Positions 1 to 64,000 of a stretch of DNA of 64,000 bases are shown in pieces. Below the pieces are notes generated by a model, which had not been told where the DNA came from, ran no database searches, and worked only from the letters and a program-made list of their open reading frames with translations. The stretch's first letter is position 1. Each line of letters begins with the position of its first letter. Both the position numbers and the translations under genes were made by a program. The stretch is from an uncultured Candidatus Saccharibacteria bacterium (GTDB taxonomy: Bacteria; Patescibacteriota; Doudnabacteria; UBA920): assembly GCA_964597895.1 (NCBI GenBank), contig CAZQZS010000002.1, forward strand, positions 3,914 through 67,913, written 5' to 3'.

Positions 1-256
1 TAGAGTAAGAGGGGACAGTATGATCAATGCGGGAATCCATGAAGGCGACTTGGTTATCGTTCGGCCAACTCGCGAAGCCAAGAATAACGATATCGTAGTG
101 GCGCTTTTGCATGACGAAGCAACAGTCAAGAGATTTATTCAGATTAAGAACAGAGCTTACTTAAAGGCAGAGAACCCGGACTACGCCAACATCTATCCAA
201 AAGAAGAATGGATGATACAGGGGAAAGTTGTAGGCGTTATCCGAAACTTAGAGTAG
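1..256 (+). CDS. lexA: LexA repressor, C-terminal S24 peptidase domain (5'-truncated by window edge)
   Basis: Translation '...GDLVIVRPTREAKNNDIVVALLHDEATVKRF...' matches the LexA/S24 autocleavage domain; the frame is open to the window start. Confidence 0.7.
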   Translation, partial: RVRGDSMINAGIHEGDLVIVRPTREAKNNDIVVALLHDEATVKRFIQIKNRAYLKAENPDYANIYPKEEWMIQGKVVGVIRNLE

Positions 257-443
257 CGTGTCCACATTTTTGACTTCCTTCTTTGTTAGAATACTGCGTC
301 GGTGCTCACCGTAGGTATACTACGGCTCGCACCTTTCTCGTATTCTGCCTCGAATGAAGCTCAATAATCTGAACACTGAATTACTACAAATTCACTTCGC
401 TAAGAATTTAAACCAATTTTTATAAATCATAATCTAAACCATT

Positions 444-626
444 ATGTCTGACTTAGAATTAACAAAAAAAGAGATCATCACAAAGTTGCGAATGCTCTGC
501 GCACACTGCGCATCTGGACGAAAGCACACCTGCTCTGTCCAGCGCATCTCTCTTCAGGTGAAGGCATTTAGTGGCGTGCCGCTGATTGTCAACAATGAGT
601 TCCGTGGTGTAATATATAGCCAATAA
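444..626 (+). CDS. hypothetical small Cys-containing protein (doubtful)
   Basis: 60-aa ORF with CxxC...C; no obvious SD. Confidence 0.15.
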   Translation: MSDLELTKKEIITKLRMLCAHCASGRKHTCSVQRISLQVKAFSGVPLIVNNEFRGVIYSQ

Positions 627-645
627 TCAACTGGAGGTATATGCC

Positions 646-813
646 GTGTACGGAAATTTAGATGTGCGCCTCAAGCGGTTTGAGTATGATGTAGATTCCT
701 CTCTTGGTTTAGGAGTCACAATTTTCCAAATTCTGATGGTCTTCATCGTATTGGGCCTAGTTTCCTTCCTTAATGTAATGTCTAAGAATTTGGGTGACAA
801 AGCTCAAAAATAG
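646..813 (+). CDS. small hydrophobic membrane protein (~55 aa), GTG start
   Basis: GGAGG 8 nt upstream of GTG; product 'VYGNLDVRLKRFEYDVDSSLGLGVTIFQILMVFIVLGLVSFLNVMSKNLGDKAQK' has one clear TM helix; followed by a hairpin plus T-run at ~863..895; not in the ORF track (<60 aa, non-ATG). Confidence 0.3.
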   Translation: MYGNLDVRLKRFEYDVDSSLGLGVTIFQILMVFIVLGLVSFLNVMSKNLGDKAQK

Positions 814-909
814 GAGTAAAATCCCAATATAAGAGTGTCTTGTATAAGGCACTTTTTAATTTTTCCTCATATTTATGAGGATTTTATTTTGAGCACATTG
901 ATATATCTC

Positions 910-938
910 TTGACAAAATAGCCAAAATAAAGTATACT
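910..938 (+). promoter_or_regulatory. sigma70-like promoter TTGACA-N17-TATACT upstream of the surface-protein gene
   Basis: Canonical hexamers with 17-nt spacer, read directly. Confidence 0.5.
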
Positions 939-1052
939 ATCAAGATTTATTACTAACCTGTTCGGTTGGCCATAAATCTTCACTAATTAATTGATTGCCC
1001 AAAGGCTCTGCGAAAGCAGCACTTTACAGCAATCGCGAGAGTAATTAATAAA

Positions 1053-3062
1053 ATGCGCAACATTTTAACTAACCGTCGTTTTGGCTTAGTTGGAACCTTG
1101 TTTGCTGTTGTAGCTGTGAGTATGGTGTTAGCTCTGATTCCTCAGGCTACTGCCAAGATTAACGCAGAAAACTGTGTTAACCCTCCTACAACTCCTACTT
1201 TGAACCACTGGCCAATTACTTATGACGACGAAAATACTCCGCTGTGTCATGATTTTCGTGCCATTGACGCAGCCCGTTATGTTGCTAATCAGGATTTAGA
1301 ATTTTCTCAAAATGAGACTGATTGGCAGAACGGTTTGAGTTTGGATGTTGGTCAAGAAGGTATCGCCTTGATTTATGTTCACAACGGTGCTGCCAATAAC
1401 CTTCCTGCAGAGCAAACTACTGCTCGCAACGTGAGGATTCAGACCACTACCGAAACCAACACCGGTTCAACACATCGTATCTCCGTCCGTATGGCCGGTG
1501 ATAACACCAACACTGTAACTGAAAGCTTTACTGTGCACACTCCAAGTGATGCTAAGTTACAAGTTATCAGCAACAGTGGTGTAATGTACGATTACGAAGG
1601 TAATCGCCTCCCAGGTTACGAAAACCTGGACTTAGGTAACTCTACCTATACTTTAGGTGACTTGGACGCATGTTTTGAATATAGTCTGTTCTTGGCTTAC
1701 AAATTCAAAGTTGTCCAAGGCGACGTTGATGACGAAGACACCTCTTTGTCTATCGAAAAGGAAGTTCGTAACCTTACCAACGACGGCCGTTTTTCTAGCT
1801 CAACTGATGCTGAAGAAGGCGATCGCGTTGAATATCGTGTAGTTGTGCGCAACACCGGCGACGAAGTTGCCCGTGATGTGCGCGTTACCGATAATGGTGT
1901 GTCTGGTATTTCAATTGAACGTTCTTCAATTGATATAGATATCAATGATAACTTGTGGCAGGGTGATTTCCCTGGCACCATCAATCTTGGTGACATGGAT
2001 CCTGGTGAACGAATCACCATCACTTATGAAGCTCGGGTAACCGAAGATGACTGCCGTACTCTAACCAACACTGCTTCTGCAGTAGCTGATAACGCTTCCC
2101 GCGTATCTGATTCCGCTGCTGTCCGTATTGAAGGTTGTGATAACGATGACGACCGCGATATTGAAATTCGTAAGCAGGTTCGTAACTTAGATGAAGGTTC
2201 ATCTAGCTTCCGCGATCAGGTTGATGCCCGCACTGGTGAAGATGTAGAGTTCCGCATCACTGTGTCTAACTCTGGTGATGCTACTGTTCAAGACGTAGTC
2301 ATGACTGACGTGATTCCATCTGGACTTCGTTTCACCGACAACGTAGAAGTTGACGGCGATTATGAAGATATCGAATTCCGCAACCGTACTTTGACTGTAG
2401 AATTAGGTGATCTTCGCGAAGGTGAAGATGTAACCATTGAATTTACTGCTGAAGTTATTGAAGATGACCGCACTACTGTGTGTAACGAAGCTTCTGCAAC
2501 TGGTGATGATGTTAGTCGTGTAGAAGATGAAGCTTGTGTACGTATTACAACCACTACCAAGCCGGGTACTCCTAATATTACCCAGTCTAAACGCGCATAT
2601 AATGACACCAAGAAAGTTGACGCGACTTCTGTACATGCAGATCGTGGTAATGTGATCACTTTCACCTTAACCACCACCAATACTGGTTCTGCTGATTACA
2701 ATAACTATGTAATCCGCGACGATTTGTCTGGGGTACTGCCATTGGCCGAAATTATTGACCTTGGCGGCGGCCGTTTGGATGGCAACACCTTAGTGTTCCC
2801 AGCCGTAGACATTGATCGTGGTGAAACTGTTACAAAGACCTTCAAGGTCCGCGTAAAATCTTCTTTGGCTCCAACTTTGTCATACCAGATTAAGAATACC
2901 TATGGTAACACCGTTACCATCACAATTCCTGGTAACATCGTTTACGAAGCGCCAAAGACTGGTGCCGCAGCTACTTCTGCTGCAGTATTCGCTGGATTAT
3001 TGACTGCTGGTGCAGTTGTAGTCCGCCGCGGTAAAGATATCTTTAACTTTATCTTTGCGTAA
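1053..3062 (+). CDS. large cell-surface protein with repeated DUF11-like domains and C-terminal sortase-type sorting signal
   Basis: N-terminal signal/TM; repeated '...RxxxDxxxGDxVxYxxxVxNTG...' modules; C-terminus 'APKTG' + hydrophobic stretch + 'RRGKD'. Confidence 0.7.
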   Translation: MRNILTNRRFGLVGTLFAVVAVSMVLALIPQATAKINAENCVNPPTTPTLNHWPITYDDENTPLCHDFRAIDAARYVANQDLEFSQNETDWQNGLSLDVGQEGIALIYVHNGAANNLPAEQTTARNVRIQTTTETNTGSTHRISVRMAGDNTNTVTESFTVHTPSDAKLQVISNSGVMYDYEGNRLPGYENLDLGNSTYTLGDLDACFEYSLFLAYKFKVVQGDVDDEDTSLSIEKEVRNLTNDGRFSSSTDAEEGDRVEYRVVVRNTGDEVARDVRVTDNGVSGISIERSSIDIDINDNLWQGDFPGTINLGDMDPGERITITYEARVTEDDCRTLTNTASAVADNASRVSDSAAVRIEGCDNDDDRDIEIRKQVRNLDEGSSSFRDQVDARTGEDVEFRITVSNSGDATVQDVVMTDVIPSGLRFTDNVEVDGDYEDIEFRNRTLTVELGDLREGEDVTIEFTAEVIEDDRTTVCNEASATGDDVSRVEDEACVRITTTTKPGTPNITQSKRAYNDTKKVDATSVHADRGNVITFTLTTTNTGSADYNNYVIRDDLSGVLPLAEIIDLGGGRLDGNTLVFPAVDIDRGETVTKTFKVRVKSSLAPTLSYQIKNTYGNTVTITIPGNIVYEAPKTGAAATSAAVFAGLLTAGAVVVRRGKDIFNFIFA

Positions 3063-3078
3063 CCTGTAATGGATTTAT

Positions 3079-3110
3079 AAAGGGGCCCATTCGGGCCCCT
3101 TTGAAGTTTC
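3079..3110 (+). terminator. rho-independent terminator after the surface-protein gene
   Basis: 'aaaggggccc attc gggcccctttg' hairpin followed by T-rich stretch. Confidence 0.6.
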
Positions 3111-3230
3111 AGGCCAGCAATTTGCCTATTTAACCGATTTGATTGATAGTTAAATTGCTTGTCTGAATTGACTGCCAGTTCTGCCACGTAAAAAGTAGCG
3201 AACTGATTACAACTACAAGGAGCGAAAACG

Positions 3231-3863
3231 ATGTCTTTAGGAACTGATACCGAAAAGAACACGTCTCGCTGTCCGACCAACAGGCAAATCGGTCACGTTA
3301 ACGACTTCCATACAGATATTCTGTCGAAGCGTTCGCGGCAAGATTTGGACACCCTCATCCAAAATGGCGGTGTTTACAAAGAAGCCTACGAGAAGATGGT
3401 TGGCGAGGTTCTCGGTCTATTAACGAACACCATCACCGTCAAGGTGAAGGTCAAGCGTGGTCAGACCCCCCAGCAAGTGCTGGACGGAACTGGCAGGGAG
3501 CAATACACGAACAAGGCGGTCGTCGCCTCAATGCCGCTATCTGACGGCGAAGGCGAAGAAGAAGTTGAGTTTGTTTTCTTCAAGGTTGGGCGCAGTTTGC
3601 CTGACAGTGAAGTGGAAGCGGAGCGCAGGAAGCGTGGCTTGGTGCAAGACCTTGCCGCACAGGCGCAATACAACGCCGACAATCCCGACTTTGCTACCGA
3701 CCATCCGAACGGCGATAGCTGGAAGGATGGAAACGGCAAGTGGTGCTACGCCTTTTTCCGCCGTTGGGGCGACGAGCGCGAGGTGGACGTTCGCTTCAGC
3801 GCCCTCGACTGGCGTGACTTCTACTGGTTCGGCGGTCGCAAGGTTAAGCCTTCGGTTTCTTGA
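3231..3863 (+). CDS. hypothetical protein A (210 aa), unrecognised family, GC-rich codon usage
   Basis: AAGGAG 8 nt upstream of ATG; long ORF in a locally GC-rich block; no motif I can assign. Confidence 0.6.
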   Translation: MSLGTDTEKNTSRCPTNRQIGHVNDFHTDILSKRSRQDLDTLIQNGGVYKEAYEKMVGEVLGLLTNTITVKVKVKRGQTPQQVLDGTGREQYTNKAVVASMPLSDGEGEEEVEFVFFKVGRSLPDSEVEAERRKRGLVQDLAAQAQYNADNPDFATDHPNGDSWKDGNGKWCYAFFRRWGDEREVDVRFSALDWRDFYWFGGRKVKPSVS

Positions 3864-3903
3864 ACCCTTTGCCCTCTTTGGCATTTGGTTTTTTGGACTT
3901 TTG

Positions 3904-3940
3904 GGGTCTCGCAGATTTTTTGCGAGACCTCTTTCTTTTT
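3904..3940 (+). terminator. rho-independent terminator between insert genes A and B
   Basis: 'ggtctcgca gattttt tgcgagacc' followed by ctttcttttt. Confidence 0.6.
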
Positions 3941-4094
3941 GTATGAGTTTAAAAAACACTCTTGCAACAAGGGTATTTTTATTGACTAAAGGTAGAATTT
4001 ATTATAAAATTATAAGTCTTTCTCTCTGAAAGAATCCTGACTGCGGATAGCAGTTGTAAAGAAGGCCGGGCAAGTAGCTTGGCTAGGAGGACTA

Positions 4095-5084
4095 ATGAAA
4101 CATTTACCTTTGAACGAAGCGTTGATGCCGGCTTGTATTTTAAAGGAACAGACACTGAAAGATTTTGTGAAGCAGGCTGGGCCAATCTCTTTGAAGTACG
4201 GCTATTTAACTTACGGCCAAATCGAAGCGGTTTTGAATAAAGTTTGTTCTGGAGATCAAACCATTTTGCAGGGATTGTTGAGAGGTGAGAAAGAGGTTAG
4301 AGTGGCAGATAGCTTAGCAAAGTTGTTTGACAAGCACGGTCGTCGCATTCCTCCTCGCACACTTACCGCTTCAGTCACGGACGCAAATCGCAACTATTTT
4401 CTGAAACACACGAAGCTCAACTACGCCGAGCGGCTTGCTCGCATCGTTGATTGCTTCGTCCTGAAAGAGGCGATTTCGGCGGACGAGTTTGAGAACCGTG
4501 CCGAGGCAATCTTGGAAGGTTTGCGGGTTGACGAAAAGACCCAACTCATCACCAACGGCGTTCATTTGCCGTTCTATCTGCCCCAGACACAGGTAGACGA
4601 CTATGGTCGGGTGTTGGACGAAGTGTTCCTGCCTGCCGTTGAGCGAAGCTACAAGGCAGAGTTTCTCAAGCGGAGTTTTTACAACTACCGCAAAGGAACT
4701 CTTGTAGGTCAGACCACTATCGTGGAAGGCTCTCGTCACGAACGGCTGGTGGAAGCGATGAGGCAAGGGGATGTTGTCGGGATTTACTTTCCGAACTGCT
4801 TGCAGGGCTTCAGCGTCCACGCCGACCTTGAGCAGATGGCGAGCCTGCCTAGCAAGTTTTTACTCGCTGGCGGTTTCGATGCTGCGGGAGCGATGGTGGC
4901 TTTTCCAGATGTATTAGCACGGGATAGCAAAACACCCTTGCTTGACCTTGCCGCAATGCAGTGGAAATCGTCTGCCTACTCGCTTTACTTCGGCGACTAC
5001 GACGGCTATCTCTCGTTCGACTGTAGGAGAGTCCTCGACACTGCCCGCGATGTCTACGCTGGTGGTCTCGTGGTTCTTGAGTAA
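4095..5084 (+). CDS. hypothetical protein B (329 aa), unrecognised family, GC-rich codon usage
   Basis: AGGAGG 5 nt upstream of ATG; own promoter-like TTGACT-N17-TAAAAT at ~3985..4013; no recognisable motif. Confidence 0.6.
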   Translation: MKHLPLNEALMPACILKEQTLKDFVKQAGPISLKYGYLTYGQIEAVLNKVCSGDQTILQGLLRGEKEVRVADSLAKLFDKHGRRIPPRTLTASVTDANRNYFLKHTKLNYAERLARIVDCFVLKEAISADEFENRAEAILEGLRVDEKTQLITNGVHLPFYLPQTQVDDYGRVLDEVFLPAVERSYKAEFLKRSFYNYRKGTLVGQTTIVEGSRHERLVEAMRQGDVVGIYFPNCLQGFSVHADLEQMASLPSKFLLAGGFDAAGAMVAFPDVLARDSKTPLLDLAAMQWKSSAYSLYFGDYDGYLSFDCRRVLDTARDVYAGGLVVLE

Positions 5085-5093
5085 AATTTACAT

Positions 5094-5127
5094 AACAGCA
5101 CAGTGAAAATTCACTGTGCTGTTTGAT
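5094..5127. terminator. bidirectional hairpin terminator between gene B and the wbaP-like gene
   Basis: 'aacagcacagtga aaat tcactgtgctgtt' perfect stem flanked by A/T runs. Confidence 0.6.
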
Positions 5128-6576
5128 TTAATAGTTGTCTTTGGGCTTCTTTTCCCAGAATAGAATCAGAAAACTTTTGGCCAGAATTTGAAAGTCTACC
5201 CACAGGCTCCAGTTCTCAATGTAATAAGTGTCTAGGCGAATTTCTTCTTCAAACGGAAGAGTTGGCCAAGAAGTCTGAGCGATTTGCGTGAAGCCAAAGA
5301 TTCCTGGCTTGATTGTTAACACGCGGCCGTTGGTTGCTTGGTATTGTTCAACCTGTTCCGGTAAGTGGGGGCGGGGGCCAACCATGCTCATGTCACCTTT
5401 GAGGACGTTCCAAAATTGTGGGATCTCATCTAGTTTAGTTCGCCTTAGGAATCGGCCCATTTTGGTTACTCTCGGATCGTCCTTGATTTTAAATAAGGGA
5501 CCATCTCGTTTTTCTTCGGCAGCTTGGATCAGTTCTTCCAGCAAAGCCTGCGCCTCCTCTTTGCCGTATTTATCACCAATACTTAAATGGGCGAACATGC
5601 TGCGGAATTTATAGAATTTAAACGGCCGTCCGTTTTGACCACAGCGTATTGAACTGTAAATAACTGGCCCCTTACTGTCTAATGTGATTGCCATGGCCAA
5701 GATCAGCATCAGTGGGGCAGTGAGAATTAAACAGATTACGCTTATTATGATATCTGCGATGCGTTTAATGAGTTTGCCCCAGCCGTCTAATGGAGTGTTC
5801 TTTAATCCGATTATCGGAATACCTTGGAGATTATTGAGTTCAATGATGTTTCGTTGTACCTCAAATAAGTTGGGGACGAATGAAAATTGCAGACCGTATT
5901 GTCGTGCGAACGCAACCAAGGCTAAATTATCTTGCGCGCTGGTGTTGTGGTTGGTTTGAACGATCTCATCAAATTTTTGCTCTTGGTAAAGCTTGCTTAG
6001 CGAATCAAGCACTTGCTGATTGTTAGATAGTTCGGCAACCACTGTATAACCATGTCGCGGGTCTTTGAGTAAGTCACGAATGACTTGCGCTTCGGTGCCG
6101 GACCCGTTGATTAGAGCTAGGCGGTGCAGTCCATAACCTTTGGCAAACATGGATTGCTGGACCAGCTTTAAGATTAGTCGGCCGGCTAGCACAAACACAA
6201 TGCTTAGTAACCAGACCGCTAGAATGATAAACCGGGATGGGAAGATAGACTGATCAAAGAAGAACAGAATTACTGTCAGAAACGCGGCCAGGCTCAGGCC
6301 AATACTGACTTTACTCCACTCAGTCCAAAGCCGGCGGGTACCTTTTAATGAGTACAAGCCAAGCAAGGCAAAAATCAGCAAAACAATCGGAGTGGCGCGA
6401 ATTAAGATTCCCAAAAAGTCGGGGAGTGATAATTCAAACAAAACTGGGCCCACCCAGCTGTCGGTCTGATAGCGGAGTTGATAAGCTACGATACCCGCGC
6501 CAATCAGAGCGAGGGTATCCAGCGGAATTGATAATAAATTAAAAAGAAGTTCTGATTTCTTCATATTTCTGAGCAT
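5128..6576 (-). CDS. undecaprenyl-phosphate sugar phosphotransferase (WbaP/CpsE-type bacterial sugar transferase); start uncertain (6564, 6576 or 6600)
   Basis: Multi-TM N-terminus, central linker, C-terminal '...KGPVIYSSIRCGQNGRPFKFYKFRSM...GPRP...' bacterial sugar transferase domain. Confidence 0.75.
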   Translation of the reverse strand: MLRNMKKSELLFNLLSIPLDTLALIGAGIVAYQLRYQTDSWVGPVLFELSLPDFLGILIRATPIVLLIFALLGLYSLKGTRRLWTEWSKVSIGLSLAAFLTVILFFFDQSIFPSRFIILAVWLLSIVFVLAGRLILKLVQQSMFAKGYGLHRLALINGSGTEAQVIRDLLKDPRHGYTVVAELSNNQQVLDSLSKLYQEQKFDEIVQTNHNTSAQDNLALVAFARQYGLQFSFVPNLFEVQRNIIELNNLQGIPIIGLKNTPLDGWGKLIKRIADIIISVICLILTAPLMLILAMAITLDSKGPVIYSSIRCGQNGRPFKFYKFRSMFAHLSIGDKYGKEEAQALLEELIQAAEEKRDGPLFKIKDDPRVTKMGRFLRRTKLDEIPQFWNVLKGDMSMVGPRPHLPEQVEQYQATNGRVLTIKPGIFGFTQIAQTSWPTLPFEEEIRLDTYYIENWSLWVDFQILAKSFLILFWEKKPKDNY

Positions 6577-6670
6577 ATTATAGCATTGCTGAGCCTGCAC
6601 TGCTACTTCCCAATTAGGCCGTCAGATGGTAAGATTTTAGGGATTATTGTGAAGATTTTAACTTATTTCA

Positions 6671-7702
6671 ATGAATAAAGTTGCAGTATTATTTGGCGGT
6701 GGAGGCTTTATTGGTTCATACTTAGCCGTAGAATTATTGGATCAAAATATCGTGGATGAAGTGCTGCTTGCCGACCTTCATTTCCAAGAACCACTATGGC
6801 CCAAGCGCCTGCACCAGCTGCGCGCAATGGGCAAGGTCGCGACTTGCAGTTTTGATGTGCGCAGGGATTCTGATTATCAGTTTTTACCTAAACAGGCAGA
6901 GCTGATTGTCAACCTAGCTGCCGTACACCGCGAGCCTGGTCATGCCGAGCACGAGTATTACGAAACTAACCTGCCGGGTGCAGAAAATATTTGTAATTGG
7001 GCAAACACCATCGATTGCAAACAATTAATTTTCACAAGCAGTATTGCGACTTACGGGGCTAATGAAGATTTGCATGTTGAAACCAAGACCGAAACAAGCA
7101 CTCCAAAACCCAATACTCCTTACGGCATCTCTAAGCTCAAAGCCGAAGCGATTCATAAACAGTGGCAGGAAGCTGAACCCGACCGCAGGTTATTGATTGT
7201 TCGGCCAGGCGTAATCTTTGGGGCAGGGGAGAACGGCAACGTCACGCGAATGCTTAAAGCGATTAAGCGCGGCTATTTTGTGTACACTGGAAATCAGGAC
7301 ACAGCCAAAGCCGGCGGTTACGTAAAGGAGCTAACCCGTTCGGTAGTGTGGATGTGGCAGAAGCAGCTTTCTAGCCAGAAGCCATTCTCTCTTTATAATT
7401 TTACGATGAATCCGACCCCGACAGTGGGTCAATTCGTTAAGGCAATTTCAGCTGTGCTCGGGAAGGACAAGCAGCCAATTAGTTTACCCTTTAACCTATT
7501 ATTGTTGATTGCGAAACTGTGGGAACTACCATTCAAATTAATCGGCAGGCAGACCAGCATTAACCCTGCTCGTATTCACAAGCTGCGCCGTTCCAACCAA
7601 ATTGCGGCCGAGGTTTTAGCTCAAGAGGGTTATCAATATCAGTATGATTTAGTTTCTGCGATGCGCGACTGGAAATCAGAGCGCGCCGAGGATTGGCAGT
7701 AA
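6671..7702 (+). CDS. NAD-dependent epimerase/dehydratase (SDR family)
   Basis: N-terminal 'LFGGGGFIGSYL' Rossmann motif; YxxxK 'YGISK'. Confidence 0.7.
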   Translation: MNKVAVLFGGGGFIGSYLAVELLDQNIVDEVLLADLHFQEPLWPKRLHQLRAMGKVATCSFDVRRDSDYQFLPKQAELIVNLAAVHREPGHAEHEYYETNLPGAENICNWANTIDCKQLIFTSSIATYGANEDLHVETKTETSTPKPNTPYGISKLKAEAIHKQWQEAEPDRRLLIVRPGVIFGAGENGNVTRMLKAIKRGYFVYTGNQDTAKAGGYVKELTRSVVWMWQKQLSSQKPFSLYNFTMNPTPTVGQFVKAISAVLGKDKQPISLPFNLLLLIAKLWELPFKLIGRQTSINPARIHKLRRSNQIAAEVLAQEGYQYQYDLVSAMRDWKSERAEDWQ

Positions 7703-8643
7703 TGAAGATTGTAGTTACGGGCGGCGCTGGTTACATAGGCAGTTATGTGTGCCGAGCTTTACTTAAAGCAGGGCATAAGCTGTGGGTGATTGATGATTTA
7801 TCAACCGGAAGGCAGGAAAATCTACCTGCTGAGGTTGATTTTTTTCTGGCTGATTTTGCTGATGAAAAATTATGGCAGCAGCTTTCTAGCAAGGATATTG
7901 ATGTAGTCATCCATTTGGCAGCGAAGATTGATGCGGCAGAATCAGTTGAGAAACCTGAATTATACTTGAGGGAAAATTCAGAAAAAACTCAGCAGTTGTT
8001 GAACATCCTTTCAGATTTTCCTATTGAAGGTGTCGTCTTTGCCTCAAGCGCAGCTGTTTATGGCGACGCTGAGCAAATCCCAACTCCAGAGACCGCTGAA
8101 TTAAAACCGCTCAATCCCTATGGTAAAAGCAAGGTTTTGGCTGAGCAAGCGCTTCAGGATTTCGCTAAAAGTGGTAAAAGGGCCATAGCTTTGCGATTTT
8201 TTAATGTTGCTGGAACTTTGCCCGAAATTGTAATTAGACCTCGTTTAGAAGCGGCTCTAATCACTGCCATCAAAAAGAGCTTAGAAAATCCTCAGGTTAG
8301 CTTAAAAGTTTTTGGGTCGGATTATCCTACCGCGGACGGGAGTTGTGAGCGCGACTTTGTGCATGTGGCAGATATTGCTCAAGCATTTGTTGCAGTAATA
8401 GAGAACTGGAGTAGTTTAAAAGAATTTGAAGCCATTAATATCGGAACTGGGCAGGCCCATTCGGTGTTGGAGGTTGTGTCTAGAGCGGAGGCTTTGTTAG
8501 GTAAAAGCATCAAGTTCCAAATCGTTGAACCGAGGGTAGATGAGATAGTTGTTTCAGCGGCGGATAATGCTAAAATGAAGCAGCTTCTCCAACTTCAGCT
8601 CAGGTATTCAGATTTAGATAACATACTCAAAACCAGCCTTTAG
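7693..8643 (+). CDS. galE: UDP-glucose 4-epimerase-like (GalE family)
   Basis: 'VTGGAGYIGSYV', 'YGKSK'; length typical for GalE; overlaps the upstream gene by 10 nt, suggesting an operon. Confidence 0.65.
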   Translation: MAVMKIVVTGGAGYIGSYVCRALLKAGHKLWVIDDLSTGRQENLPAEVDFFLADFADEKLWQQLSSKDIDVVIHLAAKIDAAESVEKPELYLRENSEKTQQLLNILSDFPIEGVVFASSAAVYGDAEQIPTPETAELKPLNPYGKSKVLAEQALQDFAKSGKRAIALRFFNVAGTLPEIVIRPRLEAALITAIKKSLENPQVSLKVFGSDYPTADGSCERDFVHVADIAQAFVAVIENWSSLKEFEAINIGTGQAHSVLEVVSRAEALLGKSIKFQIVEPRVDEIVVSAADNAKMKQLLQLQLRYSDLDNILKTSL

Positions 8644-8705
8644 GCTGGATTTTTGTTTGAGTTTGGGGTATACTTTTGCACACAACGAAATACTGGAGGA
8701 TTAAA

Positions 8706-9425
8706 ATGGCTACTACAGAAGTTGCTTCTAAAGCTTCCAAGCCAAAGAAGCCAAAGACACCCAGGCCCGGACTGACTGAAGCCGGGGTCATTCTAGGATT
8801 ATTTGAAACAGCGCATTTGCAGATTTGTGAGCAGTCAAGAGTGATCATTTATCCGCCGACACCGGCAAAGCTTCGACTGGCTCCACATTTGCAAAAACGA
8901 ATGGAACAGTTTCGCCTTTACCTTGAGTCAATCCCTGCCGAACGGTTCAGACAGCCATGGTTGAAGTTTCTTGGAGGAATGTCCATTTCCCACATTGATT
9001 CAAATGGTAATATCCATTTGGTCGCGTTGGATGATGGATTATTATCAAATGGCTTGCCATCCGTTGGTACCGACAATGGCGAAGTCGATTATAATATCCG
9101 TTCTCGATTCGTCAGCAATCAAGTATATGGACTTGATATCAGCAGCCAGCGATTCAAAGGGAAAATTCATTTACATGTCTTCAATGTGAAGGATCTCTAT
9201 TCGATGGCTAAGGCTCGTCCAGATGGAAGTGTCATCTTGGCGCTTCGGAGCATGATTGCCTTAGATCATGGCCCAAGCGGGAATTATATGAACAATTCCG
9301 GTTTTAAACCATTTTGTTGGCGGACACGGTGTAAGCTTGGTGCGTCGATGAAACAGCACAAGATGCTGGTCACACCTGACGCTTCGTGGTTTCAGGAACA
9401 AATGCCAAAATGGCTAGCTTCGTAG
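8706..9425 (+). CDS. hypothetical protein with Lys/Pro-rich N-terminal tail
   Basis: GGAGG upstream of the ATG at 8706; N-terminus 'MATTEVASKASKPKKPKTPRPG'; flanked by terminators. Confidence 0.5.
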   Translation: MATTEVASKASKPKKPKTPRPGLTEAGVILGLFETAHLQICEQSRVIIYPPTPAKLRLAPHLQKRMEQFRLYLESIPAERFRQPWLKFLGGMSISHIDSNGNIHLVALDDGLLSNGLPSVGTDNGEVDYNIRSRFVSNQVYGLDISSQRFKGKIHLHVFNVKDLYSMAKARPDGSVILALRSMIALDHGPSGNYMNNSGFKPFCWRTRCKLGASMKQHKMLVTPDASWFQEQMPKWLAS

Positions 9426-9433
9426 TTTGATTA

Positions 9434-9490
9434 GCTGTCTCCCAAGGCAGCTTTTTTTACCCCCACACCAAAATTTTGGTGTGGGGGTAA
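9434..9490 (+). terminator. tandem hairpin terminators
   Basis: 'gctgtctcccaaggcagc'+T7, then 'cccccacacca aaatt ttggtgtggggg'. Confidence 0.6.
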
Positions 9491-9531
9491 ATTGCCAAAA
9501 ACGTTAAATTTTAGTAAAATAGGCTAGTTAT

Positions 9532-10431
9532 ATGAACACGCACGAAATAATTTTATTTTATAAATACGTCCGGATTGATAACCCCGGCCAGTTAATGGTG
9601 CACCAAAAAGAACTCCAGGATAAACTGGGTTTAAAGGGTCGCACGATAATTGCCGAAGAGGGGATTAACGCAACTATTGAAGGAACGACAGAAGCGATTG
9701 ATGCTTATCTGGAAGATTTGTTTTCGGATCCGCGTTTTGCCAATACTCACATTAAGCGCGACCCAAGCGATGGCAATTCTTTCCCTCGCACCTCTGTAAA
9801 AGTCCGCAAAGAAATCGTTGCGCTGGGCTTAGATGCTTCCTGCGACATTGATCCCAACGTAACGACTGGCAAGCGCCTTGCACCGGAACAGCTCCATCAA
9901 TGGCTGCGCGAGGGCAAAGAATTGTATATCGTGGATATGCGCAATGCTTACGAAGTCTTGGTTGGCCACTTTGAGGGTTCAATTTTGCCAAACATGGATA
10001 ATTTTCGTCAGTTGCCTGAGTTTACCGAGTCCATTCGTCACCTTCAAGATAAAACTGTTGTCACGGTTTGCACGGGCGGTATTCGCTGCGAAAAAGCCTC
10101 TGGTTATTTGGTCTCACAAGGCTTTACGGATGTGTATCAATTAGACGGCGGTATTGTTTCTTACATGAGACAGTTTCCGAATGAAGACTTCCTCGGCAAA
10201 CTTTACGTGTTTGATGGCCGTATCGCTATGGGTTTCTATACTGATGATCCAAAGCATCAAGTAGTAGGGAAGTGCTTGTTCTGCAAACAGCCGAGCGAGC
10301 GTTACACGAACTGTTTGGTAAATGATTGCAATCGCAAATTCATCGCTTGCGAAGCATGCGAAACTAAGATGGGCGACAAGTTCTGGTGTCCACCAGAAAT
10401 TGGGCATAAAGAAAAAACTAGAATAAGTTAA
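9532..10431 (+). CDS. trhO: rhodanese-domain tRNA uridine(34) hydroxylase TrhO/YceA (UPF0176)
   Basis: 'ILFYKY...' N-terminus, rhodanese active-site 'CTGGIRCEKASGYL', C-terminal Cys cluster. Confidence 0.7.
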   Translation: MNTHEIILFYKYVRIDNPGQLMVHQKELQDKLGLKGRTIIAEEGINATIEGTTEAIDAYLEDLFSDPRFANTHIKRDPSDGNSFPRTSVKVRKEIVALGLDASCDIDPNVTTGKRLAPEQLHQWLREGKELYIVDMRNAYEVLVGHFEGSILPNMDNFRQLPEFTESIRHLQDKTVVTVCTGGIRCEKASGYLVSQGFTDVYQLDGGIVSYMRQFPNEDFLGKLYVFDGRIAMGFYTDDPKHQVVGKCLFCKQPSERYTNCLVNDCNRKFIACEACETKMGDKFWCPPEIGHKEKTRIS

Positions 10432-10458
10432 AACCGAGCATGAGCTCGGTTTTTTTAT
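10432..10458. terminator. bidirectional terminator
   Basis: 'aaaccgagc atg agctcggttttttt'. Confidence 0.6.
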
Positions 10459-10922
10459 GCTTGGTGGTTGTGTTGGTCGGCAAGCTTGACCATTTTATGT
10501 AGGAACCAGAATTTAAGAAAGTAGGAAATGATGGTGAGTAGTACTGTTGGCCATAGCAGGCGCTGGTAAGCAGAATAGATTAAAGCGATTACGGTAATGA
10601 GATTAGCAAGATTAAGAGCAGTAGACAGGTCAGCTTTAAGCTTGCCTGTTGAAGTATAAATTTGTTCGCCGATAACGGCTCGGCTAATCCAGTCGTTGAG
10701 GTTTTTGGGTGGAGGAAAAAGCCTGGGGTTGATTATTAGCCAAATAATGTACGCTATCAATAAATACCAGCTGTGGTACCAGATAATAATCGGTAGTAAC
10801 ACAAAGCTTATAGCTCTGCTCCAAGCGCTTAGCGGATTTGCATGCTTCTTCCAGGTTTTTTCCGAGAGAATAGCCATGAATAAATTATACCAGTTGGGCA
10901 GTATTGTGCTATAATAAAGCAA
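10455..10922 (-). CDS. hypothetical integral membrane protein (start possibly at internal Met ~10877)
   Basis: Several hydrophobic helices; no family assignable. Confidence 0.45.
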   Translation of the reverse strand: MLYYSTILPNWYNLFMAILSEKTWKKHANPLSAWSRAISFVLLPIIIWYHSWYLLIAYIIWLIINPRLFPPPKNLNDWISRAVIGEQIYTSTGKLKADLSTALNLANLITVIALIYSAYQRLLWPTVLLTIISYFLKFWFLHKMVKLADQHNHQA

Positions 10923-10928
10923 ATATTC

Positions 10929-11663
10929 ATGTTGAAAGCAAAAACGAAACGAAAATTAAGGAAGGGAACTAGGGTAGTTACCAAGTTAGTTGAGGCTACT
11001 GGCATTCCCCATGGCTACTCCACAACTGTAGCCTGGTTTGCGGAGCGAATGATGCTCGCTAGTTTTACTTTGATAGTATTATCATTTGCCGCAGGCGCAA
11101 TGTTTGTCTTAAAATTAGCTGAACCGATTGGGGACAGCCGGGCCTATGATGCAGCCGCCCAGCAGGCTTTGCAGGCCGAACAGGGAGTAAAAGTCTTTAC
11201 CCAGCAAGTAATTGATGTGGCTTCACCAGTGTTCGCAGCGTTTGTAAAAGAAAATCGAGACCAAGAAGATTTGGCTGCGACGGAGCTCGCGGCACGCAAA
11301 CAAAAGCTTCAGGCTTACCTAGCAAGCAAAAAATCACCCTTTGCTGAAGACCCTGCAGCAATTGAAGCTTTCGCTACATCCAAGAACATGAAAATGATGG
11401 TGGCGATCTCTTTTGTGGAAAGCACTTTCGGCAAGAATTGTTATTACTACAACTGTAGTGGTATCGGCGGCACGCCACCAAAACTCCGTAAGTATGATAG
11501 TTATGCGGAATGGATTCGCGACTTTGATGATTTGCTGGAGCGGAGATATAAAGATCTGCCGCCAGAAGAGTTTGTTGGGCTTTACGTACAGCCGGGCAGC
11601 CCGAATTGGATTTACGGCGTAAAGCAAGTGCTCCGCGAATTTGAAGAGCAAGGCATTACATAA
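10929..11663 (+). CDS. hypothetical membrane-anchored protein (possible glucosaminidase-like C-terminal domain, weak)
   Basis: N-terminal TM 'LASFTLIVLSFAAGAMFVL'; C-terminal 'FVESTFGKN...YNCSGIGG' only loosely reminiscent of glucosaminidase domains. Confidence 0.4.
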   Translation: MLKAKTKRKLRKGTRVVTKLVEATGIPHGYSTTVAWFAERMMLASFTLIVLSFAAGAMFVLKLAEPIGDSRAYDAAAQQALQAEQGVKVFTQQVIDVASPVFAAFVKENRDQEDLAATELAARKQKLQAYLASKKSPFAEDPAAIEAFATSKNMKMMVAISFVESTFGKNCYYYNCSGIGGTPPKLRKYDSYAEWIRDFDDLLERRYKDLPPEEFVGLYVQPGSPNWIYGVKQVLREFEEQGIT

Positions 11664-11666
11664 AAA

Positions 11667-11694
11667 AGAAGCCCCCAATATCCGGGGGCTTTTC
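11667..11694. terminator. bidirectional terminator
   Basis: 'agcccccaatatccgggggcttttc'. Confidence 0.6.
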
Positions 11695-12492
11695 TTAAAG
11701 CTTAATGCTCTTGGCTAGGCCAAGCAGCGACAGAAATCTAATCATTATCCAACTTGGATCAATTTGATACCAGGCAAGGCCGTGTCTAGCTCTGGTAGGT
11801 TTGGCGTGGTGGTTATTGTGCCAGCCTTCACCCCAAGTAAGTAGGGCTACCCACCAATTGTTCTTTGAGTCATCGTCAGTATTAAACATGCGCGAGCCAA
11901 AGCGGTGACAGACCGAGTTCACCAGCCAAGTAAACTGAAGTCCGACTGCAACCGGGACAAAAATTCCCCACAGTACGAGCGGTAAGCCGCCGATGAAAAA
12001 GAAAATCAACGCTAGAAAGGTACTCGGCAACCACCAGTATTTGTTAAAAAATCTATGGAAGTTGTCGCGGTATAAATCTAGTGCGTACTTTTGGGAGAAC
12101 TCACGAGTATGGATAGAGTCGTCGGTTTGAATCATCCATAGCAGGTGTGAACGCCAGAACCCGTCTCTGGGACTATGGGGGTCGCCCTTGCGGTCGGTAT
12201 CTTGGTGGTGTTTGCGATGAATCGCCACCCACTTGATGTGCCCTCCTTGCAAAGTCAGCAGACCGCACCAGGTTATAAAATATTCAAGCCATACTGGCGT
12301 GGTAAAGCCCCTGTGCGTTAACAGTCTGTGATATCCAACAGCCAAGCCTAATCCATGGCTCAGCATCCAAACCACCACTGCTACCAAAAGCAGTGTTGGA
12401 GTAAAATAAAATAACGCCCCGATGGCACCTACTGTAAATAACAGCATCGCCGTCAAAGTGTCATAGCGAAACTTGTAGTTTTCCGTGGTCAT
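11695..12492 (-). CDS. membrane fatty-acid (acyl-lipid/acyl-CoA Delta9-type) desaturase
   Basis: Three histidine boxes 'HRLLTH', 'HRKHH', 'HNNHH' with TM helices. Confidence 0.7.
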   Translation of the reverse strand: MTTENYKFRYDTLTAMLLFTVGAIGALFYFTPTLLLVAVVVWMLSHGLGLAVGYHRLLTHRGFTTPVWLEYFITWCGLLTLQGGHIKWVAIHRKHHQDTDRKGDPHSPRDGFWRSHLLWMIQTDDSIHTREFSQKYALDLYRDNFHRFFNKYWWLPSTFLALIFFFIGGLPLVLWGIFVPVAVGLQFTWLVNSVCHRFGSRMFNTDDDSKNNWWVALLTWGEGWHNNHHAKPTRARHGLAWYQIDPSWIMIRFLSLLGLAKSIKL

Positions 12493-12583
12493 AAATCCTC
12501 CTGCAATCTCAAACTGGCTATATTATCGCACAATTTAATAAATCTCAAAAGCACCCAAAAGACTCCTTTTCTAAAATCCATAC

Positions 12584-12612
12584 CACCAAAAAACTCCGAA
12601 CTAATCGGAGTC
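12584..12612 (-). terminator. terminator for the Shedu-like gene (minus strand)
   Basis: 'ctccga actaa tcggag' hairpin with T-run on the minus strand. Confidence 0.5.
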
Positions 12613-12742
12613 TTTTGTTGGTAGCCCGAGACTAGCAACCACTCGAACGAAGTTCGCTTTAGTAAGCCAGTTGTTGGAATACTTTAAGACTGAGACCAGA
12701 AATAATGATATGGATTTGGCGGAGTGATATCGATGATGAAAC

Positions 12743-13999
12743 TTATGACCTAAATATAGAAAGAATAGTCTTAATTTTCTCATGTAGTTCGTCAAATGTG
12801 ACAACTTCGACATCTTTATTGTTATTCCGAAATAGCTCAAAAGATTTTACCTGTTGTTCGGTAAGATCTGTGATCTTACCGACTATAACGAAGCATTTTG
12901 AGTTGAATGAAGTAAAAGTTTTATCTTTACTAAGACTGTAGAATTCCTTCTGCAAGTTATCCCGTTGATCCAGTGCTTGGTTGATTGCTCCGCTAAGTTC
13001 TTTTGAAACTGCAAATACGTCGTTTCCTCGATAAGGCTGATTTTCCAACAGTTTTTTCTTATGAGTTTTGATTTCGACTATTGCAACATTCTCCGAAAAA
13101 TGATTTTTATATATGAAATCGGCAACTTTTCCACCCGCGTCGTCAATCGTTTTGCCTCCGACGTATGCTTTGTCCTTCAATAGAACCATCGGAAAAGCGA
13201 AAAGCTGGCTGAAAATCCAACTATTCTGCTTAAAGAAACTGTGCCATTTCTCTTCTAAAGTAGAGGTGTCTGTCAGCTGACTAATAAGGATTTCGAACTC
13301 TTCCAAAATGGTTTCAATGTAAACAAGGTCAATGACCTCTTTAGCCGAACTGAGCTGTTTCCGACGAATTTCAGTATCTTGTTGGTTAAAAGTAGAGATT
13401 ATTTTCAATAAGGCATTTGTGTCAGCATCGGAAAGTAAATCCGGGACTAATTCGTGTTCATTTATTATTCTGCCAAGCTGGCCTGGAACATACTTCTTAT
13501 TCGAAATCTTGATTTTCGCCGGGAACCATCCAGAGAAGATTTTTCGAGCCGCAAACTTTACATCACTCTTATATTGCAGAGACAACGGGTTTAGATACTG
13601 GTATGCAGCTTCCATATCGGCTCTTTTGAAAGTTGCAACGGAACCTCGAATACTAGTGTTTTGTTCGGATGAAACAACGATCTTAGAAACATCCGGGAAA
13701 ACGTCTTCTAGGAAATAAATGAGGGGATTCAAAATAGAAGTAAATCCGTAGCCGGATGCCCAGGACTTTCGGAAACCATGAGGAAGATGGAAAGGCATTT
13801 TGTGGTATTCGATTGATTTGATTTTTTCATACTTTTGCAGGCCGAGGCGCCGATCAAATGGATAATGAATTACTCGTGAATTATCCTTATAGACTTCACG
13901 AGATTTGAAATTGAATCCATTATCACCATCAATGAAGTGGTAAACTTCTTTTGTTGCTGATTCGCGCACTAATATTTCTTCTGGGTATGAATTGGGCAT
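12743..13999 (-). CDS. Shedu/DUF4263-like PD-(D/E)xK nuclease-family protein (defence candidate)
   Basis: C-terminal half 'GGKVADFIYKNHFSENVAIVEIKTHKK...YRGNDVFAVSKELSGAINQALDQ' has the D...EIK restriction-endonuclease-like core; overall size/arrangement recalls SduA; sits in an AT-rich block beside a tRNA. Confidence 0.45.
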   Translation of the reverse strand: MPNSYPEEILVRESATKEVYHFIDGDNGFNFKSREVYKDNSRVIHYPFDRRLGLQKYEKIKSIEYHKMPFHLPHGFRKSWASGYGFTSILNPLIYFLEDVFPDVSKIVVSSEQNTSIRGSVATFKRADMEAAYQYLNPLSLQYKSDVKFAARKIFSGWFPAKIKISNKKYVPGQLGRIINEHELVPDLLSDADTNALLKIISTFNQQDTEIRRKQLSSAKEVIDLVYIETILEEFEILISQLTDTSTLEEKWHSFFKQNSWIFSQLFAFPMVLLKDKAYVGGKTIDDAGGKVADFIYKNHFSENVAIVEIKTHKKKLLENQPYRGNDVFAVSKELSGAINQALDQRDNLQKEFYSLSKDKTFTSFNSKCFVIVGKITDLTEQQVKSFELFRNNNKDVEVVTFDELHEKIKTILSIFRS

Positions 14000-14206
14000 T
14001 TGAATAGATTAACGGATTGAGCCGGTGCGCATAACAGTACTTCTGCTGTAAGTCTTGCGCAAACACCCCATACACCAAACGACTGAATTTCGGCTGTCTG
14101 ACTCTTCTTCTGTATATTACACCGATCACAAATTCACGCAAGATCGTAATTTAACTGGGGCTAGCCAATATCTTTCTAAATATGCCGATTTCTGCTATGG
14201 TGATCG

Positions 14207-14446
14207 ATGAATCAGAAATCAGAAAAACCTATCATCATTCATGATTTTTACCCGGATCTTTCTCCTGAAGATCGAGCGGAAGTGCAAGAGAACTTGCAAG
14301 AGTATGTTCGAATCGTTTGGAAGATATTTAACCGACTGAAAGCCGAAGGCAAGCTAGAAGACGTAATGCTTCGTGCTCAGTGGGAAAAGAGAAACCGTCA
14401 CAAACCCGCGTCGCAAAACATCAATGCGGAAAACGACGACATCTAA
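14207..14446 (+). CDS. hypothetical small acidic protein
   Basis: 79-aa ORF in the AT-rich islet; weak SD. Confidence 0.3.
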   Translation: MNQKSEKPIIIHDFYPDLSPEDRAEVQENLQEYVRIVWKIFNRLKAEGKLEDVMLRAQWEKRNRHKPASQNINAENDDI

Positions 14447-14628
14447 ACCACCTGCGGGACATTGAACGAATTCGCTTCTTAAATATGCGGAGCTTCCCAC
14501 ACTTTTACTTTTTATGTTGTAATACAGAATTTTTCGATTTTTCGTTTTACGACACGACAAGAAAATTCCTCTTAGTTTAAACAAAAAAACCGAACCCAAT
14601 GGGGACGATCTTATAACTTTTTTTGCTA

Positions 14629-14703
14629 TGGTAGCGCCACGGAGAATCGAACTCCGGTTACATGGATGAGAACCATGTGTCCTAACCACTAGACGATGGC
14701 GCC
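14629..14703 (-). tRNA. tRNA-Glu(CTC)
   Basis: Cloverleaf read by hand: acceptor GGCGCCA/TGGCGCT, anticodon stem CATGG/CCATG, loop TTCTCAT, T-arm GGAGTTCGATTCTCC, encoded CCA. Confidence 0.8.
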
Positions 14704-14828
14704 TTATGAAAGATCCTGAATCAAGTTCAGGATGACAGTAAAAACTAGTTCAGGATAACAGGAAAATTTTACCAAAAAATTGCTGGTTTGAAAAGGGTAA
14801 AAAAGAACCACCCGAAGGTGGTTCTGAA

Positions 14829-16256
14829 TTAAGCCGCAGCTTGTCGCAACGCTTGCCGTTTGATTAAAGTGGTTAGGATAATCGGGGTAATGAGGGTAGT
14901 TAGAATTACCATCACCACAATCACCGAGAACACTTCATCATTAAGCACGCCCAGTCCTTTACCGATCGTAGCAAAGATCAAGCCAACTTCGCCGCGCGGC
15001 ACCATGCCGAAGCCAACGATGTTTTTGTTGACATTCCCAGCTACAAGGCCAGCAACATATTTACCGACGAAGGCTACCGCCGTAATACCGAGCGCAACTA
15101 GCAAAATCTTTGGATCAAACAAGGTGTCTAGTTTCACGTTCATACCCGTATAAACAAAGAACAAGGGCACAAACATATTGGCAACTGGTTCAATCAAGTC
15201 TTCGATGTGCTTCTCGGAATGCTCGTCCGCGATATGCTTGAGACGTTGCTTGGTTTGTTCATCGGTAATTTCTTCCGCATGCATCTCTAAATCTTCAACC
15301 GACTTCGGCTTTTTGAAATACGAGAAGTGCACAGGATCAAGAATCAAACCAGCGGCAAAGGCACCGACGATTGGAGCAAGTCCAATCAATCCGGCCACAG
15401 CAGCAAAAATTAGAGCAAACACAATTGCCAGGGTGAACTTCATACCCACGCCAGTGTGAATCCAAGAAAAGAACTTGCCGATACTCTTAGCTGTGAGCTG
15501 ACCAATTACGATTGCGCCAACTAAGAATCCGATTGCCTTGGCAATAATAATAGCCACTGACGCAACGCTGACAGAGCCTTCAGTTACGATTGCCGAAACT
15601 ACGGCCAGTACAATCAGACCCATAATGTCATCTATGACCGCGGCGCCGATAATAATCCCTGCTTCATCACTTTGGCTTTGCCCTAAGTCACGGAATACAC
15701 GGGCGGTAATACCAACCGAAGTGGCGGTTAAGGCTGCGCCTAGGAACAGGTAGGTGTTAAAATCAAGCCCTGGCAGAAGCCATGGACCAACTAAGAATGT
15801 ACCTAGTACGAAAGGAGCCACCACGCCGATAATAGCCACCATTAAGGCACGCGTGCCTTTCTGAGCCATTTTCTTGATATTGGATTCCAGACCGACCTGG
15901 AAGAGTAGAATTACTACACCTAGCTCAGCCAAGAACGGAATGAATGCATCGCTTTTAATAGGTTCAAAAATCGTTATACCAATTAGGTAAAAATTTCCGA
16001 GAATCAGACCCATTAACAGCTCCCCAAGGACGGCGGATTGGCCGAATCGTTCAATCAAGCTAGCGCCTTTAGCAGCCAGCAAAAGAACACCCATCCATAG
16101 GAAAGTAGTGATAAAACTGCTATGATCACCGCCAGCAGCTGCACCTGCAGCATTCACAAACGGTGTACTCACCAAAACAATAACAGCCATAAAGGCTGCG
16201 AATTTGATTCTTGAACGAGCTGTCAGCGCGCCCTGAACCAGAAAGTTTTTTAGCAT
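14829..16256 (-). CDS. cation:proton antiporter (CPA2 family, Na+/H+ or K+/H+ exchanger)
   Basis: ~12 TM helices; 'GELLMGLILGN' signature region; start taken at 'MLKNFL...' (16256) rather than the ORF-track 5' extension. Confidence 0.7.
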   Translation of the reverse strand: MLKNFLVQGALTARSRIKFAAFMAVIVLVSTPFVNAAGAAAGGDHSSFITTFLWMGVLLLAAKGASLIERFGQSAVLGELLMGLILGNFYLIGITIFEPIKSDAFIPFLAELGVVILLFQVGLESNIKKMAQKGTRALMVAIIGVVAPFVLGTFLVGPWLLPGLDFNTYLFLGAALTATSVGITARVFRDLGQSQSDEAGIIIGAAVIDDIMGLIVLAVVSAIVTEGSVSVASVAIIIAKAIGFLVGAIVIGQLTAKSIGKFFSWIHTGVGMKFTLAIVFALIFAAVAGLIGLAPIVGAFAAGLILDPVHFSYFKKPKSVEDLEMHAEEITDEQTKQRLKHIADEHSEKHIEDLIEPVANMFVPLFFVYTGMNVKLDTLFDPKILLVALGITAVAFVGKYVAGLVAGNVNKNIVGFGMVPRGEVGLIFATIGKGLGVLNDEVFSVIVVMVILTTLITPIILTTLIKRQALRQAAA

Positions 16257-16366
16257 AGGTTTGCTTTTGTCCCTCCAATTAAATTTTGACAACTCATATA
16301 TATTAGAAAAAAATGAGGATTTTGGCAAGAGTGTCCCAAGTGTTGCAAAAATGGTATAATATTTGT

Positions 16367-16489
16367 ATGAAATATTTCTTGATTGCACTCTTGGCACTGA
16401 CGTTTGTTGCCGGTGCTTGCGAAAATACTAAAATCAAAGGCGAAGTCCCAACCTCACCTCAAGAATCGTACGAGCAGTTGCCGCGCTAA
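16367..16489 (+). CDS. small lipoprotein (40 aa)
   Basis: 'MKYFLIALLALTFVAGACEN...' lipobox LTFVAGAC; extended -10 'TGgTATAAT' at 16352..16360; terminator follows; absent from the ORF track. Confidence 0.45.
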   Translation: MKYFLIALLALTFVAGACENTKIKGEVPTSPQESYEQLPR

Positions 16490-16507
16490 ATATTTATTCA
16501 ATTAATA

Positions 16508-16540
16508 AAGACAGAAAAATTTTTTTCTGTCTTATTTTCT
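16508..16540 (+). terminator. rho-independent terminator
   Basis: 'aagacagaaaaa ttttttctgtctt'+T-run. Confidence 0.6.
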
Positions 16541-16574
16541 TGCGAGAGGTATTGACAACAGCACTAAATTAATG

Positions 16575-16716
16575 TCACGGTTAAACTACACCAAGCAAAA
16601 CTCGGAGGAATGATGTTTGTTCGGCCAATTGGTTTGGAAGCTTTGCCTTGCAGTTTAAGGTAGGGTGGCGCACGATAGACTGTGCTCGCAGGTTCGAATC
16701 CTGCTCGAATTATTTT
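16575..16716 (+). ncRNA. candidate small RNA (or leader with a 17-aa uORF) between two terminators
   Basis: TTGACA...TAAACT upstream; contains 'ggttcgaatcctgc' T-arm-like hairpin and 'GGAGGaatgATG' mini-ORF; ends at terminator 16717..16745. Confidence 0.25.
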
Positions 16717-16745
16717 AAAGACTCGTCCTCCGAGTCTTTTTATTT
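16717..16745. terminator. bidirectional terminator
   Basis: 'aagactcg tcctc cgagtctttttatttt'. Confidence 0.6.
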
Positions 16746-17345
16746 TAGTAGCATTCCAAGTGATGTCAGGAAAATCCACAGCAAGGCGAAGCCGACACCC
16801 AATCTTTGGATTAATCCAATAATCCAGAGCGGCTTATTGAGTAGGATTTGATCGCTGATTAAAATTAAACTAGCTAAGATTATAGAGATTATGGACCAGC
16901 CAGGTTGCCAGTTAGGGTCATTAAGAAAAATCAAAGAGTAGGTGAGGATGCCCAACGGGATTCCAGCGGCCGGTAGAAAAGTGATACTGCGGTGCGATTT
17001 ACTGCGAAGAGTATTCCCGCTCGGTTCGGTGGGAACAATGGCCAGTAAAATCAGCCCCAGAGCCGCTACTAATAAGCAGCCAGTTCCGAAGCCAAGCAGG
17101 GGATGGGCCATAACTGAATTACTTAAGGCAATAGCATGGAGTCCAACCGACAGCCCGAGCAAGCCAAAGGAAATAAAATTAATCACTCCATGGCGAGGGA
17201 TATTAATGCTACTAAGTTCACTTATATAATTTTCCTCCAAGTGATAATTTCTTCGGCGAAATCCCATTCCGGTGATTAACAGGAAATAAAAAATAGGCTC
17301 AATTAAGCCTAAAATTATTCCAGATGTAATCAGCAAACGATTCAT
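16740..17345 (-). CDS. hypothetical integral membrane protein
   Basis: Six predicted TM helices; no family assigned. Confidence 0.5.
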   Translation of the reverse strand: MNRLLITSGIILGLIEPIFYFLLITGMGFRRRNYHLEENYISELSSINIPRHGVINFISFGLLGLSVGLHAIALSNSVMAHPLLGFGTGCLLVAALGLILLAIVPTEPSGNTLRSKSHRSITFLPAAGIPLGILTYSLIFLNDPNWQPGWSIISIILASLILISDQILLNKPLWIIGLIQRLGVGFALLWIFLTSLGMLLK

Positions 17346-17347
17346 GG

Positions 17348-17899
17348 CTATTGATTAGTCGCTTCTTGGGCAGCAGGGGTTTCTGGCAGTTTGATATTTT
17401 GGGTCAACTCTTCAAAGTTTGGTAAGTCATCAATAGAACTTATTCCGAGCTGTTGCAGGAATTCCGTTGTGATTTGATAATAGTTGCTGCGGCTATCATC
17501 CGGGTTGGAAACTTTTTCGATTAGCCCGCGCATCAATAAAGCACGGATGGAATATTGCGAATTTACGCCGCGAATGGATTCTATTTCTGATTTAGAGATC
17601 GGTTGGCGGTAAGCTATGATGGCTAGAACCTCTGCAGTCGCATCCGTAAGTTGCTCGCGGAGGTCGCTATTCAGAAAATTAGTTACGATATCAGTGTTGC
17701 TGCTGGCAGTGGCTAACTGGAAACTACCATTAGCTTCGAGTAAGATTACGCCGCTATTTGCGGTGTAAGCTTTTAGTTCCTGGAGAGCAGATTGAATAGC
17801 AGTTTCTGGAGCATCAACAAATTTCGCCAATTGTTTAACACTCATTGGCTTGCTAGTGACAAATAAAAGACTGTGGATTTTGGAAGTAAGTTGGTTCAT
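17348..17899 (-). CDS. scpB: segregation and condensation protein B
   Basis: Winged-helix ScpB pattern; start codon overlaps the scpA stop. Confidence 0.7.
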   Translation of the reverse strand: MNQLTSKIHSLLFVTSKPMSVKQLAKFVDAPETAIQSALQELKAYTANSGVILLEANGSFQLATASSNTDIVTNFLNSDLREQLTDATAEVLAIIAYRQPISKSEIESIRGVNSQYSIRALLMRGLIEKVSNPDDSRSNYYQITTEFLQQLGISSIDDLPNFEELTQNIKLPETPAAQEATNQ

Positions 17900-18651
17900 T
17901 AGTTTTGGGTTTGTTCTTCTTGAGAAACTGATTCATTAGCAGTATTTGGCTGGTACTGTTTTATTTTAACATCTGTGAACAATAATTCTTGCTCTACACT
18001 GAAAATTCTTTGTTTAATTAATTCTAACAGCGCCAAGAACGTCACTATAACCTCGTCTTTATTCTTTGCTTCTGCCAGGAGTTCGCTGAGACTGGTTTCA
18101 ATTCGGCTGGCTAGGCGGTTTTGCAAGTGGGAGATTTTTTCCTGGATGGATACGGCCTCTTTGACTCTAGCTTTGGGTAAGTTATCTAATTCTTTGAGTT
18201 GCTGAAGCACTTTAAGAATAGATTCATGCAAGGACTCTGCAGTTACTTTAGGATCGGGGAAGAAATTAACCCTTTGAGAGAACACGGCCGTGCGAATAAA
18301 GCCTTGCTGTCCTTGTGAATCAATCTGCTTAATATACCGGGCTACTTCCTTAAACTTTTTGTAAAGAATCAGCTTGCTGGTTAAGTCTTCTTCTGGCTCC
18401 AATTCTTCATCTTCGGCCACTTCAAGGCTGGGCAGGATGGCTTTGGATTTGATAACCAAGAGCTTGGCGGCAATATTTAGATAATCTGCGAGAGCGGTTG
18501 GTTCAATCTGTTCCAGTTCTTTGACATAAGATAAAAACTGCTCGGTGACTTCGGCAAGAGCGATATCTGTGATGTTAAGTTTCTGCTCTTCAATTAACGA
18601 GAGCAGTAAATCTAACGGTCCTTCAAATTGTTGAAGTTTTACGTGAGCCAA
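17899..18651 (-). CDS. scpA: segregation and condensation protein A (probable TTG start at 18651; ORF-track ATG start would overlap aspS by 180 nt)
   Basis: 'KLQQFEGPLDLLLSLIEEQKLNITDIALAEVTEQFL' is the typical ScpA N-terminus. Confidence 0.65.
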   Translation of the reverse strand: MAHVKLQQFEGPLDLLLSLIEEQKLNITDIALAEVTEQFLSYVKELEQIEPTALADYLNIAAKLLVIKSKAILPSLEVAEDEELEPEEDLTSKLILYKKFKEVARYIKQIDSQGQQGFIRTAVFSQRVNFFPDPKVTAESLHESILKVLQQLKELDNLPKARVKEAVSIQEKISHLQNRLASRIETSLSELLAEAKNKDEVIVTFLALLELIKQRIFSVEQELLFTDVKIKQYQPNTANESVSQEEQTQN

Positions 18652-18653
18652 AA

Positions 18654-20426
18654 TTACTTTTTGGTTTTGATGTCTAGTTTGATATGCAAATCCTTGAGCT
18701 GTTTTTCGTTTACGTCCGACGGAGCGTCCATAAGCGTGTCTATAGCAGAGCCATTCTTTGGGAAGGCGATTACTTCTCGGATATTTGGCTCGTTTTCTAA
18801 AATCATAAACAGCCGGTCTAGTCCAAAAGCACATCCGCCGTGAGGAGGTGCGCCAAATTTGAAGGCGTTTATCATCGCACCGAATTTTTGGTTGACTTCC
18901 TCTTCATCAATGCCGACAATGCCAAAAGCTTTGTACATAACTTCTGGATTATAATTGCGCACCGCACCGCTGCAAATTTCGTAACCATTCGCAACCATAT
19001 CGTACTGATCGGCTTTAATGTCCAAAGGTTCAGCATTATCAAACGCTTTTAAGCCTCCGACTGGCATTGAGAATGGGTTGTGAGAAAAATCAATTTTCTT
19101 TTCTGATTCGTTGTACTCGTATAATGGAAAATCCACAATCCAAGCCAAAGCAACTACATTTGGATCTTTGAGGTTTAGCAAATCTCCTAAAGTTGAGCGC
19201 AGGCCACCCAGAACTTTATTAACCACAGCTTTGTCGTCTGCACCAAAGAACACTGCATCACCAGTTTGGGCGTTGGTTTTAGTTTTGATAGCAGAGATTT
19301 CTGCTTCCGACATGAACTTTAAGATAGGAGACTTTGGTCCTTCTTCGGTAAATAAAATGTAGGCTAAGCCACCAGCACCATCGCGCTTAGCTTGTTCGGT
19401 GAGTTGATCAATTTGACTACGAGAAAAGCTGGCTGCTTTGTTAGCGTTAATAGCTTTGATCACGCCACCGTTTTTGATGGCTGTAGCGAATACGCTAAAT
19501 TCAGTACTCTTAAAGTCGTCAGTTAAATCCACCATCTCCATACCAAATCGTAAATCTGGTTTGTCACTGCCATATTTGTCCATGGCTTCGTTGTAGGGAA
19601 TGCGTGGGGCAGGTGATTGCAAAACCTTCTTGCCTGCAAAGTCTTCTACTAAAGAAGTAATTAGAGGTTCAATTTCTTCTAATACTTGTGTTCCGCTATC
19701 AACAAAAGCCATTTCCAAGTCGAGTTGATAAAACTCGCCAGGATGGCGGTCAGCGCGCGGGTCTTCATCACGGAAACAAGGTGCAATCTGGAAATACTTT
19801 GGTAAGCCACCGACCATTAACAATTGTTTAAATTGTTGAGGGGCTTGTGGTAGAGCATAAAACTTTCCTGGATGGAGGCGAGAGGGCACTAAATAATCGC
19901 GAGCACCTTCTGGGCTAGATGAAGTAAGAATCGGAGTTGTGACCTCGGTGAAGTCACGGCCGTGCATGTATTCGCGAATCTTGGTATTGAATTGGTCTCG
20001 GCGACGCAATCGTGATTGCATTTTAGGTCGGCGCAAATCTAAGAAACGATATTTTAAGCGGAGTTCTTCGTTGACTTCTTCGGTGCCGAAAGACACAGGG
20101 AAGGGGAGCACTTCGGACTTGTTTAGGATTTCTAAATCGCTAACTACAATTTCGATTTGCCCAGTCGGCAGGTTTGGATTAACTAAATCTTTGCTTCGCT
20201 CAGCAACTTTACCAGCTGCTTTGATAACGAATTCATCTCTAACTGAACCTGCGATTTCAAAAGCTTCTTTTTGTTCAGGATGAATAGTTAATTGCACTAT
20301 TCCAGTGTGGTCGCGAAGGTCAATAAAAATTAAACCGCCGTGGTCACGGCTGTTGTTGACCCAGCCGGCGAGAGTGACTTCGTGTCCGACTAAGTTGAGA
20401 GTTTCTGAGGTTAGTATTCGTTCCAT
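18654..20426 (-). CDS. aspS: aspartyl-tRNA synthetase
   Basis: N-terminal OB anticodon-binding domain, class II motifs, insertion domain, 590 aa from 'MERILTSE'. Confidence 0.85.
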   Translation of the reverse strand: MERILTSETLNLVGHEVTLAGWVNNSRDHGGLIFIDLRDHTGIVQLTIHPEQKEAFEIAGSVRDEFVIKAAGKVAERSKDLVNPNLPTGQIEIVVSDLEILNKSEVLPFPVSFGTEEVNEELRLKYRFLDLRRPKMQSRLRRRDQFNTKIREYMHGRDFTEVTTPILTSSSPEGARDYLVPSRLHPGKFYALPQAPQQFKQLLMVGGLPKYFQIAPCFRDEDPRADRHPGEFYQLDLEMAFVDSGTQVLEEIEPLITSLVEDFAGKKVLQSPAPRIPYNEAMDKYGSDKPDLRFGMEMVDLTDDFKSTEFSVFATAIKNGGVIKAINANKAASFSRSQIDQLTEQAKRDGAGGLAYILFTEEGPKSPILKFMSEAEISAIKTKTNAQTGDAVFFGADDKAVVNKVLGGLRSTLGDLLNLKDPNVVALAWIVDFPLYEYNESEKKIDFSHNPFSMPVGGLKAFDNAEPLDIKADQYDMVANGYEICSGAVRNYNPEVMYKAFGIVGIDEEEVNQKFGAMINAFKFGAPPHGGCAFGLDRLFMILENEPNIREVIAFPKNGSAIDTLMDAPSDVNEKQLKDLHIKLDIKTKK

Positions 20427-20436
20427 AATCTGATAA

Positions 20437-20468
20437 ATTATACCAAAATTAAGCAGGTTTTGGCAAAA
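20437..20468 (-). promoter_or_regulatory. aspS promoter TTGCCA-N18-TGgTATAAT
   Basis: Read on the minus strand immediately upstream of the aspS ATG; very short leader. Confidence 0.45.
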
Positions 20469-20508
20469 GAAAAAAGCCGCAACCCCTGATGGAGAAGAGT
20501 TGCGGCTT
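20464..20508 (-). terminator. minus-strand terminator ending an upstream transcript
   Basis: 'aagccgcaac...gttgcggctt' hairpin followed (minus strand) by TTTTTTCTTTT. Confidence 0.5.
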
Positions 20509-20785
20509 CGGGCGGCAGACACATCGGTGGCTACCTATCGAGATACAGGGATTGGGTTATGATCCCGTCCTGCACCTCTTCAAGCGGTGTCACCAGGGCA
20601 CTAACGTTAGCGGCAAATAACGATGTGCGCCGTTGTTTTTGCGGCCGCTTGATTTTAATCCCCCTCAAAGTTCTAATATTACTTGCCATATTAGCAATAT
20701 TGCAGATTTATGTCAAAAGAAAAGAGAGCAGTTTTTTAGACTGCTCTCGGGTGCGACTCCGGGTCGCTACTTGGAGGAAACAAGT

Positions 20786-20866
20786 ATGATTGCTAAGGGG
20801 CGATTGCTCGCCCCGCCGATCAGTTTTTTGATCATTATTTCGCCGCCGGGGCGGCTAGTTGGGTGA
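20786..20866 (+). CDS. candidate 26-aa hydrophobic peptide (toxin-like/leader peptide), speculative
   Basis: GGAGG 8 nt upstream; 'MIAKGRLLAPPISFLIIISPPGRLVG'; an SD-sequestering hairpin 'gcgac tccgg gtcgc' lies just upstream and several hairpins plus a T-run lie downstream. Confidence 0.2.
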   Translation: MIAKGRLLAPPISFLIIISPPGRLVG

Positions 20867-21456
20867 TGGGTACATGATGATCTCTCCTTTGTGCGACGTG
20901 ATTGTCGCACTATTTTGGCGCCGAAGCCGATTAGGCTTCGGTCGAGCCGGTCGACGATCTTTTTTTTACATTCCCTGTCTCTGTGTCGTTGCCGGCGGAC
21001 CATGAATACGGTGTTTCATTCCAAAAGTCCTCCTGTGAAGTGTCTTTAGATGGGTGAGCCCTAGGGACCCACCCTCCTATATGAACGATTATTAGTCGCC
21101 CATTTTCACCCTAGTCATTTCTGAAAAGGGTATTTACGAATCGCGAATCGGGGGGCACTGCTTGTTGCTCCGCGAACTCCGCGACGCCATCGACCAACAA
21201 GTCTTGGCGTATTATCGTTAGGATGGGCTTTGCGGCCCGTCTTTGAATCAGACAGGATCTATATCAGGCGGCAAAGCCACCAGCTATCCATAACGAATTC
21301 GTAAAAATATATTACCATTTATTGTCACGTTTGTCAACCCATAAAAATTAAACCAGAAAAAACCTACCATAATTAAGCGATATTTTGGTTATCAGCTTCA
21401 AAGTCTGATATACTTAAAGCAAAGAAAGTTCAGTAAAAAGAAACCAAAATCAAAAA

Positions 21457-22035
21457 ATGCTCAAAAAGATAGTTTTAGATTTGGAAACTCAAAAATCTTT
21501 TGATGATGTCGGTGGTCGGGGCAAAAATCATTTGCTCAAAGTTTCAGTTTGCGGGATTTATGACTATTCCCGTGATATTTATGAAATTTATGAAGAGCAT
21601 GAATTGCCGCGTTTAGCACCGCTGCTGCAATCAGCTGATCAAATTATTGGATTTAATATCAAGCAATTTGATTTTGAAGTACTGCAGCCGTATTTAAACT
21701 TCTCACTCCAGCAAATCCCCGCCTACGACATTCTGGAGGAAATTGAAAAAGTAGTCGGTCATAAAATTCGCTTAGAAGCAGTTGCTCAGGCAACTTTAGG
21801 CACAGGCAAGTCTGGCAATGGCTTAGAGGCCTTACTCTATTATAAGAACGGGAAGATGGAACAATTAAAGCGCTATTGTTTAGATGATGTCCGGGTTACT
21901 AAAGGCGTATATGAACACGCTTTAAAAAATAACAAACTCTTGTATCGTGACTATTTTGCGATCAAAGAAATCCCAGTAGCATGCGCAGAGCCGCAGAGCC
22001 GCATCGGAGTCTATACACAGGCAGTATTGTTTTAA
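21457..22035 (+). CDS. stand-alone DEDDy-type 3'-5' exonuclease (RNase H-like fold)
   Basis: Exo I 'VLDLETQ', Exo II 'GFNIKQFDFEVL', Exo III 'YCLDDV'. Confidence 0.5.
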   Translation: MLKKIVLDLETQKSFDDVGGRGKNHLLKVSVCGIYDYSRDIYEIYEEHELPRLAPLLQSADQIIGFNIKQFDFEVLQPYLNFSLQQIPAYDILEEIEKVVGHKIRLEAVAQATLGTGKSGNGLEALLYYKNGKMEQLKRYCLDDVRVTKGVYEHALKNNKLLYRDYFAIKEIPVACAEPQSRIGVYTQAVLF

Positions 22036-22049
22036 AATCTCATCAGAAC

Positions 22050-22928
22050 ATGACCCAATCCAAAATAGTTTTTGCATTACTCGGCGGGGTCTTGTTATTG
22101 ATTTGGCTTTTTGGTTCTGTGTTTCCTGGCCAGTTTGTGTTCTCGCAGAGCTTTGAAATTTTCGGTTTGTCTATTAGGTGGTATGGTTTGATTTTAGCGG
22201 CGGCAGTGGTCGCTGCCTATTTTTGGGCCAAAAAAACCGCAGCTGTTCATGAAGCAACAGAGGCAGAGCTGGAAAGTTTGGCGATCTATGTTTTGGTGGC
22301 AGGATTTATAGGAGCGCGGCTGTACCATGTGGTTTCGGAGCTGCCTTATTACTTGGCCAATCCTATTGAAGTAGTCTATGTGTGGCAGGGCGGTTTGGGA
22401 ATATTCGGAGCCGTACTTGGCGGGCTATTAGGTTTGTGGCTATTTTGGCTTAAGCACAAGCGGTCATCAAGCTTTGGAAACCTTTTGGACTGGCTAACAC
22501 CGAGTCTGGTAATCGGTCAAATTATCGGCCGCTTTGGAAATCTGGTGAATTATGAAGCCTATGGTCAGCCAACAGATTTGCCGTGGAAGATGTTTGTCCC
22601 TCAAACCTTTCGACTGCCTGGTTGGCAAGAATTTAATTACTTTCACCCGCTGTTTGTATACGAAGCTTTGGGGAGTTTACTGATTTTGTTAGTTTTGATA
22701 AACTTGCCAAAGCTTACAAAGCGAATCGGTTTTATCCAATATTCAGGACAAACTTTTGTATGGTGGCTGATATTGTATGGAATCCTGCGCCTGCTGACAG
22801 AATCTCTGCGTCTAGATAGTAATTTAGTTTTTGGTGTTAAGCATAACCTCTTGGTTGCCGGCGCAATGCTGGCAGTGGGCTTAGGCGCCATGATTTATTA
22901 CAAGATTAATAATCAACATGAATCCTAA
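22050..22928 (+). CDS. lgt: prolipoprotein diacylglyceryl transferase
   Basis: Lgt signature 'GQIIGRFGNLVNYEAYGQPTDLPWKMFVP', multiple TM helices. Confidence 0.8.
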   Translation: MTQSKIVFALLGGVLLLIWLFGSVFPGQFVFSQSFEIFGLSIRWYGLILAAAVVAAYFWAKKTAAVHEATEAELESLAIYVLVAGFIGARLYHVVSELPYYLANPIEVVYVWQGGLGIFGAVLGGLLGLWLFWLKHKRSSSFGNLLDWLTPSLVIGQIIGRFGNLVNYEAYGQPTDLPWKMFVPQTFRLPGWQEFNYFHPLFVYEALGSLLILLVLINLPKLTKRIGFIQYSGQTFVWWLILYGILRLLTESLRLDSNLVFGVKHNLLVAGAMLAVGLGAMIYYKINNQHES

Positions 22929-23664
22929 TCGGCACAAATTTTTTAGTCTAATTTTTGCGGCAGCGTTTGCAGCGCTGATCTATTTTTTGACTAGCGGTGA
23001 TTTGGTCTTTCGGTATTTAGTCCCTGCTTTCTTGCTGTATTTATTCGGTTTGGCTGTCTACAACTGGCGTTATCTGTTGAGCCAAGGTCAGTATAATCTC
23101 TGGTTGCTGGTAAGGGTACCACTCTTTATTTTTATTTGGTTCGGTTTATTGTTTATTATCCCTCTGGGCCTTGTGAGAGCAATTTTTGTATTCATTAGTG
23201 TTCCGCTAATTTTTATTTTTGAAACTTTGGTTGCTAACAAGGGGCAACAACTTGGCTGGAACTTATTTTTAGTTTCTTTGGCAAGCTTAATGCTCGGCTT
23301 GTACGGCTTCCACTTTTATTTTCCTTTGTCGGGGTTGGTCTATCTGGCTTTGGTTTTTCTTGGTGTGACAGTATTGGTTAGAACTTCGGTAGACTCTGTA
23401 CCCCATGAATCAAGTGTAAAATGGTTTGCATCGCTAGTGCTGGGTTTGTTCTCTGCGCAGATTTTTTGGATATTGCAATTCTTACCGCTCCACTTTTCGG
23501 TCTTAGCAATTTTAAGTTTCATTATCCTGTATTTATTGTGGGCAATATACTATCATTATTTATATCAGAGCCTTACCCGCCGGCAGATTCAGTTCAACTT
23601 ATTATTAGTGATTATTTTATCAGTAATTATTTTAATATCTTCACCTTGGACAATTCAAAGTTAA
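22918..23664 (+). CDS. hypothetical polytopic membrane protein
   Basis: Seven hydrophobic helices; overlaps the lgt stop, suggesting an operon. Confidence 0.5.
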   Translation: MNPNRHKFFSLIFAAAFAALIYFLTSGDLVFRYLVPAFLLYLFGLAVYNWRYLLSQGQYNLWLLVRVPLFIFIWFGLLFIIPLGLVRAIFVFISVPLIFIFETLVANKGQQLGWNLFLVSLASLMLGLYGFHFYFPLSGLVYLALVFLGVTVLVRTSVDSVPHESSVKWFASLVLGLFSAQIFWILQFLPLHFSVLAILSFIILYLLWAIYYHYLYQSLTRRQIQFNLLLVIILSVIILISSPWTIQS

Positions 23665-23676
23665 GAATTTTCGTAT

Positions 23677-24735
23677 ATGAATAAAAGGCAAATTGCATTG
23701 TTAGTTTTAGTTATCTTGGTGGTCGTATTAGCAGTTGACCTGTTAGTAGGGAATTACATCTCTGCCCGGTTGGCTACAACTTCTTGGGCGCGTAAATGGG
23801 GATTATTTAACACCCAAGCACCAATCGTAGTGACTAATCGGGAAACGGTCCGGGTTAACACTAATAATGATTTAGTAGAGACAGCAGAAAATGCTAAGAC
23901 CCGTACAGCAGTTACCGTCCGCGTGCAAAATGGGCAAGTTGAGACAGTAGGTGGCGCCGTCAATTGGACTAGTGATGGTTATTTCATATCGGCTCAGGTG
24001 CCAGGAGTGGAGCCTGAGGAGATTTCTGGAGTACTCACTAATAACGGCGAGCTGTTTCCTGTTGAATCAACTTGGACTGATCCGGCTACTGGCTTAGTTA
24101 TCATCAAAACTGCGGCTCGTGATTTGATTGTGTTTTCGCCAGCTGAAGCCCGCGATATTAGAGTTGGTCAGCAGGTGGTAATGATTCAAAATTCCTTAAG
24201 CGCAAATCAGACTAAGTTTTTCACAGGATACGTGTCTAAGCTTGCGGACGATGTAGCTGGTCAGACGCTTGAAAGCGATTTTGTAGCGCGCCGCTTAACA
24301 TTATCAATGGGTGCCGCAGCAGAACCAGGTAGTGCGGTTCTTAATCTGTCTGGTAGAATGGTGGGAATTTGGACTGGTTTGGATGTAATCATGGCCGATG
24401 ATGTTCGTGATATGATGGATAATTATTTGACCAATAACCGCCAGGTAGTACGCCCAAGTGTTGGATTTAGTTATCAGCAGCTCAGCGAAGCGCAAGCTAA
24501 GGCTTTGCAAACCCAGGTTGGAGTTAGGATTATGGGCGTGGCTAACAATTCACCAGCTAGCAAGGCTGGCCTCAGGGGCGGAGACATTATCATAGAGACT
24601 GATGGACAGGGGATAGATTCCGACTTTGATATTGACAACTGGCTCAGAGAAAAAAAGCCAGGTCAGACCATCAGCTTGTCAGTACAGCGCGGCACTAACA
24701 TACTCAACCTTTTGGTTACAATTGAACAGCTTTAA
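23677..24735 (+). CDS. HtrA/DegP-like protein with C-terminal PDZ domain; protease triad apparently degenerate
   Basis: N-terminal TM; PDZ 'VGVRIMGVANNSPASKAGLRGGDIIIETDGQ'; the position of the catalytic 'GNSGGPL' reads 'GSAVLNLSGRMVGIW' (no Ser). Confidence 0.55.
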   Translation: MNKRQIALLVLVILVVVLAVDLLVGNYISARLATTSWARKWGLFNTQAPIVVTNRETVRVNTNNDLVETAENAKTRTAVTVRVQNGQVETVGGAVNWTSDGYFISAQVPGVEPEEISGVLTNNGELFPVESTWTDPATGLVIIKTAARDLIVFSPAEARDIRVGQQVVMIQNSLSANQTKFFTGYVSKLADDVAGQTLESDFVARRLTLSMGAAAEPGSAVLNLSGRMVGIWTGLDVIMADDVRDMMDNYLTNNRQVVRPSVGFSYQQLSEAQAKALQTQVGVRIMGVANNSPASKAGLRGGDIIIETDGQGIDSDFDIDNWLREKKPGQTISLSVQRGTNILNLLVTIEQL

Positions 24736-24737
24736 AG

Positions 24738-24770
24738 AAAAACCCCGACTAATATCGGGGTTTTTAGTTT
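24738..24770. terminator. bidirectional terminator
   Basis: 'aaaaccccgactaatatcggggttttt'. Confidence 0.6.
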
Positions 24771-24773
24771 GAA

Positions 24774-25373
24774 TTAAATTTCGCGGCGGCCTTCTAATGC
24801 GCGCGACAATGTAACTTCGTCTGCGTATTCCAAATCACCGCCCATTGGTAAGCCGCGGGCGATGCGGGAAATTTTTACAGGTGAATCTTTCAGCAGCTTG
24901 GCAATATGCATGGCTGTGGTTTCGCCTTCTAGGGTGGGGTTTGTGGCAATAATTATTTCTTCCGCGCCTAGCAGGGTTATTCGTTCAATCAGAGAGCTGA
25001 TGTTGAGCTGATCGGCAGTGATTCCTTCCATAGGATTAAGAACGCCGCCCAAGACATGGAACAAGCCGTTGTAGCTACCGGTTTTGTCTAAGGCAATAGC
25101 ATCAAGCGGCTCTTCTACTACACAGATTAATTTTTGGTTGCGCGATTTATCGGCGCACACGCTGCAGGGATCAGTTTCCGCCATGTTATGACATTGTTTA
25201 CAGAAGGTAATGTCGTTGCGAACCTCACGTACGCTGTCAGATAAAAGCATGAGTTCGACATTATCTTTTTTGAGTAAATAAAAAGCTAGGCGTTGAGCGC
25301 TTTTTGGCCCAATGCCTGGCAGTTTGGAAAATTCGTTTATTAATCTCTGAAGAGAGGAGGGGAGTTTGAGCAT
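24774..25373 (-). CDS. recR: recombination protein RecR
   Basis: HhH N-terminus, 'CKQCHNMAETDPCSVC' zinc finger, Toprim domain. Confidence 0.85.
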   Translation of the reverse strand: MLKLPSSLQRLINEFSKLPGIGPKSAQRLAFYLLKKDNVELMLLSDSVREVRNDITFCKQCHNMAETDPCSVCADKSRNQKLICVVEEPLDAIALDKTGSYNGLFHVLGGVLNPMEGITADQLNISSLIERITLLGAEEIIIATNPTLEGETTAMHIAKLLKDSPVKISRIARGLPMGGDLEYADEVTLSRALEGRREI

Positions 25374-25390
25374 GTTCTAAATTCTGTTGT

Positions 25391-26785
25391 CTAGTTAGGT
25401 GGTTCGTTTTCATCAAAGCCTTGTAAAGTTTGCATCACAGTCTCTGGGCTAGTATCAAAGCTTTTATCAAGATTCCGGAAAGAGGTGCGCTCGGCATCAA
25501 AGAACAGATCTACTTGGCCAGTTGGGCCGTTGCGGTGCTTTTTGATATGCAACTCAGCAATGTTTGGCCGGCTGGACTCCTTGCCTTTATACATATCTTC
25601 GCGGTAGATAAACATGACCACGTCGGCATCTTGTTCAATGGAACCTGATTCGCGCAAGTCAGCCAGTTGCGGAACTTTGTCGGGGCGGTTTTCTACGCCG
25701 CGGGACAGCTGGGAAAGAGCCAGAACCGGCACGTTGAGTTCGCGGGCCAGGATTTTGAGAGAACGGGAGATTTCTGAAACTTCTTGAACGCGGTTTTCGG
25801 TACTGCGTCCAGCCATCAGCTGCAAATAGTCCACGATAATCAGGCCAAGCTTGTGTTCCATTTGCAAGCGACGTGCTTTAGTACGGATTTCCATAATGTT
25901 ACCTCCAGCAGTATCATCAATGAAAATCGGAGCTTCGCTTAATGCGCCCATGGCGTCACTTAATGCGCTAAAGTCATCATCGTTAAGCTGGCCGGTGCGG
26001 ATTTTCCAAAAGTCTACGTTGCTTTCCGCAGCGAGAAGGCGATCCACTAATTGATCTTTGCTCATTTCTAGTGAAAAGATGCCGACTGGAGTTTTAGTAT
26101 GCACAGCAACATAGCGCATAATGTCTAGTGCTAAAGAGGTTTTACCCATAGACGGACGGGCAGCTAAAATAACCAAGTCAGACTTTTGCAAGCCGCCCAG
26201 TTTTTTATCTAAATCCACAAAGCCAGTCGGGAGGCCGCGTAGCTTGCCACTGGATCTATGAAGTTCATCAATGCGGTCAAAACTTTCGCTGAGCACGCTG
26301 CTGATAGATACGAAATTTTGCTGCAGGTGCTGCTGGGAAATATTGAATAAGCTTTGTTCGGCCTTATCTAGGATATCTTCAATCTCACCTTCTTCTTCAA
26401 AAGCCAAGTTGGTAATTTGAGAGGCAGAGCTGATAAGGCGGCGCAGCGTACCTTTTTTGCGGACAATGCTGGCGTAGTAGGCAGCATTAGCTGCAGAGGG
26501 GACAGAGTTGACTAAGCTGGCCAAATAGCTGGCCCCGCCAACGCGTTCTATATCTTTTTTTTCTTCTAATAAATTGGAAACAGTTAAGACATCTATAGAG
26601 GTATTTTTCTCAAACAATTGCACAATCGCTTCATAAATTAGCCGATGGCGTAAATCGTAATAATCATCGCTGATAATTTTATCAGCAACTTTGATTACAG
26701 CATCTTTGTCTAGCATGAGACAGCCCAGCAGGGCAGTCTCTGCTTCCAGGTTTTGCGGCGGAAGCCGGTCCAGCGAATTGGCCAT
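25391..26785 (-). CDS. dnaB: replicative DNA helicase DnaB
   Basis: N-terminal DnaB domain, Walker A 'GARPSMGKTSLAL', RecA-like C-terminal domain. Confidence 0.85.
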   Translation of the reverse strand: MANSLDRLPPQNLEAETALLGCLMLDKDAVIKVADKIISDDYYDLRHRLIYEAIVQLFEKNTSIDVLTVSNLLEEKKDIERVGGASYLASLVNSVPSAANAAYYASIVRKKGTLRRLISSASQITNLAFEEEGEIEDILDKAEQSLFNISQQHLQQNFVSISSVLSESFDRIDELHRSSGKLRGLPTGFVDLDKKLGGLQKSDLVILAARPSMGKTSLALDIMRYVAVHTKTPVGIFSLEMSKDQLVDRLLAAESNVDFWKIRTGQLNDDDFSALSDAMGALSEAPIFIDDTAGGNIMEIRTKARRLQMEHKLGLIIVDYLQLMAGRSTENRVQEVSEISRSLKILARELNVPVLALSQLSRGVENRPDKVPQLADLRESGSIEQDADVVMFIYREDMYKGKESSRPNIAELHIKKHRNGPTGQVDLFFDAERTSFRNLDKSFDTSPETVMQTLQGFDENEPPN

Positions 26786-26839
26786 TTTGGTATTTAACTA
26801 CAGTTAGGTTTTTGTATTGTAGCAGAAAAGAAATAACTC

Positions 26840-26870
26840 CTCTATTGACGAGGAGTTATGACTGTGACGT
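26840..26870 (-). terminator. terminator downstream of cysS (minus strand)
   Basis: 'ataactcctc tattgac gaggagttat' hairpin with T-rich tail on the minus strand. Confidence 0.45.
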
Positions 26871-26891
26871 AGTTTGTGACTTATTTGTGGC

Positions 26892-28226
26892 TTATTTGTG
26901 GGTAACTTTTTGACCATCGGGCGTATCTAGGACAATAAAGCCCAGTTTTGCGATTTGGTCGCGGAGCTGGTCGGATTTAGCGAAGTCTTTATTCTCGCGC
27001 GCAGTTTGTCGCTCGCTGAGCAATTCTTGGACATTTTTAGGGATTTCTACCTTCGGCTGTTCTACCTCTAATCCTAGGCCGAGTAAGTTGTTTAAAGCAG
27101 GTAAATCATCTTTGTGGGTGTGGGCCAAAGCCAGGGTTTCCGCGGTGTTTAGATTGTTATTAATAGCTCCTAAAAGTTCCTGATTAATCTGAGAATCTGA
27201 TTCACTGTAGCCGGTGCGCAGTTTGTTACGGCCAGTCTGGGCGGCTTCTAGAGCCTCCCAAGTAAAATTTGTCTGCTGCCTAAAATTGCTTTGCAAAAAG
27301 AAGTATCGTAAATCTAAACCAGAAAATCCTTTGGCAGCTAAGTCGTTAAGTCGGTAATCATTTTTTAGGCTCTTGGACATTTTTTTGCCATCAACAAGCA
27401 AGTGTTCAAAGTGAACCCAGCTTTTTACAAAGGGTTTGTAGATTGGCTGGCTTTGAGCAATCTCGTTGGTGTGATGAGGGAAGATAAGATCTACGCCGCC
27501 GGTGTGAATATCGGTAGGCTGTCCGTTAAATGCTAGGCGATTGATGGCGCTGCATTCAACATGCCAACCAGGACGGCCTTTGCCTAGCAAGGGATGTTCC
27601 CAAAAAATCTGGGCGTCATGATCATCCCAGGCCTTCCATAAAGCAAAATCGCTGAGGTTGTCTTTATCGTATTCATCATTTTTGATCCGCGCGCCAACTT
27701 TTTTACCTTCTAAAAATTTTTTTCCAACCAGTTCGCCGTAATCGCCAAACTGCTCTTGGTACTTTTCAATACTAAAGTAAACACTGCCATCGTCGGCTTT
27801 ATAAGCAAAATTCTTTTCCAGTAAATCTAAAATCAGTAGTTGAACTTCCTCTATTACATCGGTGACATTAATGAATTTAATCGTTTCTGTGTTGATCCCG
27901 ACTGCACGCAGATCATCAAAAAACTTTTCTGCGTAACGCTGGGTATAGGTTTTAAGCTGAGCAAGCCCTGCGTCGTTTCCGTATTCGCTGATTGTTCCCT
28001 TAATCGTTTTGTCGTCTATGTCGGTGAGGTTCATCACCCAATTGACTTGGGCACCATTGGCTTCCAATGTTCTTCGCAAGATATCCGCCATCACAAAACT
28101 GCGCAAGTTGCCGATATGAGCAAACTCGTAAACAGTGGGTCCGCAGGAATACATATTAACCGTTTGGCCAGGTTGAATTGAGAGCTGTTCTTCTTGTTTA
28201 AGGAGAGTGTTGTAGATTTTCAACAT
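26892..28226 (-). CDS. cysS: cysteinyl-tRNA synthetase
   Basis: 'CGPTVYEFAHIGN' (HIGH) and 'KMSKS'. Confidence 0.85.
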   Translation of the reverse strand: MLKIYNTLLKQEEQLSIQPGQTVNMYSCGPTVYEFAHIGNLRSFVMADILRRTLEANGAQVNWVMNLTDIDDKTIKGTISEYGNDAGLAQLKTYTQRYAEKFFDDLRAVGINTETIKFINVTDVIEEVQLLILDLLEKNFAYKADDGSVYFSIEKYQEQFGDYGELVGKKFLEGKKVGARIKNDEYDKDNLSDFALWKAWDDHDAQIFWEHPLLGKGRPGWHVECSAINRLAFNGQPTDIHTGGVDLIFPHHTNEIAQSQPIYKPFVKSWVHFEHLLVDGKKMSKSLKNDYRLNDLAAKGFSGLDLRYFFLQSNFRQQTNFTWEALEAAQTGRNKLRTGYSESDSQINQELLGAINNNLNTAETLALAHTHKDDLPALNNLLGLGLEVEQPKVEIPKNVQELLSERQTARENKDFAKSDQLRDQIAKLGFIVLDTPDGQKVTHK

Positions 28227-28253
28227 AGAGCCATTGTAACAAAAAAAGCCGCG

Positions 28254-29984
28254 CTAAGCGACTTTTAAGGATTTTTGGAGGGTTTCCAGGTGTTTGGATT
28301 TGAGTTTGCGCAGGCTTGCACTGTCGGAGTGTGAGCGGATAATGTCTGACAAGTGAACCCCGCCGACAAAGTGGGGAAGCAGGACATAGTCTGCGCCTTT
28401 GTCATAAAGTTCTAGCGCTTCTGACTCATCATTGGCGGCCACGATCAGTTTTGGCTTTTTGCTTAAAGAGACCACGGCTTCAACCAAAGCTTTGGTGTCG
28501 TGGAAATCAGGAATTGTGGAGATGACTAGTTTTGCAGCTGGCAGGCCAGCAACTTCTTGGATATATGGATCGCTGATGTCGCCACAAACTGCCAAGATGC
28601 CAAGACCGCGGTAGTGGCTTACCACATCTGGATTAAAATCAATGACGATAAATTGGGTATCTTTTTGTTTTTGTAGACGATGGACTAAATGGCTGCCTAA
28701 GCGATGCGCGCCAACAATCACGATGTGCTTGCTAAATACTGTATCACCTAAATGCTCTTGATCGCGTCCTGCTTTGCGGCCGACTTTATCCAGCCAACCC
28801 ATGGTCAGAGTCATTAGCCAGCCATAAAGCTTATTAGAATAAAGAATGCCGTATGAGGAAATAGCTATAGTGATGATTCCAACCATAGTGACAATTGTGA
28901 CTTCGGTTTCGCCTACATGGCCGGCTGCCAGGCCAAGCGCCATGAGGATTAGGCTAAACTCCGAAATCTGTGCGACGGTAACGCCAGTTAAAAAAGATGT
29001 GCGGATTTTGTAGCCCATGAGGCCCAAAATTAAAGTGACGATCAACGGGTTGCCGATCAGAACGAATAAAGCCAAGATGACTGAAGGCCAGAGCGCTGCA
29101 GTGAGATTTCCAATGACTAACTGTGAGCCAAGCACGATAAAGAAGATGACGATAAAGAAATCGCGAATGGGTTTAATTCGTCCGCTGATTTGGTAATGCG
29201 CTCCGGTATTGGCCAGTGCCAAACCGGCAACAAATCCGCCGATGGCGGCGTTAAAGCCAATCCAAGGCGAAGTAAAGAAGGCTGCCAACCCGAGTGCCCA
29301 GCCCAAAGAGAACAACAATAACATTTCATCTGACTTCATCAACGAATTGATCAGTTTTGGGAAAATCGTGCGGCTGAGGGCAATGACCACAACGCCAATC
29401 ATGAACGCTTTGGCGATGGTAAGGATAATGCTGTTAAGTATTCCACCGCTGGTCAGTTCGCCGATGCTGTTGTTGCCGGTTATGCCGGCAAGAAGAATCA
29501 AAATGAAAATCGCTGCAATATCTTGGATTAAAAATATGCCCACAGCGAGTTTGCCATAAAGGCTCTGCATATCTTTTTTCTCGCTAAGGAGTTTTACAAC
29601 GATGATCGTAGAAGAGAAGGTCAGGGCAATAGCAACATACAGCGCTGGGATTGGCGCTAGTCCGAGTAGGGTGGCTATTCCGTAGCCAATTCCTGCGGTA
29701 AACACAACCTGGCCGAGACCAGCGAGAATGGCAGCCTTGCCGATGCGTTTGAGCTGGGAAATATCCAAATCTAGGCCAACCATAAACAGCAGGAGCGTGA
29801 TGCCGATTTCGGCTAAACCTTCTAAGATTTCGCCGTGGTGAAGGCGGTATAAAGCAAACGGACCAATCAGTAAACCGGTAATTATGTAAGCAATGATACT
29901 GGGCTGCTTTAAAAAGTGCAGGATATAAGAGATCCCTGCAGCCGCAATAAGCACGAGAGTTAGTTCAAAAAAAATATTTTCCAA
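28254..29984 (-). CDS. Kef-type K+/H+ antiporter (CPA2) with C-terminal TrkA-N/RCK domain
   Basis: 12-13 TM helices then 'IVIVGAHRLGSHLV' Rossmann motif. Confidence 0.75.
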   Translation of the reverse strand: MENIFFELTLVLIAAAGISYILHFLKQPSIIAYIITGLLIGPFALYRLHHGEILEGLAEIGITLLLFMVGLDLDISQLKRIGKAAILAGLGQVVFTAGIGYGIATLLGLAPIPALYVAIALTFSSTIIVVKLLSEKKDMQSLYGKLAVGIFLIQDIAAIFILILLAGITGNNSIGELTSGGILNSIILTIAKAFMIGVVVIALSRTIFPKLINSLMKSDEMLLLFSLGWALGLAAFFTSPWIGFNAAIGGFVAGLALANTGAHYQISGRIKPIRDFFIVIFFIVLGSQLVIGNLTAALWPSVILALFVLIGNPLIVTLILGLMGYKIRTSFLTGVTVAQISEFSLILMALGLAAGHVGETEVTIVTMVGIITIAISSYGILYSNKLYGWLMTLTMGWLDKVGRKAGRDQEHLGDTVFSKHIVIVGAHRLGSHLVHRLQKQKDTQFIVIDFNPDVVSHYRGLGILAVCGDISDPYIQEVAGLPAAKLVISTIPDFHDTKALVEAVVSLSKKPKLIVAANDESEALELYDKGADYVLLPHFVGGVHLSDIIRSHSDSASLRKLKSKHLETLQKSLKVA

Positions 29985-30096
29985 TGCTGAAAACTTTGAT
30001 TTTAGAATCTGATTTGTTTTTCTTTCAACAAGCCAACTTTTGTTTAATTATAACACAAAGTTTGCTCAAACTGCGCAAAATCGGTAGAATTAAATT

Positions 30097-30678
30097 ATGG
30101 AAATGCCGAAATATGACGCGATTTTTATGGTTGGACCGCAAGGTTCAGGCAAAGGTACCCAAGGGAAAGTCTTGGCCAAAAAGCTAGGCTATTTTTATTG
30201 GGAGATGGGTGAGATTCTCCGCGAAGAAGCAAAGAAGGATACGCCTTTTGGACGCAAAGTAAAATCATTGATTGATGCCGGACATTTATTAGAAGATGAT
30301 GAGCTTTATAGGGTGCTTAATTCTGAACTTCCCGAAGTTATTAAGCACAAGCGCATTTTGTTTGACGGCGTGCCGCGTCGAGTCGGCCAAGGCGCTTATC
30401 TGATACACTACCTAACTCAAAACGGCTTTAATCAGTTCGCCACAATTGTTATTGACGTGCCCAAAGACGAATCCATTAAGCGCTTGCTTGAGCGAGCTCA
30501 TCACGAGTTTCGGACCGACGATACTCCAGAAAAAATTGCTTATCGGTTGGATTTGTATGACAAAGAGACTAAGCCTGTGATTAAGTTCCTGCAAGGTATT
30601 GGTGATTTATATACCATAGACGGAGTTGGTTCAGTGGAAGAGATTACCCAACGAATTAACTTCAGTCTCAACCTTTAG
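30097..30678 (+). CDS. adk: adenylate kinase (short form)
   Basis: 'GPQGSGKGTQG' P-loop, 'LFDGVPRRVGQG'. Confidence 0.8.
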   Translation: MEMPKYDAIFMVGPQGSGKGTQGKVLAKKLGYFYWEMGEILREEAKKDTPFGRKVKSLIDAGHLLEDDELYRVLNSELPEVIKHKRILFDGVPRRVGQGAYLIHYLTQNGFNQFATIVIDVPKDESIKRLLERAHHEFRTDDTPEKIAYRLDLYDKETKPVIKFLQGIGDLYTIDGVGSVEEITQRINFSLNL

Positions 30679-30681
30679 CCA

Positions 30682-31329
30682 ATGAAACTAGCTGACGGTA
30701 AACCGCTTAACTTAATTATTCTTGGTGATGTGGGTGCTGGTAAAGCAACTCAATCGGCTTACTTTGCCAAAAAATACAAGCTGCGGGATTTTGATATGGG
30801 CTTGGAGCTTACTATGCTGCGCCAGAAAAATTCAGAAGTTGATACGGCTCAGCGACGGACAGCTGATAAAGGTATTCTTACACCAACGAAAATTGTTCGC
30901 GGCATTTTAGAGAGAACTATTACAGGGACTAACAACCAGCAAGGAATTTTATTTGATGGCCATCCCAAAATGATTGGTGAAGCCAAGATTGTTACCAAGC
31001 TGTTAGAGCAGACAAAACGCTCAAAGCCGTTAGTGATTTACTTGAGCATTCCTCAAGCAGAAACCGTAGCCCGCATCAAACATCGCCAGGGCTACAAAAA
31101 TACGACATTCGCAAAACGGAGCGATGATACTTTATCTGGCTTAAAGAATCGTGCCCGCTATTACCGCGAGCAAATAAGCAAAGTGATAAAGTATTTCGCA
31201 AAACACTATGAATTTGTTACCATAAGCGGAACCGGCACCAGAAGTCAGGTTAGGAGCCGTATTCAAGCGGCTATCAATCGCTATATTCATGATTATGAAA
31301 AAGTACACCAAAAAACCCGAAGAAATTGA
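30682..31329 (+). CDS. second, divergent adenylate-kinase-family NMP kinase
   Basis: 'GDVGAGKATQS' P-loop, 'LFDGHPKMIGEAK'; 4 nt after adk. Confidence 0.6.
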   Translation: MKLADGKPLNLIILGDVGAGKATQSAYFAKKYKLRDFDMGLELTMLRQKNSEVDTAQRRTADKGILTPTKIVRGILERTITGTNNQQGILFDGHPKMIGEAKIVTKLLEQTKRSKPLVIYLSIPQAETVARIKHRQGYKNTTFAKRSDDTLSGLKNRARYYREQISKVIKYFAKHYEFVTISGTGTRSQVRSRIQAAINRYIHDYEKVHQKTRRN

Positions 31330-32053
31330 GCTGATTGCCGAAGGTGGCAAACTCTTGGGAGATATTCTGAAAAGAACGGCTGCCTTGGTTCAGCCTGGGA
31401 TTTCTACCCATGATTTAAATAGCTTTGCAGAAGCAGAGATTCTTAAAGCTGGCGGCAAGCCGAGCTTTATTGGCTATGGTGACAAAAACAATCCTTTTCC
31501 TGCTGGCCTGTGCACTTCTATCAATGATGCGGTTGTGCATGGGGTACCAATGCCAGACGATATTTTGCACGAAGGGGATATTGTTGGATTGGATATCGGC
31601 ATGGTCTATAAAGGTTTTTATACCGACACAGCAGTTACGGTTGGCGTGGGTAAAGTTTCTGAGCAAGCCGACAAAATTATGAAAATTACCAGGCAGGCTT
31701 TGCAGGAAGCCATCAATTTGGCAAAGCCAGGGAACCGCATCGGCGATTTAGGTTACGCTATGCAAAGCATTGCCGAAAAGGCCGGATTTAGTGTGGTTAG
31801 GGATTTAGTAGGACATGGAGTCGGCTATGCTGTTCATGAAGATCCTTCCGTACCATGTTACGGCAAGCCAGGAACTGGCATTGAGTTAGTAGAAGGGATG
31901 GTCTTAGCAATAGAGCCCATGGTTTGTGAAAATAAGCCAAAAATTGTATTTGATGCCGACGGTTGGACCATTCGCACCTCTGATGGCGGACTGGCCGCGC
32001 ACTTTGAGCACACCATTGCAGTCACGGAAAAAGGTGCCAGGATCCTAACATAG
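31289..32053 (+). CDS. map: methionine aminopeptidase type I
   Basis: MetAP fold with metal ligands ('DIVGLDIG', 'GHGVG', 'LAIEPM'); 5' end overlaps the adk paralogue. Confidence 0.8.
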   Translation: MIMKKYTKKPEEIELIAEGGKLLGDILKRTAALVQPGISTHDLNSFAEAEILKAGGKPSFIGYGDKNNPFPAGLCTSINDAVVHGVPMPDDILHEGDIVGLDIGMVYKGFYTDTAVTVGVGKVSEQADKIMKITRQALQEAINLAKPGNRIGDLGYAMQSIAEKAGFSVVRDLVGHGVGYAVHEDPSVPCYGKPGTGIELVEGMVLAIEPMVCENKPKIVFDADGWTIRTSDGGLAAHFEHTIAVTEKGARILT

Positions 32054-32092
32054 TTTGATATAATCAAAGTAAGTAATTAATTCTATAAATAT

Positions 32093-32566
32093 ATGGAATA
32101 TGGTGAAGTACAGCCTTTTGGCGCCTACCAGGACATGACCCCGTATGAGCAGGGATTATCTGGTGCTCCATTGCTGTTCGTAGTGATATTGGGTATTGCA
32201 ATTTATGTTTATACCGCATATTGCTTGTCCGTAATCGCTAAGAAGACTGGAACCCCAAATGAGTGGTGGGCATGGATTCCGGTTTTGAATCTTTTGCTTA
32301 TGCTCAAGATTGCCCGCTTGCCGTTATGGTTGGCATTAGGATTTTTGTTAGCGTTTATTCCAGTCGTGAACTTGCTAGTCTTAGCTCTAGCAGCTTACAT
32401 CTGGTGGAAGGTTGCTGAACGCCGCAACCGTCCAGGCTGGTGGGGAATTGTGATGCTGATCGGTCCGATTAACTTAATCTTGCTGTGGTTCTTAGCTTTT
32501 AAAGAAGCAGCTCCGCAAAACAATACTCCGGCAGCTCAGGCGCCTCCTGCTGCTCCTGCCGCATAA
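32093..32566 (+). CDS. hypothetical membrane protein with Ala/Pro-rich tail
   Basis: Four TM helices; C-terminus 'AAQAPPAAPAA'. Confidence 0.45.
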   Translation: MEYGEVQPFGAYQDMTPYEQGLSGAPLLFVVILGIAIYVYTAYCLSVIAKKTGTPNEWWAWIPVLNLLLMLKIARLPLWLALGFLLAFIPVVNLLVLALAAYIWWKVAERRNRPGWWGIVMLIGPINLILLWFLAFKEAAPQNNTPAAQAPPAAPAA

Positions 32567-32574
32567 CTTCAATA

Positions 32575-32607
32575 AATAAAAGCCCAGTAATTTGCTGGGC
32601 TTTTTTG
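32575..32607. terminator. bidirectional terminator
   Basis: 'aaagcccagtaatttgctgggctttttt'. Confidence 0.6.
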
Positions 32608-32663
32608 AACTTTGGTTTGAGTAAGGTGGAGAGATGAGACAGTGGTGTTTTTGCCAACTCGGA

Positions 32664-34394
32664 TTATTTTCGTGAGTTTATCTTATCGCTTAAAGTTTGG
32701 GCAAATTCAGATACCGAAATTGTTCCAAGATCCTGATCGCCTCTGCCGCGGACTGCGACAGCGTTGCTTTCGGCTTCTTTGTCGCCAACTACTAAACTGT
32801 ACGGAACTTTTTTTGTTGCGGCTTCGCGGATGCGTTTGCCTACGGATTCGCTGCGGTTATCAATTTCAATTCGCAAATCAGGCACAGCCTTGCGGAGCTG
32901 GTCTGCTACCTGATTGGCGTATTCAGCATGTTTATCGGAAATAGGCAGAACCACTGCTTGAACAGGGGAGAGCCAAGCAGGCAGGGCACCCCCGTATTGT
33001 TCAATCAAGATGGCCATAAAGCGCTCAAAGCTGCCTAAGATGGCGCGGTGGATTACGATTGGGGTTTGTCTGGAGCCGTCACTAGCCACATACTCAAGCT
33101 CAAATCTTTGCGGCATCTGGAAGTCCAGTTGGATGGTGGCCAATTGCCAATTTCGGCCAAAGACGTCCTTGATTCGCATATCAATTTTTGGTCCGTAGAA
33201 AGCTCCATCTCCTTCTTCGCACGAGTAGTCCCAGCCGGCCTTATCTAGCGCCGCTGCCAGTGCAGCTTCGGCATGTTCCCATTCTTCCTTGGTCCCCAGA
33301 GACTCCTCGGGCTTGGTGCCAATCGTTACTTGGTCAATTTTCATGTCAAAGATTCCGTAAATTTGTGTGACTCTATTTAGGAGATCTGCAACCTCATCTG
33401 TGATTTGTTCTGGGGTAACAAAGATATGAGTATCATCTTGTGCAAAGGCCCGGACGCGGGTCAGGCCAGAGAGGGTTCCGGATAATTCATTACGGTAAAG
33501 CGTTGTCATTTCTGCAAAACGAAGTGGAAGGTCTTTGTAAGAGTAGAGACTCTGTTTGTAGAGCAGCATATGACCAGGGCAGTTCATCGGTTTTAAGCCA
33601 AAGGTGCGGCCTTCCGATTCTAAGGTGAGCATGTCGTCCTTGTAGTGCTCCCAGTGCCCAGAAGTCTTAAATAACTCCGAATCAAATAATTGAGGCAGTC
33701 TGATTTCGCTATAGCCAGGTCCATAGGAAACTTCGCGGACAAATTTTTCCAGTTCATTGCGAACTATTGTTCCAGCTGGCTGATAAAAGGGAATGCCAGG
33801 TGCGTATTCATGGAATAAGAAATAGCCAAGCTGAGGGCCTAAAACTCGGTGGTCGCGCTTTTCCAGCTCTTCTTGCAAGGAAATAAACTCGTCTAATTTG
33901 GCTCTGCTTTCAAATGCTAAACCATAGATGCGTTGTAGTTGCGCATTAGCTTGGTCGCCGCGCCAGTATGCCCCGGAGATTTTATGCAGCTTGAACGCAT
34001 TTGGGTCAATTTCGGCAGTGTTGTCTACGTGACCACCTCGGCAAAGATCTATGAAGTCGCCAGTCTTGTACAGACTGAGCTGTTCACCAGTCTGTTCTAG
34101 ATCACTAATTAATTCCAGCTTAAATTGTTGACCACGCTCGGTAAAGAATTTCTTTGCTTCGTCAGCCGAAATCTCTTGGCGCTCAAAGCTGAGTTCCTGT
34201 TTGGCCAGCTCCTTCATGCGGCTTTCTAGTTTTGGTAAATCTTCTGGGGTCAGCGGCCGTGGTAAAAGAAAGTCGTAATAAAACCCGTTTTCAATTACTG
34301 GCCCGACCCCAAGCTTTGCGTCTGGAAATGTTTCCAAAACGCTTGCAGCTAGCAAGTGGGCGAGTGAGTGGCGTTGGTTTTCTAATGTGTTCAT
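32664..34394 (-). CDS. thrS: threonyl-tRNA synthetase lacking the N-terminal TGS (N1) domain
   Basis: Begins in the N2/editing domain ('HSLAHLLAASV...'), class II catalytic core, C-terminal anticodon-binding domain; 576 aa. Confidence 0.85.
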   Translation of the reverse strand: MNTLENQRHSLAHLLAASVLETFPDAKLGVGPVIENGFYYDFLLPRPLTPEDLPKLESRMKELAKQELSFERQEISADEAKKFFTERGQQFKLELISDLEQTGEQLSLYKTGDFIDLCRGGHVDNTAEIDPNAFKLHKISGAYWRGDQANAQLQRIYGLAFESRAKLDEFISLQEELEKRDHRVLGPQLGYFLFHEYAPGIPFYQPAGTIVRNELEKFVREVSYGPGYSEIRLPQLFDSELFKTSGHWEHYKDDMLTLESEGRTFGLKPMNCPGHMLLYKQSLYSYKDLPLRFAEMTTLYRNELSGTLSGLTRVRAFAQDDTHIFVTPEQITDEVADLLNRVTQIYGIFDMKIDQVTIGTKPEESLGTKEEWEHAEAALAAALDKAGWDYSCEEGDGAFYGPKIDMRIKDVFGRNWQLATIQLDFQMPQRFELEYVASDGSRQTPIVIHRAILGSFERFMAILIEQYGGALPAWLSPVQAVVLPISDKHAEYANQVADQLRKAVPDLRIEIDNRSESVGKRIREAATKKVPYSLVVGDKEAESNAVAVRGRGDQDLGTISVSEFAQTLSDKINSRK

Positions 34395-34674
34395 ATAGAT
34401 TATTTTAATGTTATCAAGGTCTAATTGGCAATAACATTATAAAACTACGGTAACTGTCTATCGTGCAGTTCAAAATCATGGTCAAAAACAAAAAACTCCA
34501 GGAGCCAAGACAGACTTTGTCTTTGACTTCTGGGGTCTTAAATTTAAGACGATTCCGTCCCAGTTCACTGCTTGAATGCAAACAGCCTTTTGATTATGCA
34601 ATTTAGGTTGACTGGCGGTTGGTAGCCGCTTCAGACATCAACAGATTCTAAAATTATTATACAGGAAAATTTTG

Positions 34675-34704
34675 TAAAAAAAAGCGCAGTCTTAGAACTG
34701 CGCT
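34675..34704 (-). terminator. terminator downstream of dnaE (minus strand)
   Basis: 'agcgcagt cttagaa ctgcgct' followed by T8 on the minus strand. Confidence 0.55.
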
Positions 34705-34817
34705 AAGGGTGGATTCGTACGCTTCAGCTCGGTCAGATTTGCTATGGCTTAAACCGCGTGATTGCGATTATTGTGAAGCGATTTGATTAAATAGTAAATT
34801 TACGGAGCTATTCATTC

Positions 34818-37800
34818 CTAAAAGTCTAGTCGGTCATAAATCATACTCACCTCTGGAATGGACCGGAGTCTGTGGATTAGTTCCCGGCTGATGCGCACGC
34901 TGGTCTTGGTTTTTATGGTGTTTTTGCTTTGACCTTGGCCAACTTGCAGGAATACCGGCGCATTTCCTGGGTTAGCTTCCAGAAGTTCTTTGATTTGATG
35001 TAAAGTGGCTTGATTTTTGATGTCAGGTAGATGGATAGTCAGTTCTTTCTGCTTTTCCAACTCCTCAAGGGCCATCTGGTAAAGTTCATCATCAGGCAGG
35101 TCCTTGATTTCATTAGCTATTAGCTTCGGTTCTCCGTCTTTAGAGGAAATTTTTGCGTTAACCTTGATGACCATATCGCTATCCAAGTAGGCAAGCGCTT
35201 GGGGCATAACTGTTGGGAAAATCAGTATCTCTACTGAGCCGGTTTTGTCCTCTAGTGTGGCAAAGGCCATTGGATCATTCTTTTTCGTGATTGTGCGTTT
35301 GGATTTGGTGATAATCCCGGCGACAGTAACCTGCTGGCCGTCCATGTCTTCGGTAAGATTACGAATGGGATAATAATTTTTGGTGACGTTGCGATAGCGA
35401 TCTAATGGGTGTCCGGATACAAATAATCCGATATGATCTTTCTCAAATTTGAGCATATCTTCTTTGGTAAGCAGGGCTGAGTTTTTGAGTTGGAGTCGAC
35501 CAATTTGCATGGTTTTGCCAAATAAGGAAGTTTGACCGCTTTGGTCATTCTTAAAGTGCTCACGAAGAAAATCCAAAACGTTATCTGTACTAGCCAGTAA
35601 TTGGCCCCGCTCGCCAAACTTGTCTAGCGCCCCAGACTTAACCAGTGCTTCCCAAGATTTTTTGTTAAAGCTTTTGGTGTAACTTTTCGTTAAGAAATCT
35701 TCTAGTGACTCAAATTTTATATCGGCTTTGTGACAATCAATGATCTTACGAATTACGTCTGAGCCAAGGTTTTTGATGGCGCGCAGTCCAAAGCGGATGG
35801 TTTTTGCGTCAATAACTGTAAAGCCGCCGTAGCTTTCTGTGACATCAGGAGGTAGTACTGTGATGCCAAGGTTTTTGCATTTTTCAAAAGCTTCGTGGAT
35901 TTTTACTTCGTCACCGCTCTCCGCGCTCATGAGCGAAGCCATAAACTCTACTGTGTAGTTGGCCTTCATATAGGCGGTTTGGTAGCTGACTTGACTATAA
36001 GAAGCCGCATGGGCTTTGTTGAAGCCATAGGCTGCAAAAGGTTCAATTAAGGTAAACAATTCGGCGGCGCGTTCGTTGCTCATGCCGCCTTTGATACAGC
36101 CGTCAATAAACTTAACTTTTTGCTTAGCCATCTCTGCAGGGATCTTTTTTCCCATAGCTTTACGGAGTTTATCGGCTTCTTCCCAAGTGTAGCCGGCTAA
36201 ATTGATGGCTGTGAGTAAAACATCATCTTGGTAAACCAGCAGGCCAAGGGACCGTTCTAGATAATCTTTCATGCGCTCATCAAAGTACGTGATTAGCGAA
36301 GGATTGTGCTTGCGCGCGATGTACTGCGGAATAATACCCATTGGTCCTGGGCGATAAAGCGCAATCATGGCGGAGATATCAAAGATAGAAGTTGGCTTTA
36401 GCTCTTTGAGGTAACGGGTCATACCACTGGAGCCAAGCTGAAAGACTCCGAAAGTATGCCCCTCAGCGAGGAGTCTAAAAGTTTTTTCGTCATTTAGAGG
36501 AAGATTTCCTGGATCAATTTGTATGCCGTGACGAATCTTCACTAATTTTATCGCTGCTTCCAGGATGCTGAGGTTTCGTATTCCCAGTAAGTCCATTTTA
36601 ATCACACCGATGGCGTTGCTGTCCGCGCCAACATCCAAAGCATACATATCGTATTGTGTGATCAAGCGGTTCCCGTCGGGTTCAATTTGCAGCGGGGTGT
36701 AATCAGTTAGGGGAGTTGGAGTTATGGCCAGCGCTGCCGCGTGGATTGATGCATGCCGGACACAGCCTTCCAGTTTTTTTGCAATATCAATGATTCGCCT
36801 GGTTTCGTCGTCAGTATCATAAACTGCAGCCAGTTCAATATTTTGCTCTAATGCTTTGTCTAGAGTCATAGTGAAGCCTTGCTTGCCAAGAGGGATCATT
36901 TTGGCAATGCGATCGCATTTGCCATAGGGTATACCGAGGGCGCGACCTACATCGCGCACGACTGCCCGAGCTTTCATGGTTCCGAACGTAATAATCTGGG
37001 CCACCTTATCGTGACCATAATGATCAGCGATCCAGCCAATGACTTCATCACGGCGATCATCAGCAATATCCAAGTCAACGTCGGGAGGGGTCGGCCGGAA
37101 CACTGTTAGAAAGCGCTCAAAAGGTAGCTGGTATTCCAACGGGTCAATGGCGCTGATTTTTAGCAAGTATCCAACAATAGAACCTGCGGCGCTGCCACGG
37201 GTGTTGGTTAAGGCGCCTAGTTCATGTGCCCCCGCGACTATATCAGCGACCATTAAGAAGTAAACAGCAAAGCCTTTTTGGCAGATAATGTCTAGTTCAT
37301 AGTCAATGCGTTGCTTGATCGTTTCGTTGATACCATCTGCTCCATATACTTCTTTGGCGCGCTGGTAAACCGCGCGTTCAAGCTCTTGTTCTGGGGTAAC
37401 ATTGGCCGGCAGTTTGACATGAGCAAAGTATCGTTGATTGGTTGGGATTTCTAAGTCTACTGTTTGCGCTATGAGCTGCGTGCTTTCAATAGCATCTGGA
37501 AGGTCTGCAAACTTTTCCTCCATGGCTTCTGGTTTTGTGAGGGATAGATCGTGGCTGCGCATATCTAACCGATTCGGCTCGTCAACATTACGCCCAGTAC
37601 CGACGCAGACCATGACGTCTTGCGCTTCGCTATCGCTCGGCCTGAGATAGTGACAGTCCTGTGTGGCAACCGGCCGCACCCCTATTTTTCTGCCCAGTTC
37701 TACAAGTTGTTCGTTTGGCTGCAGTTCATGACCGTCTAAGCTGTTTCGCTGTAGTTCTAAAAAGAAATTTTCTGCGCCGAAAATTTTAAGATGCTCTTCC

Positions 37801-38270
37801 AGTGCTCGTTCTGCCGCGGTCATGGAGGTTTTAATGGCTCGTGGTACTTGGCCGCGAGGGCAGCCTGAGAGCGCAATCAGTCCTTCGCTGTATTGGGCGA
37901 TTGCCTCTAAATCTAGACGGGGTTTGTAGTAAAAACCCTCGGTGTGGGCAATCGTTGTTAGTTTCATCAAGTTTAAGTAGCCCTTGTAGTTTTTGGCCAA
38001 CAAAGTGAGGTGATGATAGTCTGCGTCTTGCTTGCCTTCTTTTCTCTGCAAGCCTCTGGGGGCAATGTATGCTTCAAGGCCGATAATCGGCTTAACTTCA
38101 TTTTTAACGCAGGTATTGTAGAAATCAATCGCGCCGTACATCACGCCATGGTCGGTGATAGCCAAAGAATCCATCCCATATTCTTTGGCTAAAGCTACTA
38201 AATCAGGAACTTTGGAAAGTCCGTCTAATAGCGAGTAATGAGAATGACAGTGGAGATGGGTAAACGCCAT
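34818..38270 (-). CDS. dnaE: DNA polymerase III alpha subunit
   Basis: PHP domain 'HLHCHSHYSLLDG', palm/fingers, OB domain; 1150 aa. Confidence 0.9.
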   Translation of the reverse strand: MAFTHLHCHSHYSLLDGLSKVPDLVALAKEYGMDSLAITDHGVMYGAIDFYNTCVKNEVKPIIGLEAYIAPRGLQRKEGKQDADYHHLTLLAKNYKGYLNLMKLTTIAHTEGFYYKPRLDLEAIAQYSEGLIALSGCPRGQVPRAIKTSMTAAERALEEHLKIFGAENFFLELQRNSLDGHELQPNEQLVELGRKIGVRPVATQDCHYLRPSDSEAQDVMVCVGTGRNVDEPNRLDMRSHDLSLTKPEAMEEKFADLPDAIESTQLIAQTVDLEIPTNQRYFAHVKLPANVTPEQELERAVYQRAKEVYGADGINETIKQRIDYELDIICQKGFAVYFLMVADIVAGAHELGALTNTRGSAAGSIVGYLLKISAIDPLEYQLPFERFLTVFRPTPPDVDLDIADDRRDEVIGWIADHYGHDKVAQIITFGTMKARAVVRDVGRALGIPYGKCDRIAKMIPLGKQGFTMTLDKALEQNIELAAVYDTDDETRRIIDIAKKLEGCVRHASIHAAALAITPTPLTDYTPLQIEPDGNRLITQYDMYALDVGADSNAIGVIKMDLLGIRNLSILEAAIKLVKIRHGIQIDPGNLPLNDEKTFRLLAEGHTFGVFQLGSSGMTRYLKELKPTSIFDISAMIALYRPGPMGIIPQYIARKHNPSLITYFDERMKDYLERSLGLLVYQDDVLLTAINLAGYTWEEADKLRKAMGKKIPAEMAKQKVKFIDGCIKGGMSNERAAELFTLIEPFAAYGFNKAHAASYSQVSYQTAYMKANYTVEFMASLMSAESGDEVKIHEAFEKCKNLGITVLPPDVTESYGGFTVIDAKTIRFGLRAIKNLGSDVIRKIIDCHKADIKFESLEDFLTKSYTKSFNKKSWEALVKSGALDKFGERGQLLASTDNVLDFLREHFKNDQSGQTSLFGKTMQIGRLQLKNSALLTKEDMLKFEKDHIGLFVSGHPLDRYRNVTKNYYPIRNLTEDMDGQQVTVAGIITKSKRTITKKNDPMAFATLEDKTGSVEILIFPTVMPQALAYLDSDMVIKVNAKISSKDGEPKLIANEIKDLPDDELYQMALEELEKQKELTIHLPDIKNQATLHQIKELLEANPGNAPVFLQVGQGQSKNTIKTKTSVRISRELIHRLRSIPEVSMIYDRLDF

Positions 38271-38334
38271 GATTATCGTTAATTTCTGAAGAGTTTTGCT
38301 ATAATAAAGTTATCATACCGTTCTGAGTTCTTCT

Positions 38335-39177
38335 ATGTCTCTGAAAGAAAATTTGCAAATTCAGACCAGCGGCGCCGCCCTCGCGGCGCAAGAATCAGCC
38401 TACAAGTTTAAAACTTGGTTTTTATCTTTGTATACATGGCAAAGGGCTTTGCTGTGGATGCTGCTGCTATTGTTGCTGCCGGGTTCGCTGCTGATTCGCT
38501 ATGGTTTAGAACTGGTTTTGGTCCGGCAATATGCTCAGCAGGCGGTTGTGGCTCAACCAGCCTTCAGCAATCCTGACCCAATTTCCCAGAGTAAGGTTAA
38601 CCTAATACAAAATTCAATCGGCACCACCTCGGCCTACGCTGTTATCAAAAACCCAAATCTAGATTTAGCAGTAGAGCAGCTTCGCTATACCATGACATTT
38701 CTCAACAGCCGCAATCAACCTGTCCAGACAGCGACAGGTACGATTTATCTTTTACCTGATCAGCAGCGCTGGTTAGTTGTACCTCGGATAGAGTCTGCCG
38801 ACCCAATTGTGTCTGCGGAATTAAAATTTGTTGAACCGGTTTGGCAAAAGCGCCTGTCTCTGCAGGAAGTGGAGCTGCGCATGACTGAGCCTTATACTTA
38901 TCAGCAGGAATCGCCTTACGCTACAGTCACCGAAGGCGCGGTAATCAATAACAGCCCGTTTGACCTTCGGCAGGTTACGTTGGTGCTAGTCTTATATGGT
39001 TCTAACAATGAGGTTTTGGCCGTCACCTCGCGTGAGGAATTTACCCTTAAGCCGTACGAGCGTCGCGCTTACATTATTCAGTGGCCAGGCATTGATCGCA
39101 GCCAGGTAAACCGCATCGGCTTGGAATCCTATACGAATACGCTTGACCCTGCTAATCTGACCGTGAGCGCTAATTAG
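38335..39177 (+). CDS. hypothetical membrane-anchored protein
   Basis: N-terminal TM 'LLWMLLLLLLPGSLLI' then extracytoplasmic domain. Confidence 0.45.
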   Translation: MSLKENLQIQTSGAALAAQESAYKFKTWFLSLYTWQRALLWMLLLLLLPGSLLIRYGLELVLVRQYAQQAVVAQPAFSNPDPISQSKVNLIQNSIGTTSAYAVIKNPNLDLAVEQLRYTMTFLNSRNQPVQTATGTIYLLPDQQRWLVVPRIESADPIVSAELKFVEPVWQKRLSLQEVELRMTEPYTYQQESPYATVTEGAVINNSPFDLRQVTLVLVLYGSNNEVLAVTSREEFTLKPYERRAYIIQWPGIDRSQVNRIGLESYTNTLDPANLTVSAN

Positions 39178-39191
39178 CTATCTTTGAGTAC

Positions 39192-40292
39192 ATGTTCTCT
39201 TTTCTGAACAGATTAAAATTTTTTGATTTGCCGCTGCTTGTCGTCAGCGGCTTATTGCTTTCTGGTGGATTGGCCATTCAGTACGCCATCTCTTTGGGCG
39301 AGGGAGACCTGGGCCAATTTTGGCGGCAGGTAGTTTATGCGAGCGGGGCGATTGTCGTGTTCGGTTTATTGGCTAACTACAACTATCAGAGGTTGACAAA
39401 GTACAACAGGATTATCTACCCGGTCTTAATTTTGTCGCTTATTTATCTGTTGTTGTTTGGCGACCCGATTCGCGGCAGTGCCCGCTGGATTGATTTTGGC
39501 TTATTTCAGTTGCAGCCTGCAGAATTAGCTAAGGTGGTGGTCTTAATAGGCTTATCGCGCTGGTTGTACATGAATCGTGGACAGATTAATTCTTGGAGAA
39601 ATATTGGCATTACTTTTGCCTATGCTGCTTTACCTGCAGTTCTGATTTTTTTTGAACCTGATTTGGGGTCTAGTCTGATTGTACTTGCAGTTTGGTTTGG
39701 GCAGATACTACTTAGCCCGATTCGCAAGGTGTATATCATTGCTCTGTTGCTAACTGCTTTGGTCGTGACTGGGCTTGGTTGGCAGTTTGTCCTGCGTGAC
39801 TACCAAAAACAGCGAGTGGAGGTGTTCTTAAACCCAGACAGTGACCCGCAAGGTAAGGGTTATAATGTTCGTCAGGCCATGATTGCGGTTGGTAGCGGTC
39901 AGTGGTTTGGCAGAGGTCTCGGGCAGGGGGTTCAGAGCAGTTTAAAGTTTCTGCCAGAGAAGCATACTGACTTTGTTTTTGCCGCTGCTAGCGAAGAGAT
40001 TGGTTTGGTTGGTTCTTTATCAATCTTGGCTTTGTTTATCATTCTCTTAACCCGCATTGTTTTGATTATGAAGCGTGCTCGGGATGATTTAGCTATGTAC
40101 TTGGCTGGCGGTGTTATGTTTCTTTTCGCTTCACAATTTACTGTTAATGTTGGTATGAACTTGGGACTTCTGCCTGTAACTGGGATTCCTTTACCATTTC
40201 TCACGGCTGGGGGAAGCTCTATGTTGGTCACAGCGATAGCTTTAGGGGTTGTGCAAAATGTTGCGAAGCAGACTAGGGTATTGAGGTTTTAG
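39192..40292 (+). CDS. SEDS-family peptidoglycan glycosyltransferase (FtsW/RodA)
   Basis: 10 TM helices, conserved 'PEKHTDFVFA' and 'GLLPVTGIPLPFLTAGGSS' SEDS motifs. Confidence 0.8.
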   Translation: MFSFLNRLKFFDLPLLVVSGLLLSGGLAIQYAISLGEGDLGQFWRQVVYASGAIVVFGLLANYNYQRLTKYNRIIYPVLILSLIYLLLFGDPIRGSARWIDFGLFQLQPAELAKVVVLIGLSRWLYMNRGQINSWRNIGITFAYAALPAVLIFFEPDLGSSLIVLAVWFGQILLSPIRKVYIIALLLTALVVTGLGWQFVLRDYQKQRVEVFLNPDSDPQGKGYNVRQAMIAVGSGQWFGRGLGQGVQSSLKFLPEKHTDFVFAAASEEIGLVGSLSILALFIILLTRIVLIMKRARDDLAMYLAGGVMFLFASQFTVNVGMNLGLLPVTGIPLPFLTAGGSSMLVTAIALGVVQNVAKQTRVLRF

Positions 40293-40336
40293 TAGCTTTA
40301 TTTTGAGTCTGATTTGTGTTAAGCTGATCCTGAAAG

Positions 40337-40705
40337 GTGAATATGAAAAAATACGATATCAAAAAAGTCTTGAGCTGGTTAGGTTTTATGCTTCAATGCC
40401 CAGTCTGTAGTACTAAGTACCAGATTTCTAACATCAAAGTATTAGACAGCCAACAAGAGGACGAATTAGCAGAAGCACACCTGTTAATTCATTCCGACTG
40501 CCATAGCTGTAAGAGTTCTGTAATGTTTAATATAGATATCAGCGGACCGGACATTTTTACCGTTATTGCTAAAACCGATCTAACCAAAAGAGATAGCAGC
40601 CGCTTTAGCACTTTACCGGCCCTTGCCTTAGACGATTGTATTCGTATCCACGAAACTATACAGAAATTTGATGGAGATTTTGTTAAAGCCATAAAAGCTA
40701 AATAA
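40337..40705 (+). CDS. hypothetical zinc-ribbon protein
   Basis: 'CPVCSTKY...CHSCKSS' two CxxC pairs. Confidence 0.4.
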   Translation: MNMKKYDIKKVLSWLGFMLQCPVCSTKYQISNIKVLDSQQEDELAEAHLLIHSDCHSCKSSVMFNIDISGPDIFTVIAKTDLTKRDSSRFSTLPALALDDCIRIHETIQKFDGDFVKAIKAK

Positions 40706-40769
40706 CCGTGATTATTTGGCCAGCAATGCTGGCCTTTTTTATTTATTCATTATTTCTTTAGTTAAGGTC

Positions 40770-40798
40770 TTGCCAAAATTGACGGTTTCTTGTATAAT
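40770..40798 (+). promoter_or_regulatory. promoter TTGCCA-N17-TATAAT for rplY
   Basis: Hexamers and spacing read directly; ATG 23 nt downstream. Confidence 0.5.
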
Positions 40799-40820
40799 TC
40801 CTGGGTATATCTTGAACTAT

Positions 40821-41495
40821 ATGGAAAATATTCATTTAAAATCTGAAGCTCGGGAGCTCGTAGGCCGCGATAGTAAGGCGCTTCGCCAGTCCGGTTTAAT
40901 CCCAGCAGAATTGTATGGCCATAACGTTGATAATGTTCATTTGAACGTGAATGCCATTGAATTTGAGAAAGTTCTCCGCAAAGCTGGTGAAAGCACAATT
41001 ATTGAATTGGACATGCCAGATGGCACCAAGAAGAACGTTTTGATTCAAGACGTTCAGTACCACTACCTAAATAGCAATCCAATTCACGTTGACTTCTTTG
41101 CTGTTTCTATGACCGAAAAGCTTACTGCTACAGTACCGATTGAATTTATTGGAGAATCTATGGCTGTTAAGGCGATGGGCGGCACTTTAGTAAAAGTTTT
41201 GACCGAAGTGGAAGTAGAATGTTTGCCAGGGGATTTGCCTCAGCATTTCGAAGTAGACATCTCCAAACTGCAAAGTTTCCAAGATGTCATTGCTGTGTCT
41301 GATATCCCTCGCTCCGACAAAGTAGAAATCAAGGCGGAACCAGACGAAGTTATTGCTAAGGTACAAGAGCCTCGGGATATGGAAGCCGAGCTCGCCGAAC
41401 AGGTTGATGAGGCCGCTGCAGTTGCTGCTGCTGTCGGACCAGAACCAGAAACTGCTGACAGTGAAGAAAGTAAGCCAGAAAACCAGTCTGAATAA
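40821..41495 (+). CDS. rplY: ribosomal protein L25/general stress protein Ctc
   Basis: 'LKSEARELVGRDSKALRQSGLIPAELYG...' L25 N-domain plus acidic C-terminal extension. Confidence 0.8.
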   Translation: MENIHLKSEARELVGRDSKALRQSGLIPAELYGHNVDNVHLNVNAIEFEKVLRKAGESTIIELDMPDGTKKNVLIQDVQYHYLNSNPIHVDFFAVSMTEKLTATVPIEFIGESMAVKAMGGTLVKVLTEVEVECLPGDLPQHFEVDISKLQSFQDVIAVSDIPRSDKVEIKAEPDEVIAKVQEPRDMEAELAEQVDEAAAVAAAVGPEPETADSEESKPENQSE

Positions 41496-41504
41496 AAGTA
41501 AAAA

Positions 41505-41531
41505 CCGTGCGGAATCCCGCTCGGTTTTTTA
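41505..41531. terminator. bidirectional terminator
   Basis: 'aaaaccgtgcggaatcccgctcggtttttt'. Confidence 0.5.
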
Positions 41532-41888
41532 TTTGTGTCTTAAGGCACACAGTACGATTCCTACTACTGCGGCACAGGCATACAGGAAGACTTTACTCCA
41601 AATAATGTGCCCAAAAGTCCTCTGCCACACCGGAGCTTCAAAGGCTATTGCATCTAATACACAGCTAGAGAAGCTGCCGGCGAGGATGGCAAGCAGGCCA
41701 ATCCGTAATTTATTTAGATCCACATCAAGCATAATCAGCCAACCTGTGAAAGTGCTCATACCTAGGCAGAGGTAATATACATCAGTCGTGACTAAGCTGG
41801 TCAAAGCGCTGGTTATGAGCAGGCCAATGAGGAGTAATAGTGGCCAACATTTTTTTGGGATGGTTGGCAAAGAGCAAACTTCTCGCAT
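41529..41888 (-). CDS. hypothetical small membrane protein
   Basis: Three to four TM helices. Confidence 0.45.
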   Translation of the reverse strand: MREVCSLPTIPKKCWPLLLLIGLLITSALTSLVTTDVYYLCLGMSTFTGWLIMLDVDLNKLRIGLLAILAGSFSSCVLDAIAFEAPVWQRTFGHIIWSKVFLYACAAVVGIVLCALRHK

Positions 41889-41976
41889 ATTTAACCTCCT
41901 TTGTGGGAATTATAGCAGACTGGCAGATCTTGCGATGAGTTTTGAAGTGTGCTAAATTAGCGCCACGGAGGATTTT

Positions 41977-42273
41977 ATGAGAGTGATTGACAATTGGAAA
42001 TTTTTGCTCGCCAATCAGCTGTTACTGATAGTATTTCGTTTTGAAGGCAACTATTACCTCGCGATCAGGGATGGATCTGGGGTTTGCAGTGATAGTTTCC
42101 CTGAAGATGTGATATTTGGCTTCATGGACGAATATAACGACCAAGTAAGCCATAGGGCAGTTTGGAAACAGCTGGTATCAAAGGCGCAACAGAAAGCTAA
42201 GGAGTTAGGTCTGATGACCAACCACAACATTGTGACCATGCTCAGGGAGGCTCAACTCTGCAAAGCGAACTAA
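41977..42273 (+). CDS. hypothetical protein
   Basis: 98-aa ORF; 3' end overlaps prmC on the opposite strand. Confidence 0.3.
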   Translation: MRVIDNWKFLLANQLLLIVFRFEGNYYLAIRDGSGVCSDSFPEDVIFGFMDEYNDQVSHRAVWKQLVSKAQQKAKELGLMTNHNIVTMLREAQLCKAN

Positions 42274-43041
42274 TTTGTGAATGTCTTGCGTGAAGGTAAT
42301 CTTTGCGCAGGGCATATTTTTTTTAATCCAATTCTGGAGCTTGGGCTTCATGCTTGGGTCAATTTCAAAAAGTATTCTTCCATTTTTGGTAAGATTGCGT
42401 GCAAATTGAGATAGTAGCTGTTGATATAACGAAAAGTCCCCTTTGGGGTCTACTAGAGCGCTGATTGGTTCAAATATCAGACTAGGTTTCAGTTGTTGGT
42501 AATTTGCCTTTGGTACGTATGGTAAATTGGCGATGATAAGATCGTATTTAGCTTTGTCTCCAGACAATAGATTTTGATTTTTAAACTTTATGTTCACCTG
42601 ATGTGCTTGTGCATTTTTCTTTGCTACGCCCAGCGCTTTATTTGATACATCCACAGCAGTCATCTTTACTTTAGGTGAGTGGGTCTTAATGCTGATAGCT
42701 AGGCAGCCTGAGCCAGTACCAAGGTCTAAGATTTTGATTGGTTTATTGGATGCTAGCTTAATTGCCCGTTCAACTAGCCATTCGCTCTCTGGCCGAGGTA
42801 TTAAAACTGCTTTATTTACAGCAAATTTTAATCCAAAGAAATCTTTGTAACCTAAAAGGTAGGCGATAGGGAAACCGCTTTTGCGCTGGCGAACCAGTTT
42901 GCCTAATTGAAATTGCTGGTTCTTAGTTAAAATCTTATTCGGATGCAAGTACAAAAACTCCTTGGATTGCTTTAAGACATGGCCAAGGAGTAACTCAATT
43001 TCTACTGCTGAATATTTTTCTAAAGCAGCTCTGATAGTCAT
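42205..43041 (-). CDS. prmC: release-factor glutamine N5-methyltransferase
   Basis: 'ILDLGTGSGCLAI' SAM motif, 'NLPYV' (NPPY-type) motif; immediately follows prfA. Confidence 0.8.
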   Translation of the reverse strand: MTIRAALEKYSAVEIELLLGHVLKQSKEFLYLHPNKILTKNQQFQLGKLVRQRKSGFPIAYLLGYKDFFGLKFAVNKAVLIPRPESEWLVERAIKLASNKPIKILDLGTGSGCLAISIKTHSPKVKMTAVDVSNKALGVAKKNAQAHQVNIKFKNQNLLSGDKAKYDLIIANLPYVPKANYQQLKPSLIFEPISALVDPKGDFSLYQQLLSQFARNLTKNGRILFEIDPSMKPKLQNWIKKNMPCAKITFTQDIHKLVRFAELSLPEHGHNVVVGHQT

Positions 43042-43042
43042 A

Positions 43043-44113
43043 TTAGCTGGTAGCTGCGGATTTACGAAGTTCCAGGTCAGCTTTTTCTAAAGCAGAGATG
43101 ATCGGTTCAATCTGGCCCTCCATGATCAGGTTAATCTGATTGAAGTTTTGGTTGATGCGGTGATCGGTGACGCGGTCTTGAGGGAAGTTGTAAGTGCGGA
43201 TTTTTTCGCTGCGGTCGCCGGTGCCGATTTGGCTGCGGCGCGCGTCAGTGATTTTCTTTTCTTCAATTTCTCGGTAGTAGGCTGACACGCGAGCGCGGAT
43301 TACGGCTAAAGCTTTTTCTTTGTTCTGAGATTGGGAGCGTTCATCTTGGCAGGTGGCCATAATGCCGGTTGGGATGTGAACCACGCGGATAGCACTATAT
43401 GTTGTGTTTACGCTTTGACCGCCAGCCCCTTGAGACGTAGTAGCTTCAATTTTTAAATCCTTAGCATCAATCTCAAAATCCTTTTCTTCTAACTGCGGCA
43501 TTACAGCTACCGTAATTGTGGAGGTGTGAACACGGCCTTGCTTTTCGGTTTCGGGCACGCGCTGCACGCGATGCACGCCTGATTCGTATTTAAACTTGGC
43601 ATACGGGGTGAGTTCGGCGCCTGGTTTCGCATTGACCTCAAAGATGACTTCCTTAAAACCGCCGGCATCGCTCTGGGAGCTTGAATCAATATGCACGGAC
43701 CAGTTTTGGGTTTCTGCATACTTGCTGTAAGCGCGGAACATTTCTGCAGCAAAGAGAGTTGACTCATCGCCGCCGGCGCCAGCGCGCATTTCAATAATCA
43801 CGTTCTTGTCGTCATTTGGATCAGTGGGGATTAAGTCATTTTCGATGCTTTCTATTAGCTCAACAATTTGAGCTTCTTGCATTTCTATTTCTTCGGCGGC
43901 CATACCTCGGATTTGTTCGTCATCACTGCCAAGAAGTTGTTTGTTGCCTTCAATATCTTTTTCGATTTTATCTAGAGCCTGGATTTTTTCAACCGTTGGC
44001 AAAAGCTTTGCTTGGCGCTTACCAATTTTGGCAATATCAACATTCTCGCCGGAGCTGAGCTGCTCCGTGAGCTGATTGTATTCGTCTAAGATTTTCTGAA
44101 ATCCAGGGTTCAT
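43043..44113 (-). CDS. prfA: peptide chain release factor 1
   Basis: 'GGQSVNTT' GGQ motif; 'RVQRVPETEKQGRVHTS' (PxT region). Confidence 0.85.
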   Translation of the reverse strand: MNPGFQKILDEYNQLTEQLSSGENVDIAKIGKRQAKLLPTVEKIQALDKIEKDIEGNKQLLGSDDEQIRGMAAEEIEMQEAQIVELIESIENDLIPTDPNDDKNVIIEMRAGAGGDESTLFAAEMFRAYSKYAETQNWSVHIDSSSQSDAGGFKEVIFEVNAKPGAELTPYAKFKYESGVHRVQRVPETEKQGRVHTSTITVAVMPQLEEKDFEIDAKDLKIEATTSQGAGGQSVNTTYSAIRVVHIPTGIMATCQDERSQSQNKEKALAVIRARVSAYYREIEEKKITDARRSQIGTGDRSEKIRTYNFPQDRVTDHRINQNFNQINLIMEGQIEPIISALEKADLELRKSAATS

Positions 44114-44208
44114 AACTGTCTAATTGTATTGTTTCTATTGGTTTTTGGCAAGTTGTGTATCTGATGTTTAGGTGTTAATATAGTGTTAATTTTGAGGAGG
44201 ACAATGAA

Positions 44209-44475
44209 ATGATTAGACATAAACAAAGAAAGCAAAAGGTTGCTAGTCATCTTTCTACCAGTATCAGATCAATTTTGCCCAAGAAAAGTACAGAAGAGTT
44301 TATAGATGATGATACCAAGTTTGTGGTAAATTTCTTAGCTCTGGAAACAGGTATGCCACACGCTCAGATAGTAAGGCGGGCAGTTGCTCTGTGGAAACTT
44401 ACTTTCGTACACAATCCTGTCATACCACTACCTGATCAAGTCGAAAAACTAAGGTCTGAACATTTAAAAAAGTGA
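44209..44475 (+). CDS. hypothetical protein
   Basis: GGAGG upstream; 88 aa; terminator follows. Confidence 0.4.
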   Translation: MIRHKQRKQKVASHLSTSIRSILPKKSTEEFIDDDTKFVVNFLALETGMPHAQIVRRAVALWKLTFVHNPVIPLPDQVEKLRSEHLKK

Positions 44476-44488
44476 TCTATTATCATAA

Positions 44489-44520
44489 GACTGCTGAATT
44501 TTCCAGCAGTCAATTTTTTG
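44489..44520 (+). terminator. rho-independent terminator
   Basis: 'gactgctg aattttc cagcagtc' + T6. Confidence 0.55.
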
Positions 44521-44721
44521 GCACAAGTTGTATTGCTAATTGCTCAAGAATTGGTTAGTCTGTGAGTAAACTAAAGGAGGGTCACTGAAATGGAAGATCG
44601 GGTTACCGAGCATTACATCGGAATAAGCTTACTGCTATTTCTGGTCTTTTTCCCCTTTCTAATTGGAGTCCTTGTGCATGTGCTTAGTTGGTTGGCGGGA
44701 ATTCTGGAAAAAAGGTGAATA

Positions 44722-44756
44722 TATCAAAAGCCACCCTCAGACTTGTTGAAGGGTGG
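44722..44756 (-). terminator. terminator downstream of rpmE (minus strand)
   Basis: 'ccaccctcagacttgttgaagggtgg' with T-rich tail on the minus strand. Confidence 0.5.
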
Positions 44757-44763
44757 TTTGTTA

Positions 44764-45024
44764 TTATTCAGACTTAACTCCGCGAGTCTTGCGGGGCTTC
44801 TTTTCTTTCTTAACAGCTGTAGCAGCAGCTTCGCGACGCTTCTTGAAGCGGTCAACGTTACCAGTGGTGTCTAAAATCTTTTGCTTACCAGTGTAAAATG
44901 GGTGGCAGTTGCTGCAGATTTCAGTTTGGATTGATTCTAGTACAGAACCAGTTACAAATGAATTTCCGCAAGAACAAGTCACTTTTACGTCGGTGTGATA
45001 GGTTGGGTGAATTCCAGTTTTCAT
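44764..45024 (-). CDS. rpmE: ribosomal protein L31 (Zn-ribbon type)
   Basis: '[23 protein letters not shown]...[13 protein letters not shown]'. Confidence 0.85.
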
Positions 45025-45231
45025 AAAATATAAATTAAGTTCTATTCAGATTCTGGCGAAAATCTGGACAAAATGCAGTGCAAATACCTAATGATTATAG
45101 GGGAACTTGCACGTTTAGTCAATAGCTGGTATACTTTCGTGGTAATTAATCAAACATATTTCGGATAAATCCTGTCACTTTTGGCCAACTGGCTTAAGCT
45201 GATGACCGAAATAGAAGTTAAAGGATCACAT

Positions 45232-45957
45232 ATGAAGACTGACATTAGTCTTTTGGATTTGCTAAAATCCGGTGCTCACTTTGGGCACAAAACCTCACGG
45301 TGGAATCCTAAGATGAAACCGTACATTTTTACTGTGCGCAACAACATCCACATCATTGATTTAGAAAAGACTCGCACAGGACTCCAGAAGGCCGCTGACT
45401 TTGCAGCTGATTTAGCTAAGCAAGGTAACAGCATTTTGTTTGTTGGTACCAAGCGTCAAGCTCGCGATATCGTAAAGCAGCAAGCTCAAAACTGCGGGAT
45501 GCCTTACGTTAACCTTCGTTGGTTGGGTGGCACTTTCACTAACTTCCGCACCATTCAAAAAACAGTTCGTAAGTTAGAAAAATTACAGCAACGTAAAGAT
45601 TCTCCAGACTTTGAATTGAAGTACACAAAGAAGGAACGTTTGCTCATTGAGCGCGAAATTGAAAAGCTTACCAAGCTCTTTGAAGGCATCAAGAACATGA
45701 AGAAAACTCCAGCAGCGGTCTTCATTGCAGACATTCATCATGATGACATTGCCTTAACCGAAGCTCGCAAGATGAAAGTTCCAGTCATCGCTATCGTTGA
45801 TACCAACACTGATCCAGGGCTTGTAAAGTATCCAATCCCAGCTAACGACGATGCAACTGCAGCAGTAGAATTGATTACCAAGACTATTGCGGAAGCTATC
45901 AAAGCTAACAAGTCTGCTACACCGGTTGCACAAGAGAGTGGAACATCTGCTGAATAA
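45232..45957 (+). CDS. rpsB: ribosomal protein S2
   Basis: 'LLKSGAHFGHKTSRWNPKM' S2 N-terminus; AAAGGA SD; start at 45232 rather than the TTG-extended ORF. Confidence 0.85.
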   Translation: MKTDISLLDLLKSGAHFGHKTSRWNPKMKPYIFTVRNNIHIIDLEKTRTGLQKAADFAADLAKQGNSILFVGTKRQARDIVKQQAQNCGMPYVNLRWLGGTFTNFRTIQKTVRKLEKLQQRKDSPDFELKYTKKERLLIEREIEKLTKLFEGIKNMKKTPAAVFIADIHHDDIALTEARKMKVPVIAIVDTNTDPGLVKYPIPANDDATAAVELITKTIAEAIKANKSATPVAQESGTSAE

Positions 45958-45974
45958 TTAATACCAAAATTTTT

Positions 45975-46556
45975 ATGTCTAACGATTTAATTAAAGAATT
46001 ACGCGAACAAACCGGAGCTGGCATCATGGATGTCAAAGAAGCTTTAGAAGAAGCTGGTGGCGAGAGAGATGCAGCTATTGAAGTGCTTCGCAAAAAGGGC
46101 CTTGCAAAGCAAGCCAAAAAAGCAGACCGCGTAGCGAATGAAGGTTTAGTAGAAAGCTATATCCACGCTGGCGGTCGCATTGGAGTCTTACTGGAAATCA
46201 ATTGTGAGACCGACTTCGTAGCTCGCACTGAAGACTTCAAGAATTTAGCCAAAGAAATCGCTTTGCATATTGCAGCAAGTAATCCGCTTTATATTTCTGC
46301 TGATGAAGTTCCTGCCGAAGTCATCGAGAAAGAGAAAGAAATCTACAAGCAACAAGCTGGTGATAAGCCAGCTGACGTGATGGAAAAAATGCTGGACGGC
46401 AAGATCGCAAAGTATTTGGAAGAAGTTTGCTTGCTCAATCAGCCATTCGTCAAAGATGCAGATAAAACCATTGGCGAACTGCTCGGTGAGGCAACGGGTA
46501 AGATGGGCGAGAACATTGTCGTACGCCGCTTTGCTCGCTTCATGCTCGGCAACTAA
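45975..46556 (+). CDS. tsf: elongation factor Ts (short form)
   Basis: 'LIKELREQTGAGIMDVKEAL' UBA-like N-terminus; follows rpsB. Confidence 0.85.
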   Translation: MSNDLIKELREQTGAGIMDVKEALEEAGGERDAAIEVLRKKGLAKQAKKADRVANEGLVESYIHAGGRIGVLLEINCETDFVARTEDFKNLAKEIALHIAASNPLYISADEVPAEVIEKEKEIYKQQAGDKPADVMEKMLDGKIAKYLEEVCLLNQPFVKDADKTIGELLGEATGKMGENIVVRRFARFMLGN

Positions 46557-46577
46557 AAATTACAGATTTATCAACAA

Positions 46578-46605
46578 GAAATCGCAAATTTTGCGATTTT
46601 TTGTT
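46578..46605 (+). terminator. rho-independent terminator after tsf
   Basis: 'aaatcgcaaattttgcgatttttt'. Confidence 0.6.
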
Positions 46606-46607
46606 TA

Positions 46608-47432
46608 GTGATTAATGCTATAATATTCTCACGAGTAACCTGTAAACCAACACTAGTGCCTTACAACACCATAATGAACATTACTTTTGTACTCTCAGCC
46701 CTCGGGGTTATCCTGATGGTATTGCGACATTTACCGCAGGCTACTCGCGAGCAAAAACAGCATAAGGCCCGGAAAGATGCTTCTGTTGGCGTACCAGCCA
46801 GCGAAGCTTTGCAGGCCAAAGGATTGCCGGCACGAGCCTACTCAAAGAGCTTAAGCTTTGCGAAGCTGCTCAAGCATAAGCTTTGGCAATTTATATTGGA
46901 AGCGAAAGGTCTTAAGCAATCACCTAAAATAAGCTATCAGTTCCAAAGAATATTTCAGACTAATGAAGCAAGCGAGACTCAGCCAGCATTAGTCAAGAAC
47001 GAAAAGTACTATATCGATCTAATCAAGCGCAATCCGAAGGATAATACTTATTACGATATGCTTGGGCAGTTTTACTTAGAACAGAAAAAGATGCACGATG
47101 CGGTCAGCGTGTATGATTATTTGGTAAACCATGCGCCTACTGAAGCAATCTTTTGGGTTCGGCTCGGTCTGGCTTCATTGTATTTGCAAGAACATCAGCG
47201 CGCCGAAGAAGCTTACACTAAAGCTGTAAAATTAGACCCAACTAGTCCGAGCAGGTTCTATAACCTGGCTTTGGCGCAACAAGGATTAAAGAAATACGCA
47301 GCAGCAGTGGAATCATTGGATAAGGCCCTTCATTTAGAGCCAGGTAACCGCAAGTATCAAGACCTGCGCTTTGAACTAGAAAGCAAGGCCAAGACCACGG
47401 TGCCCCTTGAAAATATACACAAAAAAAGTTAA
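46608..47432 (+). CDS. TPR-repeat protein, membrane-anchored (start possibly at internal Met ~46674)
   Basis: N-terminal TM then repeated 34-residue TPR-like units. Confidence 0.5.
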   Translation: MINAIIFSRVTCKPTLVPYNTIMNITFVLSALGVILMVLRHLPQATREQKQHKARKDASVGVPASEALQAKGLPARAYSKSLSFAKLLKHKLWQFILEAKGLKQSPKISYQFQRIFQTNEASETQPALVKNEKYYIDLIKRNPKDNTYYDMLGQFYLEQKKMHDAVSVYDYLVNHAPTEAIFWVRLGLASLYLQEHQRAEEAYTKAVKLDPTSPSRFYNLALAQQGLKKYAAAVESLDKALHLEPGNRKYQDLRFELESKAKTTVPLENIHKKS

Positions 47433-47620
47433 ACTATCTGGGTATCAACTGGATCATACAAATTTTCACTTGGGCTAAGGGTGAGCAAGCTTGAGGAGTG
47501 TAGCGACGAAGGCTGTAGCGAACCCGCAAGTTAAGTGAAAATTTGAGAGGAGTACTTGGCGGAGACCGTTAGCGGGTAAGCGATCGCTTGGACGCGAGAG
47601 GTCGGAGACAAGTAGGACGT

Positions 47621-47696
47621 GCCGTTGTAGCTCAGTTGGTAGAGCATCTCCATGGTAAGGAGAAGGTCTGCGGTTCAATCCCGCACAACGGCTCCA
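47621..47696 (+). tRNA. tRNA-Thr(GGT)
   Basis: Cloverleaf by hand: GCCGTTG acceptor, anticodon loop ATGGTAA, T-arm GCGGTTCAATCCCGC, CCA encoded. Confidence 0.8.
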
Positions 47697-47697
47697 C

Positions 47698-47783
47698 GGG
47701 TAGGTACCCAAGCGGTCAACGGGGGCTGACTGTAAATCAGCTGGCTTTAGCCTTCACAGGTTCGAATCCTGTCCTGCCCACCA
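47698..47783 (+). tRNA. tRNA-Tyr(GTA), long variable arm
   Basis: GGGTAGG acceptor, anticodon loop CTGTAAA, long extra arm, T-arm CAGGTTCGAATCCTG, CCA encoded. Confidence 0.8.
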
Positions 47784-47864
47784 AAGAAATAACATCGCTT
47801 GCCGATGTTTTTTCTTTGGTCTAGTGGATGAGAAAAAAGCACTCCAGAGGGAGTGCTGATGTCG

Positions 47865-48377
47865 TTACGACGACATGATTAAGTGCGAGAAAAGAAAGAA
47901 ATATCTTGTCTCAACCTCGTAGAGTGTCTTACCTCCTCGGTCTTCGGGGATTAGGTCTGCTGGTATGCCGAACAAGGCGTAGCTGAGCATGGCCATTTTG
48001 ATTCGATACCAGTTTGTGTGTCTCTTTCTGGCAGCTTCGGCGAGGATAAATAGTTGTGCGATGCTCAGACCGTAGTTGATGCCGTTAGGCATGAAGTCTG
48101 CTCGAGCACCGCAATGATTACAACTTGCATGAGCGTTGTATGACCAAGGATCATACAATTCCACAAAGGTCATTTTGTTGCATCGGGAACATGAATATTC
48201 TATCCCGACAAACGGGATTGAAATATGTGGAACGCCAGGCCCAGCTTTCTCGTTGTGCAGTTTGGCGCTATTGCGTTCTTTGTCAGTCGAGCGTCGGATG
48301 CTTGCCAGCCCTAAATATTTCTTAAGCGATGCCCCTAAACTATCTTTAGGTTGTTCTGTCATATTTCCTCCTATCAC
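47865..48377 (-). CDS. hypothetical zinc-ribbon protein inserted inside the tRNA cluster
   Basis: 'CSRCNK...CNHC' Cys pairs; no family assignable. Confidence 0.45.
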   Translation of the reverse strand: MIGGNMTEQPKDSLGASLKKYLGLASIRRSTDKERNSAKLHNEKAGPGVPHISIPFVGIEYSCSRCNKMTFVELYDPWSYNAHASCNHCGARADFMPNGINYGLSIAQLFILAEAARKRHTNWYRIKMAMLSYALFGIPADLIPEDRGGKTLYEVETRYFFLFSHLIMSS

Positions 48378-48446
48378 TGTTGGTATTTTCTAAAACTACT
48401 ATTGTAGCTTACTGTAACAATCAAAAAATAAAGAGTCAATGTAAGT

Positions 48447-48475
48447 TAAAAGACGCCTGTAATGGGCGTCTTTTC
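48447..48475. terminator. bidirectional hairpin terminator
   Basis: 'aagacgcc tgtaatg ggcgtctttt'. Confidence 0.5.
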
Positions 48476-48646
48476 GATAATTGCGCTCCTCACCCTGTTT
48501 AGAGACAGGTAAAAGAGCATTCGTCTATAGTTCCTCTTTGATATTTTTTTGGATAGTTTTTTGAGATATATTCACCTTACCTTTTAGGCTGGACTTTTGC
48601 AAGGGTTTGTGTTAAACTTTGAAAGTTATATTTGGCTGTAATTTCG

Positions 48647-48723
48647 GCCGGCTTAGCTCAGCTGGTTAGAGCAACGGTTTTGTAAACCGTAGGTCGTCGG
48701 TTCGAATCCGACAGCCGGCTCCA
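48647..48723 (+). tRNA. tRNA-Thr(TGT)
   Basis: GCCGGCT acceptor, D-arm GCTCAGCTGGTTAGAGC, anticodon loop TTTGTAA, T-arm GTCGGTTCGAATCCGAC, CCA encoded. Confidence 0.8.
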
Positions 48724-57543: not shown

Positions 57544-58642
57544 TTTAAGGAGCTTGCACTCCAAAAATATCACCGGGGTTGAGTACTTTACGACTGAAGT
57601 TTTGGAACCCTTATTGACGAGCGATAAAACCAATCGCTATCTTTTGTATTACAATGCCTTTCAGCCTAAGCAGTTTGAACAGTTTCATTTTATCAATGCC
57701 ACTTATAAACAGACGCGCTGGCCTAATAGATTGTTAAACCTGTTATTTAAAATTTTTAGCTGGCCAACTATTGAGAGCCTTACTGGTGAGCAGGGTACGG
57801 TCCTTATGCCAAACCCAAATATGATTGCAATGAGAAGCACGACCAAACTGATTTTAGTTGTGCACGATCTTTCTCCAATCTTGATGCCGGAGATGTATTC
57901 TTGGAAAGCACGGCTCTGGCATAAGTTCATAAATATTCCCAAGCTCGTTAAGCGAGCCGACAAGTTAATTGCGGTTTCAAGCTATACTAAACAGGCTCTT
58001 CATACTGAACTCGGTGCCCCATTAGACAAAATCACAGTAGCGCATCTAGGGGTGGACCACGAACGTTTTCGTCCAGACCTTAACGTCGCAGTGCAGCGTT
58101 CAGTCCGTAATCGGTACAGCCTGCCAGGAGAATTCTTACTTTACATCGGGACTATTGAACCCAGAAAAAACATTGAACGGCTAATTGAAGCTTTTGAGCA
58201 GGCAGAAATTTCGGCAGACTTAGTATTGGCTGGCAAGTTAGGTTGGCGCGCCGACCAAATTATGGAAAAAATCCGTAAGAGTCCTAAAGGAAGGCAGATT
58301 CATTATTTAGGATATGTCTCCGAAGAGGATAAGCCCGCCCTCTTAAAGTTGGCCAGAGCATTTGTCTGGCCGAGCCTCTATGAGGGCTTTGGTCTACCGC
58401 CTCTAGAAGCCGCCGCAGTCGGCACTCCGGTGCTTGTATCAAGCGTAACCTCTTTACCAGAAGTGTTAGCTGATAGCGCGTTGCTGGTAAATCCGTATAA
58501 TGTTTCTGAAATCAGTCGGGGCATGGAAGTGTTGCTTAATGAAGAGACCTTGCGAGAGCAATACATTAAACGTGGGCTTGATCGTGCGCAAAAGTTTGAT
58601 TGGGTGAAAACCGCCCAGATAATTAAGCAAGTAATCAGTTGA
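57527..58642 (+). CDS. GT4-family glycosyltransferase
   Basis: 'EGFGLPPLEAAAVGTPVLVSS'; overlaps neighbours, suggesting an operon. Confidence 0.7.
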   Translation: MHITVDLRSLHSKNITGVEYFTTEVLEPLLTSDKTNRYLLYYNAFQPKQFEQFHFINATYKQTRWPNRLLNLLFKIFSWPTIESLTGEQGTVLMPNPNMIAMRSTTKLILVVHDLSPILMPEMYSWKARLWHKFINIPKLVKRADKLIAVSSYTKQALHTELGAPLDKITVAHLGVDHERFRPDLNVAVQRSVRNRYSLPGEFLLYIGTIEPRKNIERLIEAFEQAEISADLVLAGKLGWRADQIMEKIRKSPKGRQIHYLGYVSEEDKPALLKLARAFVWPSLYEGFGLPPLEAAAVGTPVLVSSVTSLPEVLADSALLVNPYNVSEISRGMEVLLNEETLREQYIKRGLDRAQKFDWVKTAQIIKQVIS

Positions 58643-59817
58643 TTAAAATTGGTTTTGATTTTCGGATGGGGGGCATAGGTAATGCAGGCATTGGCCGGTA
58701 CAGTTTTGAGTTGCTCAATGCCATGGTGGCGGTATTAAAATCCGCAGGTTTGGCTGATCAGTACCAGTTTGTAGTTTTTTATAATAGCCAAAATGCCTCC
58801 AAAACGGACATTCAACAGCTTTCAGATATGGGTGTTGAGCTGATCGCAGCAAATTACCGCCACTATTCACTGGCTGAGCAGTGGGCTTTTCCCAGATTGC
58901 TGGGCAAACATAATTTGGATTTGATGCACTTTCCGAATTTTAATGTGCCGATATTGTACCGAGGAGATTACGTGGTGACAGTGCATGATGTTGTTCATCA
59001 TGTGCTGAGTGGTCATAAGAAATCCCGTTACCATAAGTTTTTGGCTTATAAGTTAATTATCAATCAAGCTGTTAAGCGAGCCAAAAAAGTTTTAACTGTA
59101 ACTAATGCAGCGAAAGCAGAAATAGAGCAAGTGCTCAACGTACCCGCAGAAAAGATTGCTGTTACTTATGAAGCCCCGACTCGTTATCAGGGAGAAGCTG
59201 CTGACTTTAATGTTCTTAAGCAGCGCTACCTGTTATCACGGCCGTACTTATTGTTTGTCGGAACTTTGGAACGAAAGAAAAATCTGGTGAACTTAGCCAA
59301 AGGCTTTGATATCTTGCTTAGCAAATATAAATACGATTTGGATTTAGTCATTGCTGGAAAGAATGATCCTCATTATCCGGAAATCCGAGAACAAATTTTA
59401 AATATCAAGCACCGAGATAATATCGTGTTTACTGGATTTGTTTCCGATAGCGTGCAGACTAGCCTTTACCAAAATGCCTTTGCTTTTGCTACAGCTTCTT
59501 TGTTTGAAGGATTTGGGTTACCAGGATTGGAAGCGATGGAATATGGCCTACCAGTGCTCGCGGCTAATACGGAGGTTTTTAACGAAGTCTACGATAATGC
59601 TGCAGTATTTTTTGATGGCAGTAAGCCAGAAGATATCGCAGAAAAAATGCATCTCTTAGTAAATGACCAGCCCTTTTATGAATTAATGCAGAAGAAAAGC
59701 CTGGCTCGTAGCGCAGAATTTGATTGGCAGAAAACCGCCAAGCAAACTATTAAAGTTTATAACCAGGTCTTAGCTCAGAGTTATCAGGCCTCTGATAACG
59801 AACCTGAAGCTGAATAG
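58639..59817 (+). CDS. GT4-family glycosyltransferase
   Basis: 'EGFGLPGLEAMEYGLPVLAAN'. Confidence 0.7.
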   Translation: MIKIGFDFRMGGIGNAGIGRYSFELLNAMVAVLKSAGLADQYQFVVFYNSQNASKTDIQQLSDMGVELIAANYRHYSLAEQWAFPRLLGKHNLDLMHFPNFNVPILYRGDYVVTVHDVVHHVLSGHKKSRYHKFLAYKLIINQAVKRAKKVLTVTNAAKAEIEQVLNVPAEKIAVTYEAPTRYQGEAADFNVLKQRYLLSRPYLLFVGTLERKKNLVNLAKGFDILLSKYKYDLDLVIAGKNDPHYPEIREQILNIKHRDNIVFTGFVSDSVQTSLYQNAFAFATASLFEGFGLPGLEAMEYGLPVLAANTEVFNEVYDNAAVFFDGSKPEDIAEKMHLLVNDQPFYELMQKKSLARSAEFDWQKTAKQTIKVYNQVLAQSYQASDNEPEAE

Positions 59818-59819
59818 TT

Positions 59820-60944
59820 ATGAGTGCGAAACACACTACAAAATATATTTTTTTGGCAGGAGGATTGAGCGCAGGGCCAATCACTCCGCTTTTAGCAGTG
59901 GCAAGGGAGTGGCAACATCATCACCATAATCTAAAACCGGTAATTTTAGATTCTAGAAAGTCAGTCGCTTACAGTCTGGCAAAAAAGAATCAGTATATTT
60001 TTCATGTTATTGTTTCAGGCAAGTTAAGACGTTACTGGTCGGTTAGAACCGTACTTTCCCCATTTTTGATCGTGTTCGGTTTTTTGCAATCACTCTGGCT
60101 CTTAAATAAATATCGCCCAGTGGCCGTCCTTGGTGCCGGCGGTTTTGTTCAGGTTCCTGTATTAGCTGCAAGCTGGATTTTGCGGATTCCAAGATTTATA
60201 CATCAGCAGGATGTAAAGCTAACCTTAAGCAATGCCATCTGCGCTCCGTTGGCTAATTTAGTAACCGTTACATTTGAGAGCTCTTTGCGTGAGTTTCCGC
60301 AGGGCACTGGCTTGGGTAAAAAGTTTGTAACAACCAACAAAGTTCATTGGACCGGCAATCCAAGTTATCAGGTAGAAAGCAAAGAAAAAATCAGTAAAGC
60401 CAGCGCCTTAAGAGAGTTTGGACTTCATCAAAAACTTCCGGTATTATTAGTGGTCGGCGGCGGTACCGGCTCAAAAGCTTTGAATGACTTTGTCGTCCAG
60501 AATTTGGCTCAACTGACAAAAGTAGTCCAAATTTTGCACAGCACAGGATCACGAATGCACAAACCGGTTGAACACGAAAATTACCATAGCCACGAATTCA
60601 TTCACAATATGGCTGCGGCCTATGAGGCTAGCGACATCGTGCTCTCGCGAGCTGGACTCGGTTCATTGACTGATCTAGCCCATCACAAGAAACCGGCCAT
60701 TATTGTGCCCATGCCGGACACACATCAGGAAGATAATGCCGCGCTGCTTTACCATATGCATGCGGCAATCGTCATTGATCAGCAAGCTTTGTCCCCGGAC
60801 AAATGGCTGGCTGCGGTTCGCGAATTATTATTTAAGCCCGAGCTAGTAAAAGAATTCACCTCAAACTTGCGGAAGATTTTTCCAGAAAATGCAGCAAAAA
60901 AAATCTACACGCTTCAGGAACAATACCTCACTGAACATGAATGA
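59820..60944 (+). CDS. murG: GT28 MurG-like N-acetylglucosaminyltransferase
   Basis: 'LAGGLSAGPITPLLAV' N-domain; 'LVVGGGTGSKALN'; 'SRAGLGSLTDLA'. Confidence 0.6.
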   Translation: MSAKHTTKYIFLAGGLSAGPITPLLAVAREWQHHHHNLKPVILDSRKSVAYSLAKKNQYIFHVIVSGKLRRYWSVRTVLSPFLIVFGFLQSLWLLNKYRPVAVLGAGGFVQVPVLAASWILRIPRFIHQQDVKLTLSNAICAPLANLVTVTFESSLREFPQGTGLGKKFVTTNKVHWTGNPSYQVESKEKISKASALREFGLHQKLPVLLVVGGGTGSKALNDFVVQNLAQLTKVVQILHSTGSRMHKPVEHENYHSHEFIHNMAAAYEASDIVLSRAGLGSLTDLAHHKKPAIIVPMPDTHQEDNAALLYHMHAAIVIDQQALSPDKWLAAVRELLFKPELVKEFTSNLRKIFPENAAKKIYTLQEQYLTEHE

Positions 60945-61968
60945 GATCAAGCAACCTAAAGTCGGCTTAGCACTTTCCGGCGCCTCCTCGCGCTCAGTTT
61001 TTTACATTGGCTTTTTGGAAGTACTCAAAGAAAACGATTACCCGATTGATTATATTGCCGCAATGTCGGGCGCAACTATTGTTGCGGCGAGTTTTGGCTG
61101 TAAAACAATGGACCAGTTAAAAAAGTTTACTTTCAAGATGAATCGTGAAGTTTTGCTGAGTTTTATGGAGCGTAGCCAAAGCAGCGGGGGATTGTTCCAT
61201 CTTAGAAAATTTGAGGAATTAGTCAGACTATATACTAAGAACTATAACTTTGAGGATGTCTCACCGCGGATGGGTTTTGTGACTACGGATCTGAACAGTA
61301 AATCTGAGGTTGTGCTGCAGGTCGGGGATTTGGCAAAGGCTATTTGCGCATCTTGCGCTCTTCCTGTGGTGTTCCAGCCGCAAGCTTGGGGAAACAAACT
61401 CCTGGTGGATGGCGGTATAATTAATGTTGTTCCCGGAGACGTCGCCCGAGCTGCTGGGACAGATGTTGTCATAGGGATTGATCTTCGCTCAACCAGGCAT
61501 GTATTTAGTCCTTGGCAGATTTTTGTCCGCAAACAGATTAATAAGGTTAAAAGCTGGTTGTGGCCCAAACAAGCTCAGGAATTGCATAAAAAATTGATCA
61601 ATAAAATTAAATACTCAGAGTTTTGGCAGAATTATTTCTACATCGGCCAATATCACGAACCAGCTTTGGAAGACCCGCGGCTTTGGAATGTGATTAACAA
61701 ATCTTTGGATATCGCGATTGAGGCGCAGCAGGCCCAGAAGAAAAAAGTTAATTTTGATTGCGATTACTTAATTACCAAAGAGCTCTCGGTGCCATTTTGG
61801 AAACGGGCGTTATTTGTAAGATTTTTACACGTTGATAATATGCAGGACTACTATAAAGCTGGCAGAGAGACAGCTTTAGAGCACTTGCCTGCTTTGTGGC
61901 AGCTGTTAAAGGACAAGCAGGTAGAATTGGCTCATCAAGACGAGCAGCTTAAGCAGTTACTTAACTAG
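60937..61968 (+). CDS. patatin-like phospholipase-family protein (nucleophile motif degenerate: AMSGA)
   Basis: 'GLALSGASSRS' oxyanion region, 'AMSGAT', catalytic 'DGG' in 'LVDGGIINVVP'. Confidence 0.55.
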   Translation: MNEIKQPKVGLALSGASSRSVFYIGFLEVLKENDYPIDYIAAMSGATIVAASFGCKTMDQLKKFTFKMNREVLLSFMERSQSSGGLFHLRKFEELVRLYTKNYNFEDVSPRMGFVTTDLNSKSEVVLQVGDLAKAICASCALPVVFQPQAWGNKLLVDGGIINVVPGDVARAAGTDVVIGIDLRSTRHVFSPWQIFVRKQINKVKSWLWPKQAQELHKKLINKIKYSEFWQNYFYIGQYHEPALEDPRLWNVINKSLDIAIEAQQAQKKKVNFDCDYLITKELSVPFWKRALFVRFLHVDNMQDYYKAGRETALEHLPALWQLLKDKQVELAHQDEQLKQLLN

Positions 61969-61970
61969 CA

Positions 61971-63377
61971 ATGAACCTAACCGAAGATACTAAAATTTAT
62001 TTCATAGGCATCGGCGGAATCGCTATGTCTGCGGTGGCCGGCTTAACCAAACAGCTTGGTTTTGAAGTGTCCGGTAGTGACAGCAAGGCACTCTATGATC
62101 CGGCAAAATCTGTGCTAGACCAATTGGGGATTCCTTATCATGTTGGGTATGATGCTAACCATGTAGCGGATTTAACTGATGCAATTATTATTGCTTCAGC
62201 CGGGGAGGACGAAAATAATCCGGAAGTTGCTGCAGTTATTAACCGCGATCAAAAGTTGTACTCTTTCTCCGAACTTCTCTATGAGTTGTTTGAGGGCAAG
62301 CTTAGGGTAGTGGTCACCGGTACTCATGGCAAATCAACTACTTCTGCACTTCTGGGCACTATGTTGCAAGAGATAGATGACAGTAGTTTTATGACTGGCG
62401 CAGTTTTAACTAACTCTGGTAGGAATTTTCATCTTGGCGACGGCCATTATGTGGTTTTTGAGGGAGATGAGTATAAAGCTTTATACGACGATCCAACACC
62501 GAAGTTTACCCAGTACAAACCAGATATCTTACTACTAACTAATTTAGAGTTTGACCATCCTGATGTTTTTAATTCTGTGGATGAGATCCGCGATGAATTA
62601 GCAGAGCTGATTCATAAAATGCCAGATGACGGCGTAGTAGTTTACAATGCTGATGATATTGAACTAGCTAAGCTGGTGCATGGCACTAGTCTGGGCTCCA
62701 TCAGTTTTGGCTTGGACAATCCTGCAGACTTTGTAGCAAGCGAAATTGTCACCACAGAACGCTACACAGAATTTAAAGTAGTCCGAACTGGTGATTTACC
62801 AGACGAAACTTACCGCATTAACTTGTTTGGACGCATCAATGTATACAACGCGCTTGGTCCAATCGCGCTTTTGCGCACCTTGGGATTTTCGCAAGCAGAT
62901 GTGCAATCCGGATTAGATGAGTTTGAGGGGATTAAGCGGAGATTTGAATTTGTCGGAGAAAATCAGGGTGTTAAAATCTTTGATGATTATGCCCATCACC
63001 CCACGGCTGTAGCCGAAACTATCGCCTTGGCCAAACTCAGATTTCCTGAGGCAAGAATCTGGGCCGTATTTGAACCCCACACCTTCAGTCGTACCGAAGC
63101 AGTCTTAGAGCAGCTTGCCAAGAGTTTTGATAAAGCTGATCAAGTTCTGCTCGCAGAGATTTACCCAGCCAGGGAAACCAAGACAGCTCAATCAATCTCT
63201 GGCCAGAAAGTTGTCACTGCAATTGCTAAGCATAACCCCCATGTCAGGCTGGTGAATGATAAGCAAGCAGCAAAAGAAATTCTATCAGCCGAGCTTGAAC
63301 CTGGTGATGTAGTCGTGATTATGGCTGTAGGCAACTTCAACACTTTAGCTCAGGAGTTACTCAATCGTGCAAATTAA
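61971..63377 (+). CDS. Mur ligase-family protein, MurC/Mpl-like
   Basis: 'IGIGGIAMSAVA' N-domain; 'GTHGKSTT' P-loop; 'GDEYKALYDD...LEFDHPDVF' resembles Mpl more than MurC. Confidence 0.65.
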   Translation: MNLTEDTKIYFIGIGGIAMSAVAGLTKQLGFEVSGSDSKALYDPAKSVLDQLGIPYHVGYDANHVADLTDAIIIASAGEDENNPEVAAVINRDQKLYSFSELLYELFEGKLRVVVTGTHGKSTTSALLGTMLQEIDDSSFMTGAVLTNSGRNFHLGDGHYVVFEGDEYKALYDDPTPKFTQYKPDILLLTNLEFDHPDVFNSVDEIRDELAELIHKMPDDGVVVYNADDIELAKLVHGTSLGSISFGLDNPADFVASEIVTTERYTEFKVVRTGDLPDETYRINLFGRINVYNALGPIALLRTLGFSQADVQSGLDEFEGIKRRFEFVGENQGVKIFDDYAHHPTAVAETIALAKLRFPEARIWAVFEPHTFSRTEAVLEQLAKSFDKADQVLLAEIYPARETKTAQSISGQKVVTAIAKHNPHVRLVNDKQAAKEILSAELEPGDVVVIMAVGNFNTLAQELLNRAN

Positions 63378-64000
63378 GGAAAATTTTCCCTTAGCGCCTT
63401 ACACAACGTTTTATATCGGTGGTAACTGCCGGTATTTGATTTTCACGCAAGATTTAGAAGAAATCCAGGAGGCCATTGAATTCTCTAAACAAAAAAGTCT
63501 GCCGCTATTTGTGTTTGGCGGTGGCAGTAATACTTTGGTTTCGGACCAGGGTTTTTCGGGCGTGGCTGTCCGCATTGAAACTGTCGGCATAGACATCGTC
63601 TCTGAATCCGAGACAGAAATAGTGCTAGATGTAGCTAGCGGCGAAGTTTGGGATGACGTTACTCGGTTAGCGGCAGAAGAAAACTGGTGGGGAATAGAGA
63701 ATCTCTCTCACATACCTGGGTTTACTGGAGCTTTTGCGGTCCAGAACGTAGGGGCCTATGGCCAAGAAGCCAGTCAAGTTTTAGTGGAAGTTAGAGCGGT
63801 TAATCGCGAGACAGGGGAGTTGGTGTGTTTTGAGAATCAAGAATTAGGCTTTGGCTACCGGCGAAGCATTTTTAACACTACGCATAAAGATAAATACATT
63901 ATTGTGAGCACGAGACTAAAACTTCAGAAGAATGGTTCTCCAAACCTAACTTATGGCGACTTAAACGAACGCTTTCAAGGCCAGCATCCAACAATTACAA
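63367..64000 (+). CDS. murB: UDP-N-acetylenolpyruvoylglucosamine reductase, 3'-truncated by window end; GTG start
   Basis: 'LAPYTTFYIGGNCRYLIF...LPLFVFGGGSNTLVSDQGFSGV' FAD-binding MurB N-terminus; AGGAG upstream of GTG; not in the ORF track. Confidence 0.7.
   Translation, partial: MQIKENFPLAPYTTFYIGGNCRYLIFTQDLEEIQEAIEFSKQKSLPLFVFGGGSNTLVSDQGFSGVAVRIETVGIDIVSESETEIVLDVASGEVWDDVTRLAAEENWWGIENLSHIPGFTGAFAVQNVGAYGQEASQVLVEVRAVNRETGELVCFENQELGFGYRRSIFNTTHKDKYIIVSTRLKLQKNGSPNLTYGDLNERFQGQHPTIT

Follow-up and report, generated by a model that had tools for sequence, protein, structure and literature searches.

Two unrelated genes of DGR variable-protein families side by side in a Saccharibacteria genome: one probably a remote target, the other probably a frozen relic

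We identified two adjacent genes in a Candidatus Saccharibacteria genome that belong to two families of variable proteins of diversity-generating retroelements (DGRs), each of them large and specific to Patescibacteria. In this known type of system, the tip of a binding protein is rewritten by a reverse transcriptase. Gene A (3231..3863, plus strand) is a 210-aa ORF and gene B (4095..5084, plus strand) is a 329-aa ORF; both are present as claimed in a preliminary description of the window, by which we mean the whole 64-kb stretch of DNA analysed (64,000 nt). We consider it quite probable that these are two unrelated DGR variable-protein genes, of which A is a remote target acted on in trans and B is a later insertion that is now frozen.

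Much of what was first described at the locus could be confirmed. The strong Shine-Dalgarno motifs AAGGAG (gene A) and AGGAGG (gene B) are legible upstream of the starts, and the hairpins reported do exist. A perfect, GC-rich one is legible in the sequence at 3079-3110, one at 3903-3931 carries a T-run, and one lies between the convergent gene B and WbaP-like gene (5094..5123, no strand assigned; 13-bp stem, 4-nt loop). The last folds as DNA with -14.8 kcal/mol (z = -5.3 relative to shuffles) and is probably a bidirectional terminator. The promoters claimed for each gene were found only in part. A consensus scan identified one promoter-like site, TTGACT-17-TAAAAT (3982..4010, plus strand, 10/12 positions), before gene B and none before gene A, and the count of such sites is no higher than in shuffles. 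A search of 2900-5300 against Rfam gave only sub-threshold chance matches (e.g., suhB with 28 bits, where the gathering score is 41). As reported, neither protein could be placed in a known family: no match was found among Pfam, NCBIfam, PADLOC and PHROGs profiles, nor to defence or toxin profiles of PADLOC, Pfam and NCBIfam at E <= 1. A signal peptide or transmembrane (TM) segment is absent from both proteins. The view of A and B as compositionally odd, separately transcribed accessory genes is upheld. Their further interpretation as an undescribed accessory system is not, because both belong to DGR variable-protein families, a known kind.

In relatives, genes of both families occur in cassettes with the order target gene, template repeat (TR), Avd (on the opposite strand) and reverse transcriptase (RT). 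The last ~100-125 nt of the gene, its variable region (VR), are repeated downstream as TR, and Avd and RT follow. The DGR reading was tested via the adenine bias of the relatives' VR/TR pairs, and the bias is present. In the A family, 14 loci have an imperfect repeat of the gene's 3' end (~95-112 nt) located ~350-450 nt downstream, and adenines of that downstream copy account for 184 of 220 mismatches. In 11-13 of these loci the repeat is followed by RT and Avd, identified as RVT_1 and bAvd; the best NCBIfam match for the Avd of A-type cassettes is NF033474 (DGR Avd), at a score below the model's curated cut-off. The B family comprises 632 representatives at 50% identity. A TR was identified for 37 of 74 genes, nearly always with Avd and RT alongside, and 591 of the 634 VR/TR mismatches at these 37 loci are at TR adenines. 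In one B-type cassette (L034), adenines account for 17 of the 18 mismatches, and the neighbouring genes are annotated as bAvd and RVT_1. Variable columns in the family alignment that includes gene A are restricted to NNY-type residues, and the alignment that includes gene B has a hypervariable pattern at the C-terminus. A phage origin was ruled out, as no relatives of either family were found in IMG/VR. DGR variable proteins of CPR bacteria were reportedly first described by Paul et al. in 2017.

DGRs are abundant in the Candidate Phyla Radiation, where their targets lack recognisable domains (PMC8144416). The closest counterpart of the families described here is the CPR cellular 'DGR clade 2' (Roux et al. 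2021, PMC8144416), which shares with them Patescibacteria hosts, the target-TR-Avd-RT layout, short targets that have the VR at the C-terminus and lack a signal peptide, a TM segment and any recognisable domain, adenine-specific VR/TR mismatches, and the absence of relatives on viral contigs. Unlike members of that clade, A and B of the window stand alone, without TR, Avd or RT.

Gene A is a DGR variable protein gene whose product has a three-helix segment at the N-terminus (residues 17-65), followed by a C-type-lectin-fold domain (67-204), on which the VR is displayed. Together with ~120 nt upstream and ~90 nt downstream, the gene forms a discrete conserved block, the 'A module' (3107..3950, plus strand; blastn), that was found again in unrelated genomic contexts. 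The module is 84% identical (blastn) to L006 9891-10717, where TR-Avd-RT follow, and 87% identical (blastn) to L001 9885-10708, where the contig stops at the hairpin. The only sequence common to L006 and L007 is an A-module block of 829 bp (94.6% identity).

The variable region of gene A, VR-A (3745..3841, plus strand; codons ~172-204), bears the marks of adenine mutagenesis. The 97-nt sequence predicted for its TR, give or take a few mismatches, reads GCTACGCCTATTTCAACCGTTGGAACGACGAGCGCAAGGTGAACGTTAACTTCAGCGACAACGACTGGAATGACAACTATTGGTTCGGCGGTCGCAAC. Relative to the L006 TR there are 17 mismatches, of which 16 are at TR adenines (Fisher p = 2e-10), the TR adenine positions of VR-A being defined throughout with this TR from the cassette of another organism. 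There is only one non-A mismatch to this TR allele. Third-codon identity to L006/L007 is 94-97% in VR-A vs 72-73% in the gene body. In stand-alone VRs, the five diagnostic non-adenine bases are those of either one or the other cassette TR allele. Aligned by codon with the L006 TR, the VRs of the window, L007 and L006 show an IMH-like 3' end, TGGTTCGGCGGTCGCAA|GGTT (3825..3845, plus strand), that matches the VRs of cassette loci and whose last bases are unlike the TR end (…GCAA|CTTT): VR-A ends in ...GGTCGCAAGGTT, and the TR in ...GGTCGCAACTTT. This IMH-type end is identical in the window, L007, L006 and L001.

The 3' untranslated element of gene A (3864..3931, plus strand) is conserved in the same four sequences. 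It is composed of a T/G-rich tract of 'TTGG' repeats (3864-3902) and the hairpin with T-run (3903-3931), which was picked up by a terminator scan and has compensatory stem changes in L006. The element is a terminator that may double as a homing element in cis. Downstream of their stop codons, DGR targets are enriched in TTGG. A small hairpin directly 3' of the IMH of gene A is not better than shuffles. In its C-type-lectin fold displaying a C-terminal VR, its AAY-type TR codon design, and an IMH at the VR 3' end that is unlike the TR end, gene A resembles the prototype, Mtd of the Bordetella phage BPP-1 (PMC2408619, PMC3240598). The two have no sequence similarity, Mtd is a phage tail-fibre protein rather than a cellular protein, and gene A lacks a strong hairpin right after the IMH, the nearest being 62 nt downstream and terminator-like. 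Likeness to the C-terminal domain of Bdellovibrio bacteriovorus Bd2740 (PDB 8oks) and to animal C-type lectin domains is one of fold only (2-13% identity) and implies no shared function.

No cassette was identified in the window, which is part of a 155-kb contig. Within these 64 kb, relaxed blastn and a repeat finder detected no further copy of 3180-5127 that could represent a TR, tblastn with two CPR DGR RTs and Avds gave no match, and a motif scan found no ORF for a YxDD-type RT. RT and Avd are also absent from the syntenic L007. Stand-alone family members are common (~11/28 A loci and 18/55 evaluable B genes), such that about a third to half of the examined DGR-target copies have no adjacent cassette; among these are live remote targets as well as frozen relics. 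There is precedent for action in trans: one TR fits two A-family VRs of its contig, the adjacent one (17/17 mismatches at adenines) and another at a distance of ~26.5 kb (16/19). A single TR serves several target genes in L021/L026, L034 and L053. Remote targets are known from Treponema denticola, where the VRs of TvpA paralogues lie far from the TR, differences are confined to adenines, and a single TR is likewise able to serve several target genes (Wu et al. 2018, PMC5758913). CPR DGRs mostly have single, adjacent targets in the survey of the same study (PMC5758913). Compared with that survey, the remote A copy occupies a chromosomal locus that is conserved within a Saccharibacteria clade, the cassette copy of relatives is on an AT-rich restriction-modification island, and the cognate TR is unseen in the window. 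Cassette-centred DGR surveys state that they miss stand-alone targets (PMC8144416).

Strains were compared as consensus assemblies (Logan contigs), so the values refer to these and not to read-level polymorphism. The window and its strain-level relative L121 diverge by 1.2-2.0% in the flanks. VR-A differs at 18 of 97 positions (18.6%) vs 2.3% elsewhere (p = 3e-11), and 15 of the 18 differences are at TR-adenine positions. A second strain pair, L124 and L125, has flanks that are 98.6-99.0% identical and VR-A that is only 76% identical. Among close relatives, gene A is thus hypervariable only within the VR and only at adenine-templated positions. From the differences in VR-A between strains and the kept scaffold of a cassette TR allele, we infer that gene A is a remote DGR target served in trans; judging from these alignments, it is evidently still rewritten from a template outside the window.

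VR differences that arose elsewhere could also be brought in by recombination between alleles. The gene A body is 3.7% divergent between the window and L121 vs ~1.3% in the flanks, and the window/L007 comparison is mosaic, indicating that recombination is active here. With the lack of TR, Avd and RT in 64 kb and the frequency of stand-alone members, this fits an explanation in which both genes are orphaned relics with no cassettes left, and the VR-A differences are the product of past DGR activity and recombined alleles. We judge it unlikely, given that the differences between strains only 1-2% apart in their flanks are concentrated 8-fold in the VR, on TR-adenine positions, and that the L124/L125 pair repeats the pattern. 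Furthermore, the non-adenine scaffold of VR-A is at most one mismatch from a cassette TR allele, against ~27% divergence at synonymous sites elsewhere in the gene, and both the IMH-like end and the 3' element are intact.

Gene B is a member of the second DGR variable-protein family. The gene is mosaic: its first ~190 nt are lineage-specific, and 4284-5083 is GC-rich and 89% identical to the cassette-borne gene of L034. Across the mosaic break, identity changes from 99% to 89% relative to L007, and from 51% to 91% relative to L034. The AF2 model has a pLDDT of 92.4, and its Foldseek matches to 8oks and TaqVP are only faint. The former variable region, VR-B (4961..5082, plus strand), retains a DGR signature that is now static. 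Mismatches to the L034 TR occur at 18/31 adenine positions vs 13/91 others (p = 5e-6), yet between the window and L121 only 1 of 124 nt differs and the VR protein sequence is identical, a stasis that between two such close strains is no proof of lost function. Ongoing hypervariation restricted to the VR was not found for gene B among close relatives. Third-codon identity and drift in VR-B are those of the gene body, with no excess conservation. Homology to L034 ends at the stop codon, and the TTGG-rich 3' flank of cassette targets is missing. Since VR-B is unchanged between strains and the 3' element is missing, gene B is probably, as far as its sequence indicates, a frozen, orphaned relic.

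Gene B has an intact ORF with every family-conserved scaffold residue, which, with the adenine bias of VR-B and the relatedness of the RTs of A-type and B-type cassettes, is what would be seen if both genes were active remote targets, served by cassettes (or by one RT for two TRs) outside the window, and B were unchanged by chance. This is quite unlikely. The same two strains that differ at 18/97 positions in VR-A differ at a single position in VR-B, the third-codon positions of VR-B drift like those of the remaining gene, and both the break in homology at the stop codon and the missing 3' flank set gene B apart from cassette-borne copies.

The preliminary description further regarded A and B as a functional pair, horizontally acquired as a single insert, with a role in defence, toxin/immunity or surface modification. 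Such a new type of system with two cooperating genes is very improbable and largely refuted. The genes are adjacent in the window, L007 and L121, and a B-like gene occurs 1.4 kb from A in L001, yet no A-family gene lies within 6 kb of any of 80 B-family loci, and most A-family loci are without B. The more distant relatives L124-L126 have the syntenic LexA-DUF11-A-WbaP locus without gene B, so that a single insert is contradicted. The profiles of the two families show no kinship by hhalign, and a separate DGR cassette accounts for each of them. An atypical composition and the lack of a curated family match were consistent with a new system, but no signature of defence (PADLOC), of toxin/immunity or of a surface-modification enzyme was identified, and the GC-richness is family-wide rather than specific to this locus.

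The unusual composition itself is real. The GC3 values of genes A and B (0.654 and 0.579) are the top two among the 52 window ORFs of >=150 aa (mean 0.450, sd 0.056), and those of the neighbours are lower (DUF11 gene, 0.378; WbaP-like gene, 0.493). In 400-nt windows, GC peaks at 0.578 vs 0.442 for the whole window. Within gene B the shift starts only near 4284, and the first ~190 nt have host-like GC. As a sign of recent horizontal acquisition this is weak, since gene A is found at this locus in relatives with flanks that are only 68-75% identical, and since all loci examined (27/27 for the A family, 8/8 for the B family) have a target gene with more GC than the sequence around it. The adjoining Avd and RT do not share this excess. 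GC-richness is a family-wide mark of the target genes; adenine depletion alone was ruled out as its source, as the AT skew of gene A is positive.

By established DGR biology, TR RNA would be reverse-transcribed with errors at adenines only, and the target gene would then have its 3'-terminal VR replaced by the cDNA. The outcome would be about a dozen residues randomised on the binding face of the C-type-lectin-fold domain. Gene A would be diversified in trans by an A-type cassette in another part of the genome, for which the cassette on an AT-rich restriction-modification island in L006/L123 may be a model. Gene B would have been inserted later beside A, lost its TR, Avd, RT and 3' flank, and been left with a frozen VR. 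It may now be a binding protein of fixed specificity or be heading to decay.

A broader reading, which we offer tentatively and hold to be possible though somewhat doubtful, is that gene A is a core, receptor-like gene kept by this Saccharibacteria clade at one fixed locus, that a mobile cassette on a separate, AT-rich restriction-modification island hypermutates it in trans, and that a target-specific GC3 process operates in addition. In that reading, the mobile cassette would be why strains with 99%-identical flanks bear VR scaffolds of different TR alleles. Next to the gene A locus are genes for envelope glycans and for a surface protein anchored by sortase. Targets are consistently GC-richer than the Avd and RT of their own cassette, a small regularity, and the GC3-rich signature (35/35 loci) may stem from a hitherto undescribed process, such as biased gene conversion, that operates on entire DGR target genes. 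If so, it could serve as a marker for orphan or remote DGR targets.

Two genes that appeared as unknowns can now be interpreted as hypervariable lectin-fold binding proteins of an episymbiotic bacterium, with the fold of B only faintly matched. Gene A, evidently still being diversified, is a candidate for host or phage recognition.

Gene A (3231..3863, + strand, 210 aa) and gene B (4095..5084, + strand, 329 aa) are located, as initially described, between a gene for a DUF11-repeat surface protein upstream of A (1053..3062, + strand) and a convergent gene for a WbaP-like sugar transferase downstream of B (5128..6600, minus strand). Their odd composition is confirmed, as they have the two highest GC3 values (0.654 for A and 0.579 for B) among the window's 52 ORFs of ≥150 aa (mean 0.450, sd 0.056). 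The Shine-Dalgarno motifs and three hairpins reported in the preliminary description were found in the sequence; its promoter calls are at chance level. As it also stated, neither protein has a family match, here in profile searches of Pfam, NCBIfam, PADLOC and PHROGs. Both proteins gave high-confidence AlphaFold models (pLDDT 90.1 for A and 92.4 for B), and Foldseek identified no significant match to either in the PDB, the B model giving only faint matches to the C-terminal domain of Bdellovibrio bacteriovorus Bd2740 (PDB 8oks) and to TaqVP. Signal peptides and TM segments are absent from both proteins, as is also reported for targets of CPR diversity-generating retroelements (DGRs) (PMC8144416). 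The DUF11/CLIPPER-repeat protein has a signal or TM segment at its N-terminus and a C-terminus (APKTG, a hydrophobic stretch, then RRGK) that resembles a sortase-type cell-wall anchor. Its gene is a conserved neighbour upstream of A on six contigs.

We identified 33 close homologues of protein A, in which residues 1-170 are 80-90% identical and the last ~35 residues form a scattered hypervariable pattern (NGKWCYAxFxRWxxERxVxVxFSxxDWxxxxWFGGRKV). The variable columns are exclusively residues with NNY codons and the contigs often break off just past the gene; a DGR variable region (VR) typically shows both features. A scan of species-representative genomes recovered 28 A-family loci, mostly from Saccharibacteria, Paceibacterota and other Patescibacteria. 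An imperfect copy of the 3' end of the gene (93-112 nt) occurs 350-450 nt downstream in 14 of these, and the downstream copy has an adenine at 184 of the 220 mismatched positions, mostly within AAC codons. Beyond the repeat comes a ~100-aa gene in the opposite orientation, identified as bAvd (its best NCBIfam match is the DGR Avd model NF033474, scoring under the curated cut-off), and then a ~330-aa RVT_1 reverse transcriptase (RT) gene. Target, template repeat (TR), Avd and RT together form the canonical DGR cassette. Profile searches place at least 1082 members in the A family, every one annotated as hypothetical. In the A-type cassette of L012, an insert of ~2.4 kb (11021-13509) separates the TR from Avd, and a short second Avd-like fragment is present at 11046-11111. 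A-family contigs, one with a complete cassette, also occur in MAGs labelled Gammaproteobacteria, Methanoregula, Methanosarcinales and Terracidiphilus (L010, L019, L020, L024); such contigs probably come from Patescibacteria and were mis-binned.

The B family is a second DGR target family, unrelated to the A family, with 632 representatives at 50% identity and a C-terminal pattern of the same kind (QWQSxxxSLxFxAxDDxLxFxxxxxLGxAxxxYSGGLxVLG). On the cassette-bearing contig L034 (6910-9105), which encodes a gene with 77% identity to B, a single TR (17/18 mismatches at adenines) is shared by two B-family genes arranged in tandem, and bAvd and RVT_1 come after it. In a set of 74 metagenomic B-family genes, an adenine-biased TR accompanies 37 (TR adenines account for 591 of 634 mismatches), with Avd and RT present in nearly every case, and another 18 have no cassette despite ≥2.5 kb of downstream sequence. 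On contig L053 (916-4863), two B-family genes flank one TR, with 14/14 and 12/12 mismatches at adenines. Neither family was found in IMG/VR viral contigs.

A and B are both DGR variable-protein genes, each from a different CPR-specific family; the finding is real and of an already known kind. They are not the new two-gene accessory system that had been proposed: the family profiles are unrelated in profile comparison, and the A locus occurs without B in the related loci L124-L126.

The GC-richness of A and B is real but not specific to this locus, as in 27/27 A-family loci (mean +13.5 points) and 8/8 B-family loci (mean +9.4) the target gene has a higher GC content than the sequence around it. 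In complete cassettes (L006, L008, L011, L012, L014, L017, L021, L022, L030, L034), the target has a mean GC of 56%, compared with 41% in Avd, 40% in RT and 45% across the remainder of the locus. The excess is mainly at third-codon positions; composition analysis ruled out simple adenine depletion as its source. We found no description of GC-rich targets in the DGR surveys searched.

TTGG repeats are abundant in the 100 nt 3' of DGR target stop codons (window 3864-3902; L034 9105-9185; many of the loci L041-L120). Their frequency per 100 nt after the stop is 4.4 in B-type cassettes (0.7 in background) and 1.6 in A-type cassettes (0.5 in background). Four copies follow A and none is adjacent to B. 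In CPR DGRs, the TTGG-rich tract is a possible cis element.

The window VRs bear the DGR signature relative to TRs of other organisms' cassettes. VR-A (3745-3841) differs from the TR of the cassette-bearing contig L006 at 16/27 TR-adenine and 1/70 other positions (Fisher p 2e-10), and VR-B (4961-5082) differs from the L034 TR at 18/31 and 13/91, respectively (p 5e-6). Within the 64-kb window, neither VR has a second copy, tblastn with CPR DGR RTs and Avds gave no match, and no YxDD RT-like ORF is present; these negative results hold equally for L007, a Saccharibacteria contig that is syntenic with the window at ~90% identity.

The order LexA-DUF11-A-WbaP-epimerase is kept in L124-L126, whose flanking sequence shares only 68-75% identity with the window. 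Thus, A is an old resident of the locus and window 3845-5119 (essentially B) was inserted later. The B gene is a mosaic: its first ~190 nt have host-like GC and are 99% identical to L007, and 4284-5083 is nearly equidistant from L007 (89%) and the unrelated L034 (91%). The A module (3107-3950) recurs in otherwise unrelated contexts at 84-95% identity, including the A-type cassettes nearest to window A, which are on AT-rich contigs (GC 0.37; L006 6974-9787, L123 806-7775). Their neighbours (an N6_N4 methylase, a 937-aa ResIII helicase, a 710-aa second RT, a phage-type integrase and an NYN nuclease) suggest a mobile restriction-modification island. Elsewhere in the window, a dense cluster of differences from the strain-level relative L121 within the epimerase gene (6897-7189; surroundings 98-99% identical) and a similarly patchy identity profile with L007 imply frequent recombination tracts in this lineage. 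Identity to L007 falls to 42-61% over 8601-9400, with both flanks >90%; the 249-aa ORF there (8676-9425, + strand), which has no Pfam match, is either replaced or evolving very fast.

A and B each share their 90%-identity cluster with one other protein, and both of these are encoded on L121, a 5.1-kb contig syntenic with window 2358-7503. Divergence between the two strains is 1.4% at the 3' end of the DUF11 gene, 1.2% in the intergenic region, 3.7% in the A body, 18.6% (18/97) in VR-A, 0.8% downstream of VR-A, 0.5% in the B body, 0.8% (1/124) in VR-B and 2.0% in the WbaP-like gene; 15 of the 18 VR-A differences are on TR-adenine positions. In a second strain pair (L124/L125), VR-A is 76% identical and flanks are 98.6-99.0% identical. 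Third-codon identity between the window and L006/L007 is 94-97% in VR-A and 72-73% in the rest of gene A. Two TR alleles were seen in cassettes (L006, L123); five non-adenine positions distinguish them, and every stand-alone A-family VR has one or the other set of five bases, the sets differing between L124 and L125. On one Paceibacterota contig, a single TR matches two A-family VRs, the one adjacent to it and another ~26.5 kb away. Taken together, these observations indicate rewriting of A in trans, with a cassette TR as the source. Third-codon positions of VR-B drift as in the B body, homology of B to the cassette-borne gene ends at the stop codon, and VR-B lacks the TTGG-rich 3' flank found after cassette VRs. 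B is probably an orphaned relic with a frozen VR, and A is apparently an active, remote DGR target.

Follow-up and report, generated by a model that had tools for sequence, protein, structure and literature searches.

Within the window, i.e. the whole stretch of 64,000 nucleotides that was analysed, an exonuclease gene and aspS are divergently transcribed, and a tract of 0.9 kb (20527-21456) lies between them. The preliminary description of this DNA had seen no credible long ORF in the tract, and this is borne out: the longest ORF is of 78 aa, a Pfam search of the tract ORFs gave no match, and a comparison of the tract across relatives (Saccharibacteria MAGs) revealed no ORF of at least 30 aa common to the lineages. 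A hidden protein gene or pseudogene, including rpmH, was rejected on these grounds. In relatives L032 and L041, rpmH precedes aspS. The tract had also been described as GC-richer than its surroundings. Measured in 200-nt windows, its GC content is 0.43-0.545, mostly ~0.50, along 20500-21300, compared to ~0.39-0.485 in aspS and 0.27-0.38 at the start of the exonuclease gene, and the two units described below, Unit 1 and RNA 2, have values of 0.51 and 0.52, respectively, vs. 0.442 for the whole window. The palindromes named previously were all recovered at their places, and the density of hairpins is above chance, with 9 terminator-like hairpins observed vs. 1.9 +/- 1.5 in shuffled sequences. 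On the minus strand, three segments fold with z = -4.6, -7.3 (both in Unit 1) and -3.0, and none of the dinucleotide shuffles folds equally well.

Promoters and terminators were assigned as consensus matches. Between 20300 and 21600, the scan gave three promoter-like sites, all on the minus strand. The first (21309..21337, minus strand; TTGACA-17-TAATAT, TG-extended, 10/12) would serve Unit 1, a predicted structured RNA of ~590 nt with two mini-ORFs (20715..21302, minus strand) that is based on folding and covariation, and whose start near 21302 is placed from the position of the -10 box. Unit 1 would end at intrinsic terminator 1 (20715..20748, minus strand), which consists of GAGAGCAG-loop-CUGCUCUC followed by UUUUCUUUU. 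The second site (20688..20716, minus strand; TTGACA-17-TAATAT), whose -35 box overlaps the U-tract of terminator 1, would serve RNA 2, a predicted structured sRNA of ~210 nt (20470..20682, minus strand) that is based on covariation and model R1 and would end at terminator 2 (20465-20509, minus strand; 20509-20473 in the hairpin scan). The third site (20437..20466, minus strand; TTGCCA-18-TATAAT, TG-extended, 11/12) precedes the aspS ATG at 20426, so that the aspS mRNA would be nearly leaderless. At both terminators, the U-tract continues into the -35 box of the promoter that follows. With a promoter-like site of sigma-70 type and an intrinsic terminator each, Unit 1 and RNA 2 may be separate transcription units. 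The minus-strand terminator that the preliminary description had placed before the aspS promoter is present, and its proposal that a minus-strand transcript from the tract stops there, at 20464-20508, is supported as a prediction from these signals.

These signals are retained in relatives. Site 1 is invariant in close strains and reads TTGACG-17-TAATAT, with a different spacer, in L176. The hexamers of promoter 2 are retained, with changed spacers, in L002, L003, L169, L170 and L174, and the stem of terminator 1 is retained, with a different loop, in L001, L003, L167 and L176. In L167 and L176, the synthetase promoter directly follows terminator 1. In addition, the aspS TATAAT and its context are retained in other relatives that have no T-box (see below).

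Unit 1 begins with a multi-helix 5′ domain (21133..21305, minus strand; MFE -68.2 kcal/mol, z = -4.6), which includes the C-rich segment GUGCCCCCCGAUUC (21145-21158). This domain is 98.8% identical between strains, whereas the adjoining segment is only ~79% identical, and its helices 1-5 are retained in L176 with a few compensatory changes. A strong hairpin, GGGUGGGUC…GACUCACCC (21048..21077, minus strand; helix 8), lies just upstream of the SD of mini-ORF A; the outer 9-10 bp are retained in L176 and the apex is replaced. By eye, analogous GGRAGGG/CCCUYCC hairpins precede a mini-ORF SD in L004, L005, L013 and L055. Between the two mini-ORFs there are three GC-rich hairpins (20891..20955, minus strand), namely: GUCGACCGGCUCGAC; CCGAAGCC-UAAUC-GGCUUCGG; and GUGCGAC-AAUCAC-GUCGCAC. 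The second and third (helices 13 and 14) are retained in both L001 and L176, and the first is not retained in L176. The 3′ domain (20749..20854, minus strand), recognised as a conserved block and by covariance model R2, opens with a GCCGCC/GGCGGC hairpin followed by a variable loop region. It also has an extended hairpin (20787-20822) closed by a GCAA tetraloop, a UCCUCC that is conserved and single-stranded (within 20768-20786), and a GCGAC…GUCGC hairpin (20753-20767), all on the minus strand. A 37-nt block of this domain is identical in the window and L176, the overall identity of the two units being 74%, and the CCUCC element is retained at the same place in six lineages. Model R2 has a single match in the window, at 20749-20822 (minus strand), and also matches L001/L002/L006/L163, L176-181, L170-172 and, weakly, the independent L167. 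A stem-GAGCAAUC-stem hairpin was considered as a marker of homology to L012 and L055 and was dropped, since its 18-mer has >120 exact matches in viral contigs and is thus a generic stable GNRA hairpin.

The fold of Unit 1 is supported by comparison. In an alignment of the window with L001 and L176 (A9), the 155 pairs are 92% paired vs. 36-47% in slid controls, and 22 of them show compensatory double changes vs. 0-7 in the controls, a count matched by 0/500 shuffles and drawn from three closely related lineages only. The preference for the minus strand is weak if judged from folding (-165.1 vs. -160.3 for the opposite strand), and single-sequence MFEs do not separate the strands.

Mini-ORF A (20966-21019, minus strand; 20966..21034 with its SD) has 17 codons, MKHRIHGPPATTQRQGM* (MKHRIHGPP…), and is preceded by the SD AGGAGGA at 21028-21034. 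L001 and L176 retain its N-terminus, M(K/R)..I(H/N)(G/S)PP, through synonymous changes and an indel that stays in frame. After PP, the frame is lost between the window and L001, whose version has 49 codons and an unrelated Arg-rich tail. Selection on the ORF A peptide seems to reach PP and not beyond, as for a nascent-chain element. Mini-ORF B (20855-20875, minus strand; 20855..20889 with its SD, AAGGAGAG at 20882-20889) has only 6 codons, MYPSPN*, and its stop codon UAG abuts the next hairpin. The peptide is MYPSPN in the window, MHPSPN in L001 and MNPSPT in L176, and its Pro codons vary only synonymously (CCA/CCA/CCU and CCC/CCA/CCG). Related short ORFs, which end in P-[TN]-(x)-stop, are found in L167, L170, L055, L004, L011 and L008. 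Because ORF B is so short, selection on its peptide and selection on its RNA sequence are inseparable. It should be noted that both mini-ORFs have strong SDs, whereas most genes of this genome lack one; only 8/45 long ORFs of the window have an SD-like motif.

With such SDs in front of both ORFs, Unit 1 could also be read as the message for one or two tiny proteins or peptides. Its hairpins would stabilise the mRNA or control its translation, and it would have no role as a regulatory RNA. The differences between strains would then reflect diversifying selection on a secreted or signalling, pherotype-like peptide, and the segment that covers ORF A and its upstream hairpins is indeed hypervariable (~79% identity between strains vs. 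99-100% in the flanks). This hypervariable middle of Unit 1 spans 20861-21132. Furthermore, the L008/L010/L011/L083 clade has an ORF of 44-48 aa at the position of ORF A with coding-type conservation, i.e. in-frame indels, synonymous substitutions and the conserved motifs IWPP, IGDPGS and ISRDF*. Among 5.8 billion proteins, however, the longer ORF A has a family of just 3, which gave no match in Pfam and NCBIfam searches. In the window, ORF A is down to 17 codons with its frame lost after GPP relative to L001, ORF B has just 6, conservation within Unit 1 is highest in non-coding parts (the 98.8% identical 5′ domain and the 37-nt 3′ block), and no genes for processing, export or receptor adjoin the tract. 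We therefore regard a small-peptide mRNA as unlikely, though with a claim to be weighed, and favour a Unit 1 that would act as an RNA.

RNA 2 consists of H1 (20645-20652 paired with 20580-20587), hairpin H2 (20598-20628), the long hairpin H3 (20540-20578), which is capped by GGG-AUCAUAA-CCC, and H4 (20514-20535), all on the minus strand. In an alignment of 5 lineages (A8), its 58 pairs are 90.5% paired vs. 38-46% in slid controls, and H3 is 100% paired. Double changes occur in 18 pairs vs. 2-8 in the controls, with 0/500 shuffles matching this count; as the lineages are few and closely related, the changes counted here and in Unit 1 are not independent events. The consensus energy is -56.2 on the minus strand compared to -44.0 on the opposite strand. 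There are 42 G.U vs. 9 A.C cells in the alignment; since the structure was derived on the minus strand, this comparison is biased towards G.U. Model R1 has one match in the window (20536-20655, minus strand; 127.9 bits). Six viral loci carry an RNA 2 motif by chance, and R1 has no match in them.

The apical hairpin of RNA 2, GGG-(C/A)UCAUAA-CCC, is found in the window, L003 and L174. Recognition loops of sRNAs and antisense RNAs include the YUNR U-turn, and the anticodon arm of the initiator tRNA is GGGCUCAUAACCC. The family consensus of the RNA 2 apex equals the 13-nt anticodon stem-loop of the bacterial initiator tRNA and fits Y-U-N-R. Unlike the tRNA, RNA 2 has no tRNA-like arms elsewhere, its loop is of 8 nt in L169 and L170, and the first loop base in the window is A. 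The (C/A)UCAU loop on its long hairpin is probably a target-recognition loop; a quick look through the window for UUAUGAG-type start regions as targets gave nothing convincing. Together, the conserved single-stranded elements of the two RNAs are UCCUCC, CGCAAAAAC and (C/A)UCAU.

Many relatives retain a gap, up to ~1.4 kb long, that separates aspS from the exonuclease gene, and its content differs among them. L167 and L176 have the Unit 1 type alone, L169 has promoter 2 and RNA 2 together with a ~60-nt vestige of Unit 1, the window has both units, and L170 has three modules. Unit 1 and RNA 2 thus behave as independent cassettes, in that relatives have one, the other, both or three. Matches to R1 and R2 are confined to relatives whose exonuclease identity is at least ~83%. 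A metagenome scan with AspRS gave few close relatives.

Such presence and absence of modules, the narrow distribution and the fact that assemblies break at the tract would also suit non-functional debris, e.g. decaying gene remnants or the scar of a mobile element, in which the hairpins are incidental. Against this, compensatory change maintains the helices, and promoter hexamers and terminators are maintained while spacers and loops drift. Parts of the tract are 98.8-99.6% identical between strains, which is nearly as conserved as the flanking genes (98.4-100%). Moreover, the tract is single-copy within the window, where it has no repeats, holds no protein remnants and gave no match by blastn to phages and plasmids. 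Debris is accordingly very improbable, and the signals and helices described above speak for two RNA genes on the minus strand.

The preliminary description had instead drawn attention to the plus strand, where GGAGG and a 7-nt spacer precede the ATG of a hydrophobic ORF of 26 aa, MIAKGRLLAPPISFLIIISPPGRLVG (20786..20866, plus strand), followed by a hairpin and T8. It had likened this layout to a type I toxin-antitoxin locus or a leader-peptide attenuator, and had offered a large structured ncRNA as the alternative. The GGAGG-preceded ORF does exist, but we judge that it is not a gene. It is frameshifted after residue 14 in L001, whose AspRS protein is identical to that of the window and whose aspS DNA is 99.9% identical, and its hydrophobic core is rewritten in L002. 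By eye, a downstream block of the ORF is read in another frame in L176, and its ATG is ATA in L167. The ORF is hence out of frame in relatives, an outcome that the preliminary description had set beforehand against its own reading. It is true that a block identical in L176 includes the SD-ATG and the first 12 codons, and that a similar MIAIGANCLAPPI start can be seen by eye in L170. However, the conserved parts are exactly the stems of the covarying minus-strand hairpins, and its SD and ATG arise as the complement of UCCUCC…GCAAUCAU, which is conserved on the minus strand. In addition, the hydrophobic run is of only ~8 residues, fewer than a membrane helix needs, the consensus scan of 20300-21600 gave no plus-strand promoter-like site, and no described type I toxin-antitoxin RNA family in Rfam matches the window even at E <= 10. 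A plus-strand locus of this kind, encoding MIAKGRLLAPPISFLIIISPPGRLVG and opposed by a minus-strand antisense RNA, is close to refuted. The attenuator fares no better, since aspS has its own conserved promoter-like site after the terminator and no antiterminator is apparent by eye. The structured ncRNA is retained in altered form: conserved, covarying structure is present on the minus strand, but it belongs to two independent units and not to one.

The Rfam scan proposed in the preliminary description was run, both at gathering scores and by E-value, on the window, L011, L170 and L176, and gave no family match, neither for Unit 1 nor for RNA 2; with L055 added, the only Rfam match among the scanned sequences is a T-box in L055. 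A tmRNA, including a split two-piece form, was considered because of a cyano_tmRNA match of 18.6 bits (gathering score 70), a resemblance in GAUUC…GACGGG, and the potential of the ends to pair as GGUGGCU/AGCCACC. It was rejected, as ARAGORN found no tmRNA in the window and 21 relatives, and neither tRNA nor tmRNA at RNA 2, and there is no G3.U70, no T-loop and no homolog match. The cyano_tmRNA match was not reproduced in L170 and L176, the candidate end pairing has U3-A70, and GGUGGC pairs locally instead.

In fourteen relatives, a bona fide T-box leader occupies exactly this position (RF00230 in L055: 46.9 bits, E = 8e-9). In these more distant genera, the T-box upstream of aspS has an ultrashort stem I, the type known from actinobacterial ileS, and AAC is the specifier in most cases. 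It shares with the units of the window its position and strand, upstream of aspS, and an intrinsic terminator at the end, and it illustrates the use to which the sister genera put this position. Unlike it, the window has no T-box sequence, specifier hairpin or antiterminator, aspS has its own promoter-like site, and the fold of RNA 2 is different and is independently supported by covariation. A degenerate T-box in the window was considered and rejected: RF00230 has no match there even at E <= 10, an HMM of the relatives' T-box has none either, and the shared octamer AUUAGAAC is not retained in L003. The only candidate for a specifier hairpin, 20724-20748, lies upstream of promoter 2, and its loop is not conserved (UCUAAAAAA, UAUAACAA, UCUAAACAG or CUUAUAAA).

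The T-box relatives do raise the prospect that the whole tract, or the part next to aspS, serves as an aspS leader in cis, i.e. a replacement or degenerate form of the T-box that controls read-through of terminator 2 (or 1), which might work via ribosome stalling on a mini-ORF. The units invariably share the strand of aspS and have a terminator at the end just upstream of it, and the last sense codon of ORF B in the window is AAC (Asn), the specifier of most of the T-boxes. Apart from the negative T-box searches, several observations point the other way. The stretch from terminator 2 to aspS holds a strong and conserved promoter-like site, no sequence that would compete with either terminator stem was seen in a non-exhaustive search by eye, and the T-box relatives have upstream units besides the T-box. 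The last sense codon of ORF B is also not consistently Asn or Asp, being ACG in L176 and L170; there is one Asn in ORF B of the window, and no Asn or Asp in the L170 homolog, MKAVPT. Control of aspS in cis is thus improbable to us, and the following concerns the two units as RNA genes in their own right.

Taken together, we favour the reading that the tract is a minus-strand island of RNA genes, in which an RNAIII-like dual-function RNA (Unit 1) and a separate, trans-acting structured sRNA (RNA 2) are arranged head to tail, with a probability of roughly 0.6. Both appear to be previously undescribed, tightly folded RNAs; that they are transcribed, that the mini-ORFs are translated and that either unit has a regulatory role or target, we infer from the sequence. 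RNAIII of Staphylococcus aureus and SR1/SR1P of Bacillus are dual-function sRNAs. Like RNAs of the RNAIII type, Unit 1 is of several hundred nt with a predicted promoter and terminator of its own, many stable hairpins, an internal SD-led small ORF and C/U-rich single strands complementary to SDs (UCCUCC). It differs in that there is no sequence or Rfam relationship to RNAIII or SR1, there are two mini-ORFs and not one, one of them of just 6 codons, no quorum-sensing or other regulatory locus adjoins Unit 1, and one internal segment is hypervariable between strains. If Unit 1 is a regulatory RNA of this type, its fold and C/U-rich single-stranded elements may act on the ribosome-binding regions of other mRNAs, with the 3′ domain exposing the anti-SD-like UCCUCC. 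Translation of the proline mini-ORFs (…GPP…; M-x-P-S-P-N/T-stop) would remodel the downstream hairpins or yield peptides.

The RAPP/RGPP-type translation arrest peptides, i.e. ApdA, ApdP and SecM-like peptides (PMC7897499, PMC10951233, PMC12992588), offer a parallel for ORF A, which has …R-I-H-G-P-P… in the window and IWPP, IRPP or SPPG in relatives. In contrast to them, it has HGPP (or SPPG) as its motif and is not followed by a Sec or YidC gene, and Unit 1 ends in a terminator with no protein gene following ORF A within it. If the proline mini-ORFs are regulatory, they would be a new case of peptide-dependent RNA switching.

A bolder version of the same idea, to which we give a low probability, is a lineage-specific array of recombining cassettes, with Unit 1 as an RNAIII-like master regulator. 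Its central segment (ORF A and the flanking hairpins) could be exchanged between strains as discrete alleles, in the manner of pherotypes or specificity alleles, and the mini-ORFs could serve as sensors, of the nascent chain or of termination, through which the RNA is refolded. RNA 2 could present either an anticodon arm like that of the initiator tRNA or an anti-AUG loop, and so interfere with initiation on the leaderless, SD-less mRNAs typical of this genome.

In the papers that we searched, native regulatory RNAs are not described for Saccharibacteria or any other Patescibacteria, organisms with tiny genomes and few recognisable regulators. The two RNA genes with comparative support and the T-box of the sister genera are candidates for RNA-based regulation in this episymbiont lineage, which has lately become genetically tractable. 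The turnover of its cassettes and the ~79% identical segment between flanks of 99-100% also make the locus useful as a compact model for the gain, loss and exchange of sRNA genes.

The gap between aspS (18654-20426, minus strand; Pfam tRNA-synt_2, GAD and anticodon-binding domains) and the gene for an RNase_H_2/DEDDy-type exonuclease (21457-22035, plus strand; Pfam) is 1030 nt long. As the preliminary description had it, the tract at 20527-21456 within this gap holds no credible long ORF: the longest has 78 aa, and none of the tract ORFs has a Pfam match. The palindromes quoted there were all recovered, and the tract is indeed GC-rich, with about 0.51-0.52 in its two units (see below) vs. 0.442 for the 64-kb window. 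Its hairpin density is not attributable to chance, since 9 terminator-like hairpins are observed vs. 1.9 ± 1.5 in shuffles, and the minus-strand folding energies of three segments lie 4.6, 7.3 and 3.0 SD below those of dinucleotide shuffles. Within the window the tract occurs only once, and no similarity to it was found in phage or plasmid records. Two further window stretches of about 1 kb, 44120-45168 and 1-986 (GC 0.38 and 0.40), are also without a stop-to-stop ORF of at least 100 aa.

The region has three promoter-like sites, all of them minus-strand. Two read TTGACA-17-TAATAT (21337-21309 and 20716-20688), and the third (TTGCCA-18-TATAAT, 20466-20437) precedes the aspS ATG by 10 nt. Two strong intrinsic terminators are predicted on the same strand, at 20748-20724 and at 20509-20473, the latter being the one claimed previously. 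From these signals, the tract reads as two head-to-tail units ahead of the aspS promoter, namely: Unit 1 (about 21302 to 20715) and RNA 2 (about 20682 to 20470). The terminator U-tracts, CUCUUUUCUUUUGACA and CUUUUUUCUUUUGCCA, each run into the following -35 box. Because its promoter-like site is so close to the ATG, aspS appears nearly leaderless (20424-20466): only 10 nt separate the end of the -10 box from the start codon, and an SD is lacking.

At gathering thresholds, Rfam gives no match in the tract, and elsewhere in the window it identifies RNase P RNA and five tRNAs. Run permissively, the Rfam scan that the preliminary description had proposed gives only noise in the tract, the best match being cyano_tmRNA (18.6 bits vs. 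a gathering score of 70); ARAGORN did not find a tmRNA. The class A RNase P RNA (55989-56313, minus strand) scores only 118 bits vs. a gathering score of 100. The housekeeping RNAs of this genome are thus near the detection limit of Rfam, and family scans could miss other standard RNAs.

For comparison with relatives, the exact AspRS protein was found on two Logan contigs, a scan of GTDB species genomes gave 80 loci, labelled Saccharibacteria in nearly all cases, and further contigs were obtained via exonuclease homologs (83-100% identity). The exonuclease-gap-aspS order is kept in many of the closer relatives, with a gap of up to about 1.4 kb. RNA 2 homologs are present in the window group and in the relatives' loci L003, L169, L170-172 and L174. 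In an alignment of five lineages (A8), the consensus fold has 58 pairs with 90.5% of cells paired, compared to 38-46% in slid controls, in which partners are moved by 1-3 columns; compensatory double changes occur at 18 pairs vs. 2-8 in these controls, and the observed values are reached by none of 500 shuffles. The 10-bp helix GAGGUGCAGG/CCUGUAUCUC, with eight variable positions, is paired in every A8 sequence. The consensus energy is -56.2 on the aspS strand vs. -44.0 on the opposite strand, and there are 42 G.U vs. 9 A.C cells in the structure, which was itself derived on the minus (aspS) strand. A covariance model of the RNA 2 core (R1) has a single match in the window (20536-20655, minus strand, 127.9 bits) and, among 98 sources (785 kb), matches only the RNA 2 lineages. 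The promoter hexamers are kept, with altered spacers, in L169, L170 and L174. This comparative evidence marks RNA 2 as a genuine structured RNA. At the tip of its long hairpin is GGG-(C/A)UCAU..-CCC, and the consensus of the family, GGGCUCAUAACCC, is identical to the anticodon arm of bacterial initiator tRNA; as the apical loop has 8 nt in two lineages, this likeness is kept as a lead only.

A homolog of Unit 1 is found in a different species (L176-181; exonuclease 83% identical), with 74% identity over 651 nt. When the window, the near-identical strain L001 and L176 are aligned (A9), the Unit 1 fold comprises 155 pairs, 92% paired vs. 36-47% in slid controls, with compensatory changes at 22 pairs vs. 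0-7. The 3' domain consists, in order, of a hairpin abutting the stop of a mini-ORF (ORF B), an extended GCAA-tetraloop hairpin, GCAAUCAU, a single-stranded UCCUCC, a GCGAC…GUCGC hairpin and the terminator, a layout seen again in L167, L170 and L174. Its covariance model (R2) has a single match in the window (20749-20822, minus strand) and a weak match in the independent L167. Conservation and covariation, which the preliminary description had suggested looking for, are thus present in both minus-strand structures. The alignments show that the aspS strand has two RNA structures which are conserved and covary, and each of which is flanked by promoter-like and predicted terminator signals. The earlier alternative of a large structured ncRNA holds as to structure and fails as to number: some relatives have Unit 1 and others RNA 2, with the partner unit missing or reduced to a vestige, and neither is in Rfam. 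Separately, the 18-mer hairpin GGGGCGAGCAATCGCCCC has over 120 exact matches in IMG/VR viral contigs (L188 onward); evidently it is a GNRA-tetraloop hairpin of high stability that is reused widely. In L176-L180 (41-1348), the class II synthetase adjoining ScpA has 435 aa, with anticodon-binding and tRNA-synt_2 domains and no GAD; it replaces the 590-aa bacterial-type AspRS in the clade with the 74%-identical Unit 1.

Unit 1 carries two minus-strand mini-ORFs. ORF A (AGGAGGA, 8 nt, AUG) encodes MKHRIHGPPATTQRQGM and a stop, and ORF B (AAGGAGAG, 6 nt, AUG) encodes MYPSPN and a stop. The ORF B peptide is MHPSPN in L001 and MNPSPT in L176, and its Pro codons vary at the third position only (CCA/CCA/CCU and CCC/CCA/CCG in window/L001/L176). 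The ORF A N-terminus, M(K/R)..I(H/N)(G/S)PP, is kept, with an in-frame indel; beyond PP, the window and L001 differ in the remainder owing to a 1-nt indel. Short ORFs with a P-[TN]-(x)-stop end and a GC hairpin directly after are recurrent in other lineages. Since just 8 of the 45 long ORFs of the window have an SD-like motif upstream by a crude test, the strong SDs of ORFs A and B appear to stand out in this genome. The main rival explanation, that Unit 1 is simply a small-peptide mRNA, draws on these coding features; we consider it rather unlikely. In the L008/L010/L011/L083 clade, the ORF A equivalent has 44-48 aa (L010 gap positions 240-374); it is lineage-specific, with motifs IWPP, IGDPGS and a terminal ISRDF, and from its coding-type conservation looks like a genuine small gene. 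Of 5.8 billion proteins, just three belong to this group, and a search for a family assignment gave none.

The SD-preceded 26-codon ORF reported on the plus strand is present at 20786-20866, and this layout had suggested a type I toxin-antitoxin locus. Its SD and ATG exactly complement the conserved sequence …GCAAUCAU…UCCUCC… of the minus strand, and its conserved codons are hairpin stems. In L001 the ORF loses its frame after residue 14, and in L002 its peptide is rewritten; read by eye, it is in another frame in L176 and has no ATG in L167. It is thus out of frame in relatives, which had been named beforehand as evidence against it, and a plus-strand toxin-antitoxin system is hardly credible.

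A further rival, in which the tract is a cis leader of aspS, has a parallel in sister genera: an ultrashort-stem-I T-box leader is found directly upstream of aspS in fourteen relatives (L055 2246-2454; also L008-L012, L015-L018, L020, L021, L023 and L083; alignment A3). T-box-less relatives, like the window, have a conserved promoter-like site just before aspS instead, and we regard a cis leader here as improbable. Against RF00230, L055 scores 46.9 bits (E = 8e-9); as 72 positions of stem I are missing, it falls short of the gathering score (93) and is therefore overlooked by standard annotation. Most of the leaders have AAC (Asn) as specifier and four have GAC (Asp), which would fit a non-discriminating AspRS regulated by tRNA-Asn charging. 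The window itself has no RF00230 match at E <= 10 and none to an HMM of the relatives' leaders; the octamer AUUAGAAC, apparently shared with them, is not conserved in L003. Since the T-box relatives also have additional promoter-to-terminator units upstream of the T-box, the intergenic space before aspS seems to be in general use for small transcription units. One such unit of about 300 nt, different from ours, separates the small-ORF unit from the T-box (L011 about 3470-3780; also L010, L083 and L008). It has a covarying closing helix (GUCGAUG/CAUCGAC vs. GUCGUU/AAACGAC), a GC-rich pseudoknot-like element, an A/U-rich stretch and an AUCCUCC element, and no match in Rfam.

That the tract contains real minus-strand structured RNA genes is highly probable. 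The specific functional model, an RNAIII-like Unit 1 with a trans-acting RNA 2, is tentative; for the explanation overall, our estimate is roughly 0.6. The two units would be transcribed as discrete RNAs. Unit 1 would be a dual-function RNA resembling RNAIII, with UCCUCC and C-rich elements that may pair with ribosome-binding sites and with hairpins that could be remodelled by ribosomes translating the adjacent proline mini-ORFs, and RNA 2 would act in trans as an sRNA through its conserved apical loop. Both are new families within known kinds, structured sRNAs and dual-function RNAs, and their distribution is narrow (one Saccharibacteria clade). No description of native regulatory RNAs in this phylum was found in the literature searched; the two are solid candidate RNAs in an understudied phylum, with function predicted only.

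The organization of the units is unusual in being cassette-like and hypervariable. L169 has RNA 2 and only a vestige of Unit 1 of about 60 nt, L167 and L176 have a Unit 1 type and no RNA 2, and in L170 there are three modules. Identity of the window to L001 is 99.9% for aspS, 100% for the exonuclease gene, 99.6% for RNA 2 and 98.8% for the Unit 1 5' domain; in the middle of Unit 1 (20861-21132) it is about 79% over 230 nt, with 54 nt unalignable. Since part of this segment is of the window allele type in the more distant L176, the pattern suggests an exchange of alleles more than a gradual drift. That the tract is non-functional debris is very improbable beside the compensatory changes in both structures. 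The near-identical terminator/-35 junctions would be an obvious recombination substrate for the gain and loss of units. In several independent assemblies, contigs or scaffolds break within the Unit 1 region or at its border (100-N scaffold gaps at L003 3558-3657 and L020 3500-3599; contig ends in L165, L166, L167 and L168), which is consistent with strain-level heterogeneity. In L170 (reverse complement of 846-2200), the third unit follows RNA 2 at gap positions of about 820-1290. The similarity of this unit's 3' end to the 3' domain of Unit 1 in L174 (GGGAAGC…GCUUCCC hairpin, GUCAUCAUAA, GCAGC…GCUGC hairpin and terminator) suggests duplication or shuffling of modules.
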